From assembly GCA_052168235.1 (NCBI GenBank), contig JBQLZK010000002.1, positions 1 through 64,000 of the forward strand: 64,000 nucleotides of DNA. Reading direction: 5' to 3'. The number at the start of each line of letters is the position of its first letter. Positions within the stretch are counted from its first letter, which is position 1. This document shows, in pieces, positions 1 through 64,000 of the stretch. The notes beneath the pieces were generated by a model. It searched no databases. It was not told where the DNA came from and worked only from the letters and a program-made list of their open reading frames with translations. The DNA comes from Thainema sp. GTDB lineage: Bacteria; Cyanobacteriota; Cyanobacteriia; Phormidesmidales; Phormidesmidaceae. The translations under genes and the position numbers were made by a program.

Positions 1-1
1 T

Positions 2-703
2 CTCGTGCCCTTACCTCTCAGCAGTCCGATTGGCTACTGGGTTGAGCAATTACCTGTTTTGAATACAAAAGGTGAGGTGATTGCGATTCACGGCATGACG
101 GATGAGGGGATGGCGAAGTTAGAAGAAGGTTTATCACTAAATGCCTTAGACAAGGATTCCAGCACTGATGATGAGTCTCTATCACCGAGTTTTTTGAATT
201 GGGGAATTAGTACTCAGCTATTTACCAAAGACTTTGATGCATTGCCGACTATTGCTGATGTTGTTGATCAGCGCTTTGCGACAGCCGAACAACTGATCAA
301 GAATGCATACGTCTTCGTTGCTTTAAATATGCCAGAAGTCGCTCTAGCATTACTTGCTGAAGCAGAAACTCTAGATGCAAACAATGCGGAACTTTGGTTT
401 GTAAAAGGGGGAGCTTTAAGCAGCTTAAAACGCTATGACGACGCAATTGTCGCCTACGATCAAGCAACTACGATCAAGCAAGATTATATAGAGGCGTGGA
501 ATGACCGGGGCAATGCCCTGTCCGACTTAAACCGCTATGACGATGCCCTAGCGTCCTATGACAAAGCGGTTGAGATTGACCCGAACTATGCCAAAGCCTG
601 GTCTAACCGGGGCGTTACCTGGTTGACGATTAGACTGTGTCTGAGGCGAATAGTCCTGAACCATGTGTCAATTCACCTAATCGCTGCATACCGCTCACTG
701 TAG
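2..703 (+). CDS. 3' part of a TPR protein with a degenerate trypsin-like segment; 5' end outside the window, 3' end possibly truncated
   Basis: PVLNTKGEVIAIHG resembles the end of a trypsin-2 domain. TPR repeats follow (AWNDRGNALSDLNRYDDALASYDKAVEIDP). The last repeat breaks off after WSNRGVT into non-TPR sequence. Confidence 0.65.
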   Translation, partial: LVPLPLSSPIGYWVEQLPVLNTKGEVIAIHGMTDEGMAKLEEGLSLNALDKDSSTDDESLSPSFLNWGISTQLFTKDFDALPTIADVVDQRFATAEQLIKNAYVFVALNMPEVALALLAEAETLDANNAELWFVKGGALSSLKRYDDAIVAYDQATTIKQDYIEAWNDRGNALSDLNRYDDALASYDKAVEIDPNYAKAWSNRGVTWLTIRLCLRRIVLNHVSIHLIAAYRSL

Positions 704-787
704 CAAATCCACATTCTGCTAAAAGTGCGATCGCACTTTCAGGCTTGAGAGCCGATACTGGCTCTCAACGATTGGTCGTCGAAGGAT

Positions 788-1453
788 TTATTCCAAAGGC
801 TCTAGCGCACCACCCCTGGCGATTGCTCGTTGATAGGCTGGACGCTCTTGATAGCGCCGCATAAACGCCTGAATCTGTGGATAGACAGCTAAATCAATGC
901 GATTACTCGCGGCTTCTAACGGAAAGCTCATCTGAATATCGGCGGCGGAAAAGTCCCCTGCCAACCAGTCTTGGCCCTGTAAACTGGCTTCAACAAAGCC
1001 TAGATGAGTGCTCAGTTGAGGATCGAGAAACTGGGTTTGCACCTTGGCCATAATCTGCTTGGCTACCGGACGCAGGAAAAATGGCATATCTGGACTTTTG
1101 GGAATGCGACTAAACACCAGCTTCATCACCAGCCACGGCATGAGCGAGCCTTCGGCGTAGTGTAGCCAGTAGCGGTAGCGGCGTCGCTGCTCCGGCTCGG
1201 TGGGAAACAATCGGCCTTGACTGTAAGTCTCTATCAGATAGTCAATGATGGCACCGGACTCGGCCACAGTGATATCACCATCGGTTATCACGGGAGACTT
1301 GCCCAGCGGATGCACGGCCTTCAATCGTTCAGGTGCAAGCAGGGTTTTGGGGTCGCGCTCATAGCATTTGAGGTCATAGTCGAGTTCGAGTTCTTCTAGC
1401 AACCAGAGAATGCGCTGGGAACGAGAGTTTTCGAGATGGTGGACAGTAATCAT
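788..1453 (-). CDS. Glutathione S-transferase
   Basis: SRSQRILWLLEEL, HPLGKSPVI and ESGAII motifs of the GST N-domain; helical C-domain. Confidence 0.93.
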   Translation of the reverse strand: MITVHHLENSRSQRILWLLEELELDYDLKCYERDPKTLLAPERLKAVHPLGKSPVITDGDITVAESGAIIDYLIETYSQGRLFPTEPEQRRRYRYWLHYAEGSLMPWLVMKLVFSRIPKSPDMPFFLRPVAKQIMAKVQTQFLDPQLSTHLGFVEASLQGQDWLAGDFSAADIQMSFPLEAASNRIDLAVYPQIQAFMRRYQERPAYQRAIARGGALEPLE

Positions 1454-1664
1454 AAGCCCTCGAATTGTAGGAATTAAGATGACAAACGAATTACGCTACT
1501 TTATTTTCTGAGGTCTAACAGTTGACGCTGACCGACGGATAGCGCCCCGGTATAGGTCGGGTCGATGGAAAGACATGAGCAGCCTTCCAGCGCTCCCTTA
1601 GAAGAGTCGCCGCACAGCACCAGTTTCATCTGAGCGATTTGATCTGCGATCGCACTTAGCGCAT

Positions 1665-3317
1665 CTAGCGCAGACGACCCGATCGCAAAATACTGATGAT
1701 CAACCACAAGCCGAGTAAGCTGGCAGCAGCAAACAGCAAATAGCTGAGCCAGAGGAACTGACTCGCTCCACCTGTTGAAATTGTCGCCGCGCCGATAATC
1801 AAAGCTCCGACGACGATGCTAAAGGAGAGGCGATTGGCGGAATCGTCTAAGCTGCGGCGGAGAGCATCTAGGTTCTTCACCTGCAAGTTCCAGGTCAGCG
1901 TTTCCGTGGATACCCGGTCGAGCAGCGCTTCAACTTGGCGCGGCGATTCCAGTGAGAGATTTTTGACATCAATGGCCGTACGTAACAGCGTTTGCACCGG
2001 ATTATCACCCAACAACTGCCGCCGGAACAGGTCAGTCATCAGCGGACGAATTTCATCCAGCAGATTGACTTCTGGATCAAAAGAGCGGGCTACGCCTTCC
2101 AGATTAGCTAGGGTTTTGGCGTAGAGGCCCATGTTGCCCGGTAGGCGAATTTTGTTGTCACGCGCCACCTGCAAAATTTCGTAGAACACCTCGCTGAAGT
2201 TAATCTCGGCCAGACTGCGATTGTAGTAGCGGCGCAGCAGGCGCGTATAGTCCGCTTCTAAGCGTGACAGATTGACGGGGCGACCGGAGGATTCGGCCAG
2301 CTTGAGCGTCAGTTGAGCACAGCGCTGGGCGTCTAAATCAATAATTGACAGCAGCATTTCGACCAAAATTGACTGCGTACGCGGATCGAGGCGACCGACC
2401 ATACCGCAGTCAATCAGCGCCACGCGACCATCGTTGAGGTAGAAAATGTTGCCAGGGTGCGGATCGGCATGGAAAAAGCCGTCAAGATAGATCTGCTGGA
2501 AAAAGGCCCGAAAAATCAGCCGCGTAATTTCTCGCCGCGACAGGACAACAGTTTGACCATTCCGATTTTCTAATACTTCTGCCATCAGAATCGGCACACC
2601 GTCCAGCCATTCCATCACCATCAGCTTTTCGGTGGTTAATGCCCAATAAATTTTGGGGACAACAATATGCTTGGTGTCAAACCAGCGGCTGTTGGATAAG
2701 TTGCGCCGGAGCTGATCGGCGTAGCTAGCCTCTTGCGTGAAGTCCAGTTCTTTCAGTAGCGCCGAGGTAAACTCTTCTGCCAGCGTAGATGCATCATAAT
2801 CTTGGCCAAACTCGGTTAGTTCAACCAGTTCGGCTAATCCTTTGATGATGGCAATGTCCTGGGCAATGATGCTGTCAATGCCAGGTCGCTGAATTTTGAG
2901 TGCCACTTCTTCGCCAGAGGCCAGGGTGGCGCGGTGCGTTTGGGCAATGGAACCAGCGGCCACCGGATTCGTTTCGATTTTGCTGAAAATCTCGTCTAGT
3001 GGTCGGATATACTGCTGCCGCAGTATCGCTTCAACTTCTGGCCAAGCAACGGGCGGAACATCGGCCTGTAGGGTGCTGAGCGCGTCAATGTAGCTACCCG
3101 GTAAGAGGTCGGGGCGGGTGCTGAGTAGTTGACCCAGCTTGACATAGACTGGCCCCAAGTCAATCAAAATATTGCGTAGGACAGCGGGAGTCGGCAACCG
3201 GGGTTCGTCTGCTTTGCCGCCTGTCAATAACCCCCGCATATAATCCCAGCCGTTGCGAAAGACAACTTCCGCAATTTCGCGTTGTCGTCCACTCGTGCGA
3301 GCGATGCTAGAAAACAC
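1665..3317 (-). CDS. ABC1/AarF/UbiB-family atypical kinase
   Basis: LGPVYVKLGQ (KxGQ), AAGSIAQTH, VALKIQRP, FFHADPHPGN and DCGMVG motifs; two C-terminal TM helices. Confidence 0.95.
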   Translation of the reverse strand: MFSSIARTSGRQREIAEVVFRNGWDYMRGLLTGGKADEPRLPTPAVLRNILIDLGPVYVKLGQLLSTRPDLLPGSYIDALSTLQADVPPVAWPEVEAILRQQYIRPLDEIFSKIETNPVAAGSIAQTHRATLASGEEVALKIQRPGIDSIIAQDIAIIKGLAELVELTEFGQDYDASTLAEEFTSALLKELDFTQEASYADQLRRNLSNSRWFDTKHIVVPKIYWALTTEKLMVMEWLDGVPILMAEVLENRNGQTVVLSRREITRLIFRAFFQQIYLDGFFHADPHPGNIFYLNDGRVALIDCGMVGRLDPRTQSILVEMLLSIIDLDAQRCAQLTLKLAESSGRPVNLSRLEADYTRLLRRYYNRSLAEINFSEVFYEILQVARDNKIRLPGNMGLYAKTLANLEGVARSFDPEVNLLDEIRPLMTDLFRRQLLGDNPVQTLLRTAIDVKNLSLESPRQVEALLDRVSTETLTWNLQVKNLDALRRSLDDSANRLSFSIVVGALIIGAATISTGGASQFLWLSYLLFAAASLLGLWLIISILRSGRLR

Positions 3318-3465
3318 GGGGCCTCCCTTTAGTACAGTATAAGACGAGTCAACTTGCCGTCATATTTAGCTTAAACGGTGGTTTTGCTTTGCGGCAGAAT
3401 TTCTACTTGGGGATAGATTTATTGGGATAGGTGATGGGGTGGATGAGTGAATGGGTGGATGGTTA

Positions 3466-3651
3466 TATCAAGTCTGTGTGTAAGAACCCGATTTATTTTT
3501 TGTGAAACGTTTGCTCCGCAAACGTTTCACAAAAAATAAATTATGGGTTTTCAAATATCTGTTTAGCGTGGCCGTGTGATCCCCCGCTGTCGCCGCCCCC
3601 TTAAAAAGGGGGCTATTCACAGGTTTGCTCAAAGTTCCCCCAGGTTTGATA
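3466..3651. mobile_element. Putative ~186-bp MITE-like element
   Basis: Imperfect TIRs TATCAAGTCTG / CAGGTTTGATA with TA ends. Internal perfect 24-bp stem with 3-nt loop (3491-3541) and a GCCCCCTTAAAAAGGGGGC hairpin. Confidence 0.5.
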
Positions 3652-4566
3652 TTAGAGGCGGTAGAGGACGCGATCGCAAATAAACAGCGTTCCGGCCGCG
3701 ACGCAAATCGGAATCCCAATCAAATTCACAAAGGGAATACTCACTAATCCTAGACAAACTAGGCCAAAGGTTGCACTGGCGGGTAGGTTGCCAAACACAA
3801 TGCCGAGCTTGCGGCGAAACTGGAGCCGTCGTCGTTCTAGAGGAGCATCAAAAAAGTCGAGGCAAACAATTGTGGCACCGAGGGTAATGCCTCCGATAGC
3901 TGCGATCGCAGATCCGGCAACGGGAATCAAGTTACACAGCAGCAGCACTAAACCAACCGTGATCGCTAACCCTAGCTTTTTGATCTCAAACATAATCGCT
4001 CGCCATAGATCCCGGACAATGGCGGTGGGGCTAAAGGGTTCCGGGGTCGGTTCTTTGCCCGTGCGGATTTTCTCTAATTCTTCCGAGAGCTTGCCATACC
4101 AGGGTGAACCGAGAATTACGCCAAACTGAAGCAGCAAGATTCCGGTCAAAATCAACAGCGCAATGCCCAGTAGCACTTGCAGAATCACTTCTAAAACTGG
4201 TAGTACAACGCTCAAAAAGGCCAGCCACTCTGGCAGACGAGTCGCCAGCAGATCGAGCTGATCGATAAATCGAAAGCCTGGTAAAACTAAGCTGACATAG
4301 ATGATTGCACCCAGGAAAATATTGAGCAGAATCGGGAAAATGATGTATTGCAACAGACGTGCGTTTTCCCGTAGTACCTTGATCGCTCGCAGCGGATAGG
4401 TTGCACCACTGAAGAAGCCGCGAATGCCTTTGGAGGGTTTACGGGGAGCCGAACGAGTTGCAGGAGCAATGGAATCCTGTCCATCTGATTTAGAGAACTC
4501 AGATGGTTTGGAGGTTGACGGTACTTCTGGCCGAGTCGGCTCATTGGGCGGTTGGATGTCAGCCAT
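3652..4566 (-). CDS. EI24/CysZ-like membrane protein
   Basis: Multiple TM helices, GSPWYGKLSE and LDFFDAPLERR motifs. ATG 4566 preferred over GTG 4620 (uncertain). Confidence 0.8.
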   Translation of the reverse strand: MADIQPPNEPTRPEVPSTSKPSEFSKSDGQDSIAPATRSAPRKPSKGIRGFFSGATYPLRAIKVLRENARLLQYIIFPILLNIFLGAIIYVSLVLPGFRFIDQLDLLATRLPEWLAFLSVVLPVLEVILQVLLGIALLILTGILLLQFGVILGSPWYGKLSEELEKIRTGKEPTPEPFSPTAIVRDLWRAIMFEIKKLGLAITVGLVLLLCNLIPVAGSAIAAIGGITLGATIVCLDFFDAPLERRRLQFRRKLGIVFGNLPASATFGLVCLGLVSIPFVNLIGIPICVAAGTLFICDRVLYRL

Positions 4567-4758
4567 ATGCGACGGACGTGTGACAGTAAACGGTTGAGTT
4601 GACAAGACCAATCCTGTCACGTCTTTCGCATTTTGAGCAGATGGGATACCCGAATCTGGATCTTACGACTCTATAAAGCTTCTAGTGACATAATGGCTTC
4701 GGCGTTGATAATGCTACGTGACTGGCGAAGTCGATTGGCGAAGCAATAGAGGAATTAA

Positions 4759-5874
<1,116 letters not shown>

Positions 5875-5880
5875 GAACTT

Positions 5881-6732
5881 ATGTCTACCCTCACTCTTCG
5901 CTCCAAAACCCACTGCTTCAACGGCAGCGTCGAATTCTATAGCCACGAATCCACTGCCTGTAACTGCACCATGAACTTCGCCGTTTTCGTGCCCCACCAG
6001 GCTCAAAACGGCCCCGTTCCCGTCCTCTATTACCTCTCTGGCCTCACCTGCACCGAAGAAAACTTCACCACCAAAGCGGGTGCCCAGCGCTACGCCGCCG
6101 AACATGGCATCATGCTGGTCGCACCTGATACCAGCCCCCGTGGTTCAGGTATTCCGGGTGAAGATGATGACTGGGACTTTGGCACTGGAGCCGGATTCTA
6201 TGTCGATGCGACCCAAGCACCTTGGTCGTCCCACTACCGGATGTATAGCTACGTGGTAGACGAGCTGCCAGAGCTAATCGCGGCCAATTTTCCAGTCAAG
6301 CGCGATCGCACTGGCATCTTTGGCCACTCAATGGGTGGTCACGGTGCCTTGATCTGTGCCCTGAAGAATCCCGACAAGTATCAGTCTGTCTCGGCTTTTG
6401 CGCCGATTGCTGCGCCGATGCAGTGTCCCTGGGGACAGAAGGCGTTTTCCAACTATCTCGGTGCTGATCAAACGCAGTGGCGAGCGTACGACGCAACGGA
6501 ACTGGTCAAGGCTGTAGCTCAGCCAATTTCGCCGATTTTGATTGATCAGGGAGGAGCGGATTCCTTTCTAGAGCAGGGGCAGCTTTTGCCGGATGTGTTT
6601 GAACAGGCTTGTCAGAATGCCGGACAACCCCTAACCCTGCGAATGCAACCTGGCTATGACCACAGCTACTACTTCATCGCCACGTTTATGGGGGATCACC
6701 TGCGCCATCATGCGGCAATTTTGTGTCGTTGA
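5881..6732 (+). CDS. fghA: S-formylglutathione hydrolase
   Basis: LSGLTC, GHSMGG nucleophile elbow and GYDHSYYF; starts 6 bp after frmA. Confidence 0.96.
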
Positions 6733-6829
6733 GGATAAACCCATGTAGGATATGCGATCGCACGTTTTCATTTCCATACTGGGCATACTCCTGGATGACC
6801 GGATTTAACTATTCAAGAAAATCGCCCCG

Positions 6830-7612
6830 ATGAAACGGAAATCTCGTAAGCAACGCATCTCTCCCCTTAAAGACAAACCCCTCCGTAATCCAGGTCAATC
6901 TTTAGACGAGGAACTTCAGCGCCTATTCGAAGACGACATTTCTCCTTGGATAGCCGCGTTCTTGCTTCCGTTCATCCTGACTGGGTATGAGTGGTGGCGT
7001 TGGGTCAACAATTCACCGCCGCAACCATTGCAGATGCTTATTGCTAGTATCCCTACATCAGGATATGCTCTCTTCCGGCTGCTCCAACTGAGATCGCAGG
7101 TTCAACGGTTGAAGATGGCTCGCGATGGTGAGAAAGCCGTTGGTCAGTATCTGTCAGATTTACGAGAGAAAGGCTATCGTGTATTTCACGATGTTGTCGG
7201 TAAGGGGTTCAACGTTGATCATGTGGTGATTTGTGAACGGGGCATTTTCACTATTGAAACCAAAACCTACAGCAAATCATCGTCAGGCCGATCAACCATT
7301 CACTTTGATGGTGAGACAATCACAGTGAATGGTAAGCACATGGAGCGCAATGCGGTTGAACAAGCCAAATCTCAAGCCTACTGGATTGGCGAAGTTCTGA
7401 AAGAAAGCACAGGCAGAACGTTGCCCGTGAAACCAGTATTGGTATTTCCGGGCTGGTTTGTAGAGTCGGTAAAGCACAAAGGGGAGACCAATCTGTGGGT
7501 ACTCAATCCTAAAGCATTACCTTCATTTATTGAAAACCAGCCCCAACGAATTAGCTCAGAAGATGTCAAACTAGCGGCTTATCACCTATCTCGTTACATT
7601 CGAACCTCTTGA
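6830..7612 (+). CDS. NERD (nuclease-related domain) membrane protein
   Basis: Two N-terminal TM helices, then GEKAV...FHDV...NVDHVVI...FTIETK (PD-(D/E)xK NERD pattern). Confidence 0.85.
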   Translation: MKRKSRKQRISPLKDKPLRNPGQSLDEELQRLFEDDISPWIAAFLLPFILTGYEWWRWVNNSPPQPLQMLIASIPTSGYALFRLLQLRSQVQRLKMARDGEKAVGQYLSDLREKGYRVFHDVVGKGFNVDHVVICERGIFTIETKTYSKSSSGRSTIHFDGETITVNGKHMERNAVEQAKSQAYWIGEVLKESTGRTLPVKPVLVFPGWFVESVKHKGETNLWVLNPKALPSFIENQPQRISSEDVKLAAYHLSRYIRTS

Positions 7613-7694
7613 CCGATCTTTGACAATACTGGCAACCAGTTGATGTGGGCAACCAAACTGCGATCGCACTTCTTTGTAACGTCCTCTACAGTCC

Positions 7695-8570
7695 TTACAA
7701 ATACTTCTTCAACAACAATTCCAATTTAGCCTTCGTCTCCTCTGGAAAAGCCTGTTTCGGTGTGATAATGGCGTACTTCAAAGCCGAATGCGCTTCGGAG
7801 ACAAAAGGATTGGCGTTGAGCTGCCGCACAGTTTCTTGAATCACCTTTTGAGCATTGACGGCATTCTTTTGCAGATTGCCAATCACCATCTCTACTGTGA
7901 CGCTGTCGTGGTCGGGATGCCAGCAGTCGTAATCGGTGACGAGCGCCAACGTAGCGTAGGCAATTTCGGCTTCTCGCGCCAGTTTGGCCTCTGGCAGATT
8001 CGTCATGCCGATGATGGTGGCGTTCCAACTGCGGTAGAGATTTGATTCGGCTTTGGTGGAAAAAGCTGGCCCTTCCATGCAGACATAGGTGCCGCCTTGG
8101 TGAACCGTGCTCTCAGTCAAGTTGAGGCCGCGAGCCGCATCCGCAACAACTTGCGCGAGCTGGTGACAAATTGGATCGGCAAAGCCAATGTGAGCCACAA
8201 TGCCGTCGCCAAAGAAGGTTGAAATGCGGTTCTTGGTGCGGTCAATGAACTGGTCGGGAATGACCATATCCAGAGGCTTTGCGGCTTCCTGAAGTGAACC
8301 GACTGCCGAGGCCGAGATCAAGTACTCCACACCCAGACTCTTCATGGCATAGACATTGGCCCGGAAGGGCAGTTCAGACGGCATCAGGTGGTGATTGCGA
8401 CCATGACGAGCAAGAAACGCAACCGATACGCCATCCAGTTTGCCCACAATCAAGGCATCGGAGGGATCGCCAAAGGGGGTTTCGACTCTGACTTCTTCAA
8501 CGTCTTTGAGCGCTTCCATTTTATAAAGACCGCTGCCGCCGATGATGCCGATTTTTGCCTGTGCTGCCAT
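7695..8570 (-). CDS. mtnP: S-methyl-5'-thioadenosine phosphorylase
   Basis: [33 protein letters not shown] and TDYDCW motifs. Confidence 0.96.
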
Positions 8571-8721
8571 AGGGGTTAGAGGTTAAGTGCTAGGGGAAAT
8601 TTGCTTTCGTCATCATACGGTATTGCTGCGGGGGTGGGGCAAGGGGGCTGGAGAGAGTGAGGAGCGGGGGAGAAAGGGATCAGGAGTATAGAAGAGGGCT
8701 GTAGAGGCAGGATCGGTAATT

Positions 8722-8750
8722 GTAGGGGCGAAAGGCTTTTCGCCCTCTAG
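8722..8750. repeat. Degenerate GTAG-type REP palindrome
   Basis: GTAGGGGCGAAAGGCTTTTCGCCCTCTAG, similar to the RAYT-linked REP at 40643. Confidence 0.65.
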
Positions 8751-8854
8751 CGAGGATGTGGAGTCAAAGGCAATGGGCACTGATAGAGCAAAGACCTATC
8801 CGCAGGTTGGACAGGTCTCTGTGACGATATTGAAGTTAAGAGAATTTTGAGTGA

Positions 8855-9154
8855 TTACAGATTGCGCTGGTAGTCTTCGAGTAGTCTGACTAGCTCTTGC
8901 TGATTTTGGGCAGGAATTAAATCAGAGAGGGGAAGTTCACGCTTGCCGCCGACTTTAACGGTCATGGACTGTAAGGCTTGCATCACTGCATCTTCGGTTA
9001 GATTGCCCTGTTCCATCATTGGATAGAAGCGCTCAGCTAGGGGCGTGTGCAGCTTGGCATCACCGAGATAGAGATGCCACTTGGCGATATCCATGTAAAT
9101 GTTTTCACCGATTTCAGCGGCTAAGGATTCAACTGCTTCAGTAGCGTAAGCCAT
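8855..9154 (-). CDS. Conserved cyanobacterial protein (DUF3181-like)
   Basis: LAAEIGENIYMDIAKWHLYL motif recalled from the cyanobacterial DUF3181 family. Confidence 0.75.
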   Translation of the reverse strand: MAYATEAVESLAAEIGENIYMDIAKWHLYLGDAKLHTPLAERFYPMMEQGNLTEDAVMQALQSMTVKVGGKRELPLSDLIPAQNQQELVRLLEDYQRNL

Positions 9155-9187
9155 GCTGATTTTTCCTCCTTATTATTTTTCTTCAGG

Positions 9188-9475
9188 TTACGTAGAACCC
9201 GGCGATGTGTCGTCTGTCGAGGGGACTGTGTTTTTGTTTGAGTAATCTGCGATCGCAAAAATAAAGATCGCATGTCCCAATAGAACAATTGCCCAAACCT
9301 CTGTCACATTTGCAACCCAGCTGACCCAGTTGGGATTGAGGGTATGCAGGAACCAGAGGCCGGAATTCGTGGCCGCAAAGATCGCGACATGCAGCGCAAA
9401 GTTCATGCGGTCATCGAGTTTGCGAAAAGCGGGATCATTTTTGCGATCGGGTTTGCGAGGCCAACGTGGAGGCAT
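9188..9475 (-). CDS. 2TM-domain protein
   Basis: MPPRWPRKPDR...DDRMNFALHVAIF and two TM helices. Confidence 0.75.
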   Translation of the reverse strand: MPPRWPRKPDRKNDPAFRKLDDRMNFALHVAIFAATNSGLWFLHTLNPNWVSWVANVTEVWAIVLLGHAIFIFAIADYSNKNTVPSTDDTSPGST

Positions 9476-9548
9476 AAGGGTTCAGTCCGATTCTGTCTCG
9501 TGAAAGTGCCTTTTCATTGTACGGTGTCGATGCGGCTATCGTAGGAGT

Positions 9549-11435
9549 ATGACGAGACGGAATCCGAAGCGAGACTTGAAGCGAAATATAGATAGAAGTA
9601 GGCCACGCCCCAAACGTCAATTTCAGTCACCGTGGCAAGCCTTTCAATACTCTCTTTCAATTTACAAATACTGTGGCCGAGCGATTCGTCTGGTGTGGGC
9701 GACGGATTGGCGACTGACGCTGGCGCTGGCGCTGTTGACGCTGTTGGGGGGAGTGCTGCCAGCGGCGACGGCCTATGTGGGGAAGCTGATTGTTGATAGT
9801 GTGGTGGCGGCGGCGCAGTCGGATTTGATGCGCGATCGCAACTTAGCCCTACTTTATCTGGGAATAGAAGCAATCTTAGTTGTATTGCTGGCAGGTAGCC
9901 GTCAGGGACAAGGCTTGTGCCAGTCGCTGCTGCGGGTGCTGCTGGGCCAAAAAGTAAACGTGCTGATTCTGGAAAAGGCGCTGACGCTCAGTCTGGAGCA
10001 CTTTGAGGATTCTGAGTTTTACGACAAGATGACCCAGGCGCGGCGGGAGGCATCGAATCGCCCTTTGAGTATGGTGACGCGCACGTTTGGCCTGGTGCAG
10101 GACGTGATTTCGCTGGTGACGTTCAGCGGTCTGTTACTGCAATTTTCCGCTTGGGCGGTGCTGATTCTGATGCTGACGGCGATTCCGCCGTTTGTGGCCG
10201 AGACGAAATTTGCCGGGGAAGCCTTTCGTTTATTCCGCTGGCGATCGCCGGAAACCCGCCAGCAGACTTACCTAGAAGTGCTGATGGCGCGGGAAGACTA
10301 CGCCAAGGAGGTGAAGCTGTTCCAACTAGGGCCAATGCTGCTCCAGCGCTACAAGGACATTTTTCACCGTCTGTACGCCGAGGATCGCAATCTTACCGTT
10401 CGCCGCAATTTCTGGAGCTATGGGCTGAGCCTGCTGAGTACCTTGGCCTTCTACGGAGCCTACGCCTGGATTATTTTAGAAACGATTGCGGGCGCGATTT
10501 CTTTAGGCGATCTGACCATGTATTTGACGGTTTTCCGGCAGGGGCAGACGACGTTTGCTTCTGTCCTAACCCGGATCGGCGGCATCTACGAGGATGGCCT
10601 ATATCTGGCCAATCTGTACGATTTTCTAGAAGAAAAGGTGCCAGAAGATTTAGGCTATGCCCGTTACGGGCCAGCACCGGGCGACGGACTGCGGTTTGAA
10701 CAGGTGTCGTTTACCTATCCGGGCAGCACCAAACCCGCTCTCCAGGGTGTTTCGTTTCATCTGCAACCCGGTGAGAAGCTAGCGCTGGTCGGTGAAAATG
10801 GCTCCGGCAAAACGACGCTGATTAAGCTGCTAACTCGGCTGTATGTACCAACTGGGGGACGCATTCTGCTTGATGGTCGCAATCTGCAAGAGTGGGATCT
10901 GGAGACACTACAGCGGCGAATTGGCGTGATTTTTCAGAACTTTGTGCAGTACCAGTTCAAAGTGGGCGAGAACATTGGCGTCGGTGATGTGGACGAGTTT
11001 GAAAACTGCGATCGCTGGCAAACTGCGGCTCAAAAAGGCACCGCTACACCGTTTATTGAAGCCTTACCGGAGGGCTTTCACACCCAGCTTGGACGCTGGT
11101 TCAAGGGTGGACAAGAGCTATCCGGCGGCCAGTGGCAAAAAATTGCTCTTTCCCGCGCGTTTATGCGAACCGGAGCGGACATCTTGGTGCTGGATGAGCC
11201 GACTTCAGCGATGGATGCTGAGGCGGAGGTGAAGATCTTCGAGCAGTTTCGCCAAGCCACCGAAAATCAAATGGCGATCTTAATTTCGCACCGCTTTTCA
11301 ACCGTGCGGATGGCGGACAAAATTATCGTCCTGTCGTATGGTGAGCTGATTGAGCAGGGCACGCACGAGGAGTTACTTGCGGCTCAGGGACGCTATGCGC
11401 GCTTATTCAATATGCAGGCGGCGGGTTATCAGTAA
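9549..11435 (+). CDS. ABC exporter, fused permease/ATPase
   Basis: TM domain, Walker A GENGSGKT, signature LSGGQWQK, Walker B VLDEPT and SHR switch. Confidence 0.95.
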   Translation: MTRRNPKRDLKRNIDRSRPRPKRQFQSPWQAFQYSLSIYKYCGRAIRLVWATDWRLTLALALLTLLGGVLPAATAYVGKLIVDSVVAAAQSDLMRDRNLALLYLGIEAILVVLLAGSRQGQGLCQSLLRVLLGQKVNVLILEKALTLSLEHFEDSEFYDKMTQARREASNRPLSMVTRTFGLVQDVISLVTFSGLLLQFSAWAVLILMLTAIPPFVAETKFAGEAFRLFRWRSPETRQQTYLEVLMAREDYAKEVKLFQLGPMLLQRYKDIFHRLYAEDRNLTVRRNFWSYGLSLLSTLAFYGAYAWIILETIAGAISLGDLTMYLTVFRQGQTTFASVLTRIGGIYEDGLYLANLYDFLEEKVPEDLGYARYGPAPGDGLRFEQVSFTYPGSTKPALQGVSFHLQPGEKLALVGENGSGKTTLIKLLTRLYVPTGGRILLDGRNLQEWDLETLQRRIGVIFQNFVQYQFKVGENIGVGDVDEFENCDRWQTAAQKGTATPFIEALPEGFHTQLGRWFKGGQELSGGQWQKIALSRAFMRTGADILVLDEPTSAMDAEAEVKIFEQFRQATENQMAILISHRFSTVRMADKIIVLSYGELIEQGTHEELLAAQGRYARLFNMQAAGYQ

Positions 11436-11936
11436 GTATTCAAATTTGAGTATTCAAGTTTTGTACTTGTTCATCCGTATTCCCACGGCGATGTCGATTA
11501 ATTGTCATCAAGATATAACCAAATCTCCTCATAATCTTGGAGGTTAGAACCCATCGAAGAGAGGTATAACTCAAGAGGATTCAATCCTTGGTGCGGGCAA
11601 ATTCATACGGAGTCTAGATATCATTACAGCTTCGCTCAAATTTTCTATTGAGTTCTCTTCTGCAACAAGTTGTGAGTCGGGATGAAAAAACTCGATGAAT
11701 GTTTGTGAAAAGCCTGCCATATTCGCTTTTTACAAACATTATGATGTTTCAAGTCAGACCTGATATACCCATCAAACTCAGAGTCTGAATTCCATGCTTC
11801 ATGACGTTTTACGCTTATCTTACGCTACATGACCACCGCTTTAATCTGACAAGTTTTAACTCTCGCATCACTACAATCGCATCAGAACTATGCTCAGATT
11901 TGGCGGGATCAAAAACCAGCAAATTGAGAGATCTTC

Positions 11937-13136
11937 ATGTCTATTTCTGTCGCTCATAAGGCAATTGCGCTGGGTCTGCTGATTGCCATTGGTTATGCTC
12001 TGAAACGTAAATTTCCCGATCCCAATTCAATCAAAACGCTGCGATCGCTAATTTTGAACGTCGCACTGCCCGCTACCATTTTTCTGTCCACGCTGTCGAT
12101 TGATACCGATCTGAATCTGGCCCTGCTGCCCTCATTTGCGATCGCAATTAATTTAACGCTGCTGATCGTGGGCTTTGGCCTAGTCTACGGCTTGATGGGC
12201 GAAAACAGTCGGCCCCAGGTAAGGACGCTGGCCCTGCTGTTTCCCTCGCTGGCTCCGGGGTTGACGCTGTATCCCTTCATTGAACAGTTCTTCGGTCGGG
12301 ATGGCTTGGCCTGGGCGGCATTGGCGGACGTCGGCAATAAGCTATTTGTCTTGGTGGGGCTGTATATCCTGGCTCTGGTTTGGTATCAGCGATCGCAACT
12401 TGATCCCGATCAGGCTGGACAGCCGCATCAGACCCCGAAAAAGTCGGCCCAATGCGTTGAAATTTTGCGCTTTCTGGTGACGGAACCCGTCAACGTGGCC
12501 ATTGTGGCGGGGCTGGGGCTGGCCTGCTTCCACGTCACGCCCGCATCGTTGCCCCCAGCGATGTTCTCAGCGATTGATCGACTGGCGGACTGTTCCACGC
12601 CGCTGATTTTGATTTACATTGGCCTGTCGCTGAAGCTGCGATCGCCCCAGTTGGGCAAAACGCTGATGATTTTGCTGGTGCGCTCCGGTGTCGGCTTTTT
12701 AATCAGTGCAACTGCGATCGCACTTGTTCGACCGACGGAACCGGAAGCGCTGATGCTGTTTGTGGCACTGCCGCAAGCGTCATTTAGCCTGCTGCCGCTG
12801 CTTCATGCCGCCACCATTAACCAGCAGGCGGCACAAGCGCAGTCCGATCCCGCTGATCCCTTTGATGATTTAGATGATTTATCGGATTCCGCATCGACTC
12901 CCTTCTTCGACACCGACTTCGCGACGGCTTTACTGGCTCGCTCCTTTCTGTTTTCCATCAGCATCTTCATGCTGGTCTTCTCCAGCGGCACCCACTTTGC
13001 ACAGCCGTTTAGCCTAGGTCTAGCGGGTTTGGGAGCATTCGCAGCATGTGCGATTGGCCAAGGATGGCGCTATTTACCGCTGCATTGGTTTCGCTTCAAG
13101 CGACCTAAGCACTCCATCGGCATGTGGATACCTTAA
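11937..13136 (+). CDS. AEC/malate-permease-like membrane transporter, copy 1
   Basis: About 10 TM helices with LILNVALPATIF; two-repeat layout with a central hydrophilic loop. Confidence 0.75.
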   Translation: MSISVAHKAIALGLLIAIGYALKRKFPDPNSIKTLRSLILNVALPATIFLSTLSIDTDLNLALLPSFAIAINLTLLIVGFGLVYGLMGENSRPQVRTLALLFPSLAPGLTLYPFIEQFFGRDGLAWAALADVGNKLFVLVGLYILALVWYQRSQLDPDQAGQPHQTPKKSAQCVEILRFLVTEPVNVAIVAGLGLACFHVTPASLPPAMFSAIDRLADCSTPLILIYIGLSLKLRSPQLGKTLMILLVRSGVGFLISATAIALVRPTEPEALMLFVALPQASFSLLPLLHAATINQQAAQAQSDPADPFDDLDDLSDSASTPFFDTDFATALLARSFLFSISIFMLVFSSGTHFAQPFSLGLAGLGAFAACAIGQGWRYLPLHWFRFKRPKHSIGMWIP

Positions 13137-13288
13137 AGGCTCCTAATCAATCCGCACTGATGCAGTTTAGGCATATCCCAAGCCAGCGGGTAAACAGCCA
13201 ACTTTGATCAACAAGCTGGCAATGTTACATCGAGTCTGAATAGAAAGAACCCGAATAGGCTATTGTTCCGCTACATTATGGTGGCAAA

Positions 13289-13393
13289 TATAGCAGTAGC
13301 CGCATTGTTTAGGACATTGGGAAACTCTAAAAACGTTCAAACGTTTAAATGTTGGATTTCGTAACTGTCTCAATCAAAGTGGTAAAGGCTCTA
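13289..13393. mobile_element. Degenerate MITE-like remnant
   Basis: Ends TATAGCAGTAGCCGCATTGTTTAGGACA and TGTCTCAATCAAAGTGGTAAAGGCTCTA match as inverted repeats at 18/28 positions. Confidence 0.35.
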
Positions 13394-13456
13394 CCTCTTC
13401 GGGTTCTTGATTTACAAGGTATAAGTCTGAGCTTGCTATTTGTCTCTTGTCTATCT

Positions 13457-14641
13457 CTATAGAGATTTGAGAACGTGTTTGATTTGTTTTATAGACTTTT
13501 GGTTAAGAGTAATTAATAGTTTGGTGGGCAGCAAAAATAAATTCTTCTTCAAACTTTCTGTCATTGGTAAAATAATTTCAGAGTTCTCAGAAGGAATAGC
13601 AACTTCTTGTTTAAGGCAAGCCTCGCGGAATCTAGGATCTGTATAAATTGATAGCTTGTGATGCAAAGGAAACGGAAACGGTTTCGCAGGAATACCGGCA
13701 GACTGTAAGGCATTTATAGCATCTGCGGCTGAAGCTCCAGCCTGCGTTACGTGAATTGGATATCCTTCATAGAAGCTGCCTCGAACTGCTTGTGGGGAAA
13801 GTTTGGCGAACTCAAAACCGTCTAGGTCTGCCATCTCTTGATCAAGCATTTCCGCATGCCTTAATTTGATTTTATTGATCTGGTTGATGTGATCTAGATC
13901 GGCATTTGCTAATAGAGCACCAAGTGGATGCATGCGTCTTTTAAAGCCAACTCCGGTAAAACGGAACTCCTCCGCATCAATCTTAAAAAATAAATCGGCA
14001 TGTCGCGTAAAATGTCCCCACATCGACATGCGAATGTAGCCTAAAAGGTGATTTGTTACGACAATTCCACCTTCACCGCTCGCTACCGTTTTACTACCTT
14101 GTAAACTGAAGGCTCCGTAATCACCAATACTACCGCATAGCTGATCGCCCCAACGAGCACCATGTGCGTGGGAAACATCTTCAATCAGAGTGATGTTCCG
14201 TTCTTTGGCGATCTTCACTAAAGCATCCATGTCAGCAGGAATGCCAAACAAATGAACGACGATAATGGCTTTTGTATAAGGGGTGATCTTTCTAGCAACA
14301 TCCAGAGGACAGATTGTGAATGATTGATCGACATCGGCAAAAACTGGTACTGCTCCGGCATTCACAATAGGATCAATAGATGCATGAAATGTACAAGACG
14401 GAACAATAACTTCATCTCCTTGTTTGACATTAGCAGCAAACAAGGCAGCTTCTATAGCGGAAGTGCCATTGCAAAAGCTGAGGGCATATTGCTTGTTTGA
14501 ATACTTTGCGAACCGTTGTTCAAAGTCCTCAAGAAACTTGGGATAAAAGCTAATTTGTTTCGTTAGGACAGCTTTGCCGACTGCCATTAGTTGTTTTATG
14601 CGAACCTGAGACTGAATAAGCGAATAAGTTAGTGTACTCAT
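13457..14641 (-). CDS. DegT/DnrJ/EryC1/StrS-family PLP-dependent aminotransferase
   Basis: NGTSAI, DEVIVP, VHLFGIP, IEDVSHAHG and FSLQGSKTVASGEGG (PLP lysine). AT-rich, no HIP1 seen. Confidence 0.92.
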   Translation of the reverse strand: MSTLTYSLIQSQVRIKQLMAVGKAVLTKQISFYPKFLEDFEQRFAKYSNKQYALSFCNGTSAIEAALFAANVKQGDEVIVPSCTFHASIDPIVNAGAVPVFADVDQSFTICPLDVARKITPYTKAIIVVHLFGIPADMDALVKIAKERNITLIEDVSHAHGARWGDQLCGSIGDYGAFSLQGSKTVASGEGGIVVTNHLLGYIRMSMWGHFTRHADLFFKIDAEEFRFTGVGFKRRMHPLGALLANADLDHINQINKIKLRHAEMLDQEMADLDGFEFAKLSPQAVRGSFYEGYPIHVTQAGASAADAINALQSAGIPAKPFPFPLHHKLSIYTDPRFREACLKQEVAIPSENSEIILPMTESLKKNLFLLPTKLLITLNQKSIKQIKHVLKSL

Positions 14642-14986
14642 TAATTTAATCTCATGAATTTGATACGGTACTAATTCTGTACATCGCTACTTTGGTTGCG
14701 GTTTTACTCTTGCGAAATTTTATTGTGCCTAAGTCAATAACAAGAATGATTTTGTGCTGAATTTATCAATTCTTCGATTTAGTCAAACGCTTTATGAAAA
14801 AAATAAGATGAATGGCGATTTGGTTCATACAGCGGCTGCGAGTATGCTTATCGTATTGGCGCAAGATGGGAGTTGATTAACTTTCGTTCCTTGTTGCTGA
14901 CGAATTGCGATCGCATATCCGATCCGAAAGTCCTCAGCGTATTATCTGCGTACTTTTAGCCAGTATGCTGAGTAGATTTGAGCATG

Positions 14987-17900
14987 CTAACCGTAGCTTG
15001 CTTCATTTGAATTTTCTGTCTTTGGGGTGAACAGCAGGTAGAGACACGGCACAACAACCAAGGCGCTGATAGTGGCCGCAATTAGACCGAAGATGATGGC
15101 GCTACAGAGGGGCATCCAGGTGGGATCGCTCAGCGCCAGGGGAATTAGGCCAATGATCGTGGTAACACTGGTGGTCAGCACGGGCCGAAGGCGATCGGCT
15201 ACACCTTGAGCGGCAGCCTGTCGCACCCTCATGCCTTCTTGCTGATAGCTGTTCATCGTATCGACCATGACGATCGCATCATTCACGACGACACCGACCA
15301 AGGCGATGATGCCGATGAAGGCCGAAAAGGAAAAGGGAATACCCGCTAGAAAAAAGCCACCGACGGTGCCAATTAGGGCAAAGGGAATAGCCAACAGGAT
15401 AATAAACGGTTGCCGAAACGAACCAAGCTGGAGCACCAAGACGGCAAAGACCAGAAAGATCGCCAGTCCCAGCGCTTGGCCTGCCGAGCCAAACGTTTCC
15501 GCTTGGTCTTCCGTTTCGCCCCCAAAGCTGTAGCCGTAGCCCTGCGGCCAGTCCTGCTGCTGCATCTCTTGTAGCTGCGGCTCTAGATCGGCTAAGATTT
15601 CGCCCACCGTGCGGTTTTGGTTCTTGGCCAGTACCGTTACGGTGCGCTGCCCGTCCCGCCGCGTGACTGAGAGGGGTGCTTCGGCCTGGACGGCATTGAC
15701 GACGGCTCCGGCAGAAACAACTTCCTCTTCGGGATTGTTGGTAAAGAAACGAGCCGCCAGCAGCTCATCGCGCCGGGTGGGGCCGCCAACTCTGCCCTCG
15801 CGTGAGGGCCAAGCCGTACTCAGCCGAATTTCTAGGTCTTCCTGATCGCCACCGATTGCGTAGTCGCCCACGTCGATTGCCCGCGTGTAGTACTGGGCCT
15901 GGGCAGCTAGCTCATCTTCACTGAGGTCATAAAACGACAGCTCTTCGCGTTTGGGAATCAGACGTAAATCTTCTTGCAGTGCGCCCAAGTTGTCCCGCAC
16001 GTCAGTGGCACCGGGGACTTGGCGCAGCACCAGCTGGACTTGCTGCGAAATCTGCCGCAGCTGGCTGAGGTTGCTGCCCGTAATTTCCACCTGAATGGGA
16101 TCACCGCTCTGGGCGGACTGCTGGGCATTGAGTACCAGCGTTGCGCCCGGATACTGGCTGACGGCTGCCTCTAGCTCGTCTCGCAGATCATCCAGATATT
16201 CAAACGACAGCTGATCGCGCTCATCTTCCGGCAGAAAAATGCCTGAAAAACCCGCTAGATAGCTGCCTTCACTGGGCTGTAGCTCACCGGAAGCGACTAG
16301 ATTACTGCGCTGTCCCACGTATTTGACCACGCTGTCCAGATAGGGCTGCTCCCGCAGAATCGCGCCCAGGTCATCGGCTACAGTCTGGGTTACATCTAGC
16401 GTCGTGGTGGGCGGCAGTTCAACGTTGACGCTGAAGTTGCGCTGGTCGCCTTGGGGAAAGAACTCAACTGAGATCTGGCTGAATGAGGCCATTGCACAAA
16501 CAAACAGCGCGATCGCACCTAGCACCCAAGCCCAGGCCGTTTTCTTATTCTTGACGGTGTGATTGAGACTCCAACGCGCCCAGTGACGAGAAGCGGCTTC
16601 ACTCAGACGGTCAATCCGAGACGTTTGCTCTCCCTCTTTGACATGGGCCAGAAAATAACGAGACAGGGGAATATCAACCAAAATTGCGATCGCAAAACTG
16701 AGCACCAGGCAAATAATCGCCGTATAGGGCAAAAGCTGAATGAATTTGCCGAGGGTGCCGCTAATCGCCAACAGTGGAAACAGCGCCAGAATAGTAGTGA
16801 GCTGCCCCGCAAATGCAGGTGGAGCATAGGTTTTCACCGTTTTCAGGGCTGCTTGATCAAAGCTGAGTCCTTGCACAAAGATGAACTCGTGCATCCCCTC
16901 CATCATCAGAATAAACACATCCACCAAGATGCCGAGAGCCAGCACCATGCCAATCAGAACCATGTTATTCAGCGTTTGTCCGGTCAGCCAGAGCACCGCC
17001 ATCGTGCCCAAAAACGTCAGGGGAATCGACAGGCCCGCAATCAGTGCTTCGCGCCAGGAAAGGGCAATGAACAGGACGACAAACACCGCTGCCATCGCCT
17101 GGAGCGCGTTGACAAACAGGCTGCTCAACTGCTCCCAAATAATGTCCGCCTCGTTGGCAATCACGCTGTATTCCATGCCACTGGGCCAGTCATTGGGACT
17201 TTGCTGAATCTGCTCCACCGTGGCCAAAATGCGATCAATCACTTCAATCGAATCCTGCCCTGGCACCTTTTTAATGCCAACGCTAACGACGGGCTGGTAG
17301 GATTCGCCTTGGGTGTTGATGAAGGCGCGTGTCTCCTCCTGCTCCAGCTCGCGCTGCACGGTCGCCAGTTCCTCTAGGCGGACGACCCGCCCTTCTAGCC
17401 GGGCGACGGGCAATTCACGCAGGTCTTCGAGACTGCGAAACCGACCGTAAAACCGGACTTGTGAGCCAATGACGTCGCTTTCAATTTCCGATAGGGGAAC
17501 ATCTTGATTGGCCGAGCGAATTTGGTTGGCCACCGTTGTTGGCGCAATGCCCAGTGCTGCTAAGCGAAACGGGTTCATCTGGACGCTGATCACCTCTTCG
17601 CGCGACCCGCCCAAATTGACTTCGCTGACCCCCGCCACCTGTTCCAGTCGGTCTTGAATATTTTCTGCGGCTTGCGAAATCACCGTAGGATCAATATCGC
17701 CAAACAGCGCCAGCGTCAGAATCGGCGCATCATTGACTGAAACCTGTTCCACTACGGGCTGATCGGCTTCTTGCGGTAATTCTGACTCGGTTTGGGAAAC
17801 CGCCTGTCGCAGTTCCTGAATCGCCTGATCCGGATCGGCCTCCGACGTGAATTCAACATTAATCACCGAAAAGCCTGTGTAGGAGGCGCTCTGGATTTCG

Positions 17901-18277
17901 CTCACGTTTTCAACCGAAGTGATTTCGGTTTCGATTTCGCTGGTGACCTGCTGCTCAATTGTGGTTGGATCGGCTCCGCCCCAGGTGGTGGTGACGGTTG
18001 CAACCGCAATGTCGATATCGGGATTGGACTGCTTCGTCATCGCGAAATAGCCCAGCAGTCCACCCACTACCATCAGCAGACTGAGCAGAATCGCGAAAAT
18101 AGTGTTGAGAAAAAAGAAGCGCTCCAGCCGCGATGCTCGTTTGGCACGAGGCTGAGCCGGACGATCGCCATCTCGATTGCTATTCAATTCGTGCCCGTTG
18201 CCGTGCCCATTATTGCTGTTATTTTCGGTGTAATCATCATCCGTGCGAGCATGATCGGCGCGTTTGAACTCGCTCAT
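14987..18277 (-). CDS. RND efflux transporter, AcrB-like permease
   Basis: 1096 aa, two large periplasmic loops, LGILVDVFI (TM4), GVVVNDAIVMVD and RLRPVLTT. Confidence 0.95.
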   Translation of the reverse strand: MSEFKRADHARTDDDYTENNSNNGHGNGHELNSNRDGDRPAQPRAKRASRLERFFFLNTIFAILLSLLMVVGGLLGYFAMTKQSNPDIDIAVATVTTTWGGADPTTIEQQVTSEIETEITSVENVSEIQSASYTGFSVINVEFTSEADPDQAIQELRQAVSQTESELPQEADQPVVEQVSVNDAPILTLALFGDIDPTVISQAAENIQDRLEQVAGVSEVNLGGSREEVISVQMNPFRLAALGIAPTTVANQIRSANQDVPLSEIESDVIGSQVRFYGRFRSLEDLRELPVARLEGRVVRLEELATVQRELEQEETRAFINTQGESYQPVVSVGIKKVPGQDSIEVIDRILATVEQIQQSPNDWPSGMEYSVIANEADIIWEQLSSLFVNALQAMAAVFVVLFIALSWREALIAGLSIPLTFLGTMAVLWLTGQTLNNMVLIGMVLALGILVDVFILMMEGMHEFIFVQGLSFDQAALKTVKTYAPPAFAGQLTTILALFPLLAISGTLGKFIQLLPYTAIICLVLSFAIAILVDIPLSRYFLAHVKEGEQTSRIDRLSEAASRHWARWSLNHTVKNKKTAWAWVLGAIALFVCAMASFSQISVEFFPQGDQRNFSVNVELPPTTTLDVTQTVADDLGAILREQPYLDSVVKYVGQRSNLVASGELQPSEGSYLAGFSGIFLPEDERDQLSFEYLDDLRDELEAAVSQYPGATLVLNAQQSAQSGDPIQVEITGSNLSQLRQISQQVQLVLRQVPGATDVRDNLGALQEDLRLIPKREELSFYDLSEDELAAQAQYYTRAIDVGDYAIGGDQEDLEIRLSTAWPSREGRVGGPTRRDELLAARFFTNNPEEEVVSAGAVVNAVQAEAPLSVTRRDGQRTVTVLAKNQNRTVGEILADLEPQLQEMQQQDWPQGYGYSFGGETEDQAETFGSAGQALGLAIFLVFAVLVLQLGSFRQPFIILLAIPFALIGTVGGFFLAGIPFSFSAFIGIIALVGVVVNDAIVMVDTMNSYQQEGMRVRQAAAQGVADRLRPVLTTSVTTIIGLIPLALSDPTWMPLCSAIIFGLIAATISALVVVPCLYLLFTPKTENSNEASYG

Positions 18278-18279
18278 TG

Positions 18280-19947
18280 TTATCCTTCACTCCCCTGATT
18301 CACCACCTGCACTACAGCCCCGTCTACCAAACGGTTTTGTCCAGCCGTTACGACCTGTTCTCCAACCGTCACTCCACTTGCGATCGCTTGTTGGGTGATA
18401 CCCGTAACCCCTAGCTCTACCTGGCGCTGCTCCACCATGCCTTCGGAATCGACCACAAACACGTAGGGCACCTGATCGCGGCGCACGATGGCATTGAGCG
18501 GCACCACAACCGCATCGGGGTTCTCGGCCACCGCAATCCAGGTTAAGACCTGCTCTCCGTGCCGAATATCGCCAGTGGTGGTTGGATTGAGTCGCACTCT
18601 GGCTTCAATGGCGCGTCCGCCAGGGCTAATTGCAGGGTTGACGGCAAAGACTTCTCCTCGTGCTCGGGCACTAGCAATCAGCGTGTCTTGATACGTCTCA
18701 CCTTGATTGGTCGGATTATTTACGTCGGTTTCTGCGGCAACAAAGGCCGTTTGCCCTGCCTGCACTTGCTCACCCGTTGGCCCTGCTAAATCAACCAGCA
18801 CCTCGTACTGAGCTGGGTCAATAATCACCATCGGAATTCGCTCTAAGATGCCCTGATAGTCGCCCCCAAGCTGTGAGGTGACGACCTGCGGCGTAAAGTA
18901 TTCGCCTTCTGAAATATTGAGATAGGCAATGATGCCGTCAAACGGCGCGTAAATACTGGCTCCTTCCAGTGCCACCTCTGCTTGAGACAGCCGCGCTTGA
19001 GCCGTTGTAATGGCGGATTCCCGCGCCTCCACCTGCTGCTGGGCCGCGTCTACCTGCGCCTGGGCCGAGGCAACTTGCTGGCGGGCTGATTCAACTCTGG
19101 CTTGAGCGGTCTGCACCTGCGCCTGCGCGTCCTCTAATGCATTCTGGCGCTGGTCAAACTCCAAGTCAGATACAGCACCTTGATTGGCCAAATACTGGTA
19201 TCGCTCAACATTGGTGGCCGCTAGATTCCTTGCCGACTGCGCATTCTGGAGCTGCGCTTGAGCTTCCTGCACCTGGGTGCGAGCTTGAGCCACCTGAGTG
19301 CGAGCGCGAGCCACATCGGCGGCGGCGGCGGCCCGCTGCTGACGGGCTTCGGCCACAGATGCTTCGGCCTGCTGCACATCGGCGGTCAGTTGCCGATCAT
19401 CCACCCGCGCCAGTAGCTCACCTGCCCTCACTCGATCGCCTTCCCGCAAGCGACGACCCTCCCGATCGGCTAAATACGTCACGTCACCTTCAACTTCAAA
19501 GGTGAGATGCTGATACTCAACCGCTCGCACATTGCCCTCACTGGACACCCAGGCGCGAATCGGCTGTCGTTCTGCCGTCACGGCCTGTACGGATAGAGGG
19601 GCCCGTTCCGTTACCTCAACGGGAGCATTGTTTTCTTGTAATCGAATAAAGGTAACACCGCCCACGGCAACCACCAGCCCCAGCACTGGAATCAGCCACC
19701 AGTACTTTTTGATGCCTGAATTCTGCTCGCCATCTTGTTTCGTATCTGCTGAGACACTGGATGGCTCCGTCGCTGCGTCGTCTTCGGTGGGTGCGATCGC
19801 AGTTGATCGTTGCTCCGCCATTGTGTCTTCCAGCGCATTCATGGGATTGGCCGCATCAGACCGAGATGATTCTGGATTGGGCTGCGCGTTTGCAGATGGA
19901 TGCTGATGGGCTGGTCGGTCTTGCGTGGGTTGTTTTTGGGGGGACAT
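18280..19947 (-). CDS. RND membrane fusion protein (periplasmic adaptor)
   Basis: TM anchor, lipoyl halves (EGDRVRAGELLARVD; IYAPFDGII), long coiled-coil hairpin and VVPLNAI. ATG 19947 is the likely start. Confidence 0.92.
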   Translation of the reverse strand: MSPQKQPTQDRPAHQHPSANAQPNPESSRSDAANPMNALEDTMAEQRSTAIAPTEDDAATEPSSVSADTKQDGEQNSGIKKYWWLIPVLGLVVAVGGVTFIRLQENNAPVEVTERAPLSVQAVTAERQPIRAWVSSEGNVRAVEYQHLTFEVEGDVTYLADREGRRLREGDRVRAGELLARVDDRQLTADVQQAEASVAEARQQRAAAAADVARARTQVAQARTQVQEAQAQLQNAQSARNLAATNVERYQYLANQGAVSDLEFDQRQNALEDAQAQVQTAQARVESARQQVASAQAQVDAAQQQVEARESAITTAQARLSQAEVALEGASIYAPFDGIIAYLNISEGEYFTPQVVTSQLGGDYQGILERIPMVIIDPAQYEVLVDLAGPTGEQVQAGQTAFVAAETDVNNPTNQGETYQDTLIASARARGEVFAVNPAISPGGRAIEARVRLNPTTTGDIRHGEQVLTWIAVAENPDAVVVPLNAIVRRDQVPYVFVVDSEGMVEQRQVELGVTGITQQAIASGVTVGEQVVTAGQNRLVDGAVVQVVNQGSEG

Positions 19948-20763
19948 AAGGCAGATACAGTCAATAAGCAGCAGTCGATCAGACAGATTGGAATTCAAAT
20001 CAGTAAGGGTCGGGACAAATTAGTTTGAGCAGTTCAGAAAATACAGTTCAGAACAGCGTTTCAACGTAATAAATCAAAGCGATAAAAGGAAAACTTGCAT
20101 CAGAGTGCATCAGAGCAATACAAGTCTTTAGCGAATCTCTGCTGATTTTCTCAGTGAACCCTAGAACGTTTTGTGGCGAAGATTTTAAGAGTGATACGAC
20201 TAGTGATGAGCGATCGCAGAGTATGCAGAACGCTCTTTCAATTTTGATTTTTTGAGGGTGGTTCCAGCATCCCCTCAGCGAAAGAGGATTCGTAGCTTGA
20301 AGTTCTTCATCTGTGACTCTGTGGGATGAATTGGTGAGGGAAAAAGGCTGTAGAGGGCTGTAAAGATTTGCACACTCTATTTGGAAAGAGTGAGAAGTGA
20401 GGCGAATGCCACTTTCCCTAAAACCCAGTACCTGCAACCTAGGACCCAGCACCCAGCACCAACCCATCCGCTAGCTGAAAGCCATTGACGGGAAAAGTAA
20501 AGAGAGCGGCAAACTCGTAATCCGTATTTATTTGTGGTCTACGTATTTTTACAGGCTTTGCTTAGTTGGATGAGTCAAGAAAGCGCGATCGCAGATCCGG
20601 ATCAGCAGAGCAAAGATTATCAAAATCACTGAATTAGTGAATTTTTGATGTGGAGTCGCCTAAATCGACGTATGGCCTGATAAATCGGCGAAAAATTGGT
20701 GCTTTCTATAGATGGGAGCATTTTCCGAATCGTTGCGTGCAAACCATTTAGCGAGAGATATCC

Positions 20764-22029
20764 ATGACCATTTCCGTGACGCAGAAGGCCATCGCACTTG
20801 GGCTACTGATTGCAGTTGGTTATCTCCTGAAAGGCAAGTTTCCTGATCCGAGTTCCGTTAAAACACTGCGCACGCTGATTCTCAACGTTGCGCTGCCTGC
20901 CACCATCTTTCTGTCCACGCTGTCGATTAATACTGACCTCAATCTGGCGCTGCTGCCGTCATTTGCGATCGCAATCAATTTAGTTTTAATCATCGTCGGC
21001 TTTGGTCTCACCCGCTGGTTTATGCGCGATAATCGCCCGCCGCAGGTGAGAGCGCTGGCGCTGCTGTTTCCTTCTTTGGCACCGGGACTGACGGTTTATC
21101 CGTTTATTGAGCAGTTTTTGGGTCGGGACGGTTTGGCCTGGGCCGCACTGGCGGATGTCGGCAACAAGCTGTTTGTACTGGTGGGGCTGTATACGCTGGC
21201 TTTTGTCTGGTATCAGCGATCGCAAACTGAGCAATCCAAAACGGCTCAACAATCAGCGCCCAAGTCATCTAAGTCATCCGCTCAGTGGTTGAACGTGGTT
21301 CGCTTTTTAGTCACGGAGCCTGTCAACATCGCCATTGTCGCTGGATTGGGGCTCGCCTTTTTCCAGGTCACGCCGGAAGCGCTGCCACCGGCTGTCTTTA
21401 GCGCCATTAATAGCTTGGCGGCCTGCGCGACGCCGCTGATTTTGATTTATATTGGCCTGTCGCTGAATTTGAAGTCGCTCCAGCTCGGTAAGACGCTGGC
21501 GATTCTGCTAGCTCGATCCGGTGTGGGATTTTTGATTAGTGCAGCTGCGATCGCACTTTTACAACCGACAGAACCAGAAGCGCTGATGCTGTTTGTGGCG
21601 CTGCCGCAAGCTTCTTGCAGCCTCTGGCCGCTGCTGCACGCGACAACGATTAATCAACAAGCTGCTCAACAGTCGTCTACTCAAATATCCGGTAATTCCA
21701 GCACCGTATCTGACTCATTTTTTGATGTTGAGTTTGCCACAGCTTTACTAGCCCTTTCCTTCCCCTTTTCGATCAGCGTATTGATGATCGTCTTCTCCAA
21801 TGGGATGCGCTTTACCCAGCCGCTGAACTTGGGATTAGCGGGATTGGCAGGATTAGTGGGATGTGCGATCGCATGGGGCTATTGCTGTTTACCGATTCGG
21901 ATTCGCCTCCCGCTCCAAATGCGCGTCAGTCGTCAGCATCGCTACGGATTCAAGCTGCAATGGTGCAGTCTCGTAGAATCCATCACGCCCCTGTCAGCAT
22001 CCCAATCCCGCTCCGGCCCAACCAAGTAG
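20764..22029 (+). CDS. AEC/malate-permease-like membrane transporter, copy 2
   Basis: Clear paralog of 11937..13136 with long identical peptides, e.g. GRDGLAWAALADVGNKLFVLVGLY. Confidence 0.75.
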   Translation: MTISVTQKAIALGLLIAVGYLLKGKFPDPSSVKTLRTLILNVALPATIFLSTLSINTDLNLALLPSFAIAINLVLIIVGFGLTRWFMRDNRPPQVRALALLFPSLAPGLTVYPFIEQFLGRDGLAWAALADVGNKLFVLVGLYTLAFVWYQRSQTEQSKTAQQSAPKSSKSSAQWLNVVRFLVTEPVNIAIVAGLGLAFFQVTPEALPPAVFSAINSLAACATPLILIYIGLSLNLKSLQLGKTLAILLARSGVGFLISAAAIALLQPTEPEALMLFVALPQASCSLWPLLHATTINQQAAQQSSTQISGNSSTVSDSFFDVEFATALLALSFPFSISVLMIVFSNGMRFTQPLNLGLAGLAGLVGCAIAWGYCCLPIRIRLPLQMRVSRQHRYGFKLQWCSLVESITPLSASQSRSGPTK

Positions 22030-22197
22030 GGGCAGGTTTTGCGATCGCATACCAAGTTTTCTCAAGATTGGTGAGCGAAACCTGCCCTGTAGGATGTTTA
22101 CGAGAGACAGCAAAAACGCAGCGGCGTTGTGTGAGGGCAGGTTTGATGTCAGCATGTCGGACGGGACGAACTACGGATTGGCGAAACCTGCCCCTAC
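22026..22197. repeat. REP doublet / REPIN-like cluster (GTAGGGGCAGGTTT family)
   Basis: GTAGGGGCAGGTTT...AAACCTGCCCTGTAG followed by GAGGGCAGGTTT...AAACCTGCCCCTAC. Confidence 0.7.
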
Positions 22198-22294
22198 AAG
22201 ATGTTTTGGTAAACCCGTTTGGCGCGAACCATCGTTACGTGAAATCTCGGTCAAACCTGGGCACTCTAAGGCTACTTCCCCTCCCCCACGGCAT

Positions 22295-25200
22295 ATGAAA
22301 TATTCAACCGATCTGCGTCAACTGAGAAAAGAGTGGCAGCCCCGCAACAGAGTCGTGTCGCTGCTCTTGATTAGTGGCACCATCTTAGCCGTTGGCGCGA
22401 CGGCATTCACCAGCTACTGGTTTGTCCGCAATCTGATTTTGGACACGCTGAAGAATCATGCCCTGTCCAAAGTGGAAAAAGCTGGAGATGAGGTGGACGT
22501 TTGGCTATCGGGACGGCTGGGGGAAGTGGCCGCGATGGCCGAAACCTATGAAATTCGCTCGATGGATTGGGATATTGCCGAACCCTATCTTCAGCTAGAG
22601 CAGGATCGGCTGTCTGACTTCTGGATGTTCATTCTGGTCAATCCTGATGGCACTTACTACACCACTCGTACAGGGTTTGCCGAAGGTCAGAACCTGACCG
22701 ATCGCGCTTATTTCCAGATGGCGATGCAGGGCAAGGCACAAGCGTCTGACATGATTATTTCGCGCACGACGGGCAAGCGGCAGATTAATATTTCGGTGCC
22801 CGTTTGGTCGTTTCCGCCCGCCAATTATGACCAACTGCCAGAGGATCGGGTTGATATTCGTAGGGAAAGCTTACAGCGCCTGGGCCTACCGGATGATCCG
22901 AATGCTGAACCGGAGGTGATTGGCAATTTTGCAGGCAATATACCTGTCACCCATGTTACGAATGTCGTCAATCGCACCCAATTAGGTGAAGGCAGCTACG
23001 CTTTTGCGCTCGATTCCAACGGCGTACCGATTGCCCACCCCAACGAAGAATTTCTTCAAGGGCTGGACAGCTTTTTAGATTCCGATAATCCAGCTCTGGC
23101 CCAAACGGCAGCCTCAATGGTGGCTCAGAAGTCCGGTGTGGAGCTGATGGAGATAGACGGGCAGTGGGTCTATGTCGCCTACAGCCCTTCGGAGCAGTCC
23201 AACTGGTCGCTGGCGCTGGTGATTCCGCGTCAGAACTTGGAGCATGAGCTACACGCCTTAAACTTATTGGCGTTAGTCATCGGCTGTCTGCTGCTGATCG
23301 CTACGATTACGGCCCTGCGCCAGGTGCAGATGCTCGATCAAACCCGCGATCGCGCCAATGAAGAAGCCCTGCTCAACCGGATGACGCGGCGGATTCGTAA
23401 GTCTTTGGATCTCGATACCATTCTGCAAACCACAGTGGAAGAAGTGGCCAATCTGCTTAAGCTGGATCGAGTGGCCTTTGCCTGGTTAGATTTGCACAAC
23501 AACCAGTTCGTTAAGGTTTGCGACTATGTTTCCACCAACCAGCCCCGATTAACCCGCGAACAGGAAGCAGCCCTATTTGAAAGTTTGGCCCAGCATACAA
23601 AGCCGGGTGAATCTCTGCGGTTTGCCAAGGTCACCAACCTGCAAGACTGGACGGCTGAGGCTCGACAGGCGGTTGAGCAGGCAGGCATTCAGAGCTGTTT
23701 TGCGCTGCCTGTTCGACTCGGCACGTCGAAACGGATTGGCTACCTAATCTGCACGCAAAGCAAAGCCCGTCGCTGGGATGAGCGGGAAGCCAAGCTGCTC
23801 ACTGCCGTGACCGACCAAATGGCGATCGCAATTAACCAGGCCAGCCTGTATCTGCGGACGCAGGAGCAAGTCGAGATTGTCAGCACCCAGGCTGAACAAC
23901 TCAAGGAAGCCAGCGCCCAGATTCGCGACACGCTAGCTTACCTGACGACTATTATTAACAACCTGGTAGACGGTCTGCTCGTCACCGATGCAGCGGGCAC
24001 GATTACCCAAGCCAATCCCGCCTTTGCCGAAATGTTTGGTTTGGATGCTCATCAGATCATCAATCAGCCTTGTCAGCAGGTGCTGGATAGCGATCTAGCA
24101 GATTTAATCTACAAAACCCAGCAGTTTCCAGACGAAGTGTTTACCGCCGAGCTGTCGCTGATTGGTGGGCGAACCGGACAAGCGATCGCAACTGCCATTC
24201 ATAAACACGCTGATCAACCCACCAGCCCTGATAATCCACCCATACTGTCCGATCCCACCATCAACCATCAACCCATCAACCATCAACTACTAGCATCTAA
24301 CTCCACCATTAACCCTGAACCCCGACTCGGCACTGTTATCCTGATCCGCGACATCACCGCCGAAAAAGAAGTCGATCAGATGAAGACGGACTTTATCTCG
24401 ACGGTCTCTCACGAGTTACGGACGCCGCTCACCTCCGTGCTCGGTTTCGCCAAGATCATCAAGAAGAAGCTGGACGATGTGGTGTTTCCCCTGGTTGATT
24501 CCGACGACAAGCGGGTGAATCGCACCGTGCGCCAGGTGAAGGACAATATCGACATTATCTTGACCGAAGGGACGCGACTGACAACGCTGATCAACGACGT
24601 GCTCGATATCGCCAAGATGGAAGCAGGCAAAGTTGAGTGGAAAATGGAATCGCTCAGCATTGCCGAGGTGATCGCACGTGCGATCGCAGCAACTTCTGCT
24701 CTATTCGAAGCCAAGCAACTGCGCCTGGTGCGGGAGATTGAGCTGGATCTGCCGCCGATTATGGGCGATCGCGATCGCTTAATTCAGGTGGTGATTAATC
24801 TGCTCTCGAACGCCGTCAAGTTTACCGATGAGGGCACTGTCACCTGTCGCGCGGTCTGCATCGAGCAGGACATTGTGGTCAGCGTGATTGACACGGGATC
24901 GGGGATTGCGCCGGAAAACTGTGACAAGGTGTTTGAGAAGTTCAAACAGGTGGGCGATACGCTGACCGATAAGCCGAAGGGCACGGGCCTGGGCCTGCCG
25001 ATCTGCGCTCAGATTGTGGAGCATCATCAGGGGCGCATCTGGGTTGAGAGCGAACTGGGCAAGGGCAGCACGTTCCGGTTTACGCTGCCTGTTCAGTCGG
25101 AAACTCGCGATTACGTACAGCGAATTGATTTGGACTCTCTGCTGAAGCAGCTTTCGCCTGCTCAAAACTTAGCTTCTATTCCGGTAATTGACTCAACCGC

Positions 25201-25849
25201 CAAAACGATTCTGATTGTGGACGATGAAGCCCATATCCGCGAACTGCTGCGGCAGCATCTGGAGGCCGAGGGCTATCACATTGAAGAGGCTGAGGACGGG
25301 CGGGAAGCGATCGGTAGGGTCAAGCAGGTTGGGCCGGATTTGATCATTTTGGACGTGATGATGCCCGATGTGAACGGGTTTGACGTGGCAGCGGTGATTA
25401 AAAACGACCCGCTGACGATGGGTATCCCGATTATGATTCTGTCAATTTTGGAGCATCAGGAACGCGGGCAGCAAATTGGTGTTGATCGCTATTTAACGAA
25501 GCCGATCAATACCGAGGAACTGCTGCAAGCGGTGCGGGAACTGATTTCTCAGGGTGGATCAAAGCGTCGGGTCTTGGTTGTCGATGAAGATGCGCTGACA
25601 GTGCAAACGCTGGTGGACGTGCTTAAAACCAAAGGATTTACAGTTGCCGAAGCCAGCAACGAAACTGAACTGATGGAAAAAGTGCTGGCGGCTCAGCCGG
25701 AAATGGTGATTGCCAACGCCAATTTCTGGGAGCGATCCGACGCGGTGAAGACGCTCAAGTTAAAGAAAGGGCTAGAACATATTTCATTTCTGCTGATCGC
25801 CGATCACGATACCCATGATGCAACTGAGCCTGAAACAACTACTCCGTAA
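22295..25849 (+). CDS. Hybrid sensor histidine kinase (TM-Cache-TM-GAF-PAS-HisKA-HATPase-REC-REC-like)
   Basis: SHELRTPL H-box, NLLSNAVKF, DTGSGI, GTGLGL and receiver ILIVDDE...ILDVMMP. The upstream ORF extension is read-through of REP sequence, so start placed at ATG 22295. Confidence 0.93.
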   Translation: MKYSTDLRQLRKEWQPRNRVVSLLLISGTILAVGATAFTSYWFVRNLILDTLKNHALSKVEKAGDEVDVWLSGRLGEVAAMAETYEIRSMDWDIAEPYLQLEQDRLSDFWMFILVNPDGTYYTTRTGFAEGQNLTDRAYFQMAMQGKAQASDMIISRTTGKRQINISVPVWSFPPANYDQLPEDRVDIRRESLQRLGLPDDPNAEPEVIGNFAGNIPVTHVTNVVNRTQLGEGSYAFALDSNGVPIAHPNEEFLQGLDSFLDSDNPALAQTAASMVAQKSGVELMEIDGQWVYVAYSPSEQSNWSLALVIPRQNLEHELHALNLLALVIGCLLLIATITALRQVQMLDQTRDRANEEALLNRMTRRIRKSLDLDTILQTTVEEVANLLKLDRVAFAWLDLHNNQFVKVCDYVSTNQPRLTREQEAALFESLAQHTKPGESLRFAKVTNLQDWTAEARQAVEQAGIQSCFALPVRLGTSKRIGYLICTQSKARRWDEREAKLLTAVTDQMAIAINQASLYLRTQEQVEIVSTQAEQLKEASAQIRDTLAYLTTIINNLVDGLLVTDAAGTITQANPAFAEMFGLDAHQIINQPCQQVLDSDLADLIYKTQQFPDEVFTAELSLIGGRTGQAIATAIHKHADQPTSPDNPPILSDPTINHQPINHQLLASNSTINPEPRLGTVILIRDITAEKEVDQMKTDFISTVSHELRTPLTSVLGFAKIIKKKLDDVVFPLVDSDDKRVNRTVRQVKDNIDIILTEGTRLTTLINDVLDIAKMEAGKVEWKMESLSIAEVIARAIAATSALFEAKQLRLVREIELDLPPIMGDRDRLIQVVINLLSNAVKFTDEGTVTCRAVCIEQDIVVSVIDTGSGIAPENCDKVFEKFKQVGDTLTDKPKGTGLGLPICAQIVEHHQGRIWVESELGKGSTFRFTLPVQSETRDYVQRIDLDSLLKQLSPAQNLASIPVIDSTAKTILIVDDEAHIRELLRQHLEAEGYHIEEAEDGREAIGRVKQVGPDLIILDVMMPDVNGFDVAAVIKNDPLTMGIPIMILSILEHQERGQQIGVDRYLTKPINTEELLQAVRELISQGGSKRRVLVVDEDALTVQTLVDVLKTKGFTVAEASNETELMEKVLAAQPEMVIANANFWERSDAVKTLKLKKGLEHISFLLIADHDTHDATEPETTTP

Positions 25850-27227
25850 AAAAGATATCCAGGCGGTTTTTCACCAGCTTGCCAGCGCGATCGCACATCC
25901 CTTCTGCATCCAGTCCAGTGAGGGCACGGTGCTGCTGGGCGAGTATCGGCTCGACTATCCGCTGAAAACGCCCATCACGCTTGAAGATCAGGTACTCGGC
26001 TACGTCATGGGCGAAGCAGATTCAGTTGCGATCGCAACTCTCCTTTCATTCCTGGGACAGCGCGAACTAGATAAGAAAGCCTTGGCCCGCGAAACGCTAG
26101 ATCGGTATAAAGAAATCTCGCTGCTCTACAGCATTTCAGAGCAGATCACCGCGCAGCTCGACTTAAAATCCGTTGCTAGCCTAGTTTTGGACGAAGCGAA
26201 AAAGCTGGTGCAGGGCGATTGTGGTGCAGTAGTGCTCTACGACAAAGCTCAAGGGAGTTTTGAGACTATTGCCGAATTCTGCGATCGCGCTTTTAACGCC
26301 AGTGACATCACAATCGGTCAAGGCATCATCGGCAGCGTGTTTCAGAAGGGGATCGGCGAAATCGTCAACGATGTCAGCACCGACCCCCGTTGCCAAGCTT
26401 GTGATGCCCAGTATCACTCCCTGATCTGCACGCCGCTGAAGAATCAAGACCAGAGCATCGGTCTGCTAGTCGTGGGTAGTACAACGCCGATTAACTATAC
26501 CGCTGGCGACCTGAAACGCTTGAATGCGCTGGCTTCTCAAGCCTCAGCAGCGATTGAAAACGCTCTGCTGCACGAGCAGGAGCTGCGAGAAGCCCGCATC
26601 AAAAGCAACCTGGAGCGCTACGTCCCTGCCCAGGTGGTGCAGGCGATTCTGGAATCGAAGGGCAATATTTCCCTCGCCCCCGTCCGCAAAAACATCACCA
26701 TTCTGTTTTCTGATATTCGCAACTTCACCACCCAGTGCGAAGAGCTAGAGCCAGAGCGAATCGTCGGCTACCTAAACGACTATTTCAGCTACATGGTGGA
26801 CATCATTTTCAGCCACCAGGGGACGGTGAATAAATTCGTCGGCGATATGATTGTGGCGCTATTTGGCGCACCCTCGCCCGTACTCAATCACGAAAAACAA
26901 GCGATTCAAACTGCGATCGCAATGCAGCAGTGCCTCCAGTCGATCCCAATTGATTGGATTCGCGAAAATTTCCATACTGGAATTGGCCTCAGCTCCGGGC
27001 GGGTGATTGTCGGTAACATTGGCTCACCGCAGCATACGGACTACACCGCCATTGGCGACGAGGTCAACACCGCCTCCCGTCTCCAGGGCATTGCCAAAGG
27101 CGGCCAAATCCTGGTCAGTCGCAGTGTGTATGAGGCGACTCGTGCTGATTTTGACTTCAAGGAAATGGGCACGGTGCAGCTCAAGGGTAAACGCAACGGC
27201 ATCGAAGTGTTTGAAGTGAGATATTAG
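25815..27227 (+). CDS. GAF-domain class III adenylate/guanylate cyclase
   Basis: ILFSDIRNFT, NKFVGD, YTAIGDEVNTASRL and LKGK motifs; overlaps the end of the kinase gene. Confidence 0.93.
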   Translation: MMQLSLKQLLRKKDIQAVFHQLASAIAHPFCIQSSEGTVLLGEYRLDYPLKTPITLEDQVLGYVMGEADSVAIATLLSFLGQRELDKKALARETLDRYKEISLLYSISEQITAQLDLKSVASLVLDEAKKLVQGDCGAVVLYDKAQGSFETIAEFCDRAFNASDITIGQGIIGSVFQKGIGEIVNDVSTDPRCQACDAQYHSLICTPLKNQDQSIGLLVVGSTTPINYTAGDLKRLNALASQASAAIENALLHEQELREARIKSNLERYVPAQVVQAILESKGNISLAPVRKNITILFSDIRNFTTQCEELEPERIVGYLNDYFSYMVDIIFSHQGTVNKFVGDMIVALFGAPSPVLNHEKQAIQTAIAMQQCLQSIPIDWIRENFHTGIGLSSGRVIVGNIGSPQHTDYTAIGDEVNTASRLQGIAKGGQILVSRSVYEATRADFDFKEMGTVQLKGKRNGIEVFEVRY

Positions 27228-27274
27228 TGCGATCGCACGGATCAGGACAGTACGTACAAAGACAGTATCAAGAA

Positions 27275-27364
27275 TAGACTTTATTGGAAATTGTTTTGTA
27301 GCGCGGCGAAGCCGCGCTACAAAACAATTTCCAACCCCAAAAACTTTATTTCCAATAAAGTCTA
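27275..27364 (+). mobile_element. 90-bp MITE-like element, copy 1
   Basis: 17-bp perfect TIR TAGACTTTATTGGAAAT with TA ends; internal 24-bp stem with GAA loop; three copies in the window. Confidence 0.85.
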
Positions 27365-27398
27365 ATGTTCATGCTTCATATCTGACACAGGACTGGCA

Positions 27399-27812
27399 TT
27401 AGAACTGGTACAAGATACCGAGGTATTCACGATAGCCACAAATGTGTTCGCCACGGATATCAAACGAAATCGCCGCCTGATTTTGATAGGGTTTGCCCAT
27501 TACCTCACCTTCGGATTGCACCTCAAAGACGACAGTATAGTCATTCCAGGTAATCCGTTTGACGATTAGCTGGAGCCCTTGCGGAAAAAACTGAGACACG
27601 TAGGCGAAAAACTCAGCCGCTTTCTCCTTCCCACTGTGGGTTCCCTGGAATTTGCCAATCGGAAATTCAAAGGTAAAGTCGTCGGTAATCAACTTGAGAA
27701 ATGACTGCCACTCTCCCGTAGCTAAGCCATGTTGAAATGCTTCAAAGCCAAGCTGAGCCGTAATTAACAGCAAAGGAGTGGGTTCATGACGAATGCGATC
27801 GCGACTATTCAT
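27399..27812 (-). CDS. SnoaL/NTF2-like protein
   Basis: ITDDFTFEFP, VVFEVQSEG, YQNQAAISFDIRG and YREYL pattern; start uncertain. Confidence 0.8.
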   Translation of the reverse strand: MNSRDRIRHEPTPLLLITAQLGFEAFQHGLATGEWQSFLKLITDDFTFEFPIGKFQGTHSGKEKAAEFFAYVSQFFPQGLQLIVKRITWNDYTVVFEVQSEGEVMGKPYQNQAAISFDIRGEHICGYREYLGILYQF

Positions 27813-28130
27813 TAGTAACTCTATCTCAATAGCTTCGTAACAAAAGGGCTTCAAAAATGGCTCAAGAATGCAAGCAGCAGGTTTGGCAATCTATGCCTAC
27901 TATGCCCAAAGTTTGGTAGGGATACTCAGAAGTGATATTCAGATCATAATGTTGGGTTTACGTGAGGGATGCCCATACAGCCCAGCATCCTGTCTGTTTG
28001 GCGGCTACCTACAAGTTTAAGGTAGTGCGAAGATTGAATGATTACCCATGCGGGGACTATCCACCTAGGCAAATCCTGAATACAGTGAATATGATTTGAA
28101 CAGAAATAAAAGATACCCCTTCGGAATGCG

Positions 28131-29255
28131 ATGAAACGATTAATCGTCTGTTGTGATGGTACCTGGAATTCTCTACAGCGCCCCTCACAGGTCTCCCATA
28201 GTAACGTTGCAGAAATTGCCAAAGCGATTTTGCCCTACGATCCGCCGGAAGAATGCGATCAAACCGATGCAACTGCCGCCGGGGTGCAAACCGGGGTGCC
28301 ACAGATCGTGTTTTATGATGACGGTGTGGGCACGGGCTATCTAACCATTGATCGCTTTTTGGGCGGCACGATTGGCCTTGGCATTGATGCCAATATTCTG
28401 GAAGCCTATCGGTTTCTCTGCATGAACTACTGCCCTGGTGATGAAATCTATCTCTTCGGATTCAGCCGTGGCTCTTATACCATTCGCAGCTTGGGCGGAC
28501 TGATTAGTCGAATTGGACTGATGCGTCAGGATAAGCTCAATCAGTTGTGGAAAGCCTACAAGCTCTATCGGCAGCCCAAGCCCAATCCCAAGCAGCAACC
28601 CCAGGAACATCAGGCATTTGAAGACACAATCAAAGCGTTTCGGCAGGAGCACAGCATGCCCTATGAGGTGAAAATTAAGCTGTTGGCCTGTTGGGATACG
28701 GTTGGCTCGCTGGGAATTCCTAGAATTCCGCCACTGATGCCGCTGAAGTGGGTACTGGAAACTATATTTAATCTCAAGCACAGCTTCCACGATACAAATC
28801 TCAGTCCGATTATTGAAAATGCCATTCATGCGATCGCACTCAATGAAGATCGGCGCGTGTTTGATCTGACTCCGATGAATTTACCGTCCAATAGCCCTAC
28901 CCAGCTGGAGCAGTGCTGGTTCATCGGTAATCACGGCTGCTGCGGTGGCGGCACCCGCCAGCTATCTGCGATTAACTTTGTTTGGGTTACCGAAACAATG
29001 AAGGCGATGGGGCTCCCCCTCAAGCTGAATCCGGATGTGATTGAAGCGAATCGCCAGCAGCAGTATCCACTGCACCCGTATCAAACCTCAACAACCAAAT
29101 TGATCAATTTCCTATTCTGGATTTTCAATTGGCCGCCGTTTATGCCGCATCGCCGCAAAAATCCGCCCCAAGCTAAAATCCATCCCACTGTCATGGATCG
29201 ACTCAGCAAAGATTCAACCTACAAAAATCCGCTGCTCGAACAGCTGCAAGCTTAA
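28131..29255 (+). CDS. DUF2235 (Tle1-like) alpha/beta hydrolase
   Basis: KRLIVCCDGTWN, YDDGVGT, FGFSRG (GxSxG), WDTVGSLG and WFIGNH motifs. Confidence 0.92.
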   Translation: MKRLIVCCDGTWNSLQRPSQVSHSNVAEIAKAILPYDPPEECDQTDATAAGVQTGVPQIVFYDDGVGTGYLTIDRFLGGTIGLGIDANILEAYRFLCMNYCPGDEIYLFGFSRGSYTIRSLGGLISRIGLMRQDKLNQLWKAYKLYRQPKPNPKQQPQEHQAFEDTIKAFRQEHSMPYEVKIKLLACWDTVGSLGIPRIPPLMPLKWVLETIFNLKHSFHDTNLSPIIENAIHAIALNEDRRVFDLTPMNLPSNSPTQLEQCWFIGNHGCCGGGTRQLSAINFVWVTETMKAMGLPLKLNPDVIEANRQQQYPLHPYQTSTTKLINFLFWIFNWPPFMPHRRKNPPQAKIHPTVMDRLSKDSTYKNPLLEQLQA

Positions 29256-29320
29256 ACTCCTAAGCAAAACAGAGGGATGCAGCAAGAGCCGCATCTCTCT
29301 GTTTTGCTCTTTAGTTTCAG

Positions 29321-29410
29321 TAGACTTTATTGGAAATTGTTTTGTAGCGCGGCGAAGCCGCGCTACAAAACAATTTCCAACCCCAAAAACTTTATTTCCA
29401 ATAAAGTCTA
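29321..29410 (+). mobile_element. 90-bp MITE-like element, copy 2
   Basis: Identical to 27275-27364 and in the same orientation. Confidence 0.85.
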
Positions 29411-29424
29411 GAGAAGAAGACCAG

Positions 29425-30054
29425 TTAAGCTGGCAGCGGCTCCTTGAGATCCACCCAGTGCACCTGCACAAAGTGGGTAGGCCGACCCGTGGCATCATCC
29501 GGCACCTCAACAACCCGATCAACGGCTAGGTTAAATGGAATGGCCGTTGTAATGTACTGCTGTGCGATCGCACCCAATTCTGGAGCTAACTGGGCGGCGG
29601 CAGCAGTCGCGACTCCAAATCCCAGCAGTTGCTCAATAGGGCCTTTGGGCAAGAAAACATGCAGCCCTAACGCAAAGCCAGAGGCCAGCAGCATGCCTAC
29701 TGACAGATTCGTGCCACAGCGCGGATGGATAGCAAGCTGCCAATCCCCCTGGGTGAGCCGATGCAGCGCAATCGTCACTGCTCGCCTGAGCATTGCCGTT
29801 GTCACAGAGCCGTACAGGTAAAACCCCTGCTCTGTTGAAAATCCACCAAAGCTTTCAGTTTCATGAGGCAACCCAGCCTGTCGCGATCGCATTTCGCCCA
29901 ACACCCACACCGTGGCATGCTCAAGCGCGTGCACCTGCCGCACCATCAGCAACTCCCTTAGCCCAGGCAGGTAGTGCAGCTGAGCCAACAGATTGCTGTC
30001 CTGATATGGATAAGGATGATAAGCCGGGAATTGAAAATCTGAAGCTGCTACCAT
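29425..30054 (-). CDS. Conserved hypothetical protein (DUF6391-like)
   Basis: RQVHALEHAT (HxxEH) and LAIHPRCGTN motifs with a TM hairpin. Confidence 0.7.
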   Translation of the reverse strand: MVAASDFQFPAYHPYPYQDSNLLAQLHYLPGLRELLMVRQVHALEHATVWVLGEMRSRQAGLPHETESFGGFSTEQGFYLYGSVTTAMLRRAVTIALHRLTQGDWQLAIHPRCGTNLSVGMLLASGFALGLHVFLPKGPIEQLLGFGVATAAAAQLAPELGAIAQQYITTAIPFNLAVDRVVEVPDDATGRPTHFVQVHWVDLKEPLPA

Positions 30055-30211
30055 GAAACCTTACTTTCAGCCTCTTTTGAGGGGTGCAAGCTAAAACTAC
30101 TTTTCGGGGCTGCTTAATTTTTGGGGATGAATTGGGATGTAGAGGCAGCGCCTTGATATTCCAATTCATCCCCAAAATCAGCACTGCCAACTTTTCAGCT
30201 TATGGACGTAA

Positions 30212-31012
30212 CTAAGCCGTTGCTTCTTCTGCAACTGCTCCTTCTCCGACGCGACGGGCCACCTCAACGCCATTTTGCTCTAGAATCACCCGAGGTTCGC
30301 CGCCTTCACGTACTTCAATGCGCTTGACCAAAACTTGACCATTGGCAATCCGCTGTCCTTCACGCACATAGCGGCTCGGCTCGTTGGGGACGTCAACAAT
30401 GGCATAATCAACGCCACCGACTTCAACAACTCCTGTAACTACAACGGCGGTGGCTAATTCTACAGATGGAGTGGGTGCCACGGCGATATTACCGGGCGCT
30501 AGCGGACTAGACGGTTGCTGCCCACCCGGCTGGCTACCAGATGGCTGTCCTTGACCTGGGCCAGGTTGATTCGGTGTGCGTGGCTGAACATTGGGCGGAT
30601 TAGCCGGGGTCGTTGGCGTTCTGCCTCCTGGCGTAGCACCTCCACCGGGAGCTGTGCGCCCTCCAGGTGTACCAGGCTGGATCTGCGAGACGGGAACGGG
30701 TGGCGGTGGAATTGGCAAATTAGCAAAGGGATCTTCACGAGCCCCTACCCCAGATGAGATCTGCTGAACACGAGCATCAGCATCGGTGGATTGAATGAGC
30801 TCAGCGCTGGTCAAATCGGACGCCTCTGGAGGAGTGGGCAGTGCTTCCTCAGCCTCTGCTTCAGCCCCTGCTTCGGCTGGCTCTTCCGGAACTGGAACCA
30901 CCACCTCACTGGTGTCAGCCTGATCCTCTCCGCCGCCCCCAAAAAGCTGACAGCCGCTTATTGATAGGGCGAAGGCACCGGATAGGACTACAAGAAAAAG
31001 CTTACGCATCAT
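30212..31012 (-). CDS. Lipoprotein with Pro-rich linker and PilP/GspC-like C-terminal beta domain
   Basis: Signal MRKLFLVVLSGAFALSISG-C, REDPF motif and C-terminal GVVEVGGVDYAIV...YVREGQRI. Confidence 0.6.
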   Translation of the reverse strand: MMRKLFLVVLSGAFALSISGCQLFGGGGEDQADTSEVVVPVPEEPAEAGAEAEAEEALPTPPEASDLTSAELIQSTDADARVQQISSGVGAREDPFANLPIPPPPVPVSQIQPGTPGGRTAPGGGATPGGRTPTTPANPPNVQPRTPNQPGPGQGQPSGSQPGGQQPSSPLAPGNIAVAPTPSVELATAVVVTGVVEVGGVDYAIVDVPNEPSRYVREGQRIANGQVLVKRIEVREGGEPRVILEQNGVEVARRVGEGAVAEEATA

Positions 31013-31535
31013 CCGTCCCTCATGAACTCCATCACACTGGGCTTGAACATGGCGGCGATACCGAATCGGTGCGCCAATTAACAGACCCCTTAACCCCTCA
31101 ACGATAGCGCACTTCTTAGCGTTGCGTCCGTTTCTACATCGGCGCACAGGCAAACTGTTACGTAACGATAAACGATACGATTGCGGACTTTCGGTTTGTG
31201 ACTGTTTCGTGATTAATTCTTGACTGACTGGTCTAACTCGGACTTGTCATTTAAGAGTGAACTGGTACAAGAATATTGTTGTTGCTGATGTGTTTTACAT
31301 GGACGAATCTATAGTTTTCCTGTAGATTTAGGCTGCGATGCTGATGTATCTAGCTGATTTGCAGATTTAGATCTATAAGCAGAATGTGGCGATTTGCGCT
31401 CACCCTCTCTCAACATAAATCTTTACTTTTACGATCGTTGGTCAAATGTCCAACACTTAATCTCTTCTGCGATCGCAACCTCTTATCCCACTATCCAGAT
31501 TTCATCCAGACTCGCCCTACTAGAGCATTCCATTT

Positions 31536-32891
31536 ATGACTAGCGACTTAAGCAAGTTAATTCCACGGGCATCCCACTACTGGTTGACAAATACCCATAT
31601 TCCTCTTTGTTTACTGGATCAGGCTGAGTACAAGTCACCCATTCCGGTCTATCAGCAGGAGCCCATCTCAGAAGATTTAGTGGGTGCTGATATTGAATTA
31701 CGGGATGGCGTAATCGTGCGGATTGTCCCATCAGGAACGGCTATTTTCGGAGAAGTGCCGACGGTTAACTGCCGCAGCGGTTTGGTCTGGCCCTGCTTTG
31801 CAGATTTGCATACCCATTTGGACAAGGGGCACGTATGGTATCGGATGCCCAATTCCAGCGGTACGTTTAGCGATGCACTGGAGGCTTGTCGGCGCGACCA
31901 GGATGAGTATTGGCAACCAGACGATTTGTATCGCCGGATGGAATTTGGCCTACGTTGTGCCTATGCGCACGGTACGAAGGCGATTCGAACCCATCTCGAT
32001 TCCTTTGGTGAACAGGCTAAAAAGAGCTTGGAAGTGTTTAGCCAGCTACGGGAAGAGTGGCGCGATCGCATTATCATGCAAGCCGTATCGCTGGTCTCTT
32101 TGGACTATTTCCTCAAGCCGGAAGCTGAGCAATTAGCCGACTGGTACGCCGAGTACGGTGGGATTTTGGGCGGTGTTGCCTATATGAATCCAGATCTGGA
32201 TATCCAGCTTGAACGAGTCTTTCAACTCGCGCAATCGCGAGGGTTAGATTTAGATTTTCATGTAGATGAAAGTACGGATCCCGAGGATGTGGCCCTACGC
32301 CATATCGCTGAGCTGGCGCTGAAGCAAGAATTTGCTGGCCATATTGTCTGCGGTCACTGCTGTAGCCTATCGGTGCAGTCTGAGGAAGTGGCTAACGCCA
32401 CGATGGACGCAGTAAAACAGGCAGGAATTGGTATCGTTAGCTTGCCCATGTGTAACCTTTATCTGCAAGACCGCATGATCGGGCGAATGCCGCGACTGCG
32501 GGGCGTAACGCTGCTACCCGAATTGAAACAGCGGGACATCCCAGTTGCGATCGCAAGTGATAACTGCCGCGATCCCTTTTATGCCTATGGCGATCACGAC
32601 GGTTGGGAAGTGTTTCAGCAGACGGTGCGGATTGGGCAACTTGATCGGCCCTTTGGCGACTGGCCCCGTGCCAACACCTGGACGGCAGCGGATTTAATGC
32701 AGCTTGAAGATGTGGGGCGGATTAGTGAAGGCAACACGGCAGATTTAATTGTCTTTAAGGCCCGGAATTTGAATGAACTAGTGGCGCGATCTCAACATGA
32801 TCGGCTCGTTCTGCGTAAAGGACAACCGATTGATACCACCCTGCCAGATTATGCTGAATTAGATGATTTGATGCCCTTGGAGTTAGGTTAA
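31536..32891 (+). CDS. codA: Cytosine deaminase-like amidohydrolase
   Basis: DLHTHLDKG, IRTHLD, DFHVDE, GHCCSL and ASDNCRDPF metal-binding motifs. Confidence 0.88.
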   Translation: MTSDLSKLIPRASHYWLTNTHIPLCLLDQAEYKSPIPVYQQEPISEDLVGADIELRDGVIVRIVPSGTAIFGEVPTVNCRSGLVWPCFADLHTHLDKGHVWYRMPNSSGTFSDALEACRRDQDEYWQPDDLYRRMEFGLRCAYAHGTKAIRTHLDSFGEQAKKSLEVFSQLREEWRDRIIMQAVSLVSLDYFLKPEAEQLADWYAEYGGILGGVAYMNPDLDIQLERVFQLAQSRGLDLDFHVDESTDPEDVALRHIAELALKQEFAGHIVCGHCCSLSVQSEEVANATMDAVKQAGIGIVSLPMCNLYLQDRMIGRMPRLRGVTLLPELKQRDIPVAIASDNCRDPFYAYGDHDGWEVFQQTVRIGQLDRPFGDWPRANTWTAADLMQLEDVGRISEGNTADLIVFKARNLNELVARSQHDRLVLRKGQPIDTTLPDYAELDDLMPLELG

Positions 32892-34259
32892 ATGACGGTT
32901 AGCCCGGTTCACGCTATTGATTGGGATGCCTTTATCGCGGCGCTAGATGGCGTCGAGGTGATTCAAGATCCCCATCAGATCGCGAAACTTTCGCAGGATT
33001 ACTACACGTTTAGTCCTGTTTTACAGACTGTTTTGGCCGATAAAATAGGCGATATCGTGGTGCGACCTGCGACCGAAGAACAGGTTATCCAAGTCGCAGC
33101 AGAATGCGCCAAGCGTCGCATCCCGGTGACGATTCGTGGTGCAGGCACGGGCAACTACGGTCAATGCGTCCCTCTCGCGGGTGGCGTCATTCTCGATATG
33201 TCCCACCTGAATCAAATCTGCTGGATTAAACCGGGACTGCTGCGGGTGCAAGCCGGGGCAAAGCTGGCCACAATCGACAAAGCAACTCGTCCGGAAGGCT
33301 GGGAACTGCGGATGGTGCCGTCTACTTACCGCACGGCCACGATTGGCGGGTTTATTGCCGGGGGCAGTGGCGGCATTGGCTCAATTCTCTATGGTCAACT
33401 GCGCGATCGCGGCAGCCTGATCGCCGTCAAAGTGATCACGTTGGAAGAAGAACCCCGCGTGCTGGAACTGCGCGGCGATGAGGTGCAGAAAGTGAACCAC
33501 GCCTACGGCACCAATGGCATTATCACTGAATTAGAAGTGCCGCTGGGCACCGCCTACAACTGGGTGGACTGCATTGTCACCTTCGATAACTTTATGACAG
33601 CAGCCCGCTTTGGACAGGCACTGGGTGATGCTGATCCGATTATTAAAAAGCTGGTCAGTGTTCACGCTTGGCCCATTCCCAGTTACTTTGCTGCCCTCCA
33701 GTCCTTTCTACCGGAGCAGCAGCACGCGGTTTTAGTCATGATCGCCGATACCAATTTGGAACCGTTTCGCGATCTGGTTCAAGCCTGGGGCGGTACGATT
33801 ACCTACGAAAAAGCACCGGGTGATCCCAATCGCAAAGCGCCACTGCTGGAATTTACCTGGAACCACTCCACCCTCCACGCCCGCAGCGTTGATCCGACAC
33901 TGACCTACCTGCAAACTATGTTCCCCTACGATCCGGAACTCGAACTTTTACAGCACATGTACGAGCATTTCGGTGATGAGGTGATGATGCATATTGAATT
34001 TTTGCGATCGCAAGGCCGCGTTATCCCCGCTGCACTACAAATTGTGCGCTATTCCACAGAAGAACGGCTGAACGAGATCATCCGCTACCACGAAGCGCAG
34101 GGAGCGCTCATCGCCAATCCCCACACCTATATTCTGGAAGATGGTGGACGCAAGACCATCGACACCGTTCAGGTCAACTTTAAGCAAGAAGTTGATCCCT
34201 ACGGTTTGCTCAATCCTGGCAAGATGCGGGGGTGGATGGAGAGAGGGGCAGGAGAGTAA
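32892..34259 (+). CDS. FAD-binding oxidoreductase (GlcD-like)
   Basis: RGAGTGNYG, TIGGFIAGG and DPYGLLNPGK; abuts codA. Confidence 0.9.
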   Translation: MTVSPVHAIDWDAFIAALDGVEVIQDPHQIAKLSQDYYTFSPVLQTVLADKIGDIVVRPATEEQVIQVAAECAKRRIPVTIRGAGTGNYGQCVPLAGGVILDMSHLNQICWIKPGLLRVQAGAKLATIDKATRPEGWELRMVPSTYRTATIGGFIAGGSGGIGSILYGQLRDRGSLIAVKVITLEEEPRVLELRGDEVQKVNHAYGTNGIITELEVPLGTAYNWVDCIVTFDNFMTAARFGQALGDADPIIKKLVSVHAWPIPSYFAALQSFLPEQQHAVLVMIADTNLEPFRDLVQAWGGTITYEKAPGDPNRKAPLLEFTWNHSTLHARSVDPTLTYLQTMFPYDPELELLQHMYEHFGDEVMMHIEFLRSQGRVIPAALQIVRYSTEERLNEIIRYHEAQGALIANPHTYILEDGGRKTIDTVQVNFKQEVDPYGLLNPGKMRGWMERGAGE

Positions 34260-34418
34260 GCTTTTGGCGTAAATTATTTCATTGTTTTTCAAATTGGATT
34301 TTGTAAACCCGCTGTTAACTGAGATACATCCCAGAGAATATCTGCCTTTCGCCTCTTGCCAAGTTGGCCTCTCAGTCGGACACTAGGGGGGAGACATGTC
34401 TGGCAAATGGAGGTTGCT

Positions 34419-35708
34419 GTGAAACGAGTGCTTGCAATTATTTTAGGGGGCGGTGCGGGAACGCGGCTTTATCCGCTAACCAAGCAGCGTGCCAAGCCAG
34501 CAGTATCGTTAGCAGGTAAATATCGTCTTATTGATATTCCAGTTAGTAACTGCATCAATTCAGGAATTCTTAAAATCTATGTTTTAACCCAGTTCAACTC
34601 AACATCGCTCAATCGGCATATTGCCCGAGCCTATAATTTCTCGGTCTTTAGCGATGGCTTTGTTGAAGTGCTGGCTGCACAGCAAACTCAAGAAAATCCA
34701 AGCTGGTTCCAGGGTACAGCGGATGCTGTACGCCAGTACCTCTGGCTACTGAAAGATTGGGATGTAGATGAGTATCTCATCCTTTCCGGTGATCATCTGT
34801 ATCGGATGGATTACGGCAAGTTTGTTGAACACCATCGCGAAACAGGCGCAGATATTACCTTATCTGTACTGCCCATCGATGAAGAGCGGGCCAGCAGCTT
34901 TGGCCTGATGAAAATTGACGATAGCGGTCGGGTGATCAACTTTAGCGAGAAGCCCAAGGGCGACGCGCTGAAGCAAATGCAAGTAGACACAACCACTCTT
35001 GGTCTAGATGCAGAGGCGGCAAAGGTTAAACCTTACATCGCTTCAATGGGAATTTACATCTTTAAAAAGCAGGTTTTGATTGATCTGCTTCAGCAATCTA
35101 AAGATGAAACCGATTTCGGTAAAGAGGTTATTCCCAGCGCGATCGACACCCATAATCTGCAAGCTTACCTGTTTGATGATTACTGGGAAGACATCGGAAC
35201 GATCAAGGCGTTTTATGAGTCCAATTTGGCTCTAACGAAACAGCCTCGGCCTAGCTTCAGCTTCTACGACGAGAAAGCACCGATTTACACTCGTCCTCGT
35301 TTTCTGCCACCGACCAAGATGCTGAACTGCGAAATCACGGAGTCGATTGTGGGTGATGGCTGCATTTTGAAAAACTGCCGCATTCATCACTCAGTGCTGG
35401 GAGTTCGTACCCGCATTGATGAAAACTGTGTAATTGAAGATTCCCTGTTAATGGGTTCTGATTTCTATCAGGCTTCTGAAATGCGTGTTCATGCTTTCAA
35501 AGAGGGACAAGTACCGATGGGCATCGGTGAGAATTCCGTCATTCGCGGTGCCATCATCGATAAAAATGCTCGTATCGGCAAAGATGTGAAGATCATCAAC
35601 AAGGACAACGTTGAAGAAGCCGATCGGGAAGATCAAGGCTTCTTGATTCGCAACGGTATTGTCGTCGTGGTCAAAAATGCGGTGGTTCCGGATGGCACGG
35701 TGATTTAG
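34419..35708 (+). CDS. glgC: Glucose-1-phosphate adenylyltransferase
   Basis: [29 protein letters not shown] and YWEDIGT; GGAGG RBS before GTG 34419. Confidence 0.98.
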
Positions 35709-35782
35709 GCTTAGGTTGCGTGGCTTGATCTTGTTATTTACACAAGGGCTAAGTCCATACATCCCTACAAAACTGATACGTT

Positions 35783-35829
35783 GCCAAACAGAAGGGGCTG
35801 ACCCATTGAGTCAGCCCCTTCTGTTTGGC
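35783..35829. terminator. Probable bidirectional terminator between glgC and gvpJ
   Basis: 20-bp perfect stem GCCAAACAGAAGGGGCTGAC with a 7-nt loop between convergent genes. Confidence 0.75.
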
Positions 35830-35835
35830 TTTTGC

Positions 35836-36201
35836 TTATCGTTCTGTTGATTGCGGTTCTGGTGCAGCTCTTAAAGCTCGTAGTTCTGCTTCTAGTCCTT
35901 CAATCCGCTGCTGGAGCTGACGGTTCGATTCCAATAGTTCTCGCGATTGGCCGCTGAGATAAGGATCGCTTTCCCACCAGTTGATACCGATCTCCTTGGC
36001 TTTATCCACTGAGGAAACGAGTAGACGAATGCGAATTGTCAGCAGTTCTGTAGAACCAACGGAGATCGCAATATCGCCAGCGATGACGATGCCTTTATCG
36101 AGTACCCGCTCCAGCACATCGGCTAGAGTTGAGGCTTGAGTCGATGTGGCGATTGGGCGTTGAGGGCTACTTTGGGGACGGTTATAAGTAGTGCCAGTCA
36201 T
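35836..36201 (-). CDS. gvpJ: Gas vesicle protein GvpJ
   Basis: STLADVLERVLDKGIVIAGDI...GINWWESDPYL. Confidence 0.92.
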   Translation of the reverse strand: MTGTTYNRPQSSPQRPIATSTQASTLADVLERVLDKGIVIAGDIAISVGSTELLTIRIRLLVSSVDKAKEIGINWWESDPYLSGQSRELLESNRQLQQRIEGLEAELRALRAAPEPQSTER

Positions 36202-36280
36202 GGATTACCTAGTTAGTCAATAGACTCAGGGTTGGGACGGCCAGTCTGCGATCGCAGTTCACTTCGCCAAATGGCTAAAG

Positions 36281-37810
36281 CTAGCGAATCTTAAACATGG
36301 ATGGCTTGCCTTGTCCGCCCACCTGAGTGATTAAGCCGAGTTCAGCAAGGCGCTTGAGCGCATTTACAGTTTGGAAACGGTTCAATCCCAAGGCGGCCTC
36401 TAGCTGAGATAGCCGAGCTGGGCCATCCGTGTTGAGCTGCTTGTAAACTGCGATCGCATCGGGGTTTTGGATGCGGGCAGCAGGGTCTGCCGCCGGAGCT
36501 GCTTTGGTGGCCGTTGCTTTTGCAGGTGCAGCTGATTGAGCTACCGCTGATTGAGCCGTTGTCGGCTGATCAGCAACTGGTTTGGCAACGGATTGGGCGA
36601 CAGGCTGTGGACGGTTCGGGCGCGGTTCTGCCTCTAGGGTAGCAGTTGTGGCTGGTGTTGGAGCTGATTCATTGGTTTGCGGTTGAGCAGGGGGAGAGGG
36701 CGGGGAAACTGCGATCGCAGTTTCTTTCTCTACTGTTTCTACTGTTTCTATTAGCTCTATCGTTGCGGAATTAGCTGTATTCGCTGCTCCAGCACCGTTT
36801 TGTGTAGGATTCAGCTTACCGTTTCCATTAATGAACTCAGGATGCTTGGGCTGAGTCAGGGTAGCTTCCGGTTCGGTCAAATCCCGGATTTCGGTAGCTA
36901 AGTCAACACCTGGCACAATCAGGTCGCTGACGATGACGCTGTTGAACAGAGACCAGAGAATCTGACGAGCTTCGTCAACGGGGACAGCGGCGCGTGAGAG
37001 GAGAATGTCGCTGCAGGTATCGCGAAAGTCTACATCCTCCGGAACAACCCGCACATCATGCTCCTGGCAAACCTTGGCAATCATCATGCTGGCTCGCAGG
37101 CTGGACGCGCGTTCTTTGCTCGCTTTCCGCTGAAAGGCTTTTACCATACGTACGATCGCCAGTGCTGCCGAACGCTCAATATTGGTTTTCTGAACCAGGA
37201 TTTCCTGCTGGGTCAGCTCGTCCGGCTCCGGCATATCGATGGTAATTAAGCGATCCATCAGCGCATCTTGCGTACCGTGAACGCCGCAGTATTCTTCAGG
37301 GTTCGAGGTGAAAATGCCGCGAAAATGAGGATTTACTCGGATATATTCGGGCCGATTACCGCTGGGTGGTAGAACAATCAGCTTTTCCTCTAACGCCGAC
37401 AGCAGAACGTTGTTGACTTCAGGCCGAGAGCGGTTGAATTCGTCGTAAACCAGCGTAAATCCTTCCCGACAGGCCAGGGTCAAGCGGGAATCGACCCAGG
37501 TTTGCCGCATTTCGTCTTCGACTTTAATTACACTGTGGATAAAGTTATCCACCACTTTTTTGCGGGTATAGCCGGACTGGTTGCCGATTAGGTCAGAGGT
37601 TTTGTACTCATCATCGCCAAACAGCAGCATGATCGGACGACTGAGCAAATCGGCCAAGTGCATAGCCAATGTCGTTTTCCCCGTACCCGCAGGGCCGCGT
37701 AAATGAATGGAATAGCCCGACTGGAGGTAGCGGAGCGATCGGGCCGCGATGCGCTCAACGCTGGGGGTACTGACGAATTGCCGGGGGCGAGCTTGCAGAA
37801 CCGTGGTCAC
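36281..37810 (-). CDS. gvpN: Gas vesicle AAA+ ATPase GvpN with long C-terminal extension
   Basis: [22 protein letters not shown] and QDALMDR, followed by a Pro/Ala-rich linker and an HTH-like end. Confidence 0.95.
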
Positions 37811-37814
37811 GATG

Positions 37815-39089
37815 TTACCTCATTACCTTATGCACAACATAAACGCCGTCGCGTCGAACCACTTGGCCGTTACAAATTAGCGATCGCAACGCATCTACTG
37901 CTTGAACACGATTGAGATTAAGCTGACGTTCAATTTCATTCAGCCGCAGTCCACCCATTTGGTTCAGGCAGTCATAAACTGCTTGCTCCGTCACATTTAA
38001 CGATGGCTGAGCTACTGCTACTGTGGGAACCGGAATAGGTGTGATCGCAGGTGCCACCTCTTCCAGGGTTAGCGCTGGCAAAGTTGCCACGGCTGTTGCT
38101 TGGGGTGCTGCGGCTACGGGAGCAGACTGAGCAACGGGCTGAGCGGCGACTCGGACAGGTGCAGACTGTGCGGTAGCAGCCGGAACCGAGCGGGGCATAG
38201 CCGATTTCACAGCGACTTTAGCGGTTGTGGGTACAGACCGCTGGGCCACAGGTCGGCTAGGTGGGGGTGGGCTGGGTTGGCCCGACTTTTTGGCGGAGGT
38301 CGCAGGTGCTACAGGTTTAGGAGCAGGGTGGCGAGGTGGCATGGTCGAACGCACCGGGGTGCGCGCTATGATGCCGTCGGATCCCCAAACATAGGCTTGA
38401 ATTTGATTGCGATAGTCTTGCAGTTCGGTTCGAAACTCAGCGAATTCAGCAAACAATGCGTCCACTGCTACGAGACGCTCTTGCTGGCTCTGATCCAACA
38501 TCTGTCGCAGTTCAAAAATCCGCTCTTGGCGCAGCACGTCGAGTTCCAGTAAATAAGTTTCGACATCAGCTTGGAGCTGCTGCACAAACTGAGTCAGTTC
38601 CTGTTGCTGCTGGGCACTCATGGCAACGCGATCGTGACGGTGCTGGGCCAATTGAACCTGGGTAATCGTTTGCAGAGCTTGAACCCTAGCTTGGAGATCG
38701 CTGCGTAGCTCGGCTACAGCCTGCTGCATTTCAGCATGAAACTGGCTGAGCGTTTGCGAGACTTCCTGTGCCATCAGAACGCGATCTGCTGCCGTCAACG
38801 ATAGGAAATCAGCCGTTTCGGCTCGTAGAGATTCAACAAACTGGTGGAGTCGCTCGGCAACTTCAACACGGCGCACCTGCCGATCTTGAGCGGTCTGATT
38901 CAAAAAGGCTTGCGTGTCTTGCTGAAGCGCAAACGTGAACTGGCTCAAGTCATCTCGCACCTGTGCGGCTTGAATCGTGCGATCAATAGAGAAGGCAGCC
39001 AGAATATCCTGCACCTGCTGCTGCCGATTGAGAATTTCAGCCTGGCGATGTTGCCGCTGCTCTTGCCACTGTGCCTGGAGTGAAGTCAC
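37815..39089 (-). CDS. gvpC: Gas vesicle protein GvpC with C-terminal extension
   Basis: About five 33-aa helical repeats (e.g. [33 protein letters not shown]); lies between gvpA and gvpN. Confidence 0.85.
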
Positions 39090-39237
39090 GGGCGCGACCT
39101 CCTAAGTACGCTTCTTAAACGGGTAAATTGCGAATGAGCTAATCGTTGAAAATGTAGCTTTGAGAATTTAGCTGTCGAAAATTTTGGATGTTGAGAATTA
39201 GTTTTTGGCAACTAAATTAAAAACTTGAACTCAAAAA

Positions 39238-39292
39238 AAGGGGAAAGGATGGACACGCAATTAGCATAGTTGCGATCGCATCTTTTCCCCTT
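39238..39292 (-). terminator. Stem-loop downstream of gvpA
   Basis: AAGGGGAAAGGATG...CATCTTTTCCCCTT stem followed by a U-run on the minus strand. Confidence 0.6.
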
Positions 39293-39298
39293 GTGTGA

Positions 39299-39517
39299 TT
39301 AAGCGTTAGGAACAGCAGCTTGTGCGGTCAAACCAACTGCTTCGGCATATTTCAGATAGGTTTCAACAGAAGCGATAACGACGCGAGCTTCTACAGCGAG
39401 AAGTTCGATACCTACCAGAGATACACGAACCCATGCGTCAACTACGATGCCTTTGTCGAGAATGCGGTCAACAACTTCAGCTAGGCTAGAGGAGGAATTA
39501 ACTTTTTCAACTGCCAT
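39299..39517 (-). CDS. gvpA: Gas vesicle structural protein GvpA
   Basis: [40 protein letters not shown]. Confidence 0.99.
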
Positions 39518-39931
39518 GGTTTAGGTTCCCTAATTTAATGCGTCAAGTACGAGATAAAGGTGAAAAACTTCAAGTTGTGAGTGAAAGATTGACGGCTCAG
39601 CGAGTGCGGAGTTAACGGAAACTATCCCTGTCCATTGGATTGGTTTACAGGTTGTTTTCTTGCCAGGTGGTGCTGTGCAAGTTGGAGGCTGAGCAATCTA
39701 CAGAGCGATGGTAACGACAATGAATAGTGATCATTGGTCAGCTATTAATCGCTTTCATTTCAATCACTTCAGTTGAAGCTATCGCTATCATTCCCAAGTC
39801 CGATTTGAAAATCGCTATACAGGGCGATTAAAGTTAATGAAACGCAATGATGTTGTTGCAACCGTTGATATAGCAGTGCGGTTGACCTGTTGTTGAGGGG
39901 TTCTGAGGGGTGCTGAAGGGTGCGATCGCGC

Positions 39932-40555
39932 TTATCCACTTGCCGGATTGTTTGGGTGGAGCTGATCGGTTTGCCAATTGGCCGGATTTGTCTGGATGTA
40001 GTATCGAATCTGCTCTAGCGATTCTTTGTTACGGATAATGTGTTCGTAATAATTGCGCTGCCAAACGGGGGTTCTGGGTGTATTTCTCAGGAGATTAATG
40101 CGTTTAGTTGCCGTCGATTTGAATCCGGTTATGAATGACGATAATGAACGTGGCCGCATGAATGGCGTCACATGTTGTATGGGTGAATGACCGTTCTGTA
40201 GGGGCGAATGGCCATTCGCCCCTACGGGATTTTGCGGCTGATTAGACACCTGGGATGAATTATCTGATACCTGTTGTGATGTTTTGTCCTGAATAAATAC
40301 GATGCCGTGAATGTGATTAGGCATGATAACCCAGGCATCCAAATTGATTTCTTGTCGGATATTTTGCGATCGCAACCATTCCTCGGCAACAATTTGCCCC
40401 AATGAATCTAATTGCATTTTGCCATCAACAATATCGCCGAATAAACATTCGCGTTGATGAGTGCAAATGGTAATGAAATACGCGCCTGGTGATGAATAAT
40501 CGTATCCGTTGAGGCGAATGGAACGACGATGATGTTTATCCGGGTTGTATTTCAT
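39932..40555 (-). mobile_element. REP-associated tyrosine transposase (RAYT, Y1 HUH family)
   Basis: RRSIRL, YFITICT, VIMPNHIHG (HUH), WQRNYYEHIIR and YIQTNP (catalytic Tyr); cognate REP upstream. Confidence 0.93.
40198..40225. repeat. REP palindrome inside the RAYT coding sequence
   Basis: Perfect 28-bp palindrome GTAGGGGCGAATGGCCATTCGCCCCTAC. Confidence 0.9.
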
Positions 40556-40642
40556 GCGAGATGGATTTGATGCACCAATGATTTAGGATGCCCATGTTGT
40601 TATTTGAATTCGTAACCCTTGTTGGAAGCACCATAACGATAT

Positions 40643-40670
40643 GTAGGGGCGAATGGCCATTCGCCCCTAC
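40643..40670. repeat. REP palindrome upstream of RAYT
   Basis: Identical to 40198-40225. Confidence 0.9.
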
Positions 40671-40797
40671 GGGGTGTTTGCACTATCCCAGATCCCCAAT
40701 CATGATTGGTGCCAGGTATCGGATCTCCGGAACGATGATTCTTCGTAAGGAACAGCCCTGGAAATAAAAGTTTAGGAGAAACGGAAAGCTTTATGCC

Positions 40798-42570
40798 TTA
40801 CACTTTACAAGTCTGGATGCGAGAGAAGAGACTCCCCTCCCCCGACCCACACCACAAAACCCACACCCACTCCCACTCCCCGAAAGGGAGGTGGCCTTGG
40901 GGTGCTGAGGTGCTAAATGTTACATCAAAGTAGTAAATATACGAGCCGTTCACTCTCCATCCAGTGCGATCGCAGAATTCTCCCCAAATCTTATCACCTG
41001 GATATTTCCCGTCGAGCTTGGCTCCACACTGGACGTAAATTTCTTTTTGCACGCTGAAGCCAAATTGACCGTTGCTGTACTTCACCCACAGTCGATCTAT
41101 CGTTTTCAGATCCGCACAGGGGAAGTTTAAGAGTTCTTCTGATTTAAGCAAGTCGCCTGATTTCTTCCCAACTGCCCGGATCATCACTTCGTAGGTTTCT
41201 TTGTCCGCCTCTTCCCACTCACCCGCCTTCAGCAAATCCCGCAATCGCGTATAGTTAATCCCCTTGTCCGAAGCCAAGCTAACTGTTTCTGCGATTTCAT
41301 GGAGCGCACTTTCTACGGCACTATGCATATGCGCCCATAAATGAATCGTGCTGTTAAATACTTTTTCCCCAAGGAGAGCTTTTTCTTTGCTATCCAAACC
41401 TGATAAAGCATGTTGCGCACTTGTTTCTGTGCTTACCTGTAGTTCGTAATTAGTTGCATTTTTTTCAGGTGTGGATGAAAACGAGCCTTTAGAAGCTTGG
41501 GAAGGTTCTAAGATGTGCGCTTCAATCTTCTGCACATCCTCATCCCGCAGTTGCTTCCGATCTTGAATTCGCTTCAGTTTTCGTCGCTGTAACTCATCCA
41601 GCGGATACTGCTGAGCAATCGCGGTCTGAAATGCACGCTGATAAAACTCAACGCGCTCTTTCAGTTCCCTAAACGGCTGAAGGATAGACGATTCAATCGC
41701 TTTCGCATCAGTTTCAGATAAATTTAACTCATCCCGAATATCGTCCAAATCTAGCCGATCCAGCTCGCTAATGAATCCCTGATTTTCCTGAACAACTCGC
41801 TCTACCTCTTGCCGATAGCGCAACTTCGGATCGCCAAGCGCCACCTTTGCCAACTCAATCCGAAATCCCTCGTCCTTCAAAACAATGATTTTTGGAGACA
41901 TCGCAGGTGCTGCTTCTTTCACCTTTAGCTCAGCATACTGGTGCAGCTCATCCACTGAGATTTGCCCGTCTTTATTCAGGTCGGCTGCCCCTGTCTCAAT
42001 ACCTTCAACCAAATAGCGCGTGTAAATCGACAAGTCTGAACCCGGTTGCTCAAATGAATATTGCACCGCACTTGAAGAAGTCAGCACGACTCTTCCCTCT
42101 GCACCAAGCTGTTCAACCAGATTTAATGCTCCATCATCTTTAGCGGTTAAATTACCAAACGCACCACTAAAGCAACAGTCCAAAATCACCACCTGCCGCC
42201 GCGCCCGACTCCGCAAAATGCACTCATGCACAAACGCAGCATCAAGCGCAGTTGAACTAATCAAAAAATCACCATCTTTGCGGGTATTACTGGCTGCAAA
42301 ATACAGCTTGCCTCGATCATCTTTGACCCCATGACCCGAAAAATAGAGCAGCGCTAGATCATCTCGTTGCCGTCGTCGGAACCAGGTTTCAATTGTTGCA
42401 GCGATTTCCCCATTAGTTTGGTCAATTAGTGTTTGTACGTCATCGAAGCAGCCGATTTCTGGATTCTGCAAAACTGCCTGCAACGCTACTACATCCTTCG
42501 GTGCCGCAGGTAATGCCTTGAATCCTTTTTGATATTGACTGGTGCCGATGAGCAGTGCCGTTTTCGCCAT
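40798..42570 (-). CDS. Caspase-like (peptidase C14) protease with C-terminal GUN4-like domain
   Basis: ALLIG, YFSGHG and ILDCCFSG (His/Cys dyad). C-terminal YTRLRDLLKAGEWEEADKET, FPCADLKTIDRLWVKYSNGQFGFSVQ and APQGHLP. Confidence 0.92.
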   Translation of the reverse strand: MAKTALLIGTSQYQKGFKALPAAPKDVVALQAVLQNPEIGCFDDVQTLIDQTNGEIAATIETWFRRRQRDDLALLYFSGHGVKDDRGKLYFAASNTRKDGDFLISSTALDAAFVHECILRSRARRQVVILDCCFSGAFGNLTAKDDGALNLVEQLGAEGRVVLTSSSAVQYSFEQPGSDLSIYTRYLVEGIETGAADLNKDGQISVDELHQYAELKVKEAAPAMSPKIIVLKDEGFRIELAKVALGDPKLRYRQEVERVVQENQGFISELDRLDLDDIRDELNLSETDAKAIESSILQPFRELKERVEFYQRAFQTAIAQQYPLDELQRRKLKRIQDRKQLRDEDVQKIEAHILEPSQASKGSFSSTPEKNATNYELQVSTETSAQHALSGLDSKEKALLGEKVFNSTIHLWAHMHSAVESALHEIAETVSLASDKGINYTRLRDLLKAGEWEEADKETYEVMIRAVGKKSGDLLKSEELLNFPCADLKTIDRLWVKYSNGQFGFSVQKEIYVQCGAKLDGKYPGDKIWGEFCDRTGWRVNGSYIYYFDVTFSTSAPQGHLPFGEWEWVWVLWCGSGEGSLFSRIQTCKV

Positions 42571-42971
42571 TAACGCGGATTGATGATGTTGACCTTTATT
42601 TTAGAGAGTCGCAGCCGCTCAATGGTTTGAATCTGTTGTTCCAAATCCTTTTGCGTTTGGTACACCAGTTTATAGCGTGCGCCATCTTCTTCGTACTCAA
42701 TTTCCTTTAGTCTGCCCGGAAACCGATTACCAAGGAACTCCAGCACCGTTCTGGCATTTGCCCACGTCACCTCTGCAAACAAAATTCCTTGCAGAAAAGC
42801 CCCAACACCCTTGCTACCTTCAGGTACTTCAGACTCTCTCGCGAGACGGGATTCCAAAGCAACCTCACGGATTTCATCAGCCAAATTCAACGTGTCTTGC
42901 TCTAGCTGTTCTGGATCATCATTTAGACCAGCCTGGTTGATATCAATCAAAATTTGAAAGGTTTCAGTCAT
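42570..42971 (-). CDS. Small caspase-partner protein, EACC1-like
   Basis: PEQLEQDTLNLADEI...VPEGSKG followed by a hydrophobic stretch; stop overlaps the caspase ATG. Family assignment from recall. Confidence 0.65.
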   Translation of the reverse strand: MTETFQILIDINQAGLNDDPEQLEQDTLNLADEIREVALESRLARESEVPEGSKGVGAFLQGILFAEVTWANARTVLEFLGNRFPGRLKEIEYEEDGARYKLVYQTQKDLEQQIQTIERLRLSKIKVNIINPR

Positions 42972-43029
42972 GGGTCACCGTTATCTGGAAATCAGAAAAT
43001 CTGAAGTGCGATCGCAGATATCACTGCAC

Positions 43030-43218
43030 TTACAGTCCCAACTCTGCCCGCAAAGATTTCAACGAAACTGTCGCTTTTTCCTGAGACAGTTCTTCCAAAA
43101 ACGCCATGAACTCAGGATTTTTCTTTAGCAGCTCCACCTCAACATCAAAATCATCAACAGGTGCGACATTCTTGGGCATAGGGGTTTGAGGATAAACAGG
43201 CACATCAATTATAAGCAA
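43030..43218 (-). pseudogene. Small ORF resembling the C-terminus of a type II antitoxin (possible remnant)
   Basis: DDFDVEVELLKKNPEFMAFLEEL...VSLKSLRAELGL; no toxin gene adjacent. Confidence 0.4.
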
Positions 43219-43309
43219 TCAAGATTTAGTCCAATTGGGATCAAAATTTCTCACCAGATCACCCTCATCCCTCGGTACAATAAGACGGTTGTATTCTGCG
43301 ACACGGGCC

Positions 43310-44605
43310 TTGATAGAACGCTACACCCTGCCCGAGATGGGCGATCTCTGGACGGACGACTATAAACTGAAAACCTGGCTGCAAGTGGAAATTGCCGTTT
43401 GCGAAGCCCAGGCCGAATTGGGCTATATTCCTGCCGAAGCGGTTGAGGAAATTAAAGCCAAGGCCAACTTTGATCGCGATCGCGTTTTAGAAATCGAAAA
43501 AGAAGTTCGTCACGATGTGATTGCCTTCTTGACCAACGTGAACGAGTACGTCGGCGACGCTGGCCGCTACATTCACTTGGGCATGACCAGTTCCGACATG
43601 CTAGACACGGCATTGGCGCTGCAACTGGTCGCTAGTATTGAGCTGATCATGCGGCGGCTAGAAGACCTGATTCAGGCGATTCGCTATCAGGCGCAGCAGC
43701 ACCGCAATACCGTCATGATCGGTCGCTCTCACGGCATTCACGCCGAGCCGATTACCTTTGGCTTTAAGCTGGCGGGTTGGCTAGCTGAAGTGCTGCGCCA
43801 TCGCGATCGGCTGGCAGCAGTCAGCAGCCAGATTGCCACGGGCAAAATCTCTGGTGCGGTTGGCACCTACGCCAACGTTGATCCGCGCATTGAGTCCTTG
43901 ACCTGTCAGAAACTGGGTCTACAGCCTGATGCGGCTTCCACTCAGGTGATCTCCCGCGATCGCCATGCAGAGTACATGCAGGCATTGGCGCTGCTGACCG
44001 CTTCGATTGAGCGGTTCGCGGTGGAGATTCGCAACCTCCAGCGTACCGACGTGCTGGAAGTGGAAGAGTATTTCTCCAAAGGACAAAAAGGCTCCTCCGC
44101 CATGCCCCACAAGCGCAACCCAATTAAATCAGAGCGTTTGACTGGCATGGCGCGGATTGTGCGCGGACATGCGATCGCAGCTTTGGAAAACGTGGCCCTC
44201 TGGCACGAGCGCGATATTTCCCACAGTTCCGTTGAGCGGGTGATGTTCCCGGATGCCTGCATCCTTACCCACTTCATGCTGGTGGAATCGACCGACCTGA
44301 TCAAGAATCTGCTGGTCTATCCCGAAAATATGCAGCGCAACATGAACGTCTACGGCGGCGTGGTGTTCAGTCAGCGAGTGCTGCTGGCGCTAGTTGACAA
44401 GGGCATGTCTCGCGAAGAGGCGTACAAGGTAGTGCAGTCTAACGCTCACGAAGTCTGGAACGTGGAAGGCGGCGATTTCCATCAGCGCATTTGCGATGAC
44501 CCGCGCGTGAAAGAGCATCTCTCGCCGGAGGAAATCGAAGCCTGCTTCGACCCGCAGCATCACCTGAAGAATCTTGATGCGATCTATCAGCGATTGGGAA
44601 TTTAA
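43310..44605 (+). CDS. purB: Adenylosuccinate lyase
   Basis: IERYT, RHDVIAF, HLGMTSSD and GSSAMPHKRNP; TTG start at 43310. Confidence 0.98.
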   Translation: MIERYTLPEMGDLWTDDYKLKTWLQVEIAVCEAQAELGYIPAEAVEEIKAKANFDRDRVLEIEKEVRHDVIAFLTNVNEYVGDAGRYIHLGMTSSDMLDTALALQLVASIELIMRRLEDLIQAIRYQAQQHRNTVMIGRSHGIHAEPITFGFKLAGWLAEVLRHRDRLAAVSSQIATGKISGAVGTYANVDPRIESLTCQKLGLQPDAASTQVISRDRHAEYMQALALLTASIERFAVEIRNLQRTDVLEVEEYFSKGQKGSSAMPHKRNPIKSERLTGMARIVRGHAIAALENVALWHERDISHSSVERVMFPDACILTHFMLVESTDLIKNLLVYPENMQRNMNVYGGVVFSQRVLLALVDKGMSREEAYKVVQSNAHEVWNVEGGDFHQRICDDPRVKEHLSPEEIEACFDPQHHLKNLDAIYQRLGI

Positions 44606-44641
44606 GCCCAAAACACCTAGTCTGTAATTGATAAACATTCG

Positions 44642-44707
44642 GTAGGGGCAGGTTTAGCAGATCCGTAATTGCATTGTAATTAGGGTTTCGGCAAAACCTG
44701 CCCTTAC
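44642..44707. repeat. REP pair (GTAGGGGCAGGTTT family)
   Basis: GTAGGGGCAGGTTT...AAACCTGCCCTTAC; same family as 22026-22197. Confidence 0.7.
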
Positions 44708-44754
44708 AGGTTTCTGATAACAATTCAATCATTCACCTATCCCAAACAAGAACA

Positions 44755-45171
44755 ATGGATAAAGCCGAACAGCTGATTATGATGGCCGAGGACGAGCTGA
44801 CTCAGTACAGCACCGAGGCTCGTAAAATCGAAAAGCTGCGCCCGAAGTACGGTCTGGCTGTACCTTATCCGCAGCAAAAAGAGGTCAGAACTGCGATCGC
44901 AGATAGTATGCCGAAAAACTTCATTGCCAAACTGGTGGAAAACAATCGCCAACTGGTGGCGCTGCCGTTTTGGGGCATTGGCGGCTTGGGCTTGCTAATC
45001 GGCATTTCTTGGCGGCAACCGCTCGATTTCACCGCTACAGCGATTGGGTTTTACGTCGCGTTTGCAATTCAAAAATGGGGCTGGAATTTGGAAGCCAAGC
45101 GACTGGCAATTAAGACGCTGAATGCAATTGAGTCGGATATGTTGAAAGAAAAAGCGGAGAGAGAGGAATAG
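44755..45171 (+). CDS. Hypothetical membrane protein
   Basis: 138-aa ORF with two TM helices. Confidence 0.7.
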   Translation: MDKAEQLIMMAEDELTQYSTEARKIEKLRPKYGLAVPYPQQKEVRTAIADSMPKNFIAKLVENNRQLVALPFWGIGGLGLLIGISWRQPLDFTATAIGFYVAFAIQKWGWNLEAKRLAIKTLNAIESDMLKEKAEREE

Positions 45172-45269
45172 GACTACTTAACCTCTACCCTTTTACCGAC
45201 GCCTTAAGTATGAGTTCCTTTCAACAATAGGATTAGTGTTGCTAGAGCAGTCAGCAATTATCGTTTGAG

Positions 45270-46061
45270 ATGACAGAGGTACAGCCTAATCGGGATCAGT
45301 CGGAAGCACTAGCGGGTACGACGAGTCGCTTGGATAGACAAAGCGCGATCGCACAGCATCAAGCAGAAGATCAAGCGATTGCCACGTTTACCGAGCGAGC
45401 AGAGAAGGATATTTACTTCATCAGTGGTCTTGGAGCGGATGAGCGCGTCTTTCGGGAGCTGAAGTTTGAGGGCTATCGTCCGGTACATATTCACTGGCTA
45501 GAGCCGGAACGGGGTGAATCCCTCAGTAGCTATGCCTGCCGTTTGTCTAAGCAGGTTCAGTCGGATCAACCGATTCTAGTTGGCCTATCCTTTGGTGGAT
45601 TAGTCGCGGTGGAGATGGCCAAGCAGATTGATGTCGAGCAGGTAATTCTCCTGTCTAGCGCCAAGACCACTGCCGAAATTCCGTTTTACTACAAAATTTT
45701 TCGCTGGTTTCCCCTGCATCGCGTCTTTCCCTTCAAGACGTTGCTGTGGGCAGTTTATTGGTTTGCCTATTGGGTATTTAGCGTGGAAACCGTGGAAGAA
45801 CGGAAGTTGCTAAAAGTTATTTTGCTAGATACCGACCCGCATTTTCTCAAATGGGCACTGCATCGCGTGGTGGTGTGGAAAAATCACACCATCCCCGATT
45901 CTCTGCATCATATTCATGGATTGTGCGATCGCATTTTTCCCATGCGTTGGATTAAACCTGACGTGGCGATTGAGCAAGCCGGACACCTGATGGTGCTGAA
46001 TCGAGCCAGCCAAGTCTCTGAGCTAATCACTCAAATTATTGAGACAAACTCAAACCAATAG
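45270..46061 (+). CDS. Alpha/beta hydrolase
   Basis: SGLGAD, GLSFGG nucleophile elbow, HIHGLCDRIFP and AGHLM. Confidence 0.88.
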   Translation: MTEVQPNRDQSEALAGTTSRLDRQSAIAQHQAEDQAIATFTERAEKDIYFISGLGADERVFRELKFEGYRPVHIHWLEPERGESLSSYACRLSKQVQSDQPILVGLSFGGLVAVEMAKQIDVEQVILLSSAKTTAEIPFYYKIFRWFPLHRVFPFKTLLWAVYWFAYWVFSVETVEERKLLKVILLDTDPHFLKWALHRVVVWKNHTIPDSLHHIHGLCDRIFPMRWIKPDVAIEQAGHLMVLNRASQVSELITQIIETNSNQ

Positions 46062-46163
46062 CCCCTACCTTTGGCAGGCTGAGATCAGCCCTGTGATGGA
46101 CGTTCTGACTGTAAGACTCACTACTATGAAACCTGTACACAGAACTCCTCATAAAACTAAAAC

Positions 46164-46604
46164 ATGAATTTCTTAAAACGAACCCTTGGAATCCTCTTTG
46201 CTGGAATGCTGTTGTTCATCACAACCGCTTGTAGCAATCCCTCAACCTCTGCTAGCACCAAGGCCGTGCCCCAGCGCAGTACATCCAACGTTGAGCGAAC
46301 GATTACTGACCAAGTTAGTCGCCCTAGCCGACCAGCTGCGGAAGTTAAGAGAGATGCCGAAAGGATAACGAAGCAGGCTAGAGAACAGCAAGCCAAAAGA
46401 ACGGGTGATGTTAGGGAAAACGCTCAACGCGTTCTGGACAGTACCTCTGAGAATGCAAAGCGAGTTGGTAATCAAATCGAAAACAAAGCCAGTGAAGCCA
46501 AAAATCGGTTAGAAGATCAAGCAAATGCATCACTCGATTCGGCTGAAACCAAAGCAGAACGAGCTTTGGATAAAGCAGAAAATACGGTTGATGACTTGAG
46601 CTAA
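46164..46604 (+). CDS. Hydrophilic helical lipoprotein (LEA/stress-like)
   Basis: Lipobox FITTA-C followed by charged helical repeats. Confidence 0.7.
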   Translation: MNFLKRTLGILFAGMLLFITTACSNPSTSASTKAVPQRSTSNVERTITDQVSRPSRPAAEVKRDAERITKQAREQQAKRTGDVRENAQRVLDSTSENAKRVGNQIENKASEAKNRLEDQANASLDSAETKAERALDKAENTVDDLS

Positions 46605-46629
46605 TTCGGCATGTAGAATTCGGCGAATT

Positions 46630-46722
46630 TATAGCGATTCTAGATAAGAACAAGAGAGGAGAGTGCCTCATGATGAGGCACTCTCCTCTCTTGTTTTCTC
46701 ATTCTTAACTGGAATCACTATA
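46630..46722. mobile_element. 93-bp MITE-like element
   Basis: TIRs TATAGCGATTCTAGATAAGAA / TTCTTAACTGGAATCACTATA (18/21 match) and an internal 22-bp perfect stem with TGA loop. Confidence 0.7.
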
Positions 46723-47086
46723 ACAGGGACATGGCATTGCTGTGTCCCGATATTTATAGCGGTTCTAGAGCTGTCAATTCCTTCCAGCTTGTTGTAGGCA
46801 AAAATTAGGCAAAAATGGAGGGGCAGACTTGGTCAAACACCGATGCCACCGTATTCACCGAGCCAAACACTTCAATGCCTAGACTGAACCAGCGTTGATC
46901 CAAGGCAATTATCTCAGCAATTTCGACGCTATACCCCGTCTTGTTAGGCTGCTAAAGTGCATTACCAGAGGGCATTAGCGCGACTCATGTTCTGTTCCCT
47001 CTCTGGTTGCCGCATCGCAGCTCTTCGTACTCGCTAATGCTTCCGACTTATCCTGATGTAGCCGTACCTCGAAGAGAATTAGATGA

Positions 47087-48502
47087 CTAACGTAAACCAG
47101 TTGGAGGCAGGAACGGGTCGGGTTGTCCGGTTTGGAACAGAATTCGGCCATCCTGTACGGCGGCCAAATCAACTAAAACCGGGCCAGAGGCATAAATGGG
47201 CTGAGTTGCGATCGCTTGTAGGCTGACGGGCTGCCCATAGCGCTGCACCTGTTCTAAAAAGCGAAAGATGGTTTCTGGACGCCCCGCCACATCAACGTCG
47301 TCCACGACTACGCCAGCCTGCCGCGAACGAAACTGCGAGGTTGCTAAGAGTAAATACAATCGCTCTCGCAGGCCCTGAGTCGTTAAATTTTCGCGCTCAA
47401 TAGGTGTGGCCGCGACGACATCTCCTGTGTCAAAAATCAAGTCATTGGGAACGGCATCCCAAAATACTTGAATACAGGGATCGTTCTCCTCCAAAACGCA
47501 GGATTCGCCAACTAAGTAGTTTGCCGCTGACAGAATTCGCACTACATAAGCTTGTCCGTCATCAACCTGTTCAACAAGCTGCTGGACTTCCGGGTTCGTA
47601 ATAAAAATAATTTGCTGCTCTGGATCGTTGAAGTTTGGTAGAACCGCGCGAAGCGCGGTTCGATTGGCCTCCTGAAGAATTTGGCGAATCGCATCCACTG
47701 CTGCTTCGGGTTGCTCAACCCGAAATACACCCGAAGCCAAGACCTGATTGCGAGCCAGTGCCACATTGCCTTGACGCAGTCCTTGTGCTTCTTGCTCCAG
47801 CCGTCTAACCTCGGTCGATAGATAATCCTGCTGGGCTTCCAGTTCTTCCAGTAAGTTTTTCTGACGTGCGATCGCAGTATCTCGTTGGCCAATTTCGCGA
47901 TCGCGCTCCTCAATCAGCGCCCGAATTTCCCGTTCCCGCTCAATCAATGCCTGTCGTTCCGTCTGAAGCTGCTGGACTTCCTGCTGTAGCTCCTGCTCCT
48001 GCTGAGAGAGCTGACGCAGTTGACGTTGGGCTTGAGCATAGCTGCGCTCGCTCTGCTGTAGCTCTGTTTGAGTCTGACTAAGCTGTGCCTGTGTCTGTTG
48101 CTGACGCTCTACCGCCGCGTTGAGTGAACTATTAATTTCTTGCAGCCGCTGCTGCGCCTTCTTTTGACGACTCTGGGCTTCTTCCAGTTCGTCTTCGATT
48201 CGTTCGCGATCGCGCTGCACCTGCTGGAGATCCGTCTGTGCCTCCCGCAGATCCGTCTGCACTTCTTCGAACTCAAAAACGCCTTTGCGAAGCTGGCTGC
48301 TGACGGCAAATAAAATTCCCAGAGTAGAAGCCGAAATCAAGCTGCCCGTAATTACGCTAACCAATGTCGCAGTCTGCCGTGGACGCAGATTGAACAGGGT
48401 AAGCCGAGCTTTTCCCACCTTCATGCCGATGCGATCGCCCAATGTTGCGATCACACCACCAAGAATGAGAATAGCCACAATCAGGACGTACCCTATGGTC
48501 AT
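47087..48502 (-). CDS. DUF3084 coiled-coil membrane protein
   Basis: LGGVIATLGDRIGMKVGKARLTLFNLRPRQTA, long coiled coil; downstream of ntcA. Confidence 0.88.
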   Translation of the reverse strand: MTIGYVLIVAILILGGVIATLGDRIGMKVGKARLTLFNLRPRQTATLVSVITGSLISASTLGILFAVSSQLRKGVFEFEEVQTDLREAQTDLQQVQRDRERIEDELEEAQSRQKKAQQRLQEINSSLNAAVERQQQTQAQLSQTQTELQQSERSYAQAQRQLRQLSQQEQELQQEVQQLQTERQALIEREREIRALIEERDREIGQRDTAIARQKNLLEELEAQQDYLSTEVRRLEQEAQGLRQGNVALARNQVLASGVFRVEQPEAAVDAIRQILQEANRTALRAVLPNFNDPEQQIIFITNPEVQQLVEQVDDGQAYVVRILSAANYLVGESCVLEENDPCIQVFWDAVPNDLIFDTGDVVAATPIERENLTTQGLRERLYLLLATSQFRSRQAGVVVDDVDVAGRPETIFRFLEQVQRYGQPVSLQAIATQPIYASGPVLVDLAAVQDGRILFQTGQPDPFLPPTGLR

Positions 48503-48723
48503 GGAAGAGTTTAGTTAACCTACAGCAACAGCCTGTTCAATCGACGCAATGGACTGAGTTTCAGGATCTCGGCTTCAACCTATACGTGAGGCATAGCCAC
48601 GTTCCTCTACCAGCATAGGTTTAAATGCCAAGCTTCGGGGTCAATTGCGAACAAGCTCACTGTAGAACAAAAAGGCAACGACAAATCAGTGTTGCGCTGA
48701 TCGATAAACAAATGACGCACAGG

Positions 48724-49395
48724 CTACGTAAACTGCCGACTCAAAATGACAGGATTGTGTACAGTAATCTTTTTCTTGTGAATCGAAATCATCTCATCTT
48801 GGCGCAAATCACCTAACAGGCGGGTCACCGTTACGCGAGTTGAACCGATCGCTTCTGCGATCGCTTGATGGGACAGCTTGAGATCGATCGTAATACCGTC
48901 TTTGCTGGGTACGCCAAAATCGCGACAGAGAATCAGCAGGAAACTGACTAGCCGTGATCCCATATCCCGATGGGCGAGGGTCTCAATCATCATCTCGGTT
49001 TGCAAAATTCGCGAGGATAGACCTTGCAGCATGAGCATGGCTAATTCCGGATGCTCACCCAGGGCCTTGGAAACCTGCTCAATTGGCACCGATAGCAGTT
49101 CCACCGGAGTAAAGGCGACAGCATGGTAGAACCGATCGGAGCGATTGCCCGTAATCAGTGACAGAACACCAAACACGCTATTTTCTCGCAATAGCGCTAC
49201 GGTAATTTCTTCTCCCGCTTCATAGACCCGCGAGAGCTTGACTGCGCCTTTTAATAAAAAGTAGACGCGCTCAGCCGGATCGCCTGGGAAAAAAATGGTT
49301 TTACCTCGTTCAAATGACTCAACTACCGGTGGAAAAATACCGCCGCTGAGCTGCTTAAATAAATCCGCGAGTGGTCGCTCTTGCGTCACTACCAT
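48724..49395 (-). CDS. ntcA: Global nitrogen regulator NtcA
   Basis: [25 protein letters not shown] and [23 protein letters not shown]. Confidence 0.98.
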
Positions 49396-49523
49396 ACCTC
49401 TTTGCCCTACCACCTGTTTGTGCTGGTTTTACGTATTTACCCACACGTATGGGACGAAACAGACCGTCTGTATCAACGCCTATATATTAGACCCACTAAA
49501 ACCTACTCTTGAAACACTTTTTT

Positions 49524-49537
49524 GTGATAAATGCTAC
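49524..49537 (-). promoter_or_regulatory. Possible NtcA/CRP-type site upstream of ntcA
   Basis: Minus-strand GTAGCATTTATCAC (GTA-N8-CAC, one mismatch to GTA-N8-TAC); the -10 spacing is not canonical. Confidence 0.4.
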
Positions 49538-49820
49538 ATATTCTTAAGGATAGGGATTGATTTTCTAAGGTTTTCTCGGTTTACGCCAATAATTCACCTC
49601 AATCATAAGCGGAGAAACTGGATTATGTGTGGATATTGCCATCCCTTGTCACTCTGAGAGTTCGCAATGAGTTGCAAGTAGTTGGTGCGCATCGCCCGAC
49701 TACTGAGCCACTCTTCTGACCAAATGATTTGCGATCGCGATCGCTCACGAATTGACGAGCTGGCATGAGAGGATTGGGAACAGACGTTGACTATTGAACT
49801 ACAGACATAAACGGACGACC

Positions 49821-50597
49821 ATGCTAAATCTCTCAGGGAAAAACGCGTTTGTTACGGGTATTGCCAATAATCGTTCCATTGCTTGGGGCATTGCCCAACA
49901 GCTCCATCAAGCTGGGGCCAATTTAGCCATTACCTACTTGCCGGACGAGCGGGGTCGTCATGAAAAGAAAGTGGCTGATCTGGTTGAATCGCTCAATCCT
50001 GACCTGTTTCTCCCCTTAAATGTGCAGAACGATGAGCAAGTAACTGCGGCATTTGATGCGGTAAAGGAAAAGTGGGGACGAGTTGATATTTTGGTTCATT
50101 GCCTTGCGTTTGCCAATCGGGATGACCTGACGGGCAACTTTGTGGATACCTCTCGCACCGGATTTCAAACCGCGCTAGATATTAGTGCTTATTCACTGGT
50201 GCAGTTGGCTAATGCCGCTAAGCCGTTGATGACCGAGGGCGGCAGTATCATTACTCTGACCTATCTAGGCGGCGTCAAAGTTGTTCCGAACTACAACGTG
50301 ATGGGTATCGCTAAAGCTGCACTAGAGATGAATGTCCGCTATCTAGCCGCCGATCTAGGCCCAGCCAATATCCGCGTCAACGGCATTTCGGCTGGCCCGA
50401 TTCGCACGCTGGCCTCTTCTGCCGTTGGTGGCATTCTGGACATGATTCACCATGTTGAAGCCACAGCGCCCCTGCGCCGCACTGTAACCCAAAAAGAAGT
50501 GGGCAATGCAGCCGCTTTTCTCTGCAGCGATTTGGCCAGTGGGATTACCGGACAAATTCTCTACGTGGATTCTGGCTACGAAATTATGGGCATGTAA
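49821..50597 (+). CDS. fabI: Enoyl-ACP reductase
   Basis: GIANNRSIAWGIA, YNVMGIAKAALE and SAGPIRTLA. Confidence 0.97.
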   Translation: MLNLSGKNAFVTGIANNRSIAWGIAQQLHQAGANLAITYLPDERGRHEKKVADLVESLNPDLFLPLNVQNDEQVTAAFDAVKEKWGRVDILVHCLAFANRDDLTGNFVDTSRTGFQTALDISAYSLVQLANAAKPLMTEGGSIITLTYLGGVKVVPNYNVMGIAKAALEMNVRYLAADLGPANIRVNGISAGPIRTLASSAVGGILDMIHHVEATAPLRRTVTQKEVGNAAAFLCSDLASGITGQILYVDSGYEIMGM

Positions 50598-50659
50598 GAT
50601 CGTACGTTCACGGTTGCCGCGACTAAGTTGAATTGGCTACAACTGGAACGCATAAATCG

Positions 50660-50701
50660 TCAGCAGAGGAGGATTTGCGATCGCAAATCCTCCTCTGCTG
50701 A
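50660..50701. repeat. 42-bp perfect palindrome centred on HIP1
   Basis: TCAGCAGAGGAGGATTTGCGATCGCAAATCCTCCTCTGCTGA. Confidence 0.85.
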
Positions 50702-50744
50702 TCCTCAATTCATCAACATTCATCAACTCATCAACCAACCTGAC

Positions 50745-51212
50745 ATGACGGATTTAAAGCGGGCTATTCCTCAAGTTATCGCCTTGGCGGCAGTTGCGAT
50801 CGCGCCGATCGCTTGTGCCTTCACCAGCCCACCATTGCATCAATCCCTAGCGCAGTCTCCATCAGCGATTGCCCAAGCCAGCGAACAGGTCATTCTGGAT
50901 GCCTACGCTCAGCATGCGTCCAACGTCATGGTAGAAGCCGCAGGTCAAGTTGATCGGTTGCTATCAGATGATTTAGAGGGTTCCCGTCATCAGCGCTTCA
51001 TCGTTCGCCTCTCGTCTGGACATACGGTTCTCATCAGCCACAATATTGACCTTGCACCCCGGATTGATGCTCTGCGTCAAGGAGACACAGTGCGATTTCG
51101 GGGGGAATACGAGTGGAACAGTCAAGGCGGAGTGGTGCACTGGACACATCATGATCCCAATGGCTCTCATCCCGGCGGCTGGATCGAGCATCAAGGGCAA
51201 CGCTACGAATAA
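50745..51212 (+). CDS. DUF3465 secreted/lipoprotein
   Basis: DDLEGSRHQRFI, HNIDLAPRI and GGVVHWTHHDP motifs; N-terminal signal peptide. Confidence 0.85.
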   Translation: MTDLKRAIPQVIALAAVAIAPIACAFTSPPLHQSLAQSPSAIAQASEQVILDAYAQHASNVMVEAAGQVDRLLSDDLEGSRHQRFIVRLSSGHTVLISHNIDLAPRIDALRQGDTVRFRGEYEWNSQGGVVHWTHHDPNGSHPGGWIEHQGQRYE

Positions 51213-51321
51213 TGCCGACCAATGGTGCTACGGATAATACTCCACCACCGTTACGGATCAGCCCGCACGAATGGTGCAGCTAGCGCGATAGGATAGATCC
51301 TGAGAGCTATTTATTTGACCC

Positions 51322-51960
51322 ATGCAGACCCGCGATCGCCAAATTTCCACCGTCAACAATCTAGATACTGCTGCTCGGATTGCCTCGGTCAGCCGTACCA
51401 CCAAAGAAACCGACATCCACGTTACGGTCAATCTCGACGGTCAGGGAAAATGTATCGCTGAAACCGGAATTCCCTTTCTGGATCACATGCTGGATCAAAT
51501 TTCATCTCATGGCTTGATTGACTTGGAAGTACGCGCCACGGGTGACTTGGAGATCGATGATCACCACACCAATGAGGATGTGGGCATCACACTTGGCCAA
51601 GCCATTCATCAAGCCCTGGGCGATCGCAAAGGTATCCACCGCTTTGGTCATTTTGTTGCGCCGCTGGATGAATCACTCGTTCAGGTCGCCCTTGACTTTT
51701 CAGGACGGCCTCACCTGTCCTATGGCTTAGACATTCCCACCCAGCGAATTGGCACCTACGACACGCAACTGGTACGCGAGTTTTTCGTTGCCATTGTCAA
51801 TCACGCTCAGATGACTCTGCATATTCGGCAACTGGACGGGATCAACTCTCACCACATTATTGAAGCGACATTTAAAGCGTTTGCTCGCGCTATGCGGATG
51901 GCGATTGAAGCCGATCCACGCCGCATTAATACCATTCCTAGCTCAAAAGGAGTTTTGTAG
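51322..51960 (+). CDS. hisB: Imidazoleglycerol-phosphate dehydratase
   Basis: [22 protein letters not shown] and PSSKGVL. Confidence 0.98.
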
Positions 51961-52169
51961 TCACCTCGCGACGCACTGCTGATTTCGCTCAGTATTTCTC
52001 GCTCAGTATTTTTACTCAGTATTGACTGAGCAGTTGAGCAAGTCTGGGCCAAGAATTCAGTAACCAAATGCAAAGTTACTTGAGAGAATATAAATAAAAT
52101 GTTAAGACATAAGAAGTCGCGGCGACTCTGTCGTGATGCCGAACGTTCCAGGAGTTAATTCCTCGAATT

Positions 52170-52727
52170 ATGCAGCATCAGCCAGCTCTATCTACGTGCC
52201 ACACGCTGCCACGTAAGAGGTGCCTGACTGCTTCAATCTACGATGCCTATTGGAGCGATTTACCTATGGCTTCTCAGCTGTCAAAGACTGTTGCTGCACC
52301 CTCTACTCATCCTGAAATTACTGATTCAATCTCATCGCGACTACCGTTGGTGCTAGCGGTCGATGATGATGAAGACAGCCTACTACTGCTGTGTAAGGTG
52401 CTGGATATGTTTCACATTCCTTACCTCAGTACGACTAATCCACTAAAGGCGCTAACGCTGATTCAAGAGCATTGTCCCTCTCTCATTTTGTTGGATGTGG
52501 TGATGCCGGAAGTGAGCGGGCTAGATATTATTTATGCTTTAAAGCGCTCTGCCAAAACCCAGTTGATACCCGTTGTAGCCATCACGGCGCTGGCCAAGAT
52601 GGAAGATCGTCAGCTTCTGCTGCAATCTGGCTTTGCTGATTACCTCAACAAACCCTACAACATTGATGATCTACAGGCGTTGCTGATCCGGTATTTAACC
52701 GCAGCTCACGTTGTAGAGGCTGACTGA
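52170..52727 (+). CDS. Single-domain response regulator
   Basis: LAVDDDED, LLDVVMP, AITA and YLNKP; start may be ATG 52266. Confidence 0.85.
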   Translation: MQHQPALSTCHTLPRKRCLTASIYDAYWSDLPMASQLSKTVAAPSTHPEITDSISSRLPLVLAVDDDEDSLLLLCKVLDMFHIPYLSTTNPLKALTLIQEHCPSLILLDVVMPEVSGLDIIYALKRSAKTQLIPVVAITALAKMEDRQLLLQSGFADYLNKPYNIDDLQALLIRYLTAAHVVEAD

Positions 52728-52992
52728 AAAACTGCCTGATCTACGGAAATAGCATCTTATTTCCTGTGACGGAACAAATTGCTGCCTATTCCAACTGCTA
52801 TTGATGAACTGGACTGGGTATCATGGGTTTAGAGGCTTGGATGATTATGACATCGCATCCTCAAACCCAGTCATATTTAATCCTGTAGCCCAACTCAATA
52901 TCAAGTGAAGACTAAGCAAATTCTTACAACTGCGAGGATGCCACATTGTTTCTAACCTTATTTCTGTAGAGCACTCTGATAGGTGACAACTC

Positions 52993-53682
52993 ATGGCTCA
53001 TACGGTTCAGTCCTCCTACACTCAAGAGCAAATTGCTACCTGGCTAAGAGGACTGTTGACGATTGCTTGGGCAGACGGACATTTTGATGAGGAGGAAAAA
53101 GACCTCATTCACACGATTCTGGATGATGAACTGGCCAAAGACATTAACTTTGAGACGTTTGAACCCGTTACGGCTACCAGCTTAGCGGAGCATATCGGTC
53201 AAGATAGCCACATGGCGGAAAATTTTCTCCGCACTGCTGTAATGGTCGCGCTAGCGGATGGTGTATATTCCGCATCGGAAGATGAAAAGCTCCAGAGCTT
53301 TTGTGAAGCACTCAGCCAAGAAATTGAAGTACTCAATTCGCTGCGGTCTACACTGTATGACCTCTCTGGTTCCGAGCCGACAGCAGCGGCACCTGCGATC
53401 GCACCTGGCAGTCACGATGGCAAAATTGATCCGCTCAAACCCGCCCGCGAGTGGCTAGACCAGCTTGATGTACAAGATCCGCGTTTGGCACGATTTATCT
53501 GCAAACTGGTGCCACCCCAGTGTCCCTTTGAGCGGGATGTCAAGCTGTTTGGCAAGAAGATTGTTCACATTCCACCCATGTGTAAGCTCAATCCGCTGTA
53601 TGAACAGCTTGTCGGTTTACGCTTCCGAGCGCTCTCCTATTTAGCGGATGATTGCAACGAGGATGTAACACCTTACATTTAA
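52993..53682 (+). CDS. TerB-like plus Mo-dependent nitrogenase C-terminal domain protein
   Basis: AWADG and ALADG TerB motifs; CPFERD...IPPMCKLNPLYEQL. Confidence 0.88.
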   Translation: MAHTVQSSYTQEQIATWLRGLLTIAWADGHFDEEEKDLIHTILDDELAKDINFETFEPVTATSLAEHIGQDSHMAENFLRTAVMVALADGVYSASEDEKLQSFCEALSQEIEVLNSLRSTLYDLSGSEPTAAAPAIAPGSHDGKIDPLKPAREWLDQLDVQDPRLARFICKLVPPQCPFERDVKLFGKKIVHIPPMCKLNPLYEQLVGLRFRALSYLADDCNEDVTPYI

Positions 53683-53714
53683 GACTCAAGCTGTATCACT
53701 CAGGCTTAAACAAG

Positions 53715-53795
53715 GGAATTGCTGATTTTAAGTATGAATTGTGATGTGGGAGCGATGCCCCCACATCACAATTCATACCCAGATTAAGCAACGCC
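53715..53795. mobile_element. 81-bp MITE with 9-bp target-site duplication
   Basis: Flanked by direct repeat TTAAACAAG (53706-53714 and 53796-53804). Imperfect TIRs GGAATTGCTG / AAGCAACGCC and an internal 19-bp stem. Confidence 0.85.
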
Positions 53796-53835
53796 TTAAA
53801 CAAGAGGCCGCACATTGTGCGGCCTCTTGTTTAAG
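53795..53835. terminator. Long hairpin between convergent genes
   Basis: CTTAAACAAGAGGCCGCACA-T-TGTGCGGCCTCTTGTTTAAG. Confidence 0.7.
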
Positions 53836-53843
53836 CTCTAATT

Positions 53844-55556
53844 TTAAGATGCGCCAGATTGCGATCTCGACACCTGCCAACTGAGCAGCATAACGGGAAT
53901 CAAACCAACCAGCACAATTGCTAGCGCCGGAGCCGCAGCCTCGGCTAGACGCTCATCCGACGCGAGGCGATACACCTGTACCGCCAGCGTATCAAAGTTA
54001 AACGGGCGCACGATCAGTGTGGCTGGTAGCTCTTTCATTACGTCAACAAACACCAGAATGGCGGCGGTAACTAGCCCCCCTCCCATCAGGGGCGCATGGA
54101 TTTTGAGCAGCGTTGATATGGAACCGTAACCCAGCGAGTGGGACGCGTCGTCTAAGCTGGGTTTGATGCGGCTGAGGCTGGACTGCACGGTGTTGTAGGA
54201 AACCGCTAGAAAGCGGACAAGATAGGCAAAAACGAGGGCGATAATCGTGCCACTGAGTAACAATCCGGTTGAGATGCCCAACAGGCTCTGCATGGAGCGA
54301 TCCAACCAGTTATCAAATCGGCCCAGCGGCATCAGAATTCCGACCGCGATGACAGCTCCGGGTACCGCATAGCCAATTGAGGCTACGCGTACAGCAACAG
54401 CCATACTCGGTTTGGGCCGCAACCGTAAGCCGTAGGCCATGATCAAAGCCAGGACAACGGCTAGCCCAGCAGTTAGAAAGGCCAGAACTAAGCTATTGCT
54501 GGCGTACTGCCAAAATCCAGTACTAAAGTTATCAGTCATATTTGCGATCGCCATTTCGGCCAGCACCACCGCTGGAATCAAAAATCCCAGAATGATTGGC
54601 AGGGCGCACATGAAGCTCGCTCCGACTGCTCGCCAATGGTGTAACTGAAAGGCTGAAAACGGCTGCTGACTGTTGTGGCTTTGATAGTACTTGGTGCGGC
54701 GGCGTGACCATTGTTCCAACACCAGCAGCGCCAAGATGAAGGTGAGCAGCAGCGCCGATAGCTGAGAAGCCGCAATCCGTTCGCCCAAACCAAACCAGGT
54801 GCGATAAATTCCGGTTGTAAATGTTTCAACGCCAAAAAACTGGACGGTGCCGAAATCATTTAACGTTTCCATCAGCGCCAGCGCTACGCCGCCCATAATT
54901 CCGGGACGCGCCAGCGGCAGCGCCACTCGAAAAAAGCCGTTCCATGGATTGCAGCCTAATGACCGACTGGCCTCTAGGGTACAAACCGACTGGTCGAGAA
55001 AGGCAACGCGGGTAATCAGGTAGACGTAAGGATAGAGCACGAGCGTCAGCATTGCGATCGCACCACCAAGCGAGCGAATATCAGGAAACCAGTAATCATT
55101 GACACTGCTCCAGCCAAAGATTTGGCGCAGGCTCGACTGAACCGGCCCATAGAATTCCAGTAGATCCGTATACACATAGGCCAAGATATAGGCCGGAGCG
55201 GCAAGCGGCAGCAGCAGTGCCCATTCGAAGACACGACGGCCTGGAAATTGACAGGTTGTTACCAGCCATGCTGTGCTGACTCCGATGATCGTGACGCCCA
55301 AACTCACACCGACCATCAGCCAAAACGATTGCAGCATATAGGTCGGCAATACAGTTGAGGCCAAATGGCTCCAAATTTCTTGACTAGAGGGAGTAAAGAC
55401 CGAGCCGATGACCACCAGGATGGGCGAAGCAATCAAAATTGCGATCGCACCCACAACCAGCATCCATCCATCTATTCGTAAGTGTGAAGATCGCAAGTGT
55501 GAAGATACCTGCTTAACCCGATCTATATATTTGGTTGCCATTCTTCCTCGGCTCAC
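53844..55556 (-). CDS. futB: Fe(III) ABC transporter permease
   Basis: Duplicated BPD TM domains with LEASRSLG, NDFGTV and KELPAT; start uncertain. Confidence 0.88.
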   Translation of the reverse strand: MSRGRMATKYIDRVKQVSSHLRSSHLRIDGWMLVVGAIAILIASPILVVIGSVFTPSSQEIWSHLASTVLPTYMLQSFWLMVGVSLGVTIIGVSTAWLVTTCQFPGRRVFEWALLLPLAAPAYILAYVYTDLLEFYGPVQSSLRQIFGWSSVNDYWFPDIRSLGGAIAMLTLVLYPYVYLITRVAFLDQSVCTLEASRSLGCNPWNGFFRVALPLARPGIMGGVALALMETLNDFGTVQFFGVETFTTGIYRTWFGLGERIAASQLSALLLTFILALLVLEQWSRRRTKYYQSHNSQQPFSAFQLHHWRAVGASFMCALPIILGFLIPAVVLAEMAIANMTDNFSTGFWQYASNSLVLAFLTAGLAVVLALIMAYGLRLRPKPSMAVAVRVASIGYAVPGAVIAVGILMPLGRFDNWLDRSMQSLLGISTGLLLSGTIIALVFAYLVRFLAVSYNTVQSSLSRIKPSLDDASHSLGYGSISTLLKIHAPLMGGGLVTAAILVFVDVMKELPATLIVRPFNFDTLAVQVYRLASDERLAEAAAPALAIVLVGLIPVMLLSWQVSRSQSGAS

Positions 55557-55687
55557 TCATCAACCCTAGTAGCCAATCCTAGCGTTTCAAATGCCCCATC
55601 TAAAGCATTCGCCTGTCGGAAGACACCTGACTGGAGGCGACAGAACTGCCTACCAGAACGTTGACTCCTGCCAAGTGACAACTGCAA

Positions 55688-55777
55688 TAGACTTTATTGG
55701 AAATAAAGTTTTTGGGGTTGGAAATTGTTTTGTAGCGCGGCTTCGCCGCGCTACAAAACAATTTCCGATAAAGTCTA
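55688..55777 (-). mobile_element. 90-bp MITE-like element, copy 3 (inverted)
   Basis: Reverse complement of copies 1 and 2 with one substitution. Confidence 0.85.
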
Positions 55778-56107
55778 AGATATGGCCCAACAGAAATCTC
55801 TGCGCTGTCTTTGGCAAGAGATCGACAGTACAACCCTTTTGCCAAAAACGTTTGCTAAAAATGTAGGTTCTTATCTCAATGCTTCCCGGCTGTTGGAGCT
55901 GGTCAAACAAATTATGGATTCGTGATCTACGATGACAGTATTCACTCCGCCAAGTATAAACTCGTATGGAGAATGTAAATTAGTTCTTCCCTGTTTTTGG
56001 TTGGACAGAGCGAGTCATTAACATTAGGGGTGCTTCCACAGAATCTTGTCCTGACGTTGCAGATGTAGTTGTGAAAAAAAGCCTAGTGGTTTTACAGGAA
56101 AGCGACC

Positions 56108-57808
56108 TTGCGGCGTAATTTACCTTCATCAAAACTAGATGTTTCTGATCAGCTAGAGTCACCAAAATTTGTCAGCTTGCGCGTCAAATTACTGTTGGGC
56201 TTTAGCGTGATTTTTAGCATCGTTTTCGCGGGTGCTTTTTATTGGTTCTATACCTTTACAACTGAAAAAACAATTGACCGACTGCGGACAGAACTGCGAT
56301 CAACTCTCAAAGGGGCAGCAGAAGGGGTCGATGTTGAAGAACTGCTGGAGCTGTATGAAACTGGGGAGCGAAACGCCGCTGGATTTTCAGACGATCCGCG
56401 CTATCAGCGGCAGCTAGAGTGGTTTGAAACGGTGCATCGATTGCGCCCCGATACCTGGCTTTATTCAATGGTGGTGGGCAAAGCGGCTGATAATCGACGG
56501 ATCGGCCCTGCCGTCGTTGCTCCCAATGAACGGGAGATGATCTATCTGGTCGATTTGCGGGTGAACTATGTACCTGAAAAGGCGGTCAAGTTTTTAGAGC
56601 CCGATATTTTGAGTTTGCGGGCGCGCAAAGTGCTGGAAACGGGTGAATTAGCTGAGCATTCTCGACTGTATACCGATAAGTGGGGCACCTGGCTATCGGC
56701 TTCTGCACCGTTGAAAAATGATGCTGGTGAAGTGGTCGCCATCCTGGGACTGGATATTGATGCGCGCCATGTGCGAGACATTCAGCAGACGATCCGACAT
56801 CGGGTGATTATCGCCTTTGCGATCGCATACGGAGTACTGTTTGTTCTGATTTATGTCCTATCTGGTGTTTTAACCCGTAATTTAATTGTGCTGACTGAAG
56901 CAGCCGAGCGAGTCGCTGACGGCGAATATGTGCAAAAGATTGCGTTCCCGCGTCAGAGTCGCTTTCCAGATGAAATGGATCGGCTGGCTCAGGTGTTTGA
57001 CGTGATGGTGGAGCGCATTCGGACGCGGGAACGGCTGATCCGACATGGTAAGAGGGTGGAAACGGAAATTCGCAATGCGCTAGAAGAAGAAAAAGAACTG
57101 AATGCGCTCAAGTCCCGCTTCATCTCGATGGTCTCCCACGAATTTCGTACGCCGCTGACGGTGATTCGCACCTCGGTTGAACTACTGGAACAGTATGGCC
57201 ACATTGCCTCTGCCGCGAAGCGCCAGGAGTATTTTCAGCGCATTCGCTCAGCCATTCGCAACATGTCCCACCTAATGGAAGATGTCCTCACCATCGGCAA
57301 AGCAGAGGCAGGCAAGCTAGAGCTAGAGCTGACTCCAGTTGATTTACAAGCCTTTTGCCAGGATTTGATCGATGAGATTCAGCTCAGCATCGGCAAATCC
57401 CATACTATTTCGTTTACTTGCGATCGCAACTGTCCCACTTCGGCACTGGTTGATCCCAAACTGCTGCGATCAATTTTGACCAATCTGTTATCCAATGCGG
57501 TCAAATATTCGCCGAGCGGCAAACCCATCGACTTTCACCTCACCTGCTCTGACACCAGCGCAATGTTCCAAATCGAGGATCACGGCATCGGTATCCCGGA
57601 CGAAGATCAGCCTAAGCTGTTTGAGACGTTCCATCGTGCCCAAAATGCCATCAACATTCGCGGCACCGGACTCGGACTCGCCATCGTCAAGCAGTGCATT
57701 GAACTGCACAACGGCCAGGTTTCGTTTTCCAGCCAGCAGGGAGTCGGCACTGTCTTTCGAGTCGAGCTACCGCTAAACCTAAGTCAAAGCCACCTAGAAC
57801 AACACTAA
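56108..57808 (+). CDS. Membrane sensor histidine kinase (periplasmic sensor-HAMP-HisKA-HATPase)
   Basis: Two TM helices, HAMP, SHEFRTPL, NLLSNAVKYS, DHGIGI and GTGLGL. Confidence 0.93.
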   Translation: MRRNLPSSKLDVSDQLESPKFVSLRVKLLLGFSVIFSIVFAGAFYWFYTFTTEKTIDRLRTELRSTLKGAAEGVDVEELLELYETGERNAAGFSDDPRYQRQLEWFETVHRLRPDTWLYSMVVGKAADNRRIGPAVVAPNEREMIYLVDLRVNYVPEKAVKFLEPDILSLRARKVLETGELAEHSRLYTDKWGTWLSASAPLKNDAGEVVAILGLDIDARHVRDIQQTIRHRVIIAFAIAYGVLFVLIYVLSGVLTRNLIVLTEAAERVADGEYVQKIAFPRQSRFPDEMDRLAQVFDVMVERIRTRERLIRHGKRVETEIRNALEEEKELNALKSRFISMVSHEFRTPLTVIRTSVELLEQYGHIASAAKRQEYFQRIRSAIRNMSHLMEDVLTIGKAEAGKLELELTPVDLQAFCQDLIDEIQLSIGKSHTISFTCDRNCPTSALVDPKLLRSILTNLLSNAVKYSPSGKPIDFHLTCSDTSAMFQIEDHGIGIPDEDQPKLFETFHRAQNAINIRGTGLGLAIVKQCIELHNGQVSFSSQQGVGTVFRVELPLNLSQSHLEQH

Positions 57809-58437
57809 AGCGCCTGACCGGAGGCAATACTTTGGGCACCGGGTTCATGAATGTAGAGAATGCAGTCCGTTTCGCTCTTGACCATAATCAGGTCATCGCC
57901 CCGCTGAGCAATTTTTGTGATCAGCTCCAGCGCTCGATCCATGTCAGGCTCCTGACGGAAAAAGCTGTAGTAGCCACCGTTAAACGCGATCGCAACTAGA
58001 GGTTTATCTAGATCCGGTGTGCGAATGTAGCACGGCTGATACTGGGCGCGGTCAATTAAAATCGTACAGGTGCCCGGTGCGATCGCATTTAGGCCAGCCG
58101 CAGACGTGCGGGTTTTGCAGACGATGGGCGTTGCATTGGGCTCCAAACCCCAGAGACTGTAGCCTTTAGGGGTAGCGAGAATTGCGACTTCTTCGCCCCG
58201 ATAGCTCAACTTGGTCAACAACCTCAGCGTTTTGGCCACAGTGTCGGTCGCTTTTAGAAAGCTGTAGAATCCTCGCCCCGTTTGAATCGACGGCAAGCTG
58301 TGGTCACAGTCCGGAATTTGAATGCGGCAGGTATGGTACTGCTGGCGGGAGGCGAGAAAAACGGTAGCGGCTGGCACATGATGCTTAAGCTGTTCAGATG
58401 ATAGTGACACAGTTCGAGATTGCATGGAGACACACAA
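57805..58437 (-). CDS. Hypothetical protein with a tandem duplicated domain
   Basis: Two copies of R-x-QY-x2-C-x-I-x2-PD-x-D...[FY]YSF; start uncertain (possibly ATG 58425). Confidence 0.7.
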   Translation of the reverse strand: MCVSMQSRTVSLSSEQLKHHVPAATVFLASRQQYHTCRIQIPDCDHSLPSIQTGRGFYSFLKATDTVAKTLRLLTKLSYRGEEVAILATPKGYSLWGLEPNATPIVCKTRTSAAGLNAIAPGTCTILIDRAQYQPCYIRTPDLDKPLVAIAFNGGYYSFFRQEPDMDRALELITKIAQRGDDLIMVKSETDCILYIHEPGAQSIASGQAL

Positions 58438-59242
58438 AAGGATGGATGGGTATACCGCTAAGAGTTCCCCACTTTACCAGCAAAATCCCACGGAACGGTT
58501 CTCAAATCGAGCACAGGACTACGCTCAGCACCGACCCAGCTATCCTGCAACTGCGATCGCGCATATTCTGGCTGACTTAGGCGACCCGTCCAGCCTCACT
58601 GCGGCTGATATCGGCGCAGGCACAGGCATTTCGGCGCGTCTGCTAGCCGAACAGGGGGTGACGGTATGGGCGATTGAACCCAATGCCGCCATGCGCCAGG
58701 CTGCTGAACCCCATCCCCACATTACCTGGCAGGACGGACAGGCCGAAACCACGGGTTTACCTGACGCTGCTGTTGATCTAGTTACCTGCTGCCAAGCCTT
58801 TCACTGGTTTCGGCCTGAACCGAGTCTGCAAGAGTTTCACCGGATTTTGCGACCGAGCGGGCGACTAGCACTGATGTGGAATGACCGTGACGAGAGCGAC
58901 GAATTTGTGGGCCAGTACACTCAACTCCTCCGTGATGCAGCAGGCAATCGCTACCTCAACCATGCTGATCATCGCGAGCTAGAGGTCGTGCAGCACAGTC
59001 CGTTATTTAAGGACTATCAAGCGTTGACCTTTCCCTATCATCAGTTCCTCACCCTTGAGGGGCTGATTGGCCGCGCCATGAGTTCGTCCTATGTGCCGCA
59101 ATCAGGTGCTGCCGCTGAGCAGTTGGTCACCAACCTCACGCAGTTGCACCAGCGGTTCAGCGATGCCGATGGGCGAGTCCGCTTTGCCTATGTCACTCGT
59201 CTCTATCTAGTCACCTATCGAGAGACAGTGAATCATGCCTGA
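58424..59242 (+). CDS. Class I SAM-dependent methyltransferase
   Basis: ADIGAGTG, AIEPN and CQAFHWF; true start probably downstream of 58424. Confidence 0.9.
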   Translation: METHKRMDGYTAKSSPLYQQNPTERFSNRAQDYAQHRPSYPATAIAHILADLGDPSSLTAADIGAGTGISARLLAEQGVTVWAIEPNAAMRQAAEPHPHITWQDGQAETTGLPDAAVDLVTCCQAFHWFRPEPSLQEFHRILRPSGRLALMWNDRDESDEFVGQYTQLLRDAAGNRYLNHADHRELEVVQHSPLFKDYQALTFPYHQFLTLEGLIGRAMSSSYVPQSGAAAEQLVTNLTQLHQRFSDADGRVRFAYVTRLYLVTYRETVNHA

Positions 59243-60059
59243 AGGCCCTGAAATCAAGCGCTCAGCCGACAAAATTGCCGCTGCGATCGCACATCGTCCA
59301 ATTAAAGAGATCTTCTTTGCCTTTGACCACCTCAAACCCTACGCTGAAAAGCTACAGGAGCGCCAAGTTATCGCCGTAGAGCCACGAGGCAAAGCTCTGC
59401 TCACGCGGTTCGACAACGGGCTGAACATCTACAGCCACAATCAGCTCTACGGCAAATGGGTGATTCGCAAAGCCTACTCTTATCCCGAAACCAATTGGCA
59501 GCTCCGGCTAGCCATTCACACGGAGCGCAAGTCAGCCCTACTCTACAGCGCCTCTGACATCGACGTGCTAGCGGATGCCGATTTGGCGCATCATCCGTTC
59601 TTACAGCGCATTGGGCCAGATGTGCTAGATGAGCAGGTTACCGTTGAACAAGTGATGGAGCGACTGCGCGATCGCGAATTTCATCGCCGCAAGTTCACCA
59701 CGCTGCTGCTGGATCAGCATTTCCTGGCTGGATTAGGCAACTATTTGCGTACCGAAATTTTGTTTGTAGCGCGGGTTCATCCCGAACGGCGTCCGGTCGA
59801 TTGTACCGAGGCAGAATTGCACCAAGTCGCTGAAGCTGCGATCTCAGTTTCGCGCCAGTCCTACGTCACGGCGGGCATTACCAACGATGTTGATTTAGCC
59901 AATCAGTTGAAAGCGCAGGGCTATAAACGCTCGGCCTATCGCCACTGGGCCTTTAACCGCCAATATCAGCCCTGCTTTGTCTGCGGTACGCCGATTGTGA
60001 AAGCCATGTCCGGTGGGCGTCGCTACTACTTCTGTCCAGCCTGCCAGAGCACCACTTAA
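59235..60059 (+). CDS. nei: Endonuclease VIII (Fpg/Nei family)
   Basis: MPEGPEI, RGKALL, YSHNQLYG, GLGNYLRTEI and a C-terminal zinc finger (CFVC...CPACQ). Confidence 0.92.
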   Translation: MPEGPEIKRSADKIAAAIAHRPIKEIFFAFDHLKPYAEKLQERQVIAVEPRGKALLTRFDNGLNIYSHNQLYGKWVIRKAYSYPETNWQLRLAIHTERKSALLYSASDIDVLADADLAHHPFLQRIGPDVLDEQVTVEQVMERLRDREFHRRKFTTLLLDQHFLAGLGNYLRTEILFVARVHPERRPVDCTEAELHQVAEAAISVSRQSYVTAGITNDVDLANQLKAQGYKRSAYRHWAFNRQYQPCFVCGTPIVKAMSGGRRYYFCPACQSTT

Positions 60060-60287
60060 CGTGTTCCCTTTTAGCCAAATCTGCCAGCACCTGATAGGTC
60101 TGACAAATGTGCGGGAATAATGAGTGCTGTGCGACGTTGTAATGCTTAGACATTACCGTCTGTCAAGATGCTAACCTCTGAAGTAGCCGCAGACTCATAC
60201 GCGATCGCAAATTTCACTGGCGTCATCAGCGCCAACATCAGAATCACTCTATTGTCCTCAATGGACGATAAACAATAAACCGAAAAC

Positions 60288-61277
60288 ATGACCATCGCAT
60301 TATCCGAGGAGATGGAGGTAATGGACAATTTGACCATCGGCTTAGACCCAACAAGCCGCCCCCTAAGTAGCCGAGGCCGTCCCGCCAAGCCCAAAATGTT
60401 GGTTGTGGACGATGAGCCAGACAACCTTGATCTTCTGTATCGGACATTTCGGCGGGATTTCCAGGTTTTAAAGGCCGAAAGCGGCATTATGGCGCTCGAA
60501 GTACTGGAATCCGAGGGCGAAGTGGCGGTGATCATTTCTGACCAGCGGATGCCAGAGATGAAGGGAACGGAATTTCTGAGTAAAACCGTCCCTCAATTTC
60601 CCAACACCGTGCGGATTATTCTGACGGGCTTCACCGACGTGGAAGATTTGGTTGAAGCGATCAACTCTGGTCAGGTTTACAAGTACATCACCAAGCCCTG
60701 GGATCCGAACGAACTCAAAATCGTGGTGCAGCGGGCGGCTGAAACCTATGAGTTACTCAATCAGCGCACTGAAGAACTGGTGAGAGCACAGGCTCAAATG
60801 TCGCTATTGAAGACGATTGTATCGGTTGCTCGTGAGCAAGATACCGTCCAAACTAGCCTTGAACCGCTCGCTAAAGCCTTTAGCCAAAGTTTCTCAACCA
60901 ACTGCTGCGTCATCTGTCCCTTAGCCGACGGCTCAACGGGCGATGAAATCGGCTGTTATCCGGCTGGCATCAGCACCGATTGGTTGGCGAACGATCCCCT
61001 GGTGCAAAAAGCGATCGCAGAAAAGTCGCTCCAGGTTGCCACCAATATTCCAGCCGATGCCGAGCTTTCTGCCGTGTCCCATTACACCGCAGGTGATATT
61101 CAAGCGCATCTCGTCGCCCCGATTATTTACCGCGACCAGGTGATTGCCCTGCTCTCCCTCCAGTGGAAGCAGCCCTGCCAACTGCGGGATGATGAGCTAT
61201 GCCTGATTGAGCTATCGGCGCAGCAAGCCGCTCTCGCCTTGATTAGCACTCGCTACTATAATATGGCGCAGGTCTAA
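60288..61277 (+). CDS. Response regulator (REC plus GAF-like)
   Basis: LVVDDEPD, ISDQRMP and YITKPW; C-terminal GAF-like region. Confidence 0.88.
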   Translation: MTIALSEEMEVMDNLTIGLDPTSRPLSSRGRPAKPKMLVVDDEPDNLDLLYRTFRRDFQVLKAESGIMALEVLESEGEVAVIISDQRMPEMKGTEFLSKTVPQFPNTVRIILTGFTDVEDLVEAINSGQVYKYITKPWDPNELKIVVQRAAETYELLNQRTEELVRAQAQMSLLKTIVSVAREQDTVQTSLEPLAKAFSQSFSTNCCVICPLADGSTGDEIGCYPAGISTDWLANDPLVQKAIAEKSLQVATNIPADAELSAVSHYTAGDIQAHLVAPIIYRDQVIALLSLQWKQPCQLRDDELCLIELSAQQAALALISTRYYNMAQV

Positions 61278-61300
61278 TATCGGCTTCATCACAACTTGGC

Positions 61301-62035
61301 ATGGCTAAAACTGTTCAAACCGATGAGCCGCTTTCTCTCAGTGCAGAAGCGGCTCATATTCGTTCGTTATTCAATCAAATTGCCCCTGTTTACGATCAGC
61401 TCAATGACTGGCTGAGTCTTGGCTTACACCGAGTTTGGAAACAAATGGCGGTGCAGTGGGCTAACCCCCATGCGGGTGATACCTGTCTGGATTTATGCTG
61501 CGGCAGTGGCGATCTGGCTCGCCGCCTCGCCCGCGCCGTTGGCCCAGCAGGTCAGGTTTACGGGGCCGACTTTTCACCCGCTCAACTTGCGATCGCACAG
61601 CAAATCGCTCAGGCCAATACCCTACCGCTACCGATCACCTGGGTGGAAGCCGATGCGCTGAATCTACCATTCGACGATGATTTTTTCGACGCCGCCACGA
61701 TGGGCTATGGCTTACGCAACGTCACCGACATTCTCCGCTGCTTACAAGAATTACATCGGGTACTAAAACCGGGAGCTGCGATCTCAATTCTAGATTTCCA
61801 CCGTCCCAGCACTGCACCGATGCAGCAGTTCCAGCAGTGGTACCTTGATCAGGTTGTCGTGCCGATCTCAGAGCAGTTTCAACTCAAAGAGGAATATGCC
61901 TACATTAGTCCCAGTTTGGAACGCTTTCCCATCGGCTCAGAACAGGTGCAGCTTGCTCAACAGGCGGGTTTTACCACAGCCACCCACTACCCCATCTTGG
62001 GTGGCATGATGGGTGTTTTAGTTGCCCAAAAGTAA
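61301..62035 (+). CDS. menG: Demethylphylloquinol/UbiE-family methyltransferase
   Basis: IAPVYDQLNDWLSLG, LDLCCGSGD and MGYGLRNV. Confidence 0.88.
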   Translation: MAKTVQTDEPLSLSAEAAHIRSLFNQIAPVYDQLNDWLSLGLHRVWKQMAVQWANPHAGDTCLDLCCGSGDLARRLARAVGPAGQVYGADFSPAQLAIAQQIAQANTLPLPITWVEADALNLPFDDDFFDAATMGYGLRNVTDILRCLQELHRVLKPGAAISILDFHRPSTAPMQQFQQWYLDQVVVPISEQFQLKEEYAYISPSLERFPIGSEQVQLAQQAGFTTATHYPILGGMMGVLVAQK

Positions 62036-62043
62036 CTTTAAAG

Positions 62044-62084
62044 AGCGGTGTGGTCATACGGCTCAGCCGTATGACCACACCGCT
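62044..62084. terminator. Long hairpin between convergent menG and pxcA
   Basis: AGCGGTGTGGTCATACGGCT-C-AGCCGTATGACCACACCGCT, a 20-bp perfect stem. Confidence 0.7.
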
Positions 62085-62091
62085 AAATGAC

Positions 62092-63510
62092 CTACTCATT
62101 CATCGTTCGATAGGTTGCCACTGCTGAGGGCGAGATGCGGTTCAGATATCGGAAAATCCAGTACTTAAACACCGTATCTAGAATCACCGGGAACGTGGCG
62201 ATAAATAGGAAGATAAAGTCGCGGTTTGCAGGTAAACCAAAGTGGCGCGAAATTCCTTCCAGCAGCACTTCCCAGCCGTGGGGAGAGTGATATCCCACAA
62301 ACGTATCGGTGAACAGAATGATAATGAACGCCTTGGCGCTATCGCTGAGGCCATAGACAATCTCATCGATAAACGACTTGAGAATGGCGATCTCACGCCG
62401 ACTGTTTAGTAATACCGCCGCAAATGCCACTGACGCAAAAATATCGGCAAAGACATTTTTAATTGCGTTAGTACTCAGCGCTAGATACTCTGCTTCAAGT
62501 TCAATCGCCTTTTCACGGATGCGCTCCTCGATCTCCCCTTCCGACATTGGCTCTACTTTGCCGATAAACTCCTCGAATCGCAACCGCTCCGAATACCGCT
62601 GGAGTTCGTGCAGCGCTTCTTCCTCCATCTCCATATTGAGGAAGTTGTCAGCCTGATCGCGCTGAATGGCCGCTACGTAACCGCGATCAACAATTGGCCC
62701 AACTAGGATATTTTTGCTCACCTGCTGCACCAACAGCGGCACAATGATCAGCAACAGGATAAACTTCAGCGCCGAGAGCGTTTTAGCCCGCGATACGCGA
62801 AAACTTTGGACGACTTCTTCTTCCGCATCTGGATCGAGCTCTTGTTTAATCCGATCAACAGTACGCAGAATCGAACGGGGTAAAAAGCTAGCTTGATCAG
62901 ACAAAGCATCCACATTCGATGGCACCTCCTCCTCCCTCGGCTGAACCATCTCTGGTTTGGGCACGTAGGCTTTTGGTGAACCAGCCGGAGTTTTAGAGCG
63001 AGCTTTCGTCGTTGTCTGAGTAGAGGCTGAACCTAGAAGTCCGTCGTTTGACGCTTTGCGGGACGCCGCTTTGTTAGACGAAACGGATTGCTGAACGAGT
63101 GCTGAGTTGCGAGGCGTTCGGTAGCGACTGAGCGTCTCGTCAATGTACTGGAGCTTCTTCAGGACAGCAGCAGGCTGATCGACGACATCAACGGTATACC
63201 AGTCTGAGGGCTGTTCTGAAACTTGAACTTCAGCACGGCGATAGTCCGGATCCCGAACTGTACTGCCTCTCTTGTGAAACAAAGCAAGCTGCCACTTGAT
63301 TTCACTGAGATACTCTTTGAGTTTACTGTCAAAGTAAGTCTGAGAACTTTGCCCATAGTCTGCGTTTTCAGCGGCGATCCGTTGACCATTGAAGTATCGA
63401 TCTTCGATTGACCGAAGACGCTGAGCTGCGACATACGCTCGATCCAGTGCTTGTTCTGAGGATTGAGACAACCACTGTTTAGCTCTCCGAAAATACCCCT
63501 GGATGCTCAT
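62092..63510 (-). CDS. pxcA: Proton extrusion protein PxcA (CemA family)
   Basis: LSDSAKAFIIILFTDTFVGYHSPHGWE and FPVILDTVFKYWIFRYLNRISPS. Confidence 0.96.
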   Translation of the reverse strand: MSIQGYFRRAKQWLSQSSEQALDRAYVAAQRLRSIEDRYFNGQRIAAENADYGQSSQTYFDSKLKEYLSEIKWQLALFHKRGSTVRDPDYRRAEVQVSEQPSDWYTVDVVDQPAAVLKKLQYIDETLSRYRTPRNSALVQQSVSSNKAASRKASNDGLLGSASTQTTTKARSKTPAGSPKAYVPKPEMVQPREEEVPSNVDALSDQASFLPRSILRTVDRIKQELDPDAEEEVVQSFRVSRAKTLSALKFILLLIIVPLLVQQVSKNILVGPIVDRGYVAAIQRDQADNFLNMEMEEEALHELQRYSERLRFEEFIGKVEPMSEGEIEERIREKAIELEAEYLALSTNAIKNVFADIFASVAFAAVLLNSRREIAILKSFIDEIVYGLSDSAKAFIIILFTDTFVGYHSPHGWEVLLEGISRHFGLPANRDFIFLFIATFPVILDTVFKYWIFRYLNRISPSAVATYRTMNE

Positions 63511-63807
63511 ATAAGAATGTCGTTAATGGCTGGAAAAGATAGATTAATACCAAGTCCGCTTGATCTGCACCGTGTTTAGGTTAAAACGTTTGGGTCTAAC
63601 GATGTCAAACGTCCATACCAGTTTAGATGGCATAAATAAATCCAAAATCAGGAAAATGCCTAGAGAGAGCCCCCTCCAGTTTGGTTGTTTAGTTTCCGGG
63701 CGTTTGGATTGCTGATATTCCATTGCCTGGGGGTGATGGCAGCGGTCAGACGGTGAGATGAAGCGTTAAAGTCAACTCATCCTATCAAATTCTGTTTGAG
63801 GATTGCG

Positions 63808-64000
63808 GTGTCACCATCTTCTTTTTGGATCACAGGATCAACCCGCAGCGGCAAAACCGCTCGCCTGATTGAGCTAGGACTACGCTGGCAGGCCGAACAG
63901 TCTTCGGTTGAACAATCGGTTGTGCTTCAGTCGGTTGGCCGTTCAAGCTATCAAATAAATGATCAACCCTCAACTTTGCAGAACCGTCTAGCTACGCCAC
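63808..64000 (+). CDS. 5' part of a P-loop protein divergent from pxcA (runs off the window)
   Basis: GTG start, WITGSTRSGKT Walker-A-like motif, frame open to the window end; not in the ORF track. Confidence 0.65.
   Translation, partial: MSPSSFWITGSTRSGKTARLIELGLRWQAEQSSVEQSVVLQSVGRSSYQINDQPSTLQNRLATP

What the first reader, a model, noticed from the sequence alone, without database searches (positions are those of the whole stretch)
36281..39089. GvpC and GvpN share a homologous C-terminal winged-helix-like domain on long flexible linkers
Seen: both proteins run past their normal domains through a long Pro/Ala-rich linker and end in a matching module. GvpN (36335-36451) is [39 protein letters not shown]; GvpC (37866-37982) is [39 protein letters not shown]. 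They match at 19/39 positions without gaps. Established: model GvpC (Anabaena, Microcystis) is essentially 33-aa repeats and GvpN is an AAA+ ATPase. The pattern fits a winged helix, a fold that binds nucleic acid (TrmB, Z-alpha) or docks peptides (archaeal CdvB). Inference: a shared tether could recruit the ATPase to the GvpC-coated shell, bundle vesicles, or anchor them to the nucleoid or a common partner. I know of no description of this, but cannot check the literature.
Basis: partly seen in the sequence, partly recalled or inferred. Interest (0 to 1): 0.85.

Follow-up and report, generated by a model that had tools for sequence, protein, structure and literature searches.

The report
Shared winged-helix tail on GvpC and GvpN
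Two gas-vesicle proteins of this cyanobacterium, the outer coat protein GvpC and the ATPase GvpN, each end in a related small winged-helix domain on a long floppy linker, a design shared by many relatives whose purpose has not been studied.

Summary
gvpC (37815-39089, minus strand) and gvpN (36281-37810, minus strand) each end in a module of about 60 residues. The two match at 19 of 39 positions without gaps, at the stated coordinates. Their local alignment score is 80, against 21.6 +/- 4.2 for shuffles, and 0 of 2000 shuffles reach it.

AlphaFold2 gives both tails a canonical winged helix behind an unstructured linker. Foldseek and Pfam place the fold among generic TrmB, MarR and Z-alpha-like winged helices.

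The design is widespread. All 120 best GvpN relatives and 39 of 40 GvpC relatives carry the tail. Among the best 150 of 566 cluster representatives, 125 look like GvpC, 4 like GvpN, and 21 are short fragments.

C-type and N-type tails are old paralogues, not recent copies. The tail is conserved while the linker drifts.

One paper (PMC5259702) noted the shared stretch in benthic Planktothrix in a single sentence, without naming a fold or a function.

Function is untested. I favour a tethered protein-docking head specific to gas vesicles. DNA anchoring is the main rival.

The parts
39299..39517 (-). gvpA, the major gas-vesicle shell protein (72 aa) and first gene of the gvpA-C-N-J run
   Evidence: Pfam Gas_vesicle 59.9 bits. 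NCBIfam NF006874 137.4 bits against a cut-off of 100.
38385..39089 (-). GvpC residues 1-235: Gln-rich degenerate helical repeats, the part that should lie on the shell
   Evidence: Periodicity at offsets 33, 84 and 117 exceeds all 300 shuffles. Gas_vesicle_C scores 15.9 bits, below the cut-off of 21. phmmer matches GvpCs in Nostoc, Calothrix and Microcystis loci at E from 1e-5 to 1e-19.
38016..38384 (-). GvpC linker, residues 236-358, Ala/Pro/Val/Ser-rich
   Evidence: Composition is 22% A, 20% P and 12% V. By a slightly different boundary (129 residues) the net charge is +9. It is 63% identical to P0001, against 89% for the repeats and 79% for the tail.
37818..38015 (-). GvpC C-terminal winged-helix tail, residues 359-424 (the stop codon is 37815-37817)
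   Evidence: AlphaFold2 on residues 355-424 with a 15-row alignment gives mean pLDDT 82.5. In the 70-residue numbering the elements are H12-24, H29-36, H40-52, E56-59 and E62-65. Foldseek hits winged-helix domains with TM 0.67-0.79. Pfam TrmB scores 17.3 bits, below the cut-off of 25.6.
36875..37810 (-). GvpN AAA+ ATPase body, residues 1-312, with the Walker A motif GPAGTGKT at residues 39-46
   Evidence: TIGR02640 gas_vesic_GvpN scores 385.7 bits against a cut-off of 266.8, over residues 12-273. Pfam AAA_5 gives E = 2e-17. It is 97-98% identical to P0003-P0006.
36497..36874 (-). GvpN linker, residues 313-438, Ala/Pro/Thr/Glu-rich and acidic
   Evidence: In the full-length AlphaFold2 model, stretches of pLDDT below 50 cover most of residues 313-438 (313-320, 322-355, 359-369, 375-438), and DSSP assigns no secondary structure to residues 313-442. 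By a slightly different boundary (159 residues) the net charge is -7. Residues 301-445 are 35-41% identical to P0003-P0006.
36284..36496 (-). GvpN C-terminal winged-helix tail, residues 439-509, with a longer wing than the GvpC tail
   Evidence: pLDDT is 88-98, with elements H450-462, H467-474, H478-490, E494-497 and E505-508. Sub-threshold Pfam hits: HTH_27 18.5 bits and TrmB 17.5 bits. It is 80-84% identical to P0003-P0006.
35836..36201 (-). gvpJ-like gene (121 aa), last gvp gene of the run; glgC follows convergently
   Evidence: Pfam Gas_vesicle 57.6 bits. A small GvpA/J-like ORF follows gvpN directly in 26 of the 28 loci tabulated; the contigs of L009 and L032 end first.

Best explanation
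Shown: GvpC and GvpN of this cyanobacterium each carry, at the end of a disordered linker of about 125-145 residues, a paralogous winged-helix domain of about 60 residues. In the databases I searched, this subfamily turns up almost only on gas-vesicle proteins.

Inferred: the domain is a tethered docking head. The GvpC repeats lie on the GvpA ribs and project the head into the cytoplasm like a brush. Each GvpN protomer dangles one head on an acidic linker.

I propose that both heads recognise the same gas-vesicle-associated protein surface. That surface could be a Gvp protein or the coated shell itself. In genomes that have both tails it might also be the other tail. This would keep the low-abundance ATPase close to the vesicles it elongates. 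As a by-product it could link neighbouring vesicles.

On this reading it is not a classical transcription factor.
For: **Fold.** Both tails are predicted as winged helices. Foldseek supports this; its top hits include winged helices that serve as protein-protein modules, such as the N-terminal domain of the O-methyltransferases RedM and PigF.

**Restriction to gas-vesicle proteins.** Of the best 150 of 566 cluster representatives matching the tail profile, 125 have a GvpC-like N-terminal part and 4 have a GvpN AAA+ part. The other 21 are pieces of 65-256 aa made of linker plus tail. In all 150 the match ends within about 45 residues of the C-terminus.

**Purifying selection on the tail.** Between the window and its closest relatives the AAA+ body is 97-98% identical, the linker 35-41%, and the tail 80-84%. 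C-type tails keep at least 80% column identity through the whole third helix, [13 protein letters not shown] (46 sequences).

**Old paralogy.** All 46 C tails sit on one side of a split with 96% SH-aLRT support, and none pairs with the N tail of its own genome.

**Charge.** The tails have a mean net charge of +0.3 (C, n=46) and -1.3 (N, n=128). The GvpN linker is acidic in 51 of 51 relatives, with a median of -15. That is an odd neighbour for a DNA-binding head.

**No sign of a conserved operator.** No exact 8- to 10-mer is shared by 5 or more of the 10 tail-bearing regions upstream of gvpA. This is a crude test.

Against: - The nearest sequence families are DNA-binding ones. At E <= 0.01, TrmB matches 42 of 55 GvpN relatives and 29 of 40 GvpC relatives, and MarR_2 matches 20 of 55 GvpN relatives. 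The best PDB sequence matches are Z-alpha domains and MarR or IclR regulators, with E from 6.5e-4.
- An Arg at the start of helix 3 is nearly invariant, and basic residues are kept in the wing.
- No partner has been identified. No gene family within about 8 kb is specific to tail-bearing loci.
- GvpN has the tail where GvpC does not in 4 loci (L004, L007, L009, L011). A Chloroflexota locus shows the reverse (L072). Tail-to-tail binding therefore cannot be the whole story.
- The charge and k-mer arguments are weak.
Confidence: 0.45

Rival explanations
1. Nucleic-acid anchoring. The winged helix binds DNA with little or no sequence preference. Many heads on a GvpC-coated vesicle, or several on a GvpN oligomer, would give avidity. 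Vesicles and their ATPase would then be tethered to the nucleoid for positioning and for even inheritance along the filament.
For: Pfam TrmB, MarR_2 and HTH_27 hits occur in most relatives (and the precomputed column). The best PDB sequence matches bind nucleic acid, as do Foldseek hits such as 7bzh, OhrR and CadC. The Arg at the N-terminus of helix 3 is conserved, and C tails keep an R-D-R wing. The GvpC linker is basic in the window (+9) and in 24 of 39 relatives. From memory, granule-to-nucleoid tethers such as PhaF and PhaM are built this way.
Against: The tails are near neutral or acidic on average, and only 15% of C tails and 8% of N tails reach +3 or more. The GvpN linker is strongly acidic in 51 of 51 relatives. 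MarR and TrmB proteins bind DNA as dimers through extra helices that are absent here. Strict conservation of the exposed face of helix 3 in C tails is not expected for non-specific binding.
Confidence: 0.27
2. Vesicle bundling or spacing. The linker-plus-head brush on GvpC sets the distance between vesicles or cross-links them into the aligned bundles seen in cyanobacteria. GvpN merely shares the head so that it can enter these bundles.
For: GvpC coats the whole vesicle surface, so its tails would form a dense brush (established knowledge, restated in PMC9372576). Linker length varies widely, with a median of 94 residues and a range of 29-287, as expected for a spacer. The mechanism of honeycomb bundling in cyanobacteria is described as little known (bioRxiv 10.1101/2023.06.01.543273, passages read).
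Against: The GvpN tail is the more widespread one and occurs without a GvpC tail. In the one study I read, Planktothrix with and without the long GvpC were said to show no difference in vesicle abundance; I saw only a truncated passage.
Confidence: 0.15
3. Assembly-coupled transcriptional feedback. Free GvpC or GvpN that is not bound to vesicles uses the winged helix to bind a specific operator and tune gvp expression.
For: The domain belongs to regulator-type winged-helix families. One source names a GvpC homologue 'predicted transcriptional regulator'.
Against: No exact 8- to 10-mer is shared by 5 or more of the 10 tail-bearing regions upstream of gvpA. There is no dimerisation element. A head on a disordered linker of about 90-150 residues attached to an abundant structural protein is an unusual design for a repressor.
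Confidence: 0.08
4. The similarity arises by chance or from low-complexity sequence, or the tails are decaying relics.
For: In 3 of the 5 cyanobacterial loci from metagenome-assembled genomes that have a tail at the gvpC position, the gvpC body and the tail are separated by stops or a frame change.
Against: 0 of 2000 shuffles reach the observed score. The family has 566 cluster representatives. The tail is far better conserved than the linker. The fold is predicted with confidence.
Confidence: 0.02

Closest known systems
GvpC40 of benthic and biphasic Planktothrix (Pancrace et al. 2017, PMC5259702; passages read)
   Same: It is a long GvpC of about 40 kDa with degenerate repeats. Its C-terminus resembles the C-terminus of another cyanobacterial GvpC (Geitlerinema PCC 7407) and holds a 28-aa stretch that is 64% identical to GvpN. 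Locus L001 (Planktothrix sp.) shows the same architecture as the window.
   Different: The paper gives one sentence and a figure line. It names no fold, discusses no linker, does not note that GvpN itself is extended, surveys nothing outside two genera, and offers no functional idea. I did not open its supplements.
The GvpC C-terminal domain of Halobacterium salinarum, which binds GvpN and GvpO (Jost and Pfeifer 2022, PMC9372576; section 16 read)
   Same: The conserved C-terminal part of the coat protein GvpC is where the ATPase GvpN makes contact.
   Different: No homology with the cyanobacterial tail was tested here. Halobacterial GvpN is not reported to carry a matching domain, and no winged helix is described.
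TrmB, MarR and IclR-type winged helix-turn-helix domains (Pfam PF01978, PF12802, PF01047, PF09339)
   Same: The topology is the same and the sequence pattern is recognisable. At E <= 0.01, TrmB matches 42 of 55 GvpN relatives and 29 of 40 GvpC relatives. Foldseek TM-scores are 0.67-0.79.
   Different: The tail is a lone domain at the very C-terminus behind a disordered linker. It has no dimerisation helices and no effector domain. The window's own tails fall below the TrmB cut-off, at 17.3 and 17.5 bits against 25.6.
Z-alpha domains (ORF112 of CyHV-3, PKZ, ADAR1)
   Same: They are the best PDB sequence matches to the tail profile, at E 6.5e-4 to 2.9e-3. They are compact three-helix winged helices of about the same size.
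   Different: As I recall, helix 3 of Z-alpha uses an Asn and a Tyr to contact Z-DNA. In the alignment these positions fall on Val and Arg of the tail consensus.
The C-terminal helix-turn-helix domain of EutK, on a bacterial microcompartment shell protein (review PMC5821096; passage read)
   Same: A shell or coat protein of a protein-bounded organelle carries an appended small HTH domain whose role is unknown. The Atlas feature search ranked an EutK_C cluster first.
   Different: The Atlas score of 0.83 is below the level that counts as a lead, so this is an analogy and not shown kinship. EutK has no paralogous head on an ATPase.
GvpU of Bacillus megaterium (bioRxiv 10.1101/2023.06.01.543273; passages read)
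   Same: It is an accessory factor that organises vesicles in space by binding the shell.
   Different: GvpU is a separate protein that undergoes phase separation and binds the C-terminus of the major shell protein. It is not a winged helix fused to GvpC or GvpN.

Membership tests
Winged-helix fold | Topology H1-b1-H2-turn-H3-b2-wing-b3 | tested here: met
   The GvpC tail has H12-24, E at 27-28, H29-36, H40-52, E56-59 and E62-65, with core pLDDT about 90. The GvpN tail has H450-462, H467-474, H478-490, E494-497 and E505-508, with pLDDT 88-98.
Winged-helix fold | Structural match to solved winged-helix domains | tested here: met
   Foldseek against the PDB returns at least 500 matches with E <= 10, and those listed are winged-helix domains with TM (query) 0.50-0.79. 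The best E is only 2.5e-3 because the domain is small, and none has E <= 0.001.
Pfam TrmB (PF01978) wHTH | Score at or above the gathering cut-off of 25.6 bits | tested here: not met
   The window's GvpC tail scores 17.3 bits and its GvpN tail 17.5 bits. Relatives do better: 42 of 55 GvpN and 29 of 40 GvpC match at E <= 0.01. By my own count of the table, PF01978 is precomputed for about 44 of the 120 listed GvpN relatives.
TrmB or MarR transcription regulators | Dimerisation helices and/or an effector domain flanking the wHTH | tested here: not met
   The protein ends a few residues after the wing. What precedes the domain is a linker with pLDDT below 50 and no secondary structure.
TrmB or MarR transcription regulators | Sequence-specific DNA binding | not testable with these tools
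   Only indirect evidence is available: near-neutral domain charge and no shared exact k-mer upstream of gvpA.
Z-alpha (Z-DNA-binding) domain | Conserved Asn and Tyr in helix 3 and Trp in the wing (motif recalled, not from a call) | tested here: not met
   In the HMMER alignment to ORF112 Z-alpha, the Asn and Tyr positions align to Val and Arg of the tail consensus. The C-tail wing consensus is QrDRxY, with no Trp.
GvpN (TIGR02640 equivalog) | Score above the curated cut-off; Walker A present | tested here: met
   385.7 bits against 266.8, over residues 12-273. GPAGTGKT lies at residues 39-46.
GvpC (Pfam PF01304 repeat) | 33-residue repeat scoring above the cut-off of 21 bits | tested here: not met
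   The window scores 15.9 bits, and 8 of 40 relatives match at E <= 0.01. Periodicity at offsets 33, 84 and 117 is real.
GvpC (by position and kinship) | Gene between gvpA and gvpN; homology to accepted GvpCs | tested here: met
   The order gvpA-gvpC-gvpN-gvpJ is seen in the window and in the loci. The repeat region matches the L011 protein, which scores 245.9 bits on PF01304.

The most novel reading that the evidence does not exclude
The winged-helix heads turn GvpC-coated vesicles into multivalent particles that dock onto a cellular scaffold. The scaffold would be the nucleoid or a still unknown cytoplasmic partner. The GvpN ATPase carries the same address tag. Together this would amount to a positioning and inheritance system for gas vesicles in filamentous cyanobacteria, comparable in logic to the nucleoid hitch-hiking of storage granules and carboxysomes. 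It would have been lost repeatedly in lineages such as Microcystis, Halothece and several Nostocales.
Probability: 0.2. Interest if true: 0.85.

Novelty: new variant of a known kind. Interest (0 to 1): 0.6.

Why it matters
How the essential ATPase GvpN finds the growing vesicle is still described as unclear (PMC11445434). So is how cyanobacterial vesicles are ordered into bundles (bioRxiv 10.1101/2023.06.01.543273).

A conserved address module specific to gas vesicles, present on both the coat protein and the ATPase, gives these questions a concrete handle. It can be deleted or swapped, and it is small enough for binding screens and structure work.

It also shows that the textbook GvpC (repeats only) and GvpN (AAA+ only) of Anabaena and Microcystis are the reduced forms within a large clade.

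There is a practical side. GvpC is the usual site for engineering gas vesicles as reporters, so a natural linker plus a folded head at its C-terminus is a ready-made display scaffold.

Tried and rejected
- **Complex prediction.** I submitted the GvpN tail (alignment A3) with the GvpC tail (alignment A2). The queue was full on many tries and the job was accepted. The result was 'no answer', with scores 0.00 and 0.00 against a mark of 0.32. This counts neither for nor against binding.
- **Word-index search with the GvpC tail alone**. It found only 1 protein among 49 candidates. The method was too insensitive for this short domain, and the profile search replaced it.
- **Possible third copy in the window.** The segment at 58258-58398 (+) scored E = 3.4e-4 with a two-sequence profile but only 12.1 bits with the 123-sequence profile. 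It is partial and antisense to a longer ORF. I rejected it as chance.
- **Operator search.** No exact 8-, 9- or 10-mer is shared by 5 or more of the 10 tail-bearing regions upstream of gvpA. The test is crude; it allows no mismatches and uses no motif finder.
- **Linked partner gene.** In an all-against-all BLASTP of ORFs from 7 tail-bearing and 11 tail-less loci, every family present in 3 or more tail-bearing loci also occurs in tail-less loci.
- **Atlas feature search on the tail.** The best score was 0.83, below the level that counts as a lead.
- **Careful tree of the tails.** The careful search did not finish in 288 s, so one search is the quick tree with SH-aLRT support only. It has 66 columns for 174 rows and many forks are unresolved.
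- **Recent duplication or gene conversion as the source of the similarity.** I rejected this because C and N tails of one genome never pair in the tree. Same-genome identity of 36-50% (L045, fragmentary, gave 14%) is not clearly above the mean of 34% for all C-N pairs.
- **Not checked.**
  - I saw only 120 of the 3970 GvpN hits and 150 of the 566 representatives.
  - I did not open the supplements of PMC5259702.
Full report
**1. What is in the window**

On the minus strand lie four genes in a row:
- gvpA, 39299-39517
- gvpC, 37815-39089, 424 aa
- gvpN, 36281-37810, 509 aa
- a gvpJ-like gene, 35836-36201

glgC follows convergently. A Pfam scan of the 52 other long ORFs of the window found no further gvp gene.

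GvpA and GvpN are secure. NF006874 scores 137.4 bits against a cut-off of 100. TIGR02640 scores 385.7 bits against 266.8.

The TIGR02640 match covers only residues 12-273 of GvpN, so nearly half of the protein lies outside the family model.

GvpC scores below the Pfam repeat cut-off, at 15.9 bits against 21. Three other lines support its identity:
- It sits between gvpA and gvpN.
- Its first 235 residues show periodicity at offsets 33, 84 and 117, above all 300 shuffles.
- It matches the GvpCs of Nostoc, Calothrix and Microcystis loci. One of these, in L011, scores 245.9 bits on PF01304.

The organism is a cyanobacterium. The HIP1 octamer occurs 90 times where about 2 are expected.

**2. The observation**

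The two quoted 39-mers are at the stated coordinates and match at 19 of 39 positions without gaps.
- The local alignment score of the tails is 80, against 21.6 +/- 4.2 for shuffles, and 0 of 2000 shuffles reach it.
- Whole-protein BLASTP gives E = 3e-7.
- Each tail finds the other, and nothing else convincing, among 780 six-frame segments of the window.
- The linkers are Ala/Pro-rich.

**3. Fold**

AlphaFold2 on GvpC residues 355-424 with a 15-row alignment gives mean pLDDT 82.5, with about 90 in the core. The order of elements is helix, short strand, helix, helix, beta-hairpin.

A full-length GvpN model built with 55 rows gives the tail pLDDT 88-98 and the same order with a longer wing. DSSP assigns no secondary structure to residues 313-442, and stretches with pLDDT below 50 cover most of residues 313-438.

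The listed Foldseek PDB matches are winged-helix domains of many kinds, with TM 0.50-0.79. They include MarR/OhrR, IclR, an archaeal DNA-binding protein, Z-alpha, RNA polymerase III RPC39, and the N-terminal domain of O-methyltransferases. E-values are modest, 2.5e-3 at best.

A profile of the tails against PDB sequences ranks Z-alpha domains and MarR or IclR regulators first, with E from 6.5e-4.

The fold is therefore a generic winged helix with no single close solved relative.

**4. How widespread it is**

*GvpN relatives.* A full-length GvpN search gave 3970 hits at E <= 1e-10. The best 120 are 388-584 aa long, and all 120 carry the tail. This ranking favours tail-bearers, because the tail adds to the score. 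Named sources include Leptolyngbya, Oculatella, Nodosilinea, Stenomitos, Trichocoleus and Chroococcidiopsis.

*GvpC relatives.* A full-length GvpC search gave 40 hits of 257-446 aa, and 39 of the 40 carry the tail. Most are labelled 'hypothetical'. One is labelled 'predicted transcriptional regulator'.

*Profile search.* A tail profile searched against 1.84 billion cluster representatives found 566 proteins at E <= 0.001 and 202 at E <= 1e-10. In all of the best 150 the match ends within about 45 residues of the C-terminus. Of these, 125 have a GvpC-like N-terminal part and 4 have a GvpN AAA+ part. The other 21 are pieces of 65-256 aa consisting of linker plus tail. I saw no other architecture.

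*Pfam.* TrmB matches 42 of 55 GvpN relatives and 29 of 40 GvpC relatives at E <= 0.01.

**5. Co-occurrence and history**

The 27 cyanobacterial loci divide as follows:

| Pattern | Loci |
|---|---|
| Tail on GvpN (8 loci) | L001, L002, L003, L004, L007, L011, L045; L009 is partial at the contig end |
| gvpN cut off by the contig end | L032 |
| No tail on either gene (18 loci) | Microcystis, Halothece, two Calothrix, Aliinostoc, Tolypothrix, and 12 of the Pseudanabaena/Thermostichus type |
| Tail at the gvpC position (5 loci) | L001, L002, L003, L032, L045 |
| Tail on GvpN only (4 loci) | L004, L007, L009, L011 |

In the 4 loci with a tail at the gvpC position and an assessable gvpN, GvpN has the tail too.

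Among the 53 non-cyanobacterial loci only one shows anything similar. In L072 (Chloroflexota), an ORF upstream of a tail-less gvpN matches at E = 5.7e-9.

Five further C/N pairs probably share a contig, because their listed contig lengths are equal. This is inference.

A quick tree of the AAA+ domain puts all 21 tailed GvpNs in one clade of 27 rows with 99% support. The clade also contains 6 tail-less GvpNs. The tail-less Pseudanabaena and Thermostichus types lie outside it. This fits one gain followed by at least three losses.

A quick tree of 174 tails puts all 46 C tails, together with 16 short-wing N tails, on one side of a 96% split. No C tail pairs with the N tail of its own genome. The two tails are therefore old paralogues and not recent copies.

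**6. Selection and physical character**

Between the window and its nearest relatives, identities are as follows:

| Protein | Body | Linker | Tail |
|---|---|---|---|
| GvpN (against P0003-P0006) | AAA+ 97-98% | 35-41% | 80-84% |
| GvpC (against P0001) | repeats 89% | 63% | 79% |

C tails are very uniform. The consensus is [38 protein letters not shown], where capitals mark columns with at least 80% identity.

Linkers have a median length of 94 residues in GvpC and 87 in GvpN, and the length varies widely.

The GvpN linker is acidic in 51 of 51 relatives, with a median of -15. The GvpC linker is basic in 24 of 39 relatives and acidic in 13, and it is +9 in the window.

The heads themselves are close to neutral, at +0.3 for C and -1.3 for N on average.

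**7. Mechanism**

Shown so far:
- a folded winged-helix head
- a disordered tether
- paralogy between the two tails
- purifying selection on the head
- restriction of this subfamily to GvpC and GvpN

Not shown: what the head binds.

I favour a protein-docking role (confidence 0.45). Four arguments point that way:
- The head occurs only on gas-vesicle proteins.
- The exposed helix 3 is strictly conserved in C tails, with no conserved operator in sight.
- The GvpN head sits next to a strongly acidic linker.
- In Halobacterium, GvpN contacts the C-terminal domain of GvpC (PMC9372576).

GvpN keeps the tail where GvpC lacks it. The target is therefore more likely a common gas-vesicle-associated surface than the other tail alone.

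The main rival is DNA anchoring (0.27). It rests on family resemblance to DNA-binding winged helices and on conserved basic residues. Bundling or spacing (0.15) and transcriptional feedback (0.08) follow.

**8. Prior knowledge**

These searches found nothing relevant:
- 'GvpN' with 'winged helix': 0 papers
- 'gas vesicle' with 'winged helix': 5 unrelated papers
- 'GvpN' with 'helix-turn-helix': 2 unrelated papers
- 'gas vesicle' with 'TrmB': 13 unrelated papers
- 'GvpN', 'GvpC', 'fusion' and 'DNA-binding': 3 unrelated papers

One paper touches the feature. Pancrace et al. 2017 noted that the C-terminus of the 40-kDa GvpC of benthic Planktothrix resembles that of Geitlerinema GvpC. They also noted that it contains 28 residues 64% identical to GvpN (PMC5259702, passages read).

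Cai et al. 2020 describe only the AAA domain of GvpN (PMC7204071, passages read).

The searched library omits most subscription journals, so 'not described' holds only within it.

**9. Verdict**

This is a real and conserved module that has so far been noted only in passing: a gas-vesicle-specific winged-helix head on flexible tethers, present on both the coat protein and the assembly ATPase. I rate it a new variant of known proteins, of moderate to high interest, with its function open.

Noticed in passing
window 36281-37810 (-): The public protein collection holds this GvpN only as a 460-aa form that starts at Met50 (P0002, 100% identity, 90% coverage). That form would remove the Walker A motif at residues 39-46. 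The GTG start at 37810 fits the relatives, whose consensus begins [10 protein letters not shown], and the TIGR02640 match from residue 12.
   Followed up: partly
window 35836-39517: The gvp run here is only gvpA-gvpC-gvpN-gvpJ. No gvpK, F/L, G, V or W was found among the 52 other long ORFs of the 64-kb window. Nostoc-type loci, by contrast, continue after gvpJ with further conserved genes. The rest of the cluster must lie elsewhere in the genome.
   Followed up: partly
L002:7390-8004; L003:7519-8001; L045:2440-2655: In 3 of the 5 cyanobacterial loci with a tail at the gvpC position, the gvpC body and the tail are not one clean ORF. L002 has two in-frame stops inside the Pro-rich linker. L003 and L045 change frame. 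All three are metagenome-assembled genomes, and gvpN in L045 is fragmented too, so assembly error in the low-complexity linker is likely. A real split was not excluded.
   Followed up: partly
L072:7021-7821: A Chloroflexota (Dehalococcoidia) metagenome-assembled genome has a 266-aa ORF between a gvpA-like gene and a tail-less gvpN. The C-terminus of this ORF matches the tail profile at E = 5.7e-9. It has no significant Pfam match and sits on a very long branch in the tail tree. It could be an independent fusion or a transfer.
   Followed up: partly
window 36497-36874 and 38016-38384, and relatives: The two linkers differ in charge. The GvpN linker is acidic in 51 of 51 relatives, with a median of -15. 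The GvpC linker is basic in 24 of 39 relatives and is +9 in the window. Whether the opposite charges matter, for example through electrostatic attraction, is unknown.
   Followed up: partly
window 40798-42570 (-): A 590-aa protein combines an N-terminal caspase-like domain (Peptidase_C14, 66.5 bits) with a C-terminal GUN4-like domain (133.6 bits).
   Followed up: no
window 39932-40555 (-): A 207-aa ORF just upstream of the gvpA promoter region has a weak IS200-like Y1 transposase match of 29.4 bits, with no stretch passing on its own.
   Followed up: no
window 28131-29255 (+): A 374-aa ORF has a strong match to the Pfam T6SS Tle1-like catalytic domain, at 258.3 bits. No secretion-system genes were seen nearby in the same scan.
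   Followed up: no
window 36875-37810 (GvpN residues 64-159): The AlphaFold2 model of GvpN has pLDDT below 50 across residues 64-115, 117-129 and 143-159 of the AAA+ body. This region is almost invariant in the 55-row alignment. I have no explanation.
   Followed up: no
window, whole: The octamer GCGATCGC (HIP1) occurs 90 times against about 2 expected. Two copies lie inside the tail-coding regions, at 36450 and 37880.
   Followed up: no
window 58258-58398 (+): A 47-codon open segment antisense to a 210-aa ORF weakly resembles helix 3 of the tail, at 12.1 bits and E = 0.0048. I judged it to be chance.
   Followed up: yes

Follow-up and report, generated by a model that had tools for sequence, protein, structure and literature searches.

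The window, by which we mean the whole stretch of 64,000 nt analysed here, carries on its minus strand a gene for a protein with an N-terminal caspase domain and a C-terminal GUN4 domain (Table 1). The protein matches the NCBIfam model NF047832, 'caspase, EACC1-associated type', with 181.7 bits (cut-off 140), and its caspase domain contains the sequences YFSGHG and DCCFSG, which we take to be the His and Cys catalytic motifs. Pfam places GUN4 (PF05419) at residues 434–571 (7.1e-39, 133.6 bits, cut-off 29.2). CHAT and EF-hand matched below their cut-offs, and neither a CLec nor an FGE-sulfatase domain was found among the Pfam matches on the protein. The translated open reading frame ends in APQGHLPFGEWEWVWVLWCGSGEGSLFSRIQTCKV, followed by the stop codon. 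Near this end, an 18-codon segment (hereafter the loop) is held between two conserved anchors: the GHLP residues, at least 90% conserved in alignment A1 (G132, H133, L134 and P135), and a terminal helix, which in homologues reads LFSRI[EQ]TCK[LV], SSLASRLVKCNI or LLSHRDL.

Table 1. Features of the caspase–GUN4 locus, in window coordinates.
Feature	Coordinates	Strand	Basis
Caspase–GUN4 gene, EACC1-associated caspase type, 590 aa	40798..42570	minus	ORF, Pfam and NCBIfam
Peptidase_C14 (caspase) domain, residues 3–219	41914..42564	minus	Pfam 3.8e-18
GUN4 domain through to stop codon	40798..41271	minus	Pfam; genome match C2:40858-41271
GHLP codons, residues 559–562, conserved 5' anchor of variable segment	40885..40896	minus	alignment A1
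Variable loop FGEWEWVWVLWCGSGEGS, residues 563–580, 54 nt, in place of LxNxLR ligand-contact motif	40831..40884	minus	composition, AF2, family comparison
Terminal helix LFSRIQTCKV and stop codon, conserved 3' anchor of variable segment	40798..40830	minus	homologues, AF2
133-aa gene, stop overlaps caspase start	42570..42971	minus	ORF

At 15 of 29 loci from relatives, tblastn places a homologue of the 133-aa gene immediately upstream of that of the caspase. No Pfam or NCBIfam model, EACC1 included, matched the 133-aa gene; it is probably the EACC1 partner of the caspase. Pairs of EACC1 and a caspase with variable C-terminal domains have been described (PMC7159879; bioRxiv 10.1101/2025.11.14.688446), and the first of these accounts names GUN4 among the domains joined to caspases, as one specific to cyanobacteria. 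The second describes EACC1 as a caspase-activated pore-former, reporting, from experiments on another member, cleavage of EACC1 by the caspase upon sensor activation together with membrane pores. The locus resembles the two-gene conflict system of Kaur et al. (2020, eLife, PMC7159879) in its NF047832 caspase, which scores above the cut-off, in the small conserved gene overlapping the caspase start and in the variable C-terminal domain that follows the caspase. It differs in that the upstream gene matched no EACC1 model, and in that the tested example described in the preprint uses an Avs-type sensor (bioRxiv 10.1101/2025.11.14.688446), whereas here the domain is GUN4.

The GUN4 domain can be followed up to the start of the loop. 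phmmer aligns it to the solved structures 1z3x, 4ykb and 1y6i with E values from 3e-17 to 3.5e-14, and the alignment extends one residue beyond GHLP, to the equivalent of SynGUN4 residue 209. An AF2 model of the domain (pLDDT 80, pTM 0.79) superposes through its residues 1–163 on chain residues 81–233 (Z 18.3 to 4xkb and 1z3x), and VIA-align of the model to 4xkb, 1z3x, 7e2t and 1y6i gave Z values of 17–18.3 over 143–147 residues, with an r.m.s.d. of 2.4–2.7. As modelled, the whole core domain has the 'cupped hand' helical fold of GUN4. The sole stretch with pLDDT below 50, domain residues 137–151 (protein residues 564–578), lies in the loop, the predicted geometry of which is unusable at that confidence; beyond it the model places a helix at residues 154–160, corresponding to the terminal helix.

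The position of the loop is that of a ligand contact. In canonical GUN4, the residues after GHLP lead into helix α7, and the LxNxLR motif that directly follows GHLP supplies Asn211 and Arg214, which with Arg217 contact bilin or porphyrin (PMC1084334, PMC10156173). In the structural account of Verdecia et al. (2005, PMC1084334), the α6/α7 loop is hydrophobic, sits on the 'greasy palm' and moves upon porphyrin binding, Arg214 and Arg217 being modelled as holding the porphyrin propionates. The segment studied here lies at the C-terminal end of that loop, but Arg214 and Arg217 of that account are without counterpart in it and a Trp-, Gly- and Val-rich sequence stands in their place. After GHLP, the caspase–GUN4 protein reads FGEWEW and the LxNxLR motif of GUN4 orthologues (the Mg-chelatase cofactor), on which bilin or porphyrin binding depends, is absent. 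The true Gun4 orthologue of the genome, on C23, has GHLP-LSNQLR, and none of the 71 other fused-paralogue loops that we collected contains LxNxLR. GUN4 paralogues without this motif are described by Rockwell et al. (2023, PNAS Nexus, PMC10156173), who propose that such paralogues have lost bilin binding; the Synechocystis sll1380-type paralogues treated there are alike in having the GUN4 core, GHLP kept and LxNxLR lost. The motif analysis in that paper scores the presence or absence of four residues, to which the present data add an insert of 9–44 residues, a synonymous G+T bias and a bimodal turnover.

On the coding strand, the 54 nt of the loop comprise 33 G, 15 T, 4 A and 2 C, and G occupies the third position in 14 of 18 codons, compared with a fraction of 0.29 in the remaining gene. 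A sequence-only reading had given these letters and counts correctly, had rightly set the segment apart from the rest of the gene and had pointed to a canonical (G3+N1-7)4 motif, which is indeed present on the coding strand from gene nt 1689. In the genome (7.54 Mb, GC 0.50, 99.99% complete), only 1263 of 15,062,678 windows of 54 nt have at least 33 G or C. The G4 motif by itself is not rare, because the genome holds 317 clusters of such motifs, about 42 per Mb. A large share of the G content is due to the encoded residues, which include five Trp, four Gly, three Glu and two Val. Synonymous codon choice is also skewed: GGG serves for all four Gly codons of the segment but for 8 of 36 elsewhere in the gene (P ~0.0024), and GAG serves for all three Glu codons but for 18 of 45 elsewhere (P ~0.064). 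A hexamer repeat (GGGAGT)n, also considered, stays within what the composition predicts (p=0.165 for the period-6 match and p=0.28 for the longest direct repeat), and slippage is thus not shown for this copy. Nor does the gene end appear to form an RNA structure or terminator: its fold is not unusual (z = -1.23, 28 of 200 shuffles folding equally well) and no terminator-like site was found in 40400–41000.

In a caspase-type gene, an A-poor segment (4 of 54 nt) at the 3' end recalls the variable region of a DGR, into which a reverse transcriptase copies a template with adenine-specific errors, and the sequence-only reading had accordingly proposed diversification in trans. The targets described in cyanobacteria include caspase, kinase and TIR proteins, remote targets are known (Vallota-Eastman et al. 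2020, PMC7517822), and the preprint on EACC1 indicates that EACC1–protease pairs can be DGR-linked (bioRxiv 10.1101/2025.11.14.688446). The likeness extends to the kinds of N-terminal signalling domains, the multi-paralogue families and a localised variable patch in a C-terminal ligand-binding module (PMC7517822). However, no template repeat was found in the genome. blastn of the genome at E<=10 returned the locus itself and chance or paralogue matches; in an adenine-tolerant scan, the best site other than the locus had 7 non-A mismatches over 54 nt and 29 over 114 nt; and the two flanks, suggested by the sequence-only reading as probes for paralogues and for a non-coding template near a reverse transcriptase gene, co-occur at just two places in the genome, the locus itself and a coding paralogue on C49. 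No DGR-type reverse transcriptase was found in the 99.99% complete genome, its two RVT_1 matches both being RT–Cas1 fusions (Cas1 part, 5.4e-92 and 1.5e-87). The fold is GUN4 and not CLec or Ig-like, whereas the cyanobacterial DGR variable proteins examined in PMC7517822 all bear the variable region in a CLec domain. Across the family the loop varies in length, from 9 to 44 residues, and C is depleted as strongly as A, four-fold sites included, which does not match adenine mutagenesis. Finally, homologous loops are invariant or nearly so within strain-level clusters (see below). The DGR reading is thus largely refuted, and we see almost no chance that it applies here.

To place the loop in its family, we used a GUN4-domain search that returned 2013 proteins at E<=1e-10. 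At the GHLP sites located by regular expression in the best 120 of these 2013, the inserts differ in both length and sequence. The loop comparison left aside 26 GHLP sites without the terminal-helix pattern. The 72 loops with DNA, including the one in the window, have a length of 9–44 residues (median 20). The inserts of the fused paralogues are rich in Gly, Val, Trp, Phe and Cys; compared with the cores, Gly rises from 8.6% to 18.1% and Val from 6.2% to 10.9%, and Lys falls from 8.2% to 1.8%. The other 71 loops have base fractions of G 0.358, T 0.357, A 0.161 and C 0.124, against G 0.276, T 0.245, A 0.298 and C 0.181 in the cores. The insert DNA is G+T-rich at all three codon positions, synonymous sites included. 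At four-fold sites, the median G+T fraction is 0.71 in loops and 0.45 in cores, with 55 of 66 loops above their own core (Wilcoxon 3.8e-10), and the shift towards G- or T-ending codons is seen in 8 of 8 four-fold and 12 of 12 two-fold codon families (Mantel–Haenszel OR 2.67 and 2.37, respectively). The loop in the window, second of the 72 by G fraction, is an extreme G-rich example of this family trend.

Loop DNA is also of low complexity. Significant internal direct repeats, that is, repeats longer than those in 95% of composition-matched shuffles, occur in 12 of 65 loops and in 1 of 65 core windows; runs of at least five G number 7.9 per kb in loops but 0.5 per kb in cores; and both alternative frames are free of stops in 16 of 64 loops, compared with 7.8% of 320 core windows. 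Our literature search found no earlier report of the synonymous G+T richness of the insert DNA, nor of the kept-or-replaced pattern without intermediates described next; a search on GUN4 with 'hypervariable' or 'variable loop' had no GUN4 paper among the matches listed.

At short evolutionary distances the loop is stable. The local hypervariability expected among strains from the sequence-only reading is not seen in the homologues: in ten clusters at 90% identity, the loops differ by 0–2 substitutions and one 7-aa deletion, while their flanks vary. The 106 domain pairs with core identity from 0.8 to below 1.0, which come from a small number of related groups, Aphanizomenon, Dolichospermum and Planktothrix among them, and are therefore not independent, fall into two groups: loop identity is at least 0.8 in 84 and below 0.3 in 22, with none between 0.3 and 0.8. 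Where loops are kept, their identity equals or exceeds that of the core (0.98 versus 0.975, 0.97 versus 0.93 and 0.88 versus 0.83). The loop is inherited stably within strains, conserved like the core among close relatives and unrelated among distant ones. What stood of the proposed hypervariable ligand-binding site is its place, at the canonical ligand-contact position, and its extreme variability in length and sequence across the family; the DGR and G4 mechanisms attached to it did not.

Wholesale rather than gradual exchange of loops, together with the canonical motif on the coding strand, might suggest that a G-quadruplex triggers recombination or gene conversion and that the loop is replaced from donor copies, as happens in the antigenic variation of pilE. 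One Planktothrix pair, with cores 99% identical, unrelated loops and another type of terminal helix, does look recombinational. Against such a mechanism, the motif occurs in just 3 of the 71 other loops and at 317 clusters genome-wide, blastn and the flank search found no donor-like loop copy in the genome, and the RNA fold of the region is ordinary. In addition, in a set of 129 domain instances, pairs whose cores fell below 0.8 identity never had loops that were at least 0.8 identical, and so nothing hints at a common pool of cassettes. The proposal of G4-linked recombination therefore fails, and we attach next to no credence to it.

Some changes can be traced in the DNA. Compared with L062, L150 and L151, L061 has 30 nt of G-rich sequence inserted in frame, and L150 carries a 9-nt tandem duplication; in a few cases, then, the loop changed through an in-frame G-rich insertion or a tandem duplication. 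The two closest DNA pairs in which the loop has been replaced, L121/L123 and L001/L041, did not reveal the route of replacement when aligned. A simple compensated frameshift found no support in alignments and three-frame translations of these two and three other pairs.

Taken together, these data probably reflect indel-driven turnover of a lineage-variable, low-complexity hydrophobic loop that lies at the mouth of the pocket in a sensor-type GUN4 domain and is neither a DGR nor a G4 site. In the fused paralogues, which join GUN4 to caspases, TIR domains or kinases, LxNxLR is replaced by the 9–44-residue insert, which is followed by the conserved LFSRIxTC-like terminal helix. Turnover would proceed by slippage and indels in G/T-rich low-complexity DNA. 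Codons made of G and T alone encode only Gly, Val, Trp, Cys, Leu and Phe, whatever the frame, and selection would keep those stop-free hydrophobic or Gly-rich peptides that are able to cover the hydrophobic pocket; slippage plus this filter would explain the synonymous G+T bias. The loop may then reshape or close the mouth of the ligand pocket, thereby setting the response of the sensor; GUN4 would gate the N-terminal caspase, and the caspase would cleave the upstream EACC1-like putative pore-former. The gene itself is best read as an ordinary representative of an established family, with a bias in composition.

The loop could instead be a functionless relic, an unconstrained spacer left after the paralogues lost tetrapyrrole binding, with a local mutational process setting its composition. 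The loss of LxNxLR from 71 of 71 loops, the loss of bilin binding put forward for paralogues in PMC10156173, the extreme variation in sequence and length and the low-confidence AF2 model at the loop are all in keeping with a relic, and bias at synonymous sites points to a cause at the DNA level. A relic would not, however, be expected to be conserved at least as well as its core among close relatives (0.97 versus 0.93, 0.88 versus 0.83) or to stay almost invariant in ten clusters the flanks of which vary, both of which argue that purifying selection acts in the intervals between replacements; moreover, the loops are consistently hydrophobic or Gly-rich in composition and not random. We regard a relic as unlikely.

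A cause at the DNA level could also be localised, strand-asymmetric deamination, in which a single-stranded non-template strand (R-loop or G4) undergoes C>T and A>G changes that drive an amino-to-keto skew. The four-fold sites fit this: the fall in C (0.293 to 0.138) is matched by a rise in T (0.238 to 0.411), and the fall in A (0.247 to 0.159) by a rise in G (0.221 to 0.291). This skew is absent from the cores of these genes. Yet the one clear event, in L061, is an insertion that was G-rich from its origin; point mutation leaves the length variation and the lack of intermediates unexplained; and close DNA pairs are too few to give the direction of substitution. Deamination is thus a highly improbable cause. 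Very unlikely, too, is a broader scheme in which an RT-independent, localised, strand-asymmetric hotspot would write new ligand-contact-loop sequence in sensor-type GUN4 in rare bursts, as a functional analogue of a DGR, either through amino-to-keto changes on the non-template strand or through G/T-biased insertion synthesis. Such a hotspot would account for the synonymous G+T excess in 20 of 20 codon families, the kept-or-replaced pattern and the lack of shared cassettes.

A tempting call of the caspase–GUN4 tail as a DGR target or G4 switch is removed as wrong, and the odd sequence is placed at the ligand-contact position of GUN4, where EACC1–caspase systems bear their sensor. If the loop sets recognition, its lineage-specific replacement would be one retroelement-free route by which cyanobacterial abortive-infection or stress modules change specificity. 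The synonymous G+T bias and the all-or-none turnover are family-wide and measurable, and both can be tested on the many existing strain genomes of Aphanizomenon, Dolichospermum and Planktothrix.

Contigs of run X1 contain two pieces identical to the window (40923–41073 and 41247–41526), both outside the loop, and among the contigs of the sequencing runs none at near-identity spans 40831–40884. An X3 contig (record 15) that aligns to 40708–41272 was rejected as a strain allele, being a diverged relative with 79 differences and 13 gaps, at least 15 of the substitutions and at least 7 of the gaps (9 nt) falling in 40830–40882. The 90% cluster of the protein has one member. Matches to the protein occur in 37 of 41 genomes (40 relatives and its own), the best full-length match being 48% identical; in the same-genus genome, those among the matches listed cover the GUN4 part only, the best spanning residues 431–563 at 72% identity. 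Scans of genome and metagenome contigs gave 37 loci (best 73% identical) and 30 loci (best 67% identical), respectively.

The segment at 40831–40884 of the caspase-GUN4 gene contains, on its coding strand, 33 G, 15 T, 4 A and 2 C, and encodes FGEWEWVWVLWCGSGEGS (residues 563–580). G ends 14 of its 18 codons, compared with a fraction of 0.29 in the remainder of the gene, and a canonical G-quadruplex (G4) motif is present. These base and codon counts bear out the G-rich, A-poor, NNG-biased composition described in a sequence-only reading. Windows of 54 nt equally rich in G or C are rare in the 7.54-Mb genome (1,263 of 15.06 million); G4 motifs are common (317 clusters). Part of the G content is due to the encoded residues. 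Synonymous codon choice is also skewed, with GGG at 4 of 4 glycine codons (8 of 36 outside the segment) and GAG at 3 of 3 glutamate codons (18 of 45). The segment is open in all three frames, and its repeat content is not significant against composition-matched shuffles.

On our best reading, the segment forms a loop of low complexity, specific to its lineage, at the entrance to a putative ligand pocket in a sensor-type GUN4 domain. Using phmmer against the solved GUN4 structures (1z3x, 4ykb and 1y6i), the alignment ends one residue past GHLP, at SynGUN4 residue 209. An AF2 model of the domain from a 33-sequence alignment (pLDDT 80, pTM 0.79) superposes on 4xkb and 1z3x (Z 18.3, model residues 1–163 on chain residues 81–233), with pLDDT below 50 only at protein residues 564–578, within the loop. 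In the passages cited here, Pro208 and Leu210 lie in the hydrophobic palm of GUN4, and Arg214 and Arg217, which lie where the α6/α7 loop ends, are modelled as holding porphyrin propionates (Verdecia et al. 2005, PMC1084334); the LxNxLR motif is defined at this post-GHLP spot, Asn211/Asn219 is required for bilin binding, and GUN4 paralogues without LxNxLR are already published (Rockwell et al. 2023, PMC10156173). The true Gun4 of the same genome (contig C23) follows this canonical pattern, with GHLP-LSNQLR, whereas the caspase-GUN4 protein has GHLP-FGEWEW. Of the earlier proposal of a diversified ligand-site tail, the location stands, as does variability, which is family-wide; diversification by a DGR or through G4 does not.

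Nine GUN4 matches occur in the genome, and their post-GHLP tails all differ from each other. Residues 430–590 have 2,013 homologues at E ≤ 1e-10 (2,185 candidates). In the best 120 of these 2,013, the GHLP sites found by regular expression are followed by an insert that varies greatly in both length and sequence. Gly, Trp, Val, Phe and Cys are visibly abundant in this insert, and a terminal helix that is itself conserved (LFSRIETCKL, SSLASRLVKCNI or LLSHRDL) comes after it. The DNA set comprises 72 loops from 71 loci, including the one studied here and leaving out 26 GHLP sites that lack the terminal-helix pattern used and 2 nested duplicates. Loop length is 9 to 44 residues (median 20), and LxNxLR is retained in none of the 71 other loops. 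Kinase proteins (P0003 to P0010, P0014 and others) carry two to four tandem GUN4 domains, each with a different loop. A Pro/Gln-rich linker (LFPVQERQPQIIPTPQPVN) follows each terminal helix, and therefore not every variable segment in these kinases is Gly/Val/Trp/Phe/Cys-rich like the loops.

The coding strand of the 71 other loops is 0.358 G, 0.357 T, 0.161 A and 0.124 C, compared with 0.276, 0.245, 0.298 and 0.181 in their cores (the 330 nt upstream of each loop). At four-fold degenerate sites, loops (n = 717) have T 0.411, G 0.291, A 0.159 and C 0.138, and cores (n = 2,924) 0.238, 0.221, 0.247 and 0.293. G+T at these sites has a median of 0.71 in loops and 0.45 in cores. Of the 66 loops that have five or more such sites, 55 lie above their own core (Wilcoxon 3.8e-10, a value that overstates independence because the loci are related). 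The shift to G- or T-ending codons is seen in 8 of 8 four-fold and 12 of 12 two-fold codon families (stratified odds ratios 2.67 and 2.37, respectively). The NNG pattern of the loop, which has the second-highest G fraction among the 72 and the 17th-lowest A fraction, is therefore the local form of a family-wide G+T excess. Local strand-asymmetric deamination is very unlikely to be the source of this excess.

We compared loops in ten 90%-identity clusters (7–40 members each, at most 15 listed per cluster) from Planktothrix, Aphanizomenon, Dolichospermum, Sphaerospermopsis and metagenomes. Among the members listed, loops are near-invariant within each cluster (0–2 substitutions, one 7-aa deletion), while neighbouring residues do vary. 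The localised hypervariability anticipated on strain comparison is thus not seen in these clusters. The 129 distinct domain instances yield 106 pairs whose cores are at least 0.8 but less than 1.0 identical. In 84 of these pairs the loops reach an identity of 0.8 or more, and in 22 they stay under 0.3; no pair lies between 0.3 and 0.8. Kept loops are conserved to the same degree as the core (0.98 versus 0.975, 0.97 versus 0.93, 0.875 versus 0.867 and 0.88 versus 0.83); that the loop is a functionless relic is unlikely. Below a core identity of 0.8, no pair has loops that are 0.8 or more identical. Stable inheritance is broken by wholesale replacement with new sequence, a tempo that is neither that of continuous hypermutation nor that of cassette shuffling. 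In the Planktothrix agardhii cluster, two GUN4 domains (proteins P0122 and P0134) share 99% identity across the 100 residues that precede GHLP and have unrelated loops and terminal helices of different type (IFSRVETC versus LASRLVDC), which suggests a recombination breakpoint at GHLP. Neither the synonymous G+T bias nor the kept-or-replaced pattern is described in the passages cited here from PMC1084334, PMC10156173, PMC7159879, PMC7517822 and 10.1101/2025.11.14.688446, or among the papers listed for hypervariable or variable GUN4 loops.

The segment is almost certainly not a DGR variable region, as had been proposed from its 3′ position and scarcity of adenines. Across all 205 contigs of the assembly (99.99% complete), blastn of the region returned only its own locus, one paralogue-tail match (40 nt, 80% identity) and chance hits. 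When mismatches were forgiven wherever the candidate has A, the best non-self site retained 7 other mismatches over 54 nt; over 114 nt the figure was 29, and over 147 nt it was 41. The two flanking strings suggested for finding a non-coding template occur together only at the locus itself and at a coding paralogue on contig C49. The only two RVT_1 matches in the genome are RT-Cas1 fusions (658 and 735 aa), which implies a probable role in RNA spacer acquisition by CRISPR systems. In the passages cited from Vallota-Eastman et al. 2020 (PMC7517822), all cyanobacterial DGR variable proteins examined have their variable region in a CLec domain, with GUN4 only as an accessory N-terminal domain, whereas the variable loop here sits in GUN4 itself. 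Furthermore, family loops are depleted in C as much as in A, which adenine mutagenesis would not give. G4-directed recombination, for which the motif in this loop had been cited, is exceedingly improbable: just 3 of the 71 other loops carry the motif, and the tempo is not that of cassette shuffling.

The mode of change is clear in one case: relative to L062, L150 and L151, L061 has gained 30 nt of G-rich sequence, in frame, within DNA that is otherwise near-identical. L150 has a 9-nt tandem duplication. Codons of the anchor motifs (GHLP or terminal helix) are duplicated inside L055, L030 and L063; across these loops and L041, GHLP or ISSISSLASRL appears twice, or an ELLRD-type unit three times. 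Because of these duplications, the anchors may serve as slippage or recombination points. In 12 of 65 loops, internal direct repeats are longer than in 95% of composition-matched shuffles, as they are in only 1 of 65 core windows. Runs of five or more G occur at 7.9 per kb in loops versus 0.5 in cores, and both alternative frames are free of stops in 16 of 64 loops versus 7.8% of 320 core windows. A simple compensated frameshift is unsupported in the few close pairs at hand. Codons made only of G and T encode Gly, Val, Trp, Cys, Leu and Phe, whatever the frame. Loop turnover would be driven by slippage or indels in the G/T-rich DNA, and only stop-free, hydrophobic or Gly-rich peptides would survive; such turnover and filtering would explain a bias common to all three codon positions.

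The caspase-GUN4 gene has an unexceptional, previously described architecture. Its N-terminal part matches the NCBIfam model 'caspase, EACC1-associated type' (181.7 bits, cut-off 140). The 133-aa gene matches no Pfam or NCBIfam model; of 29 loci from relatives, 15 have a tblastn homologue of it at the equivalent upstream position. This gene order matches the two-gene layout reported in the cited passages of Kaur et al. 2020 (PMC7159879), EACC1 followed by a caspase with a variable C-terminal domain, where GUN4 is a cyanobacteria-specific domain joining caspases, kinases, trypsin and TIR. In another member, as shown in a 2025 preprint (10.1101/2025.11.14.688446), a triggered fused sensor leads the caspase to cut EACC1 into a pore-former. 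By tuning or closing the putative pocket, the loop would tune the signal that releases the caspase onto its EACC1-like partner. An EF-hand-like loop (DLNKDGQISVDELHQY; residues 195–210, ~41941–41988, minus strand) closes the caspase domain, with EF-hand_5 (Pfam) at 20.9 bits, under the cut-off of 25.9.

Features of the caspase-GUN4 locus and its surroundings, and reverse transcriptase matches elsewhere in the genome
Feature	Position	Strand	Remarks
Gas-vesicle gene cluster	35836..39517	-	directly adjoins caspase locus
Gas_vesicle (PF00741) genes	39299..39517 and 35836..36201	-	Pfam
207-aa gene	39932..40555	-	Y1_Tnp (PF01797); REP-associated tyrosine transposase NF047646, 72.4 bits, below cut-off 80
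Perfect palindrome (GTAGGGGCGAATGGCCATTCGCCCCTAC)	40643-40672		~90 nt from 207-aa gene
Caspase-GUN4 gene, 590 aa	40798..42570	-	loop within its last 100 nt
Peptidase_C14 caspase domain	residues 3-219	-	Pfam, 3.8e-18
GUN4 domain	residues 434-571	-	Pfam, 7.1e-39, profile positions 2-133 of 141
133-aa gene	42570..42971		overlaps start of caspase gene
RVT_1 matches, RT-Cas1 fusions (loci L016, L017)	C9:61207-61827, C33:66472-67092		profile matches

The gas-vesicle cluster includes a 424-aa Gln-rich protein without a Pfam match and a 509-aa AAA_5 protein with a long Pro/Ala-rich tail. The palindrome and the 207-aa gene look like a REP/RAYT pair; the 22-nt palindrome core has 45 copies on 31 contigs of the genome, and a depth spike is seen at this core in two soil-metagenome runs.
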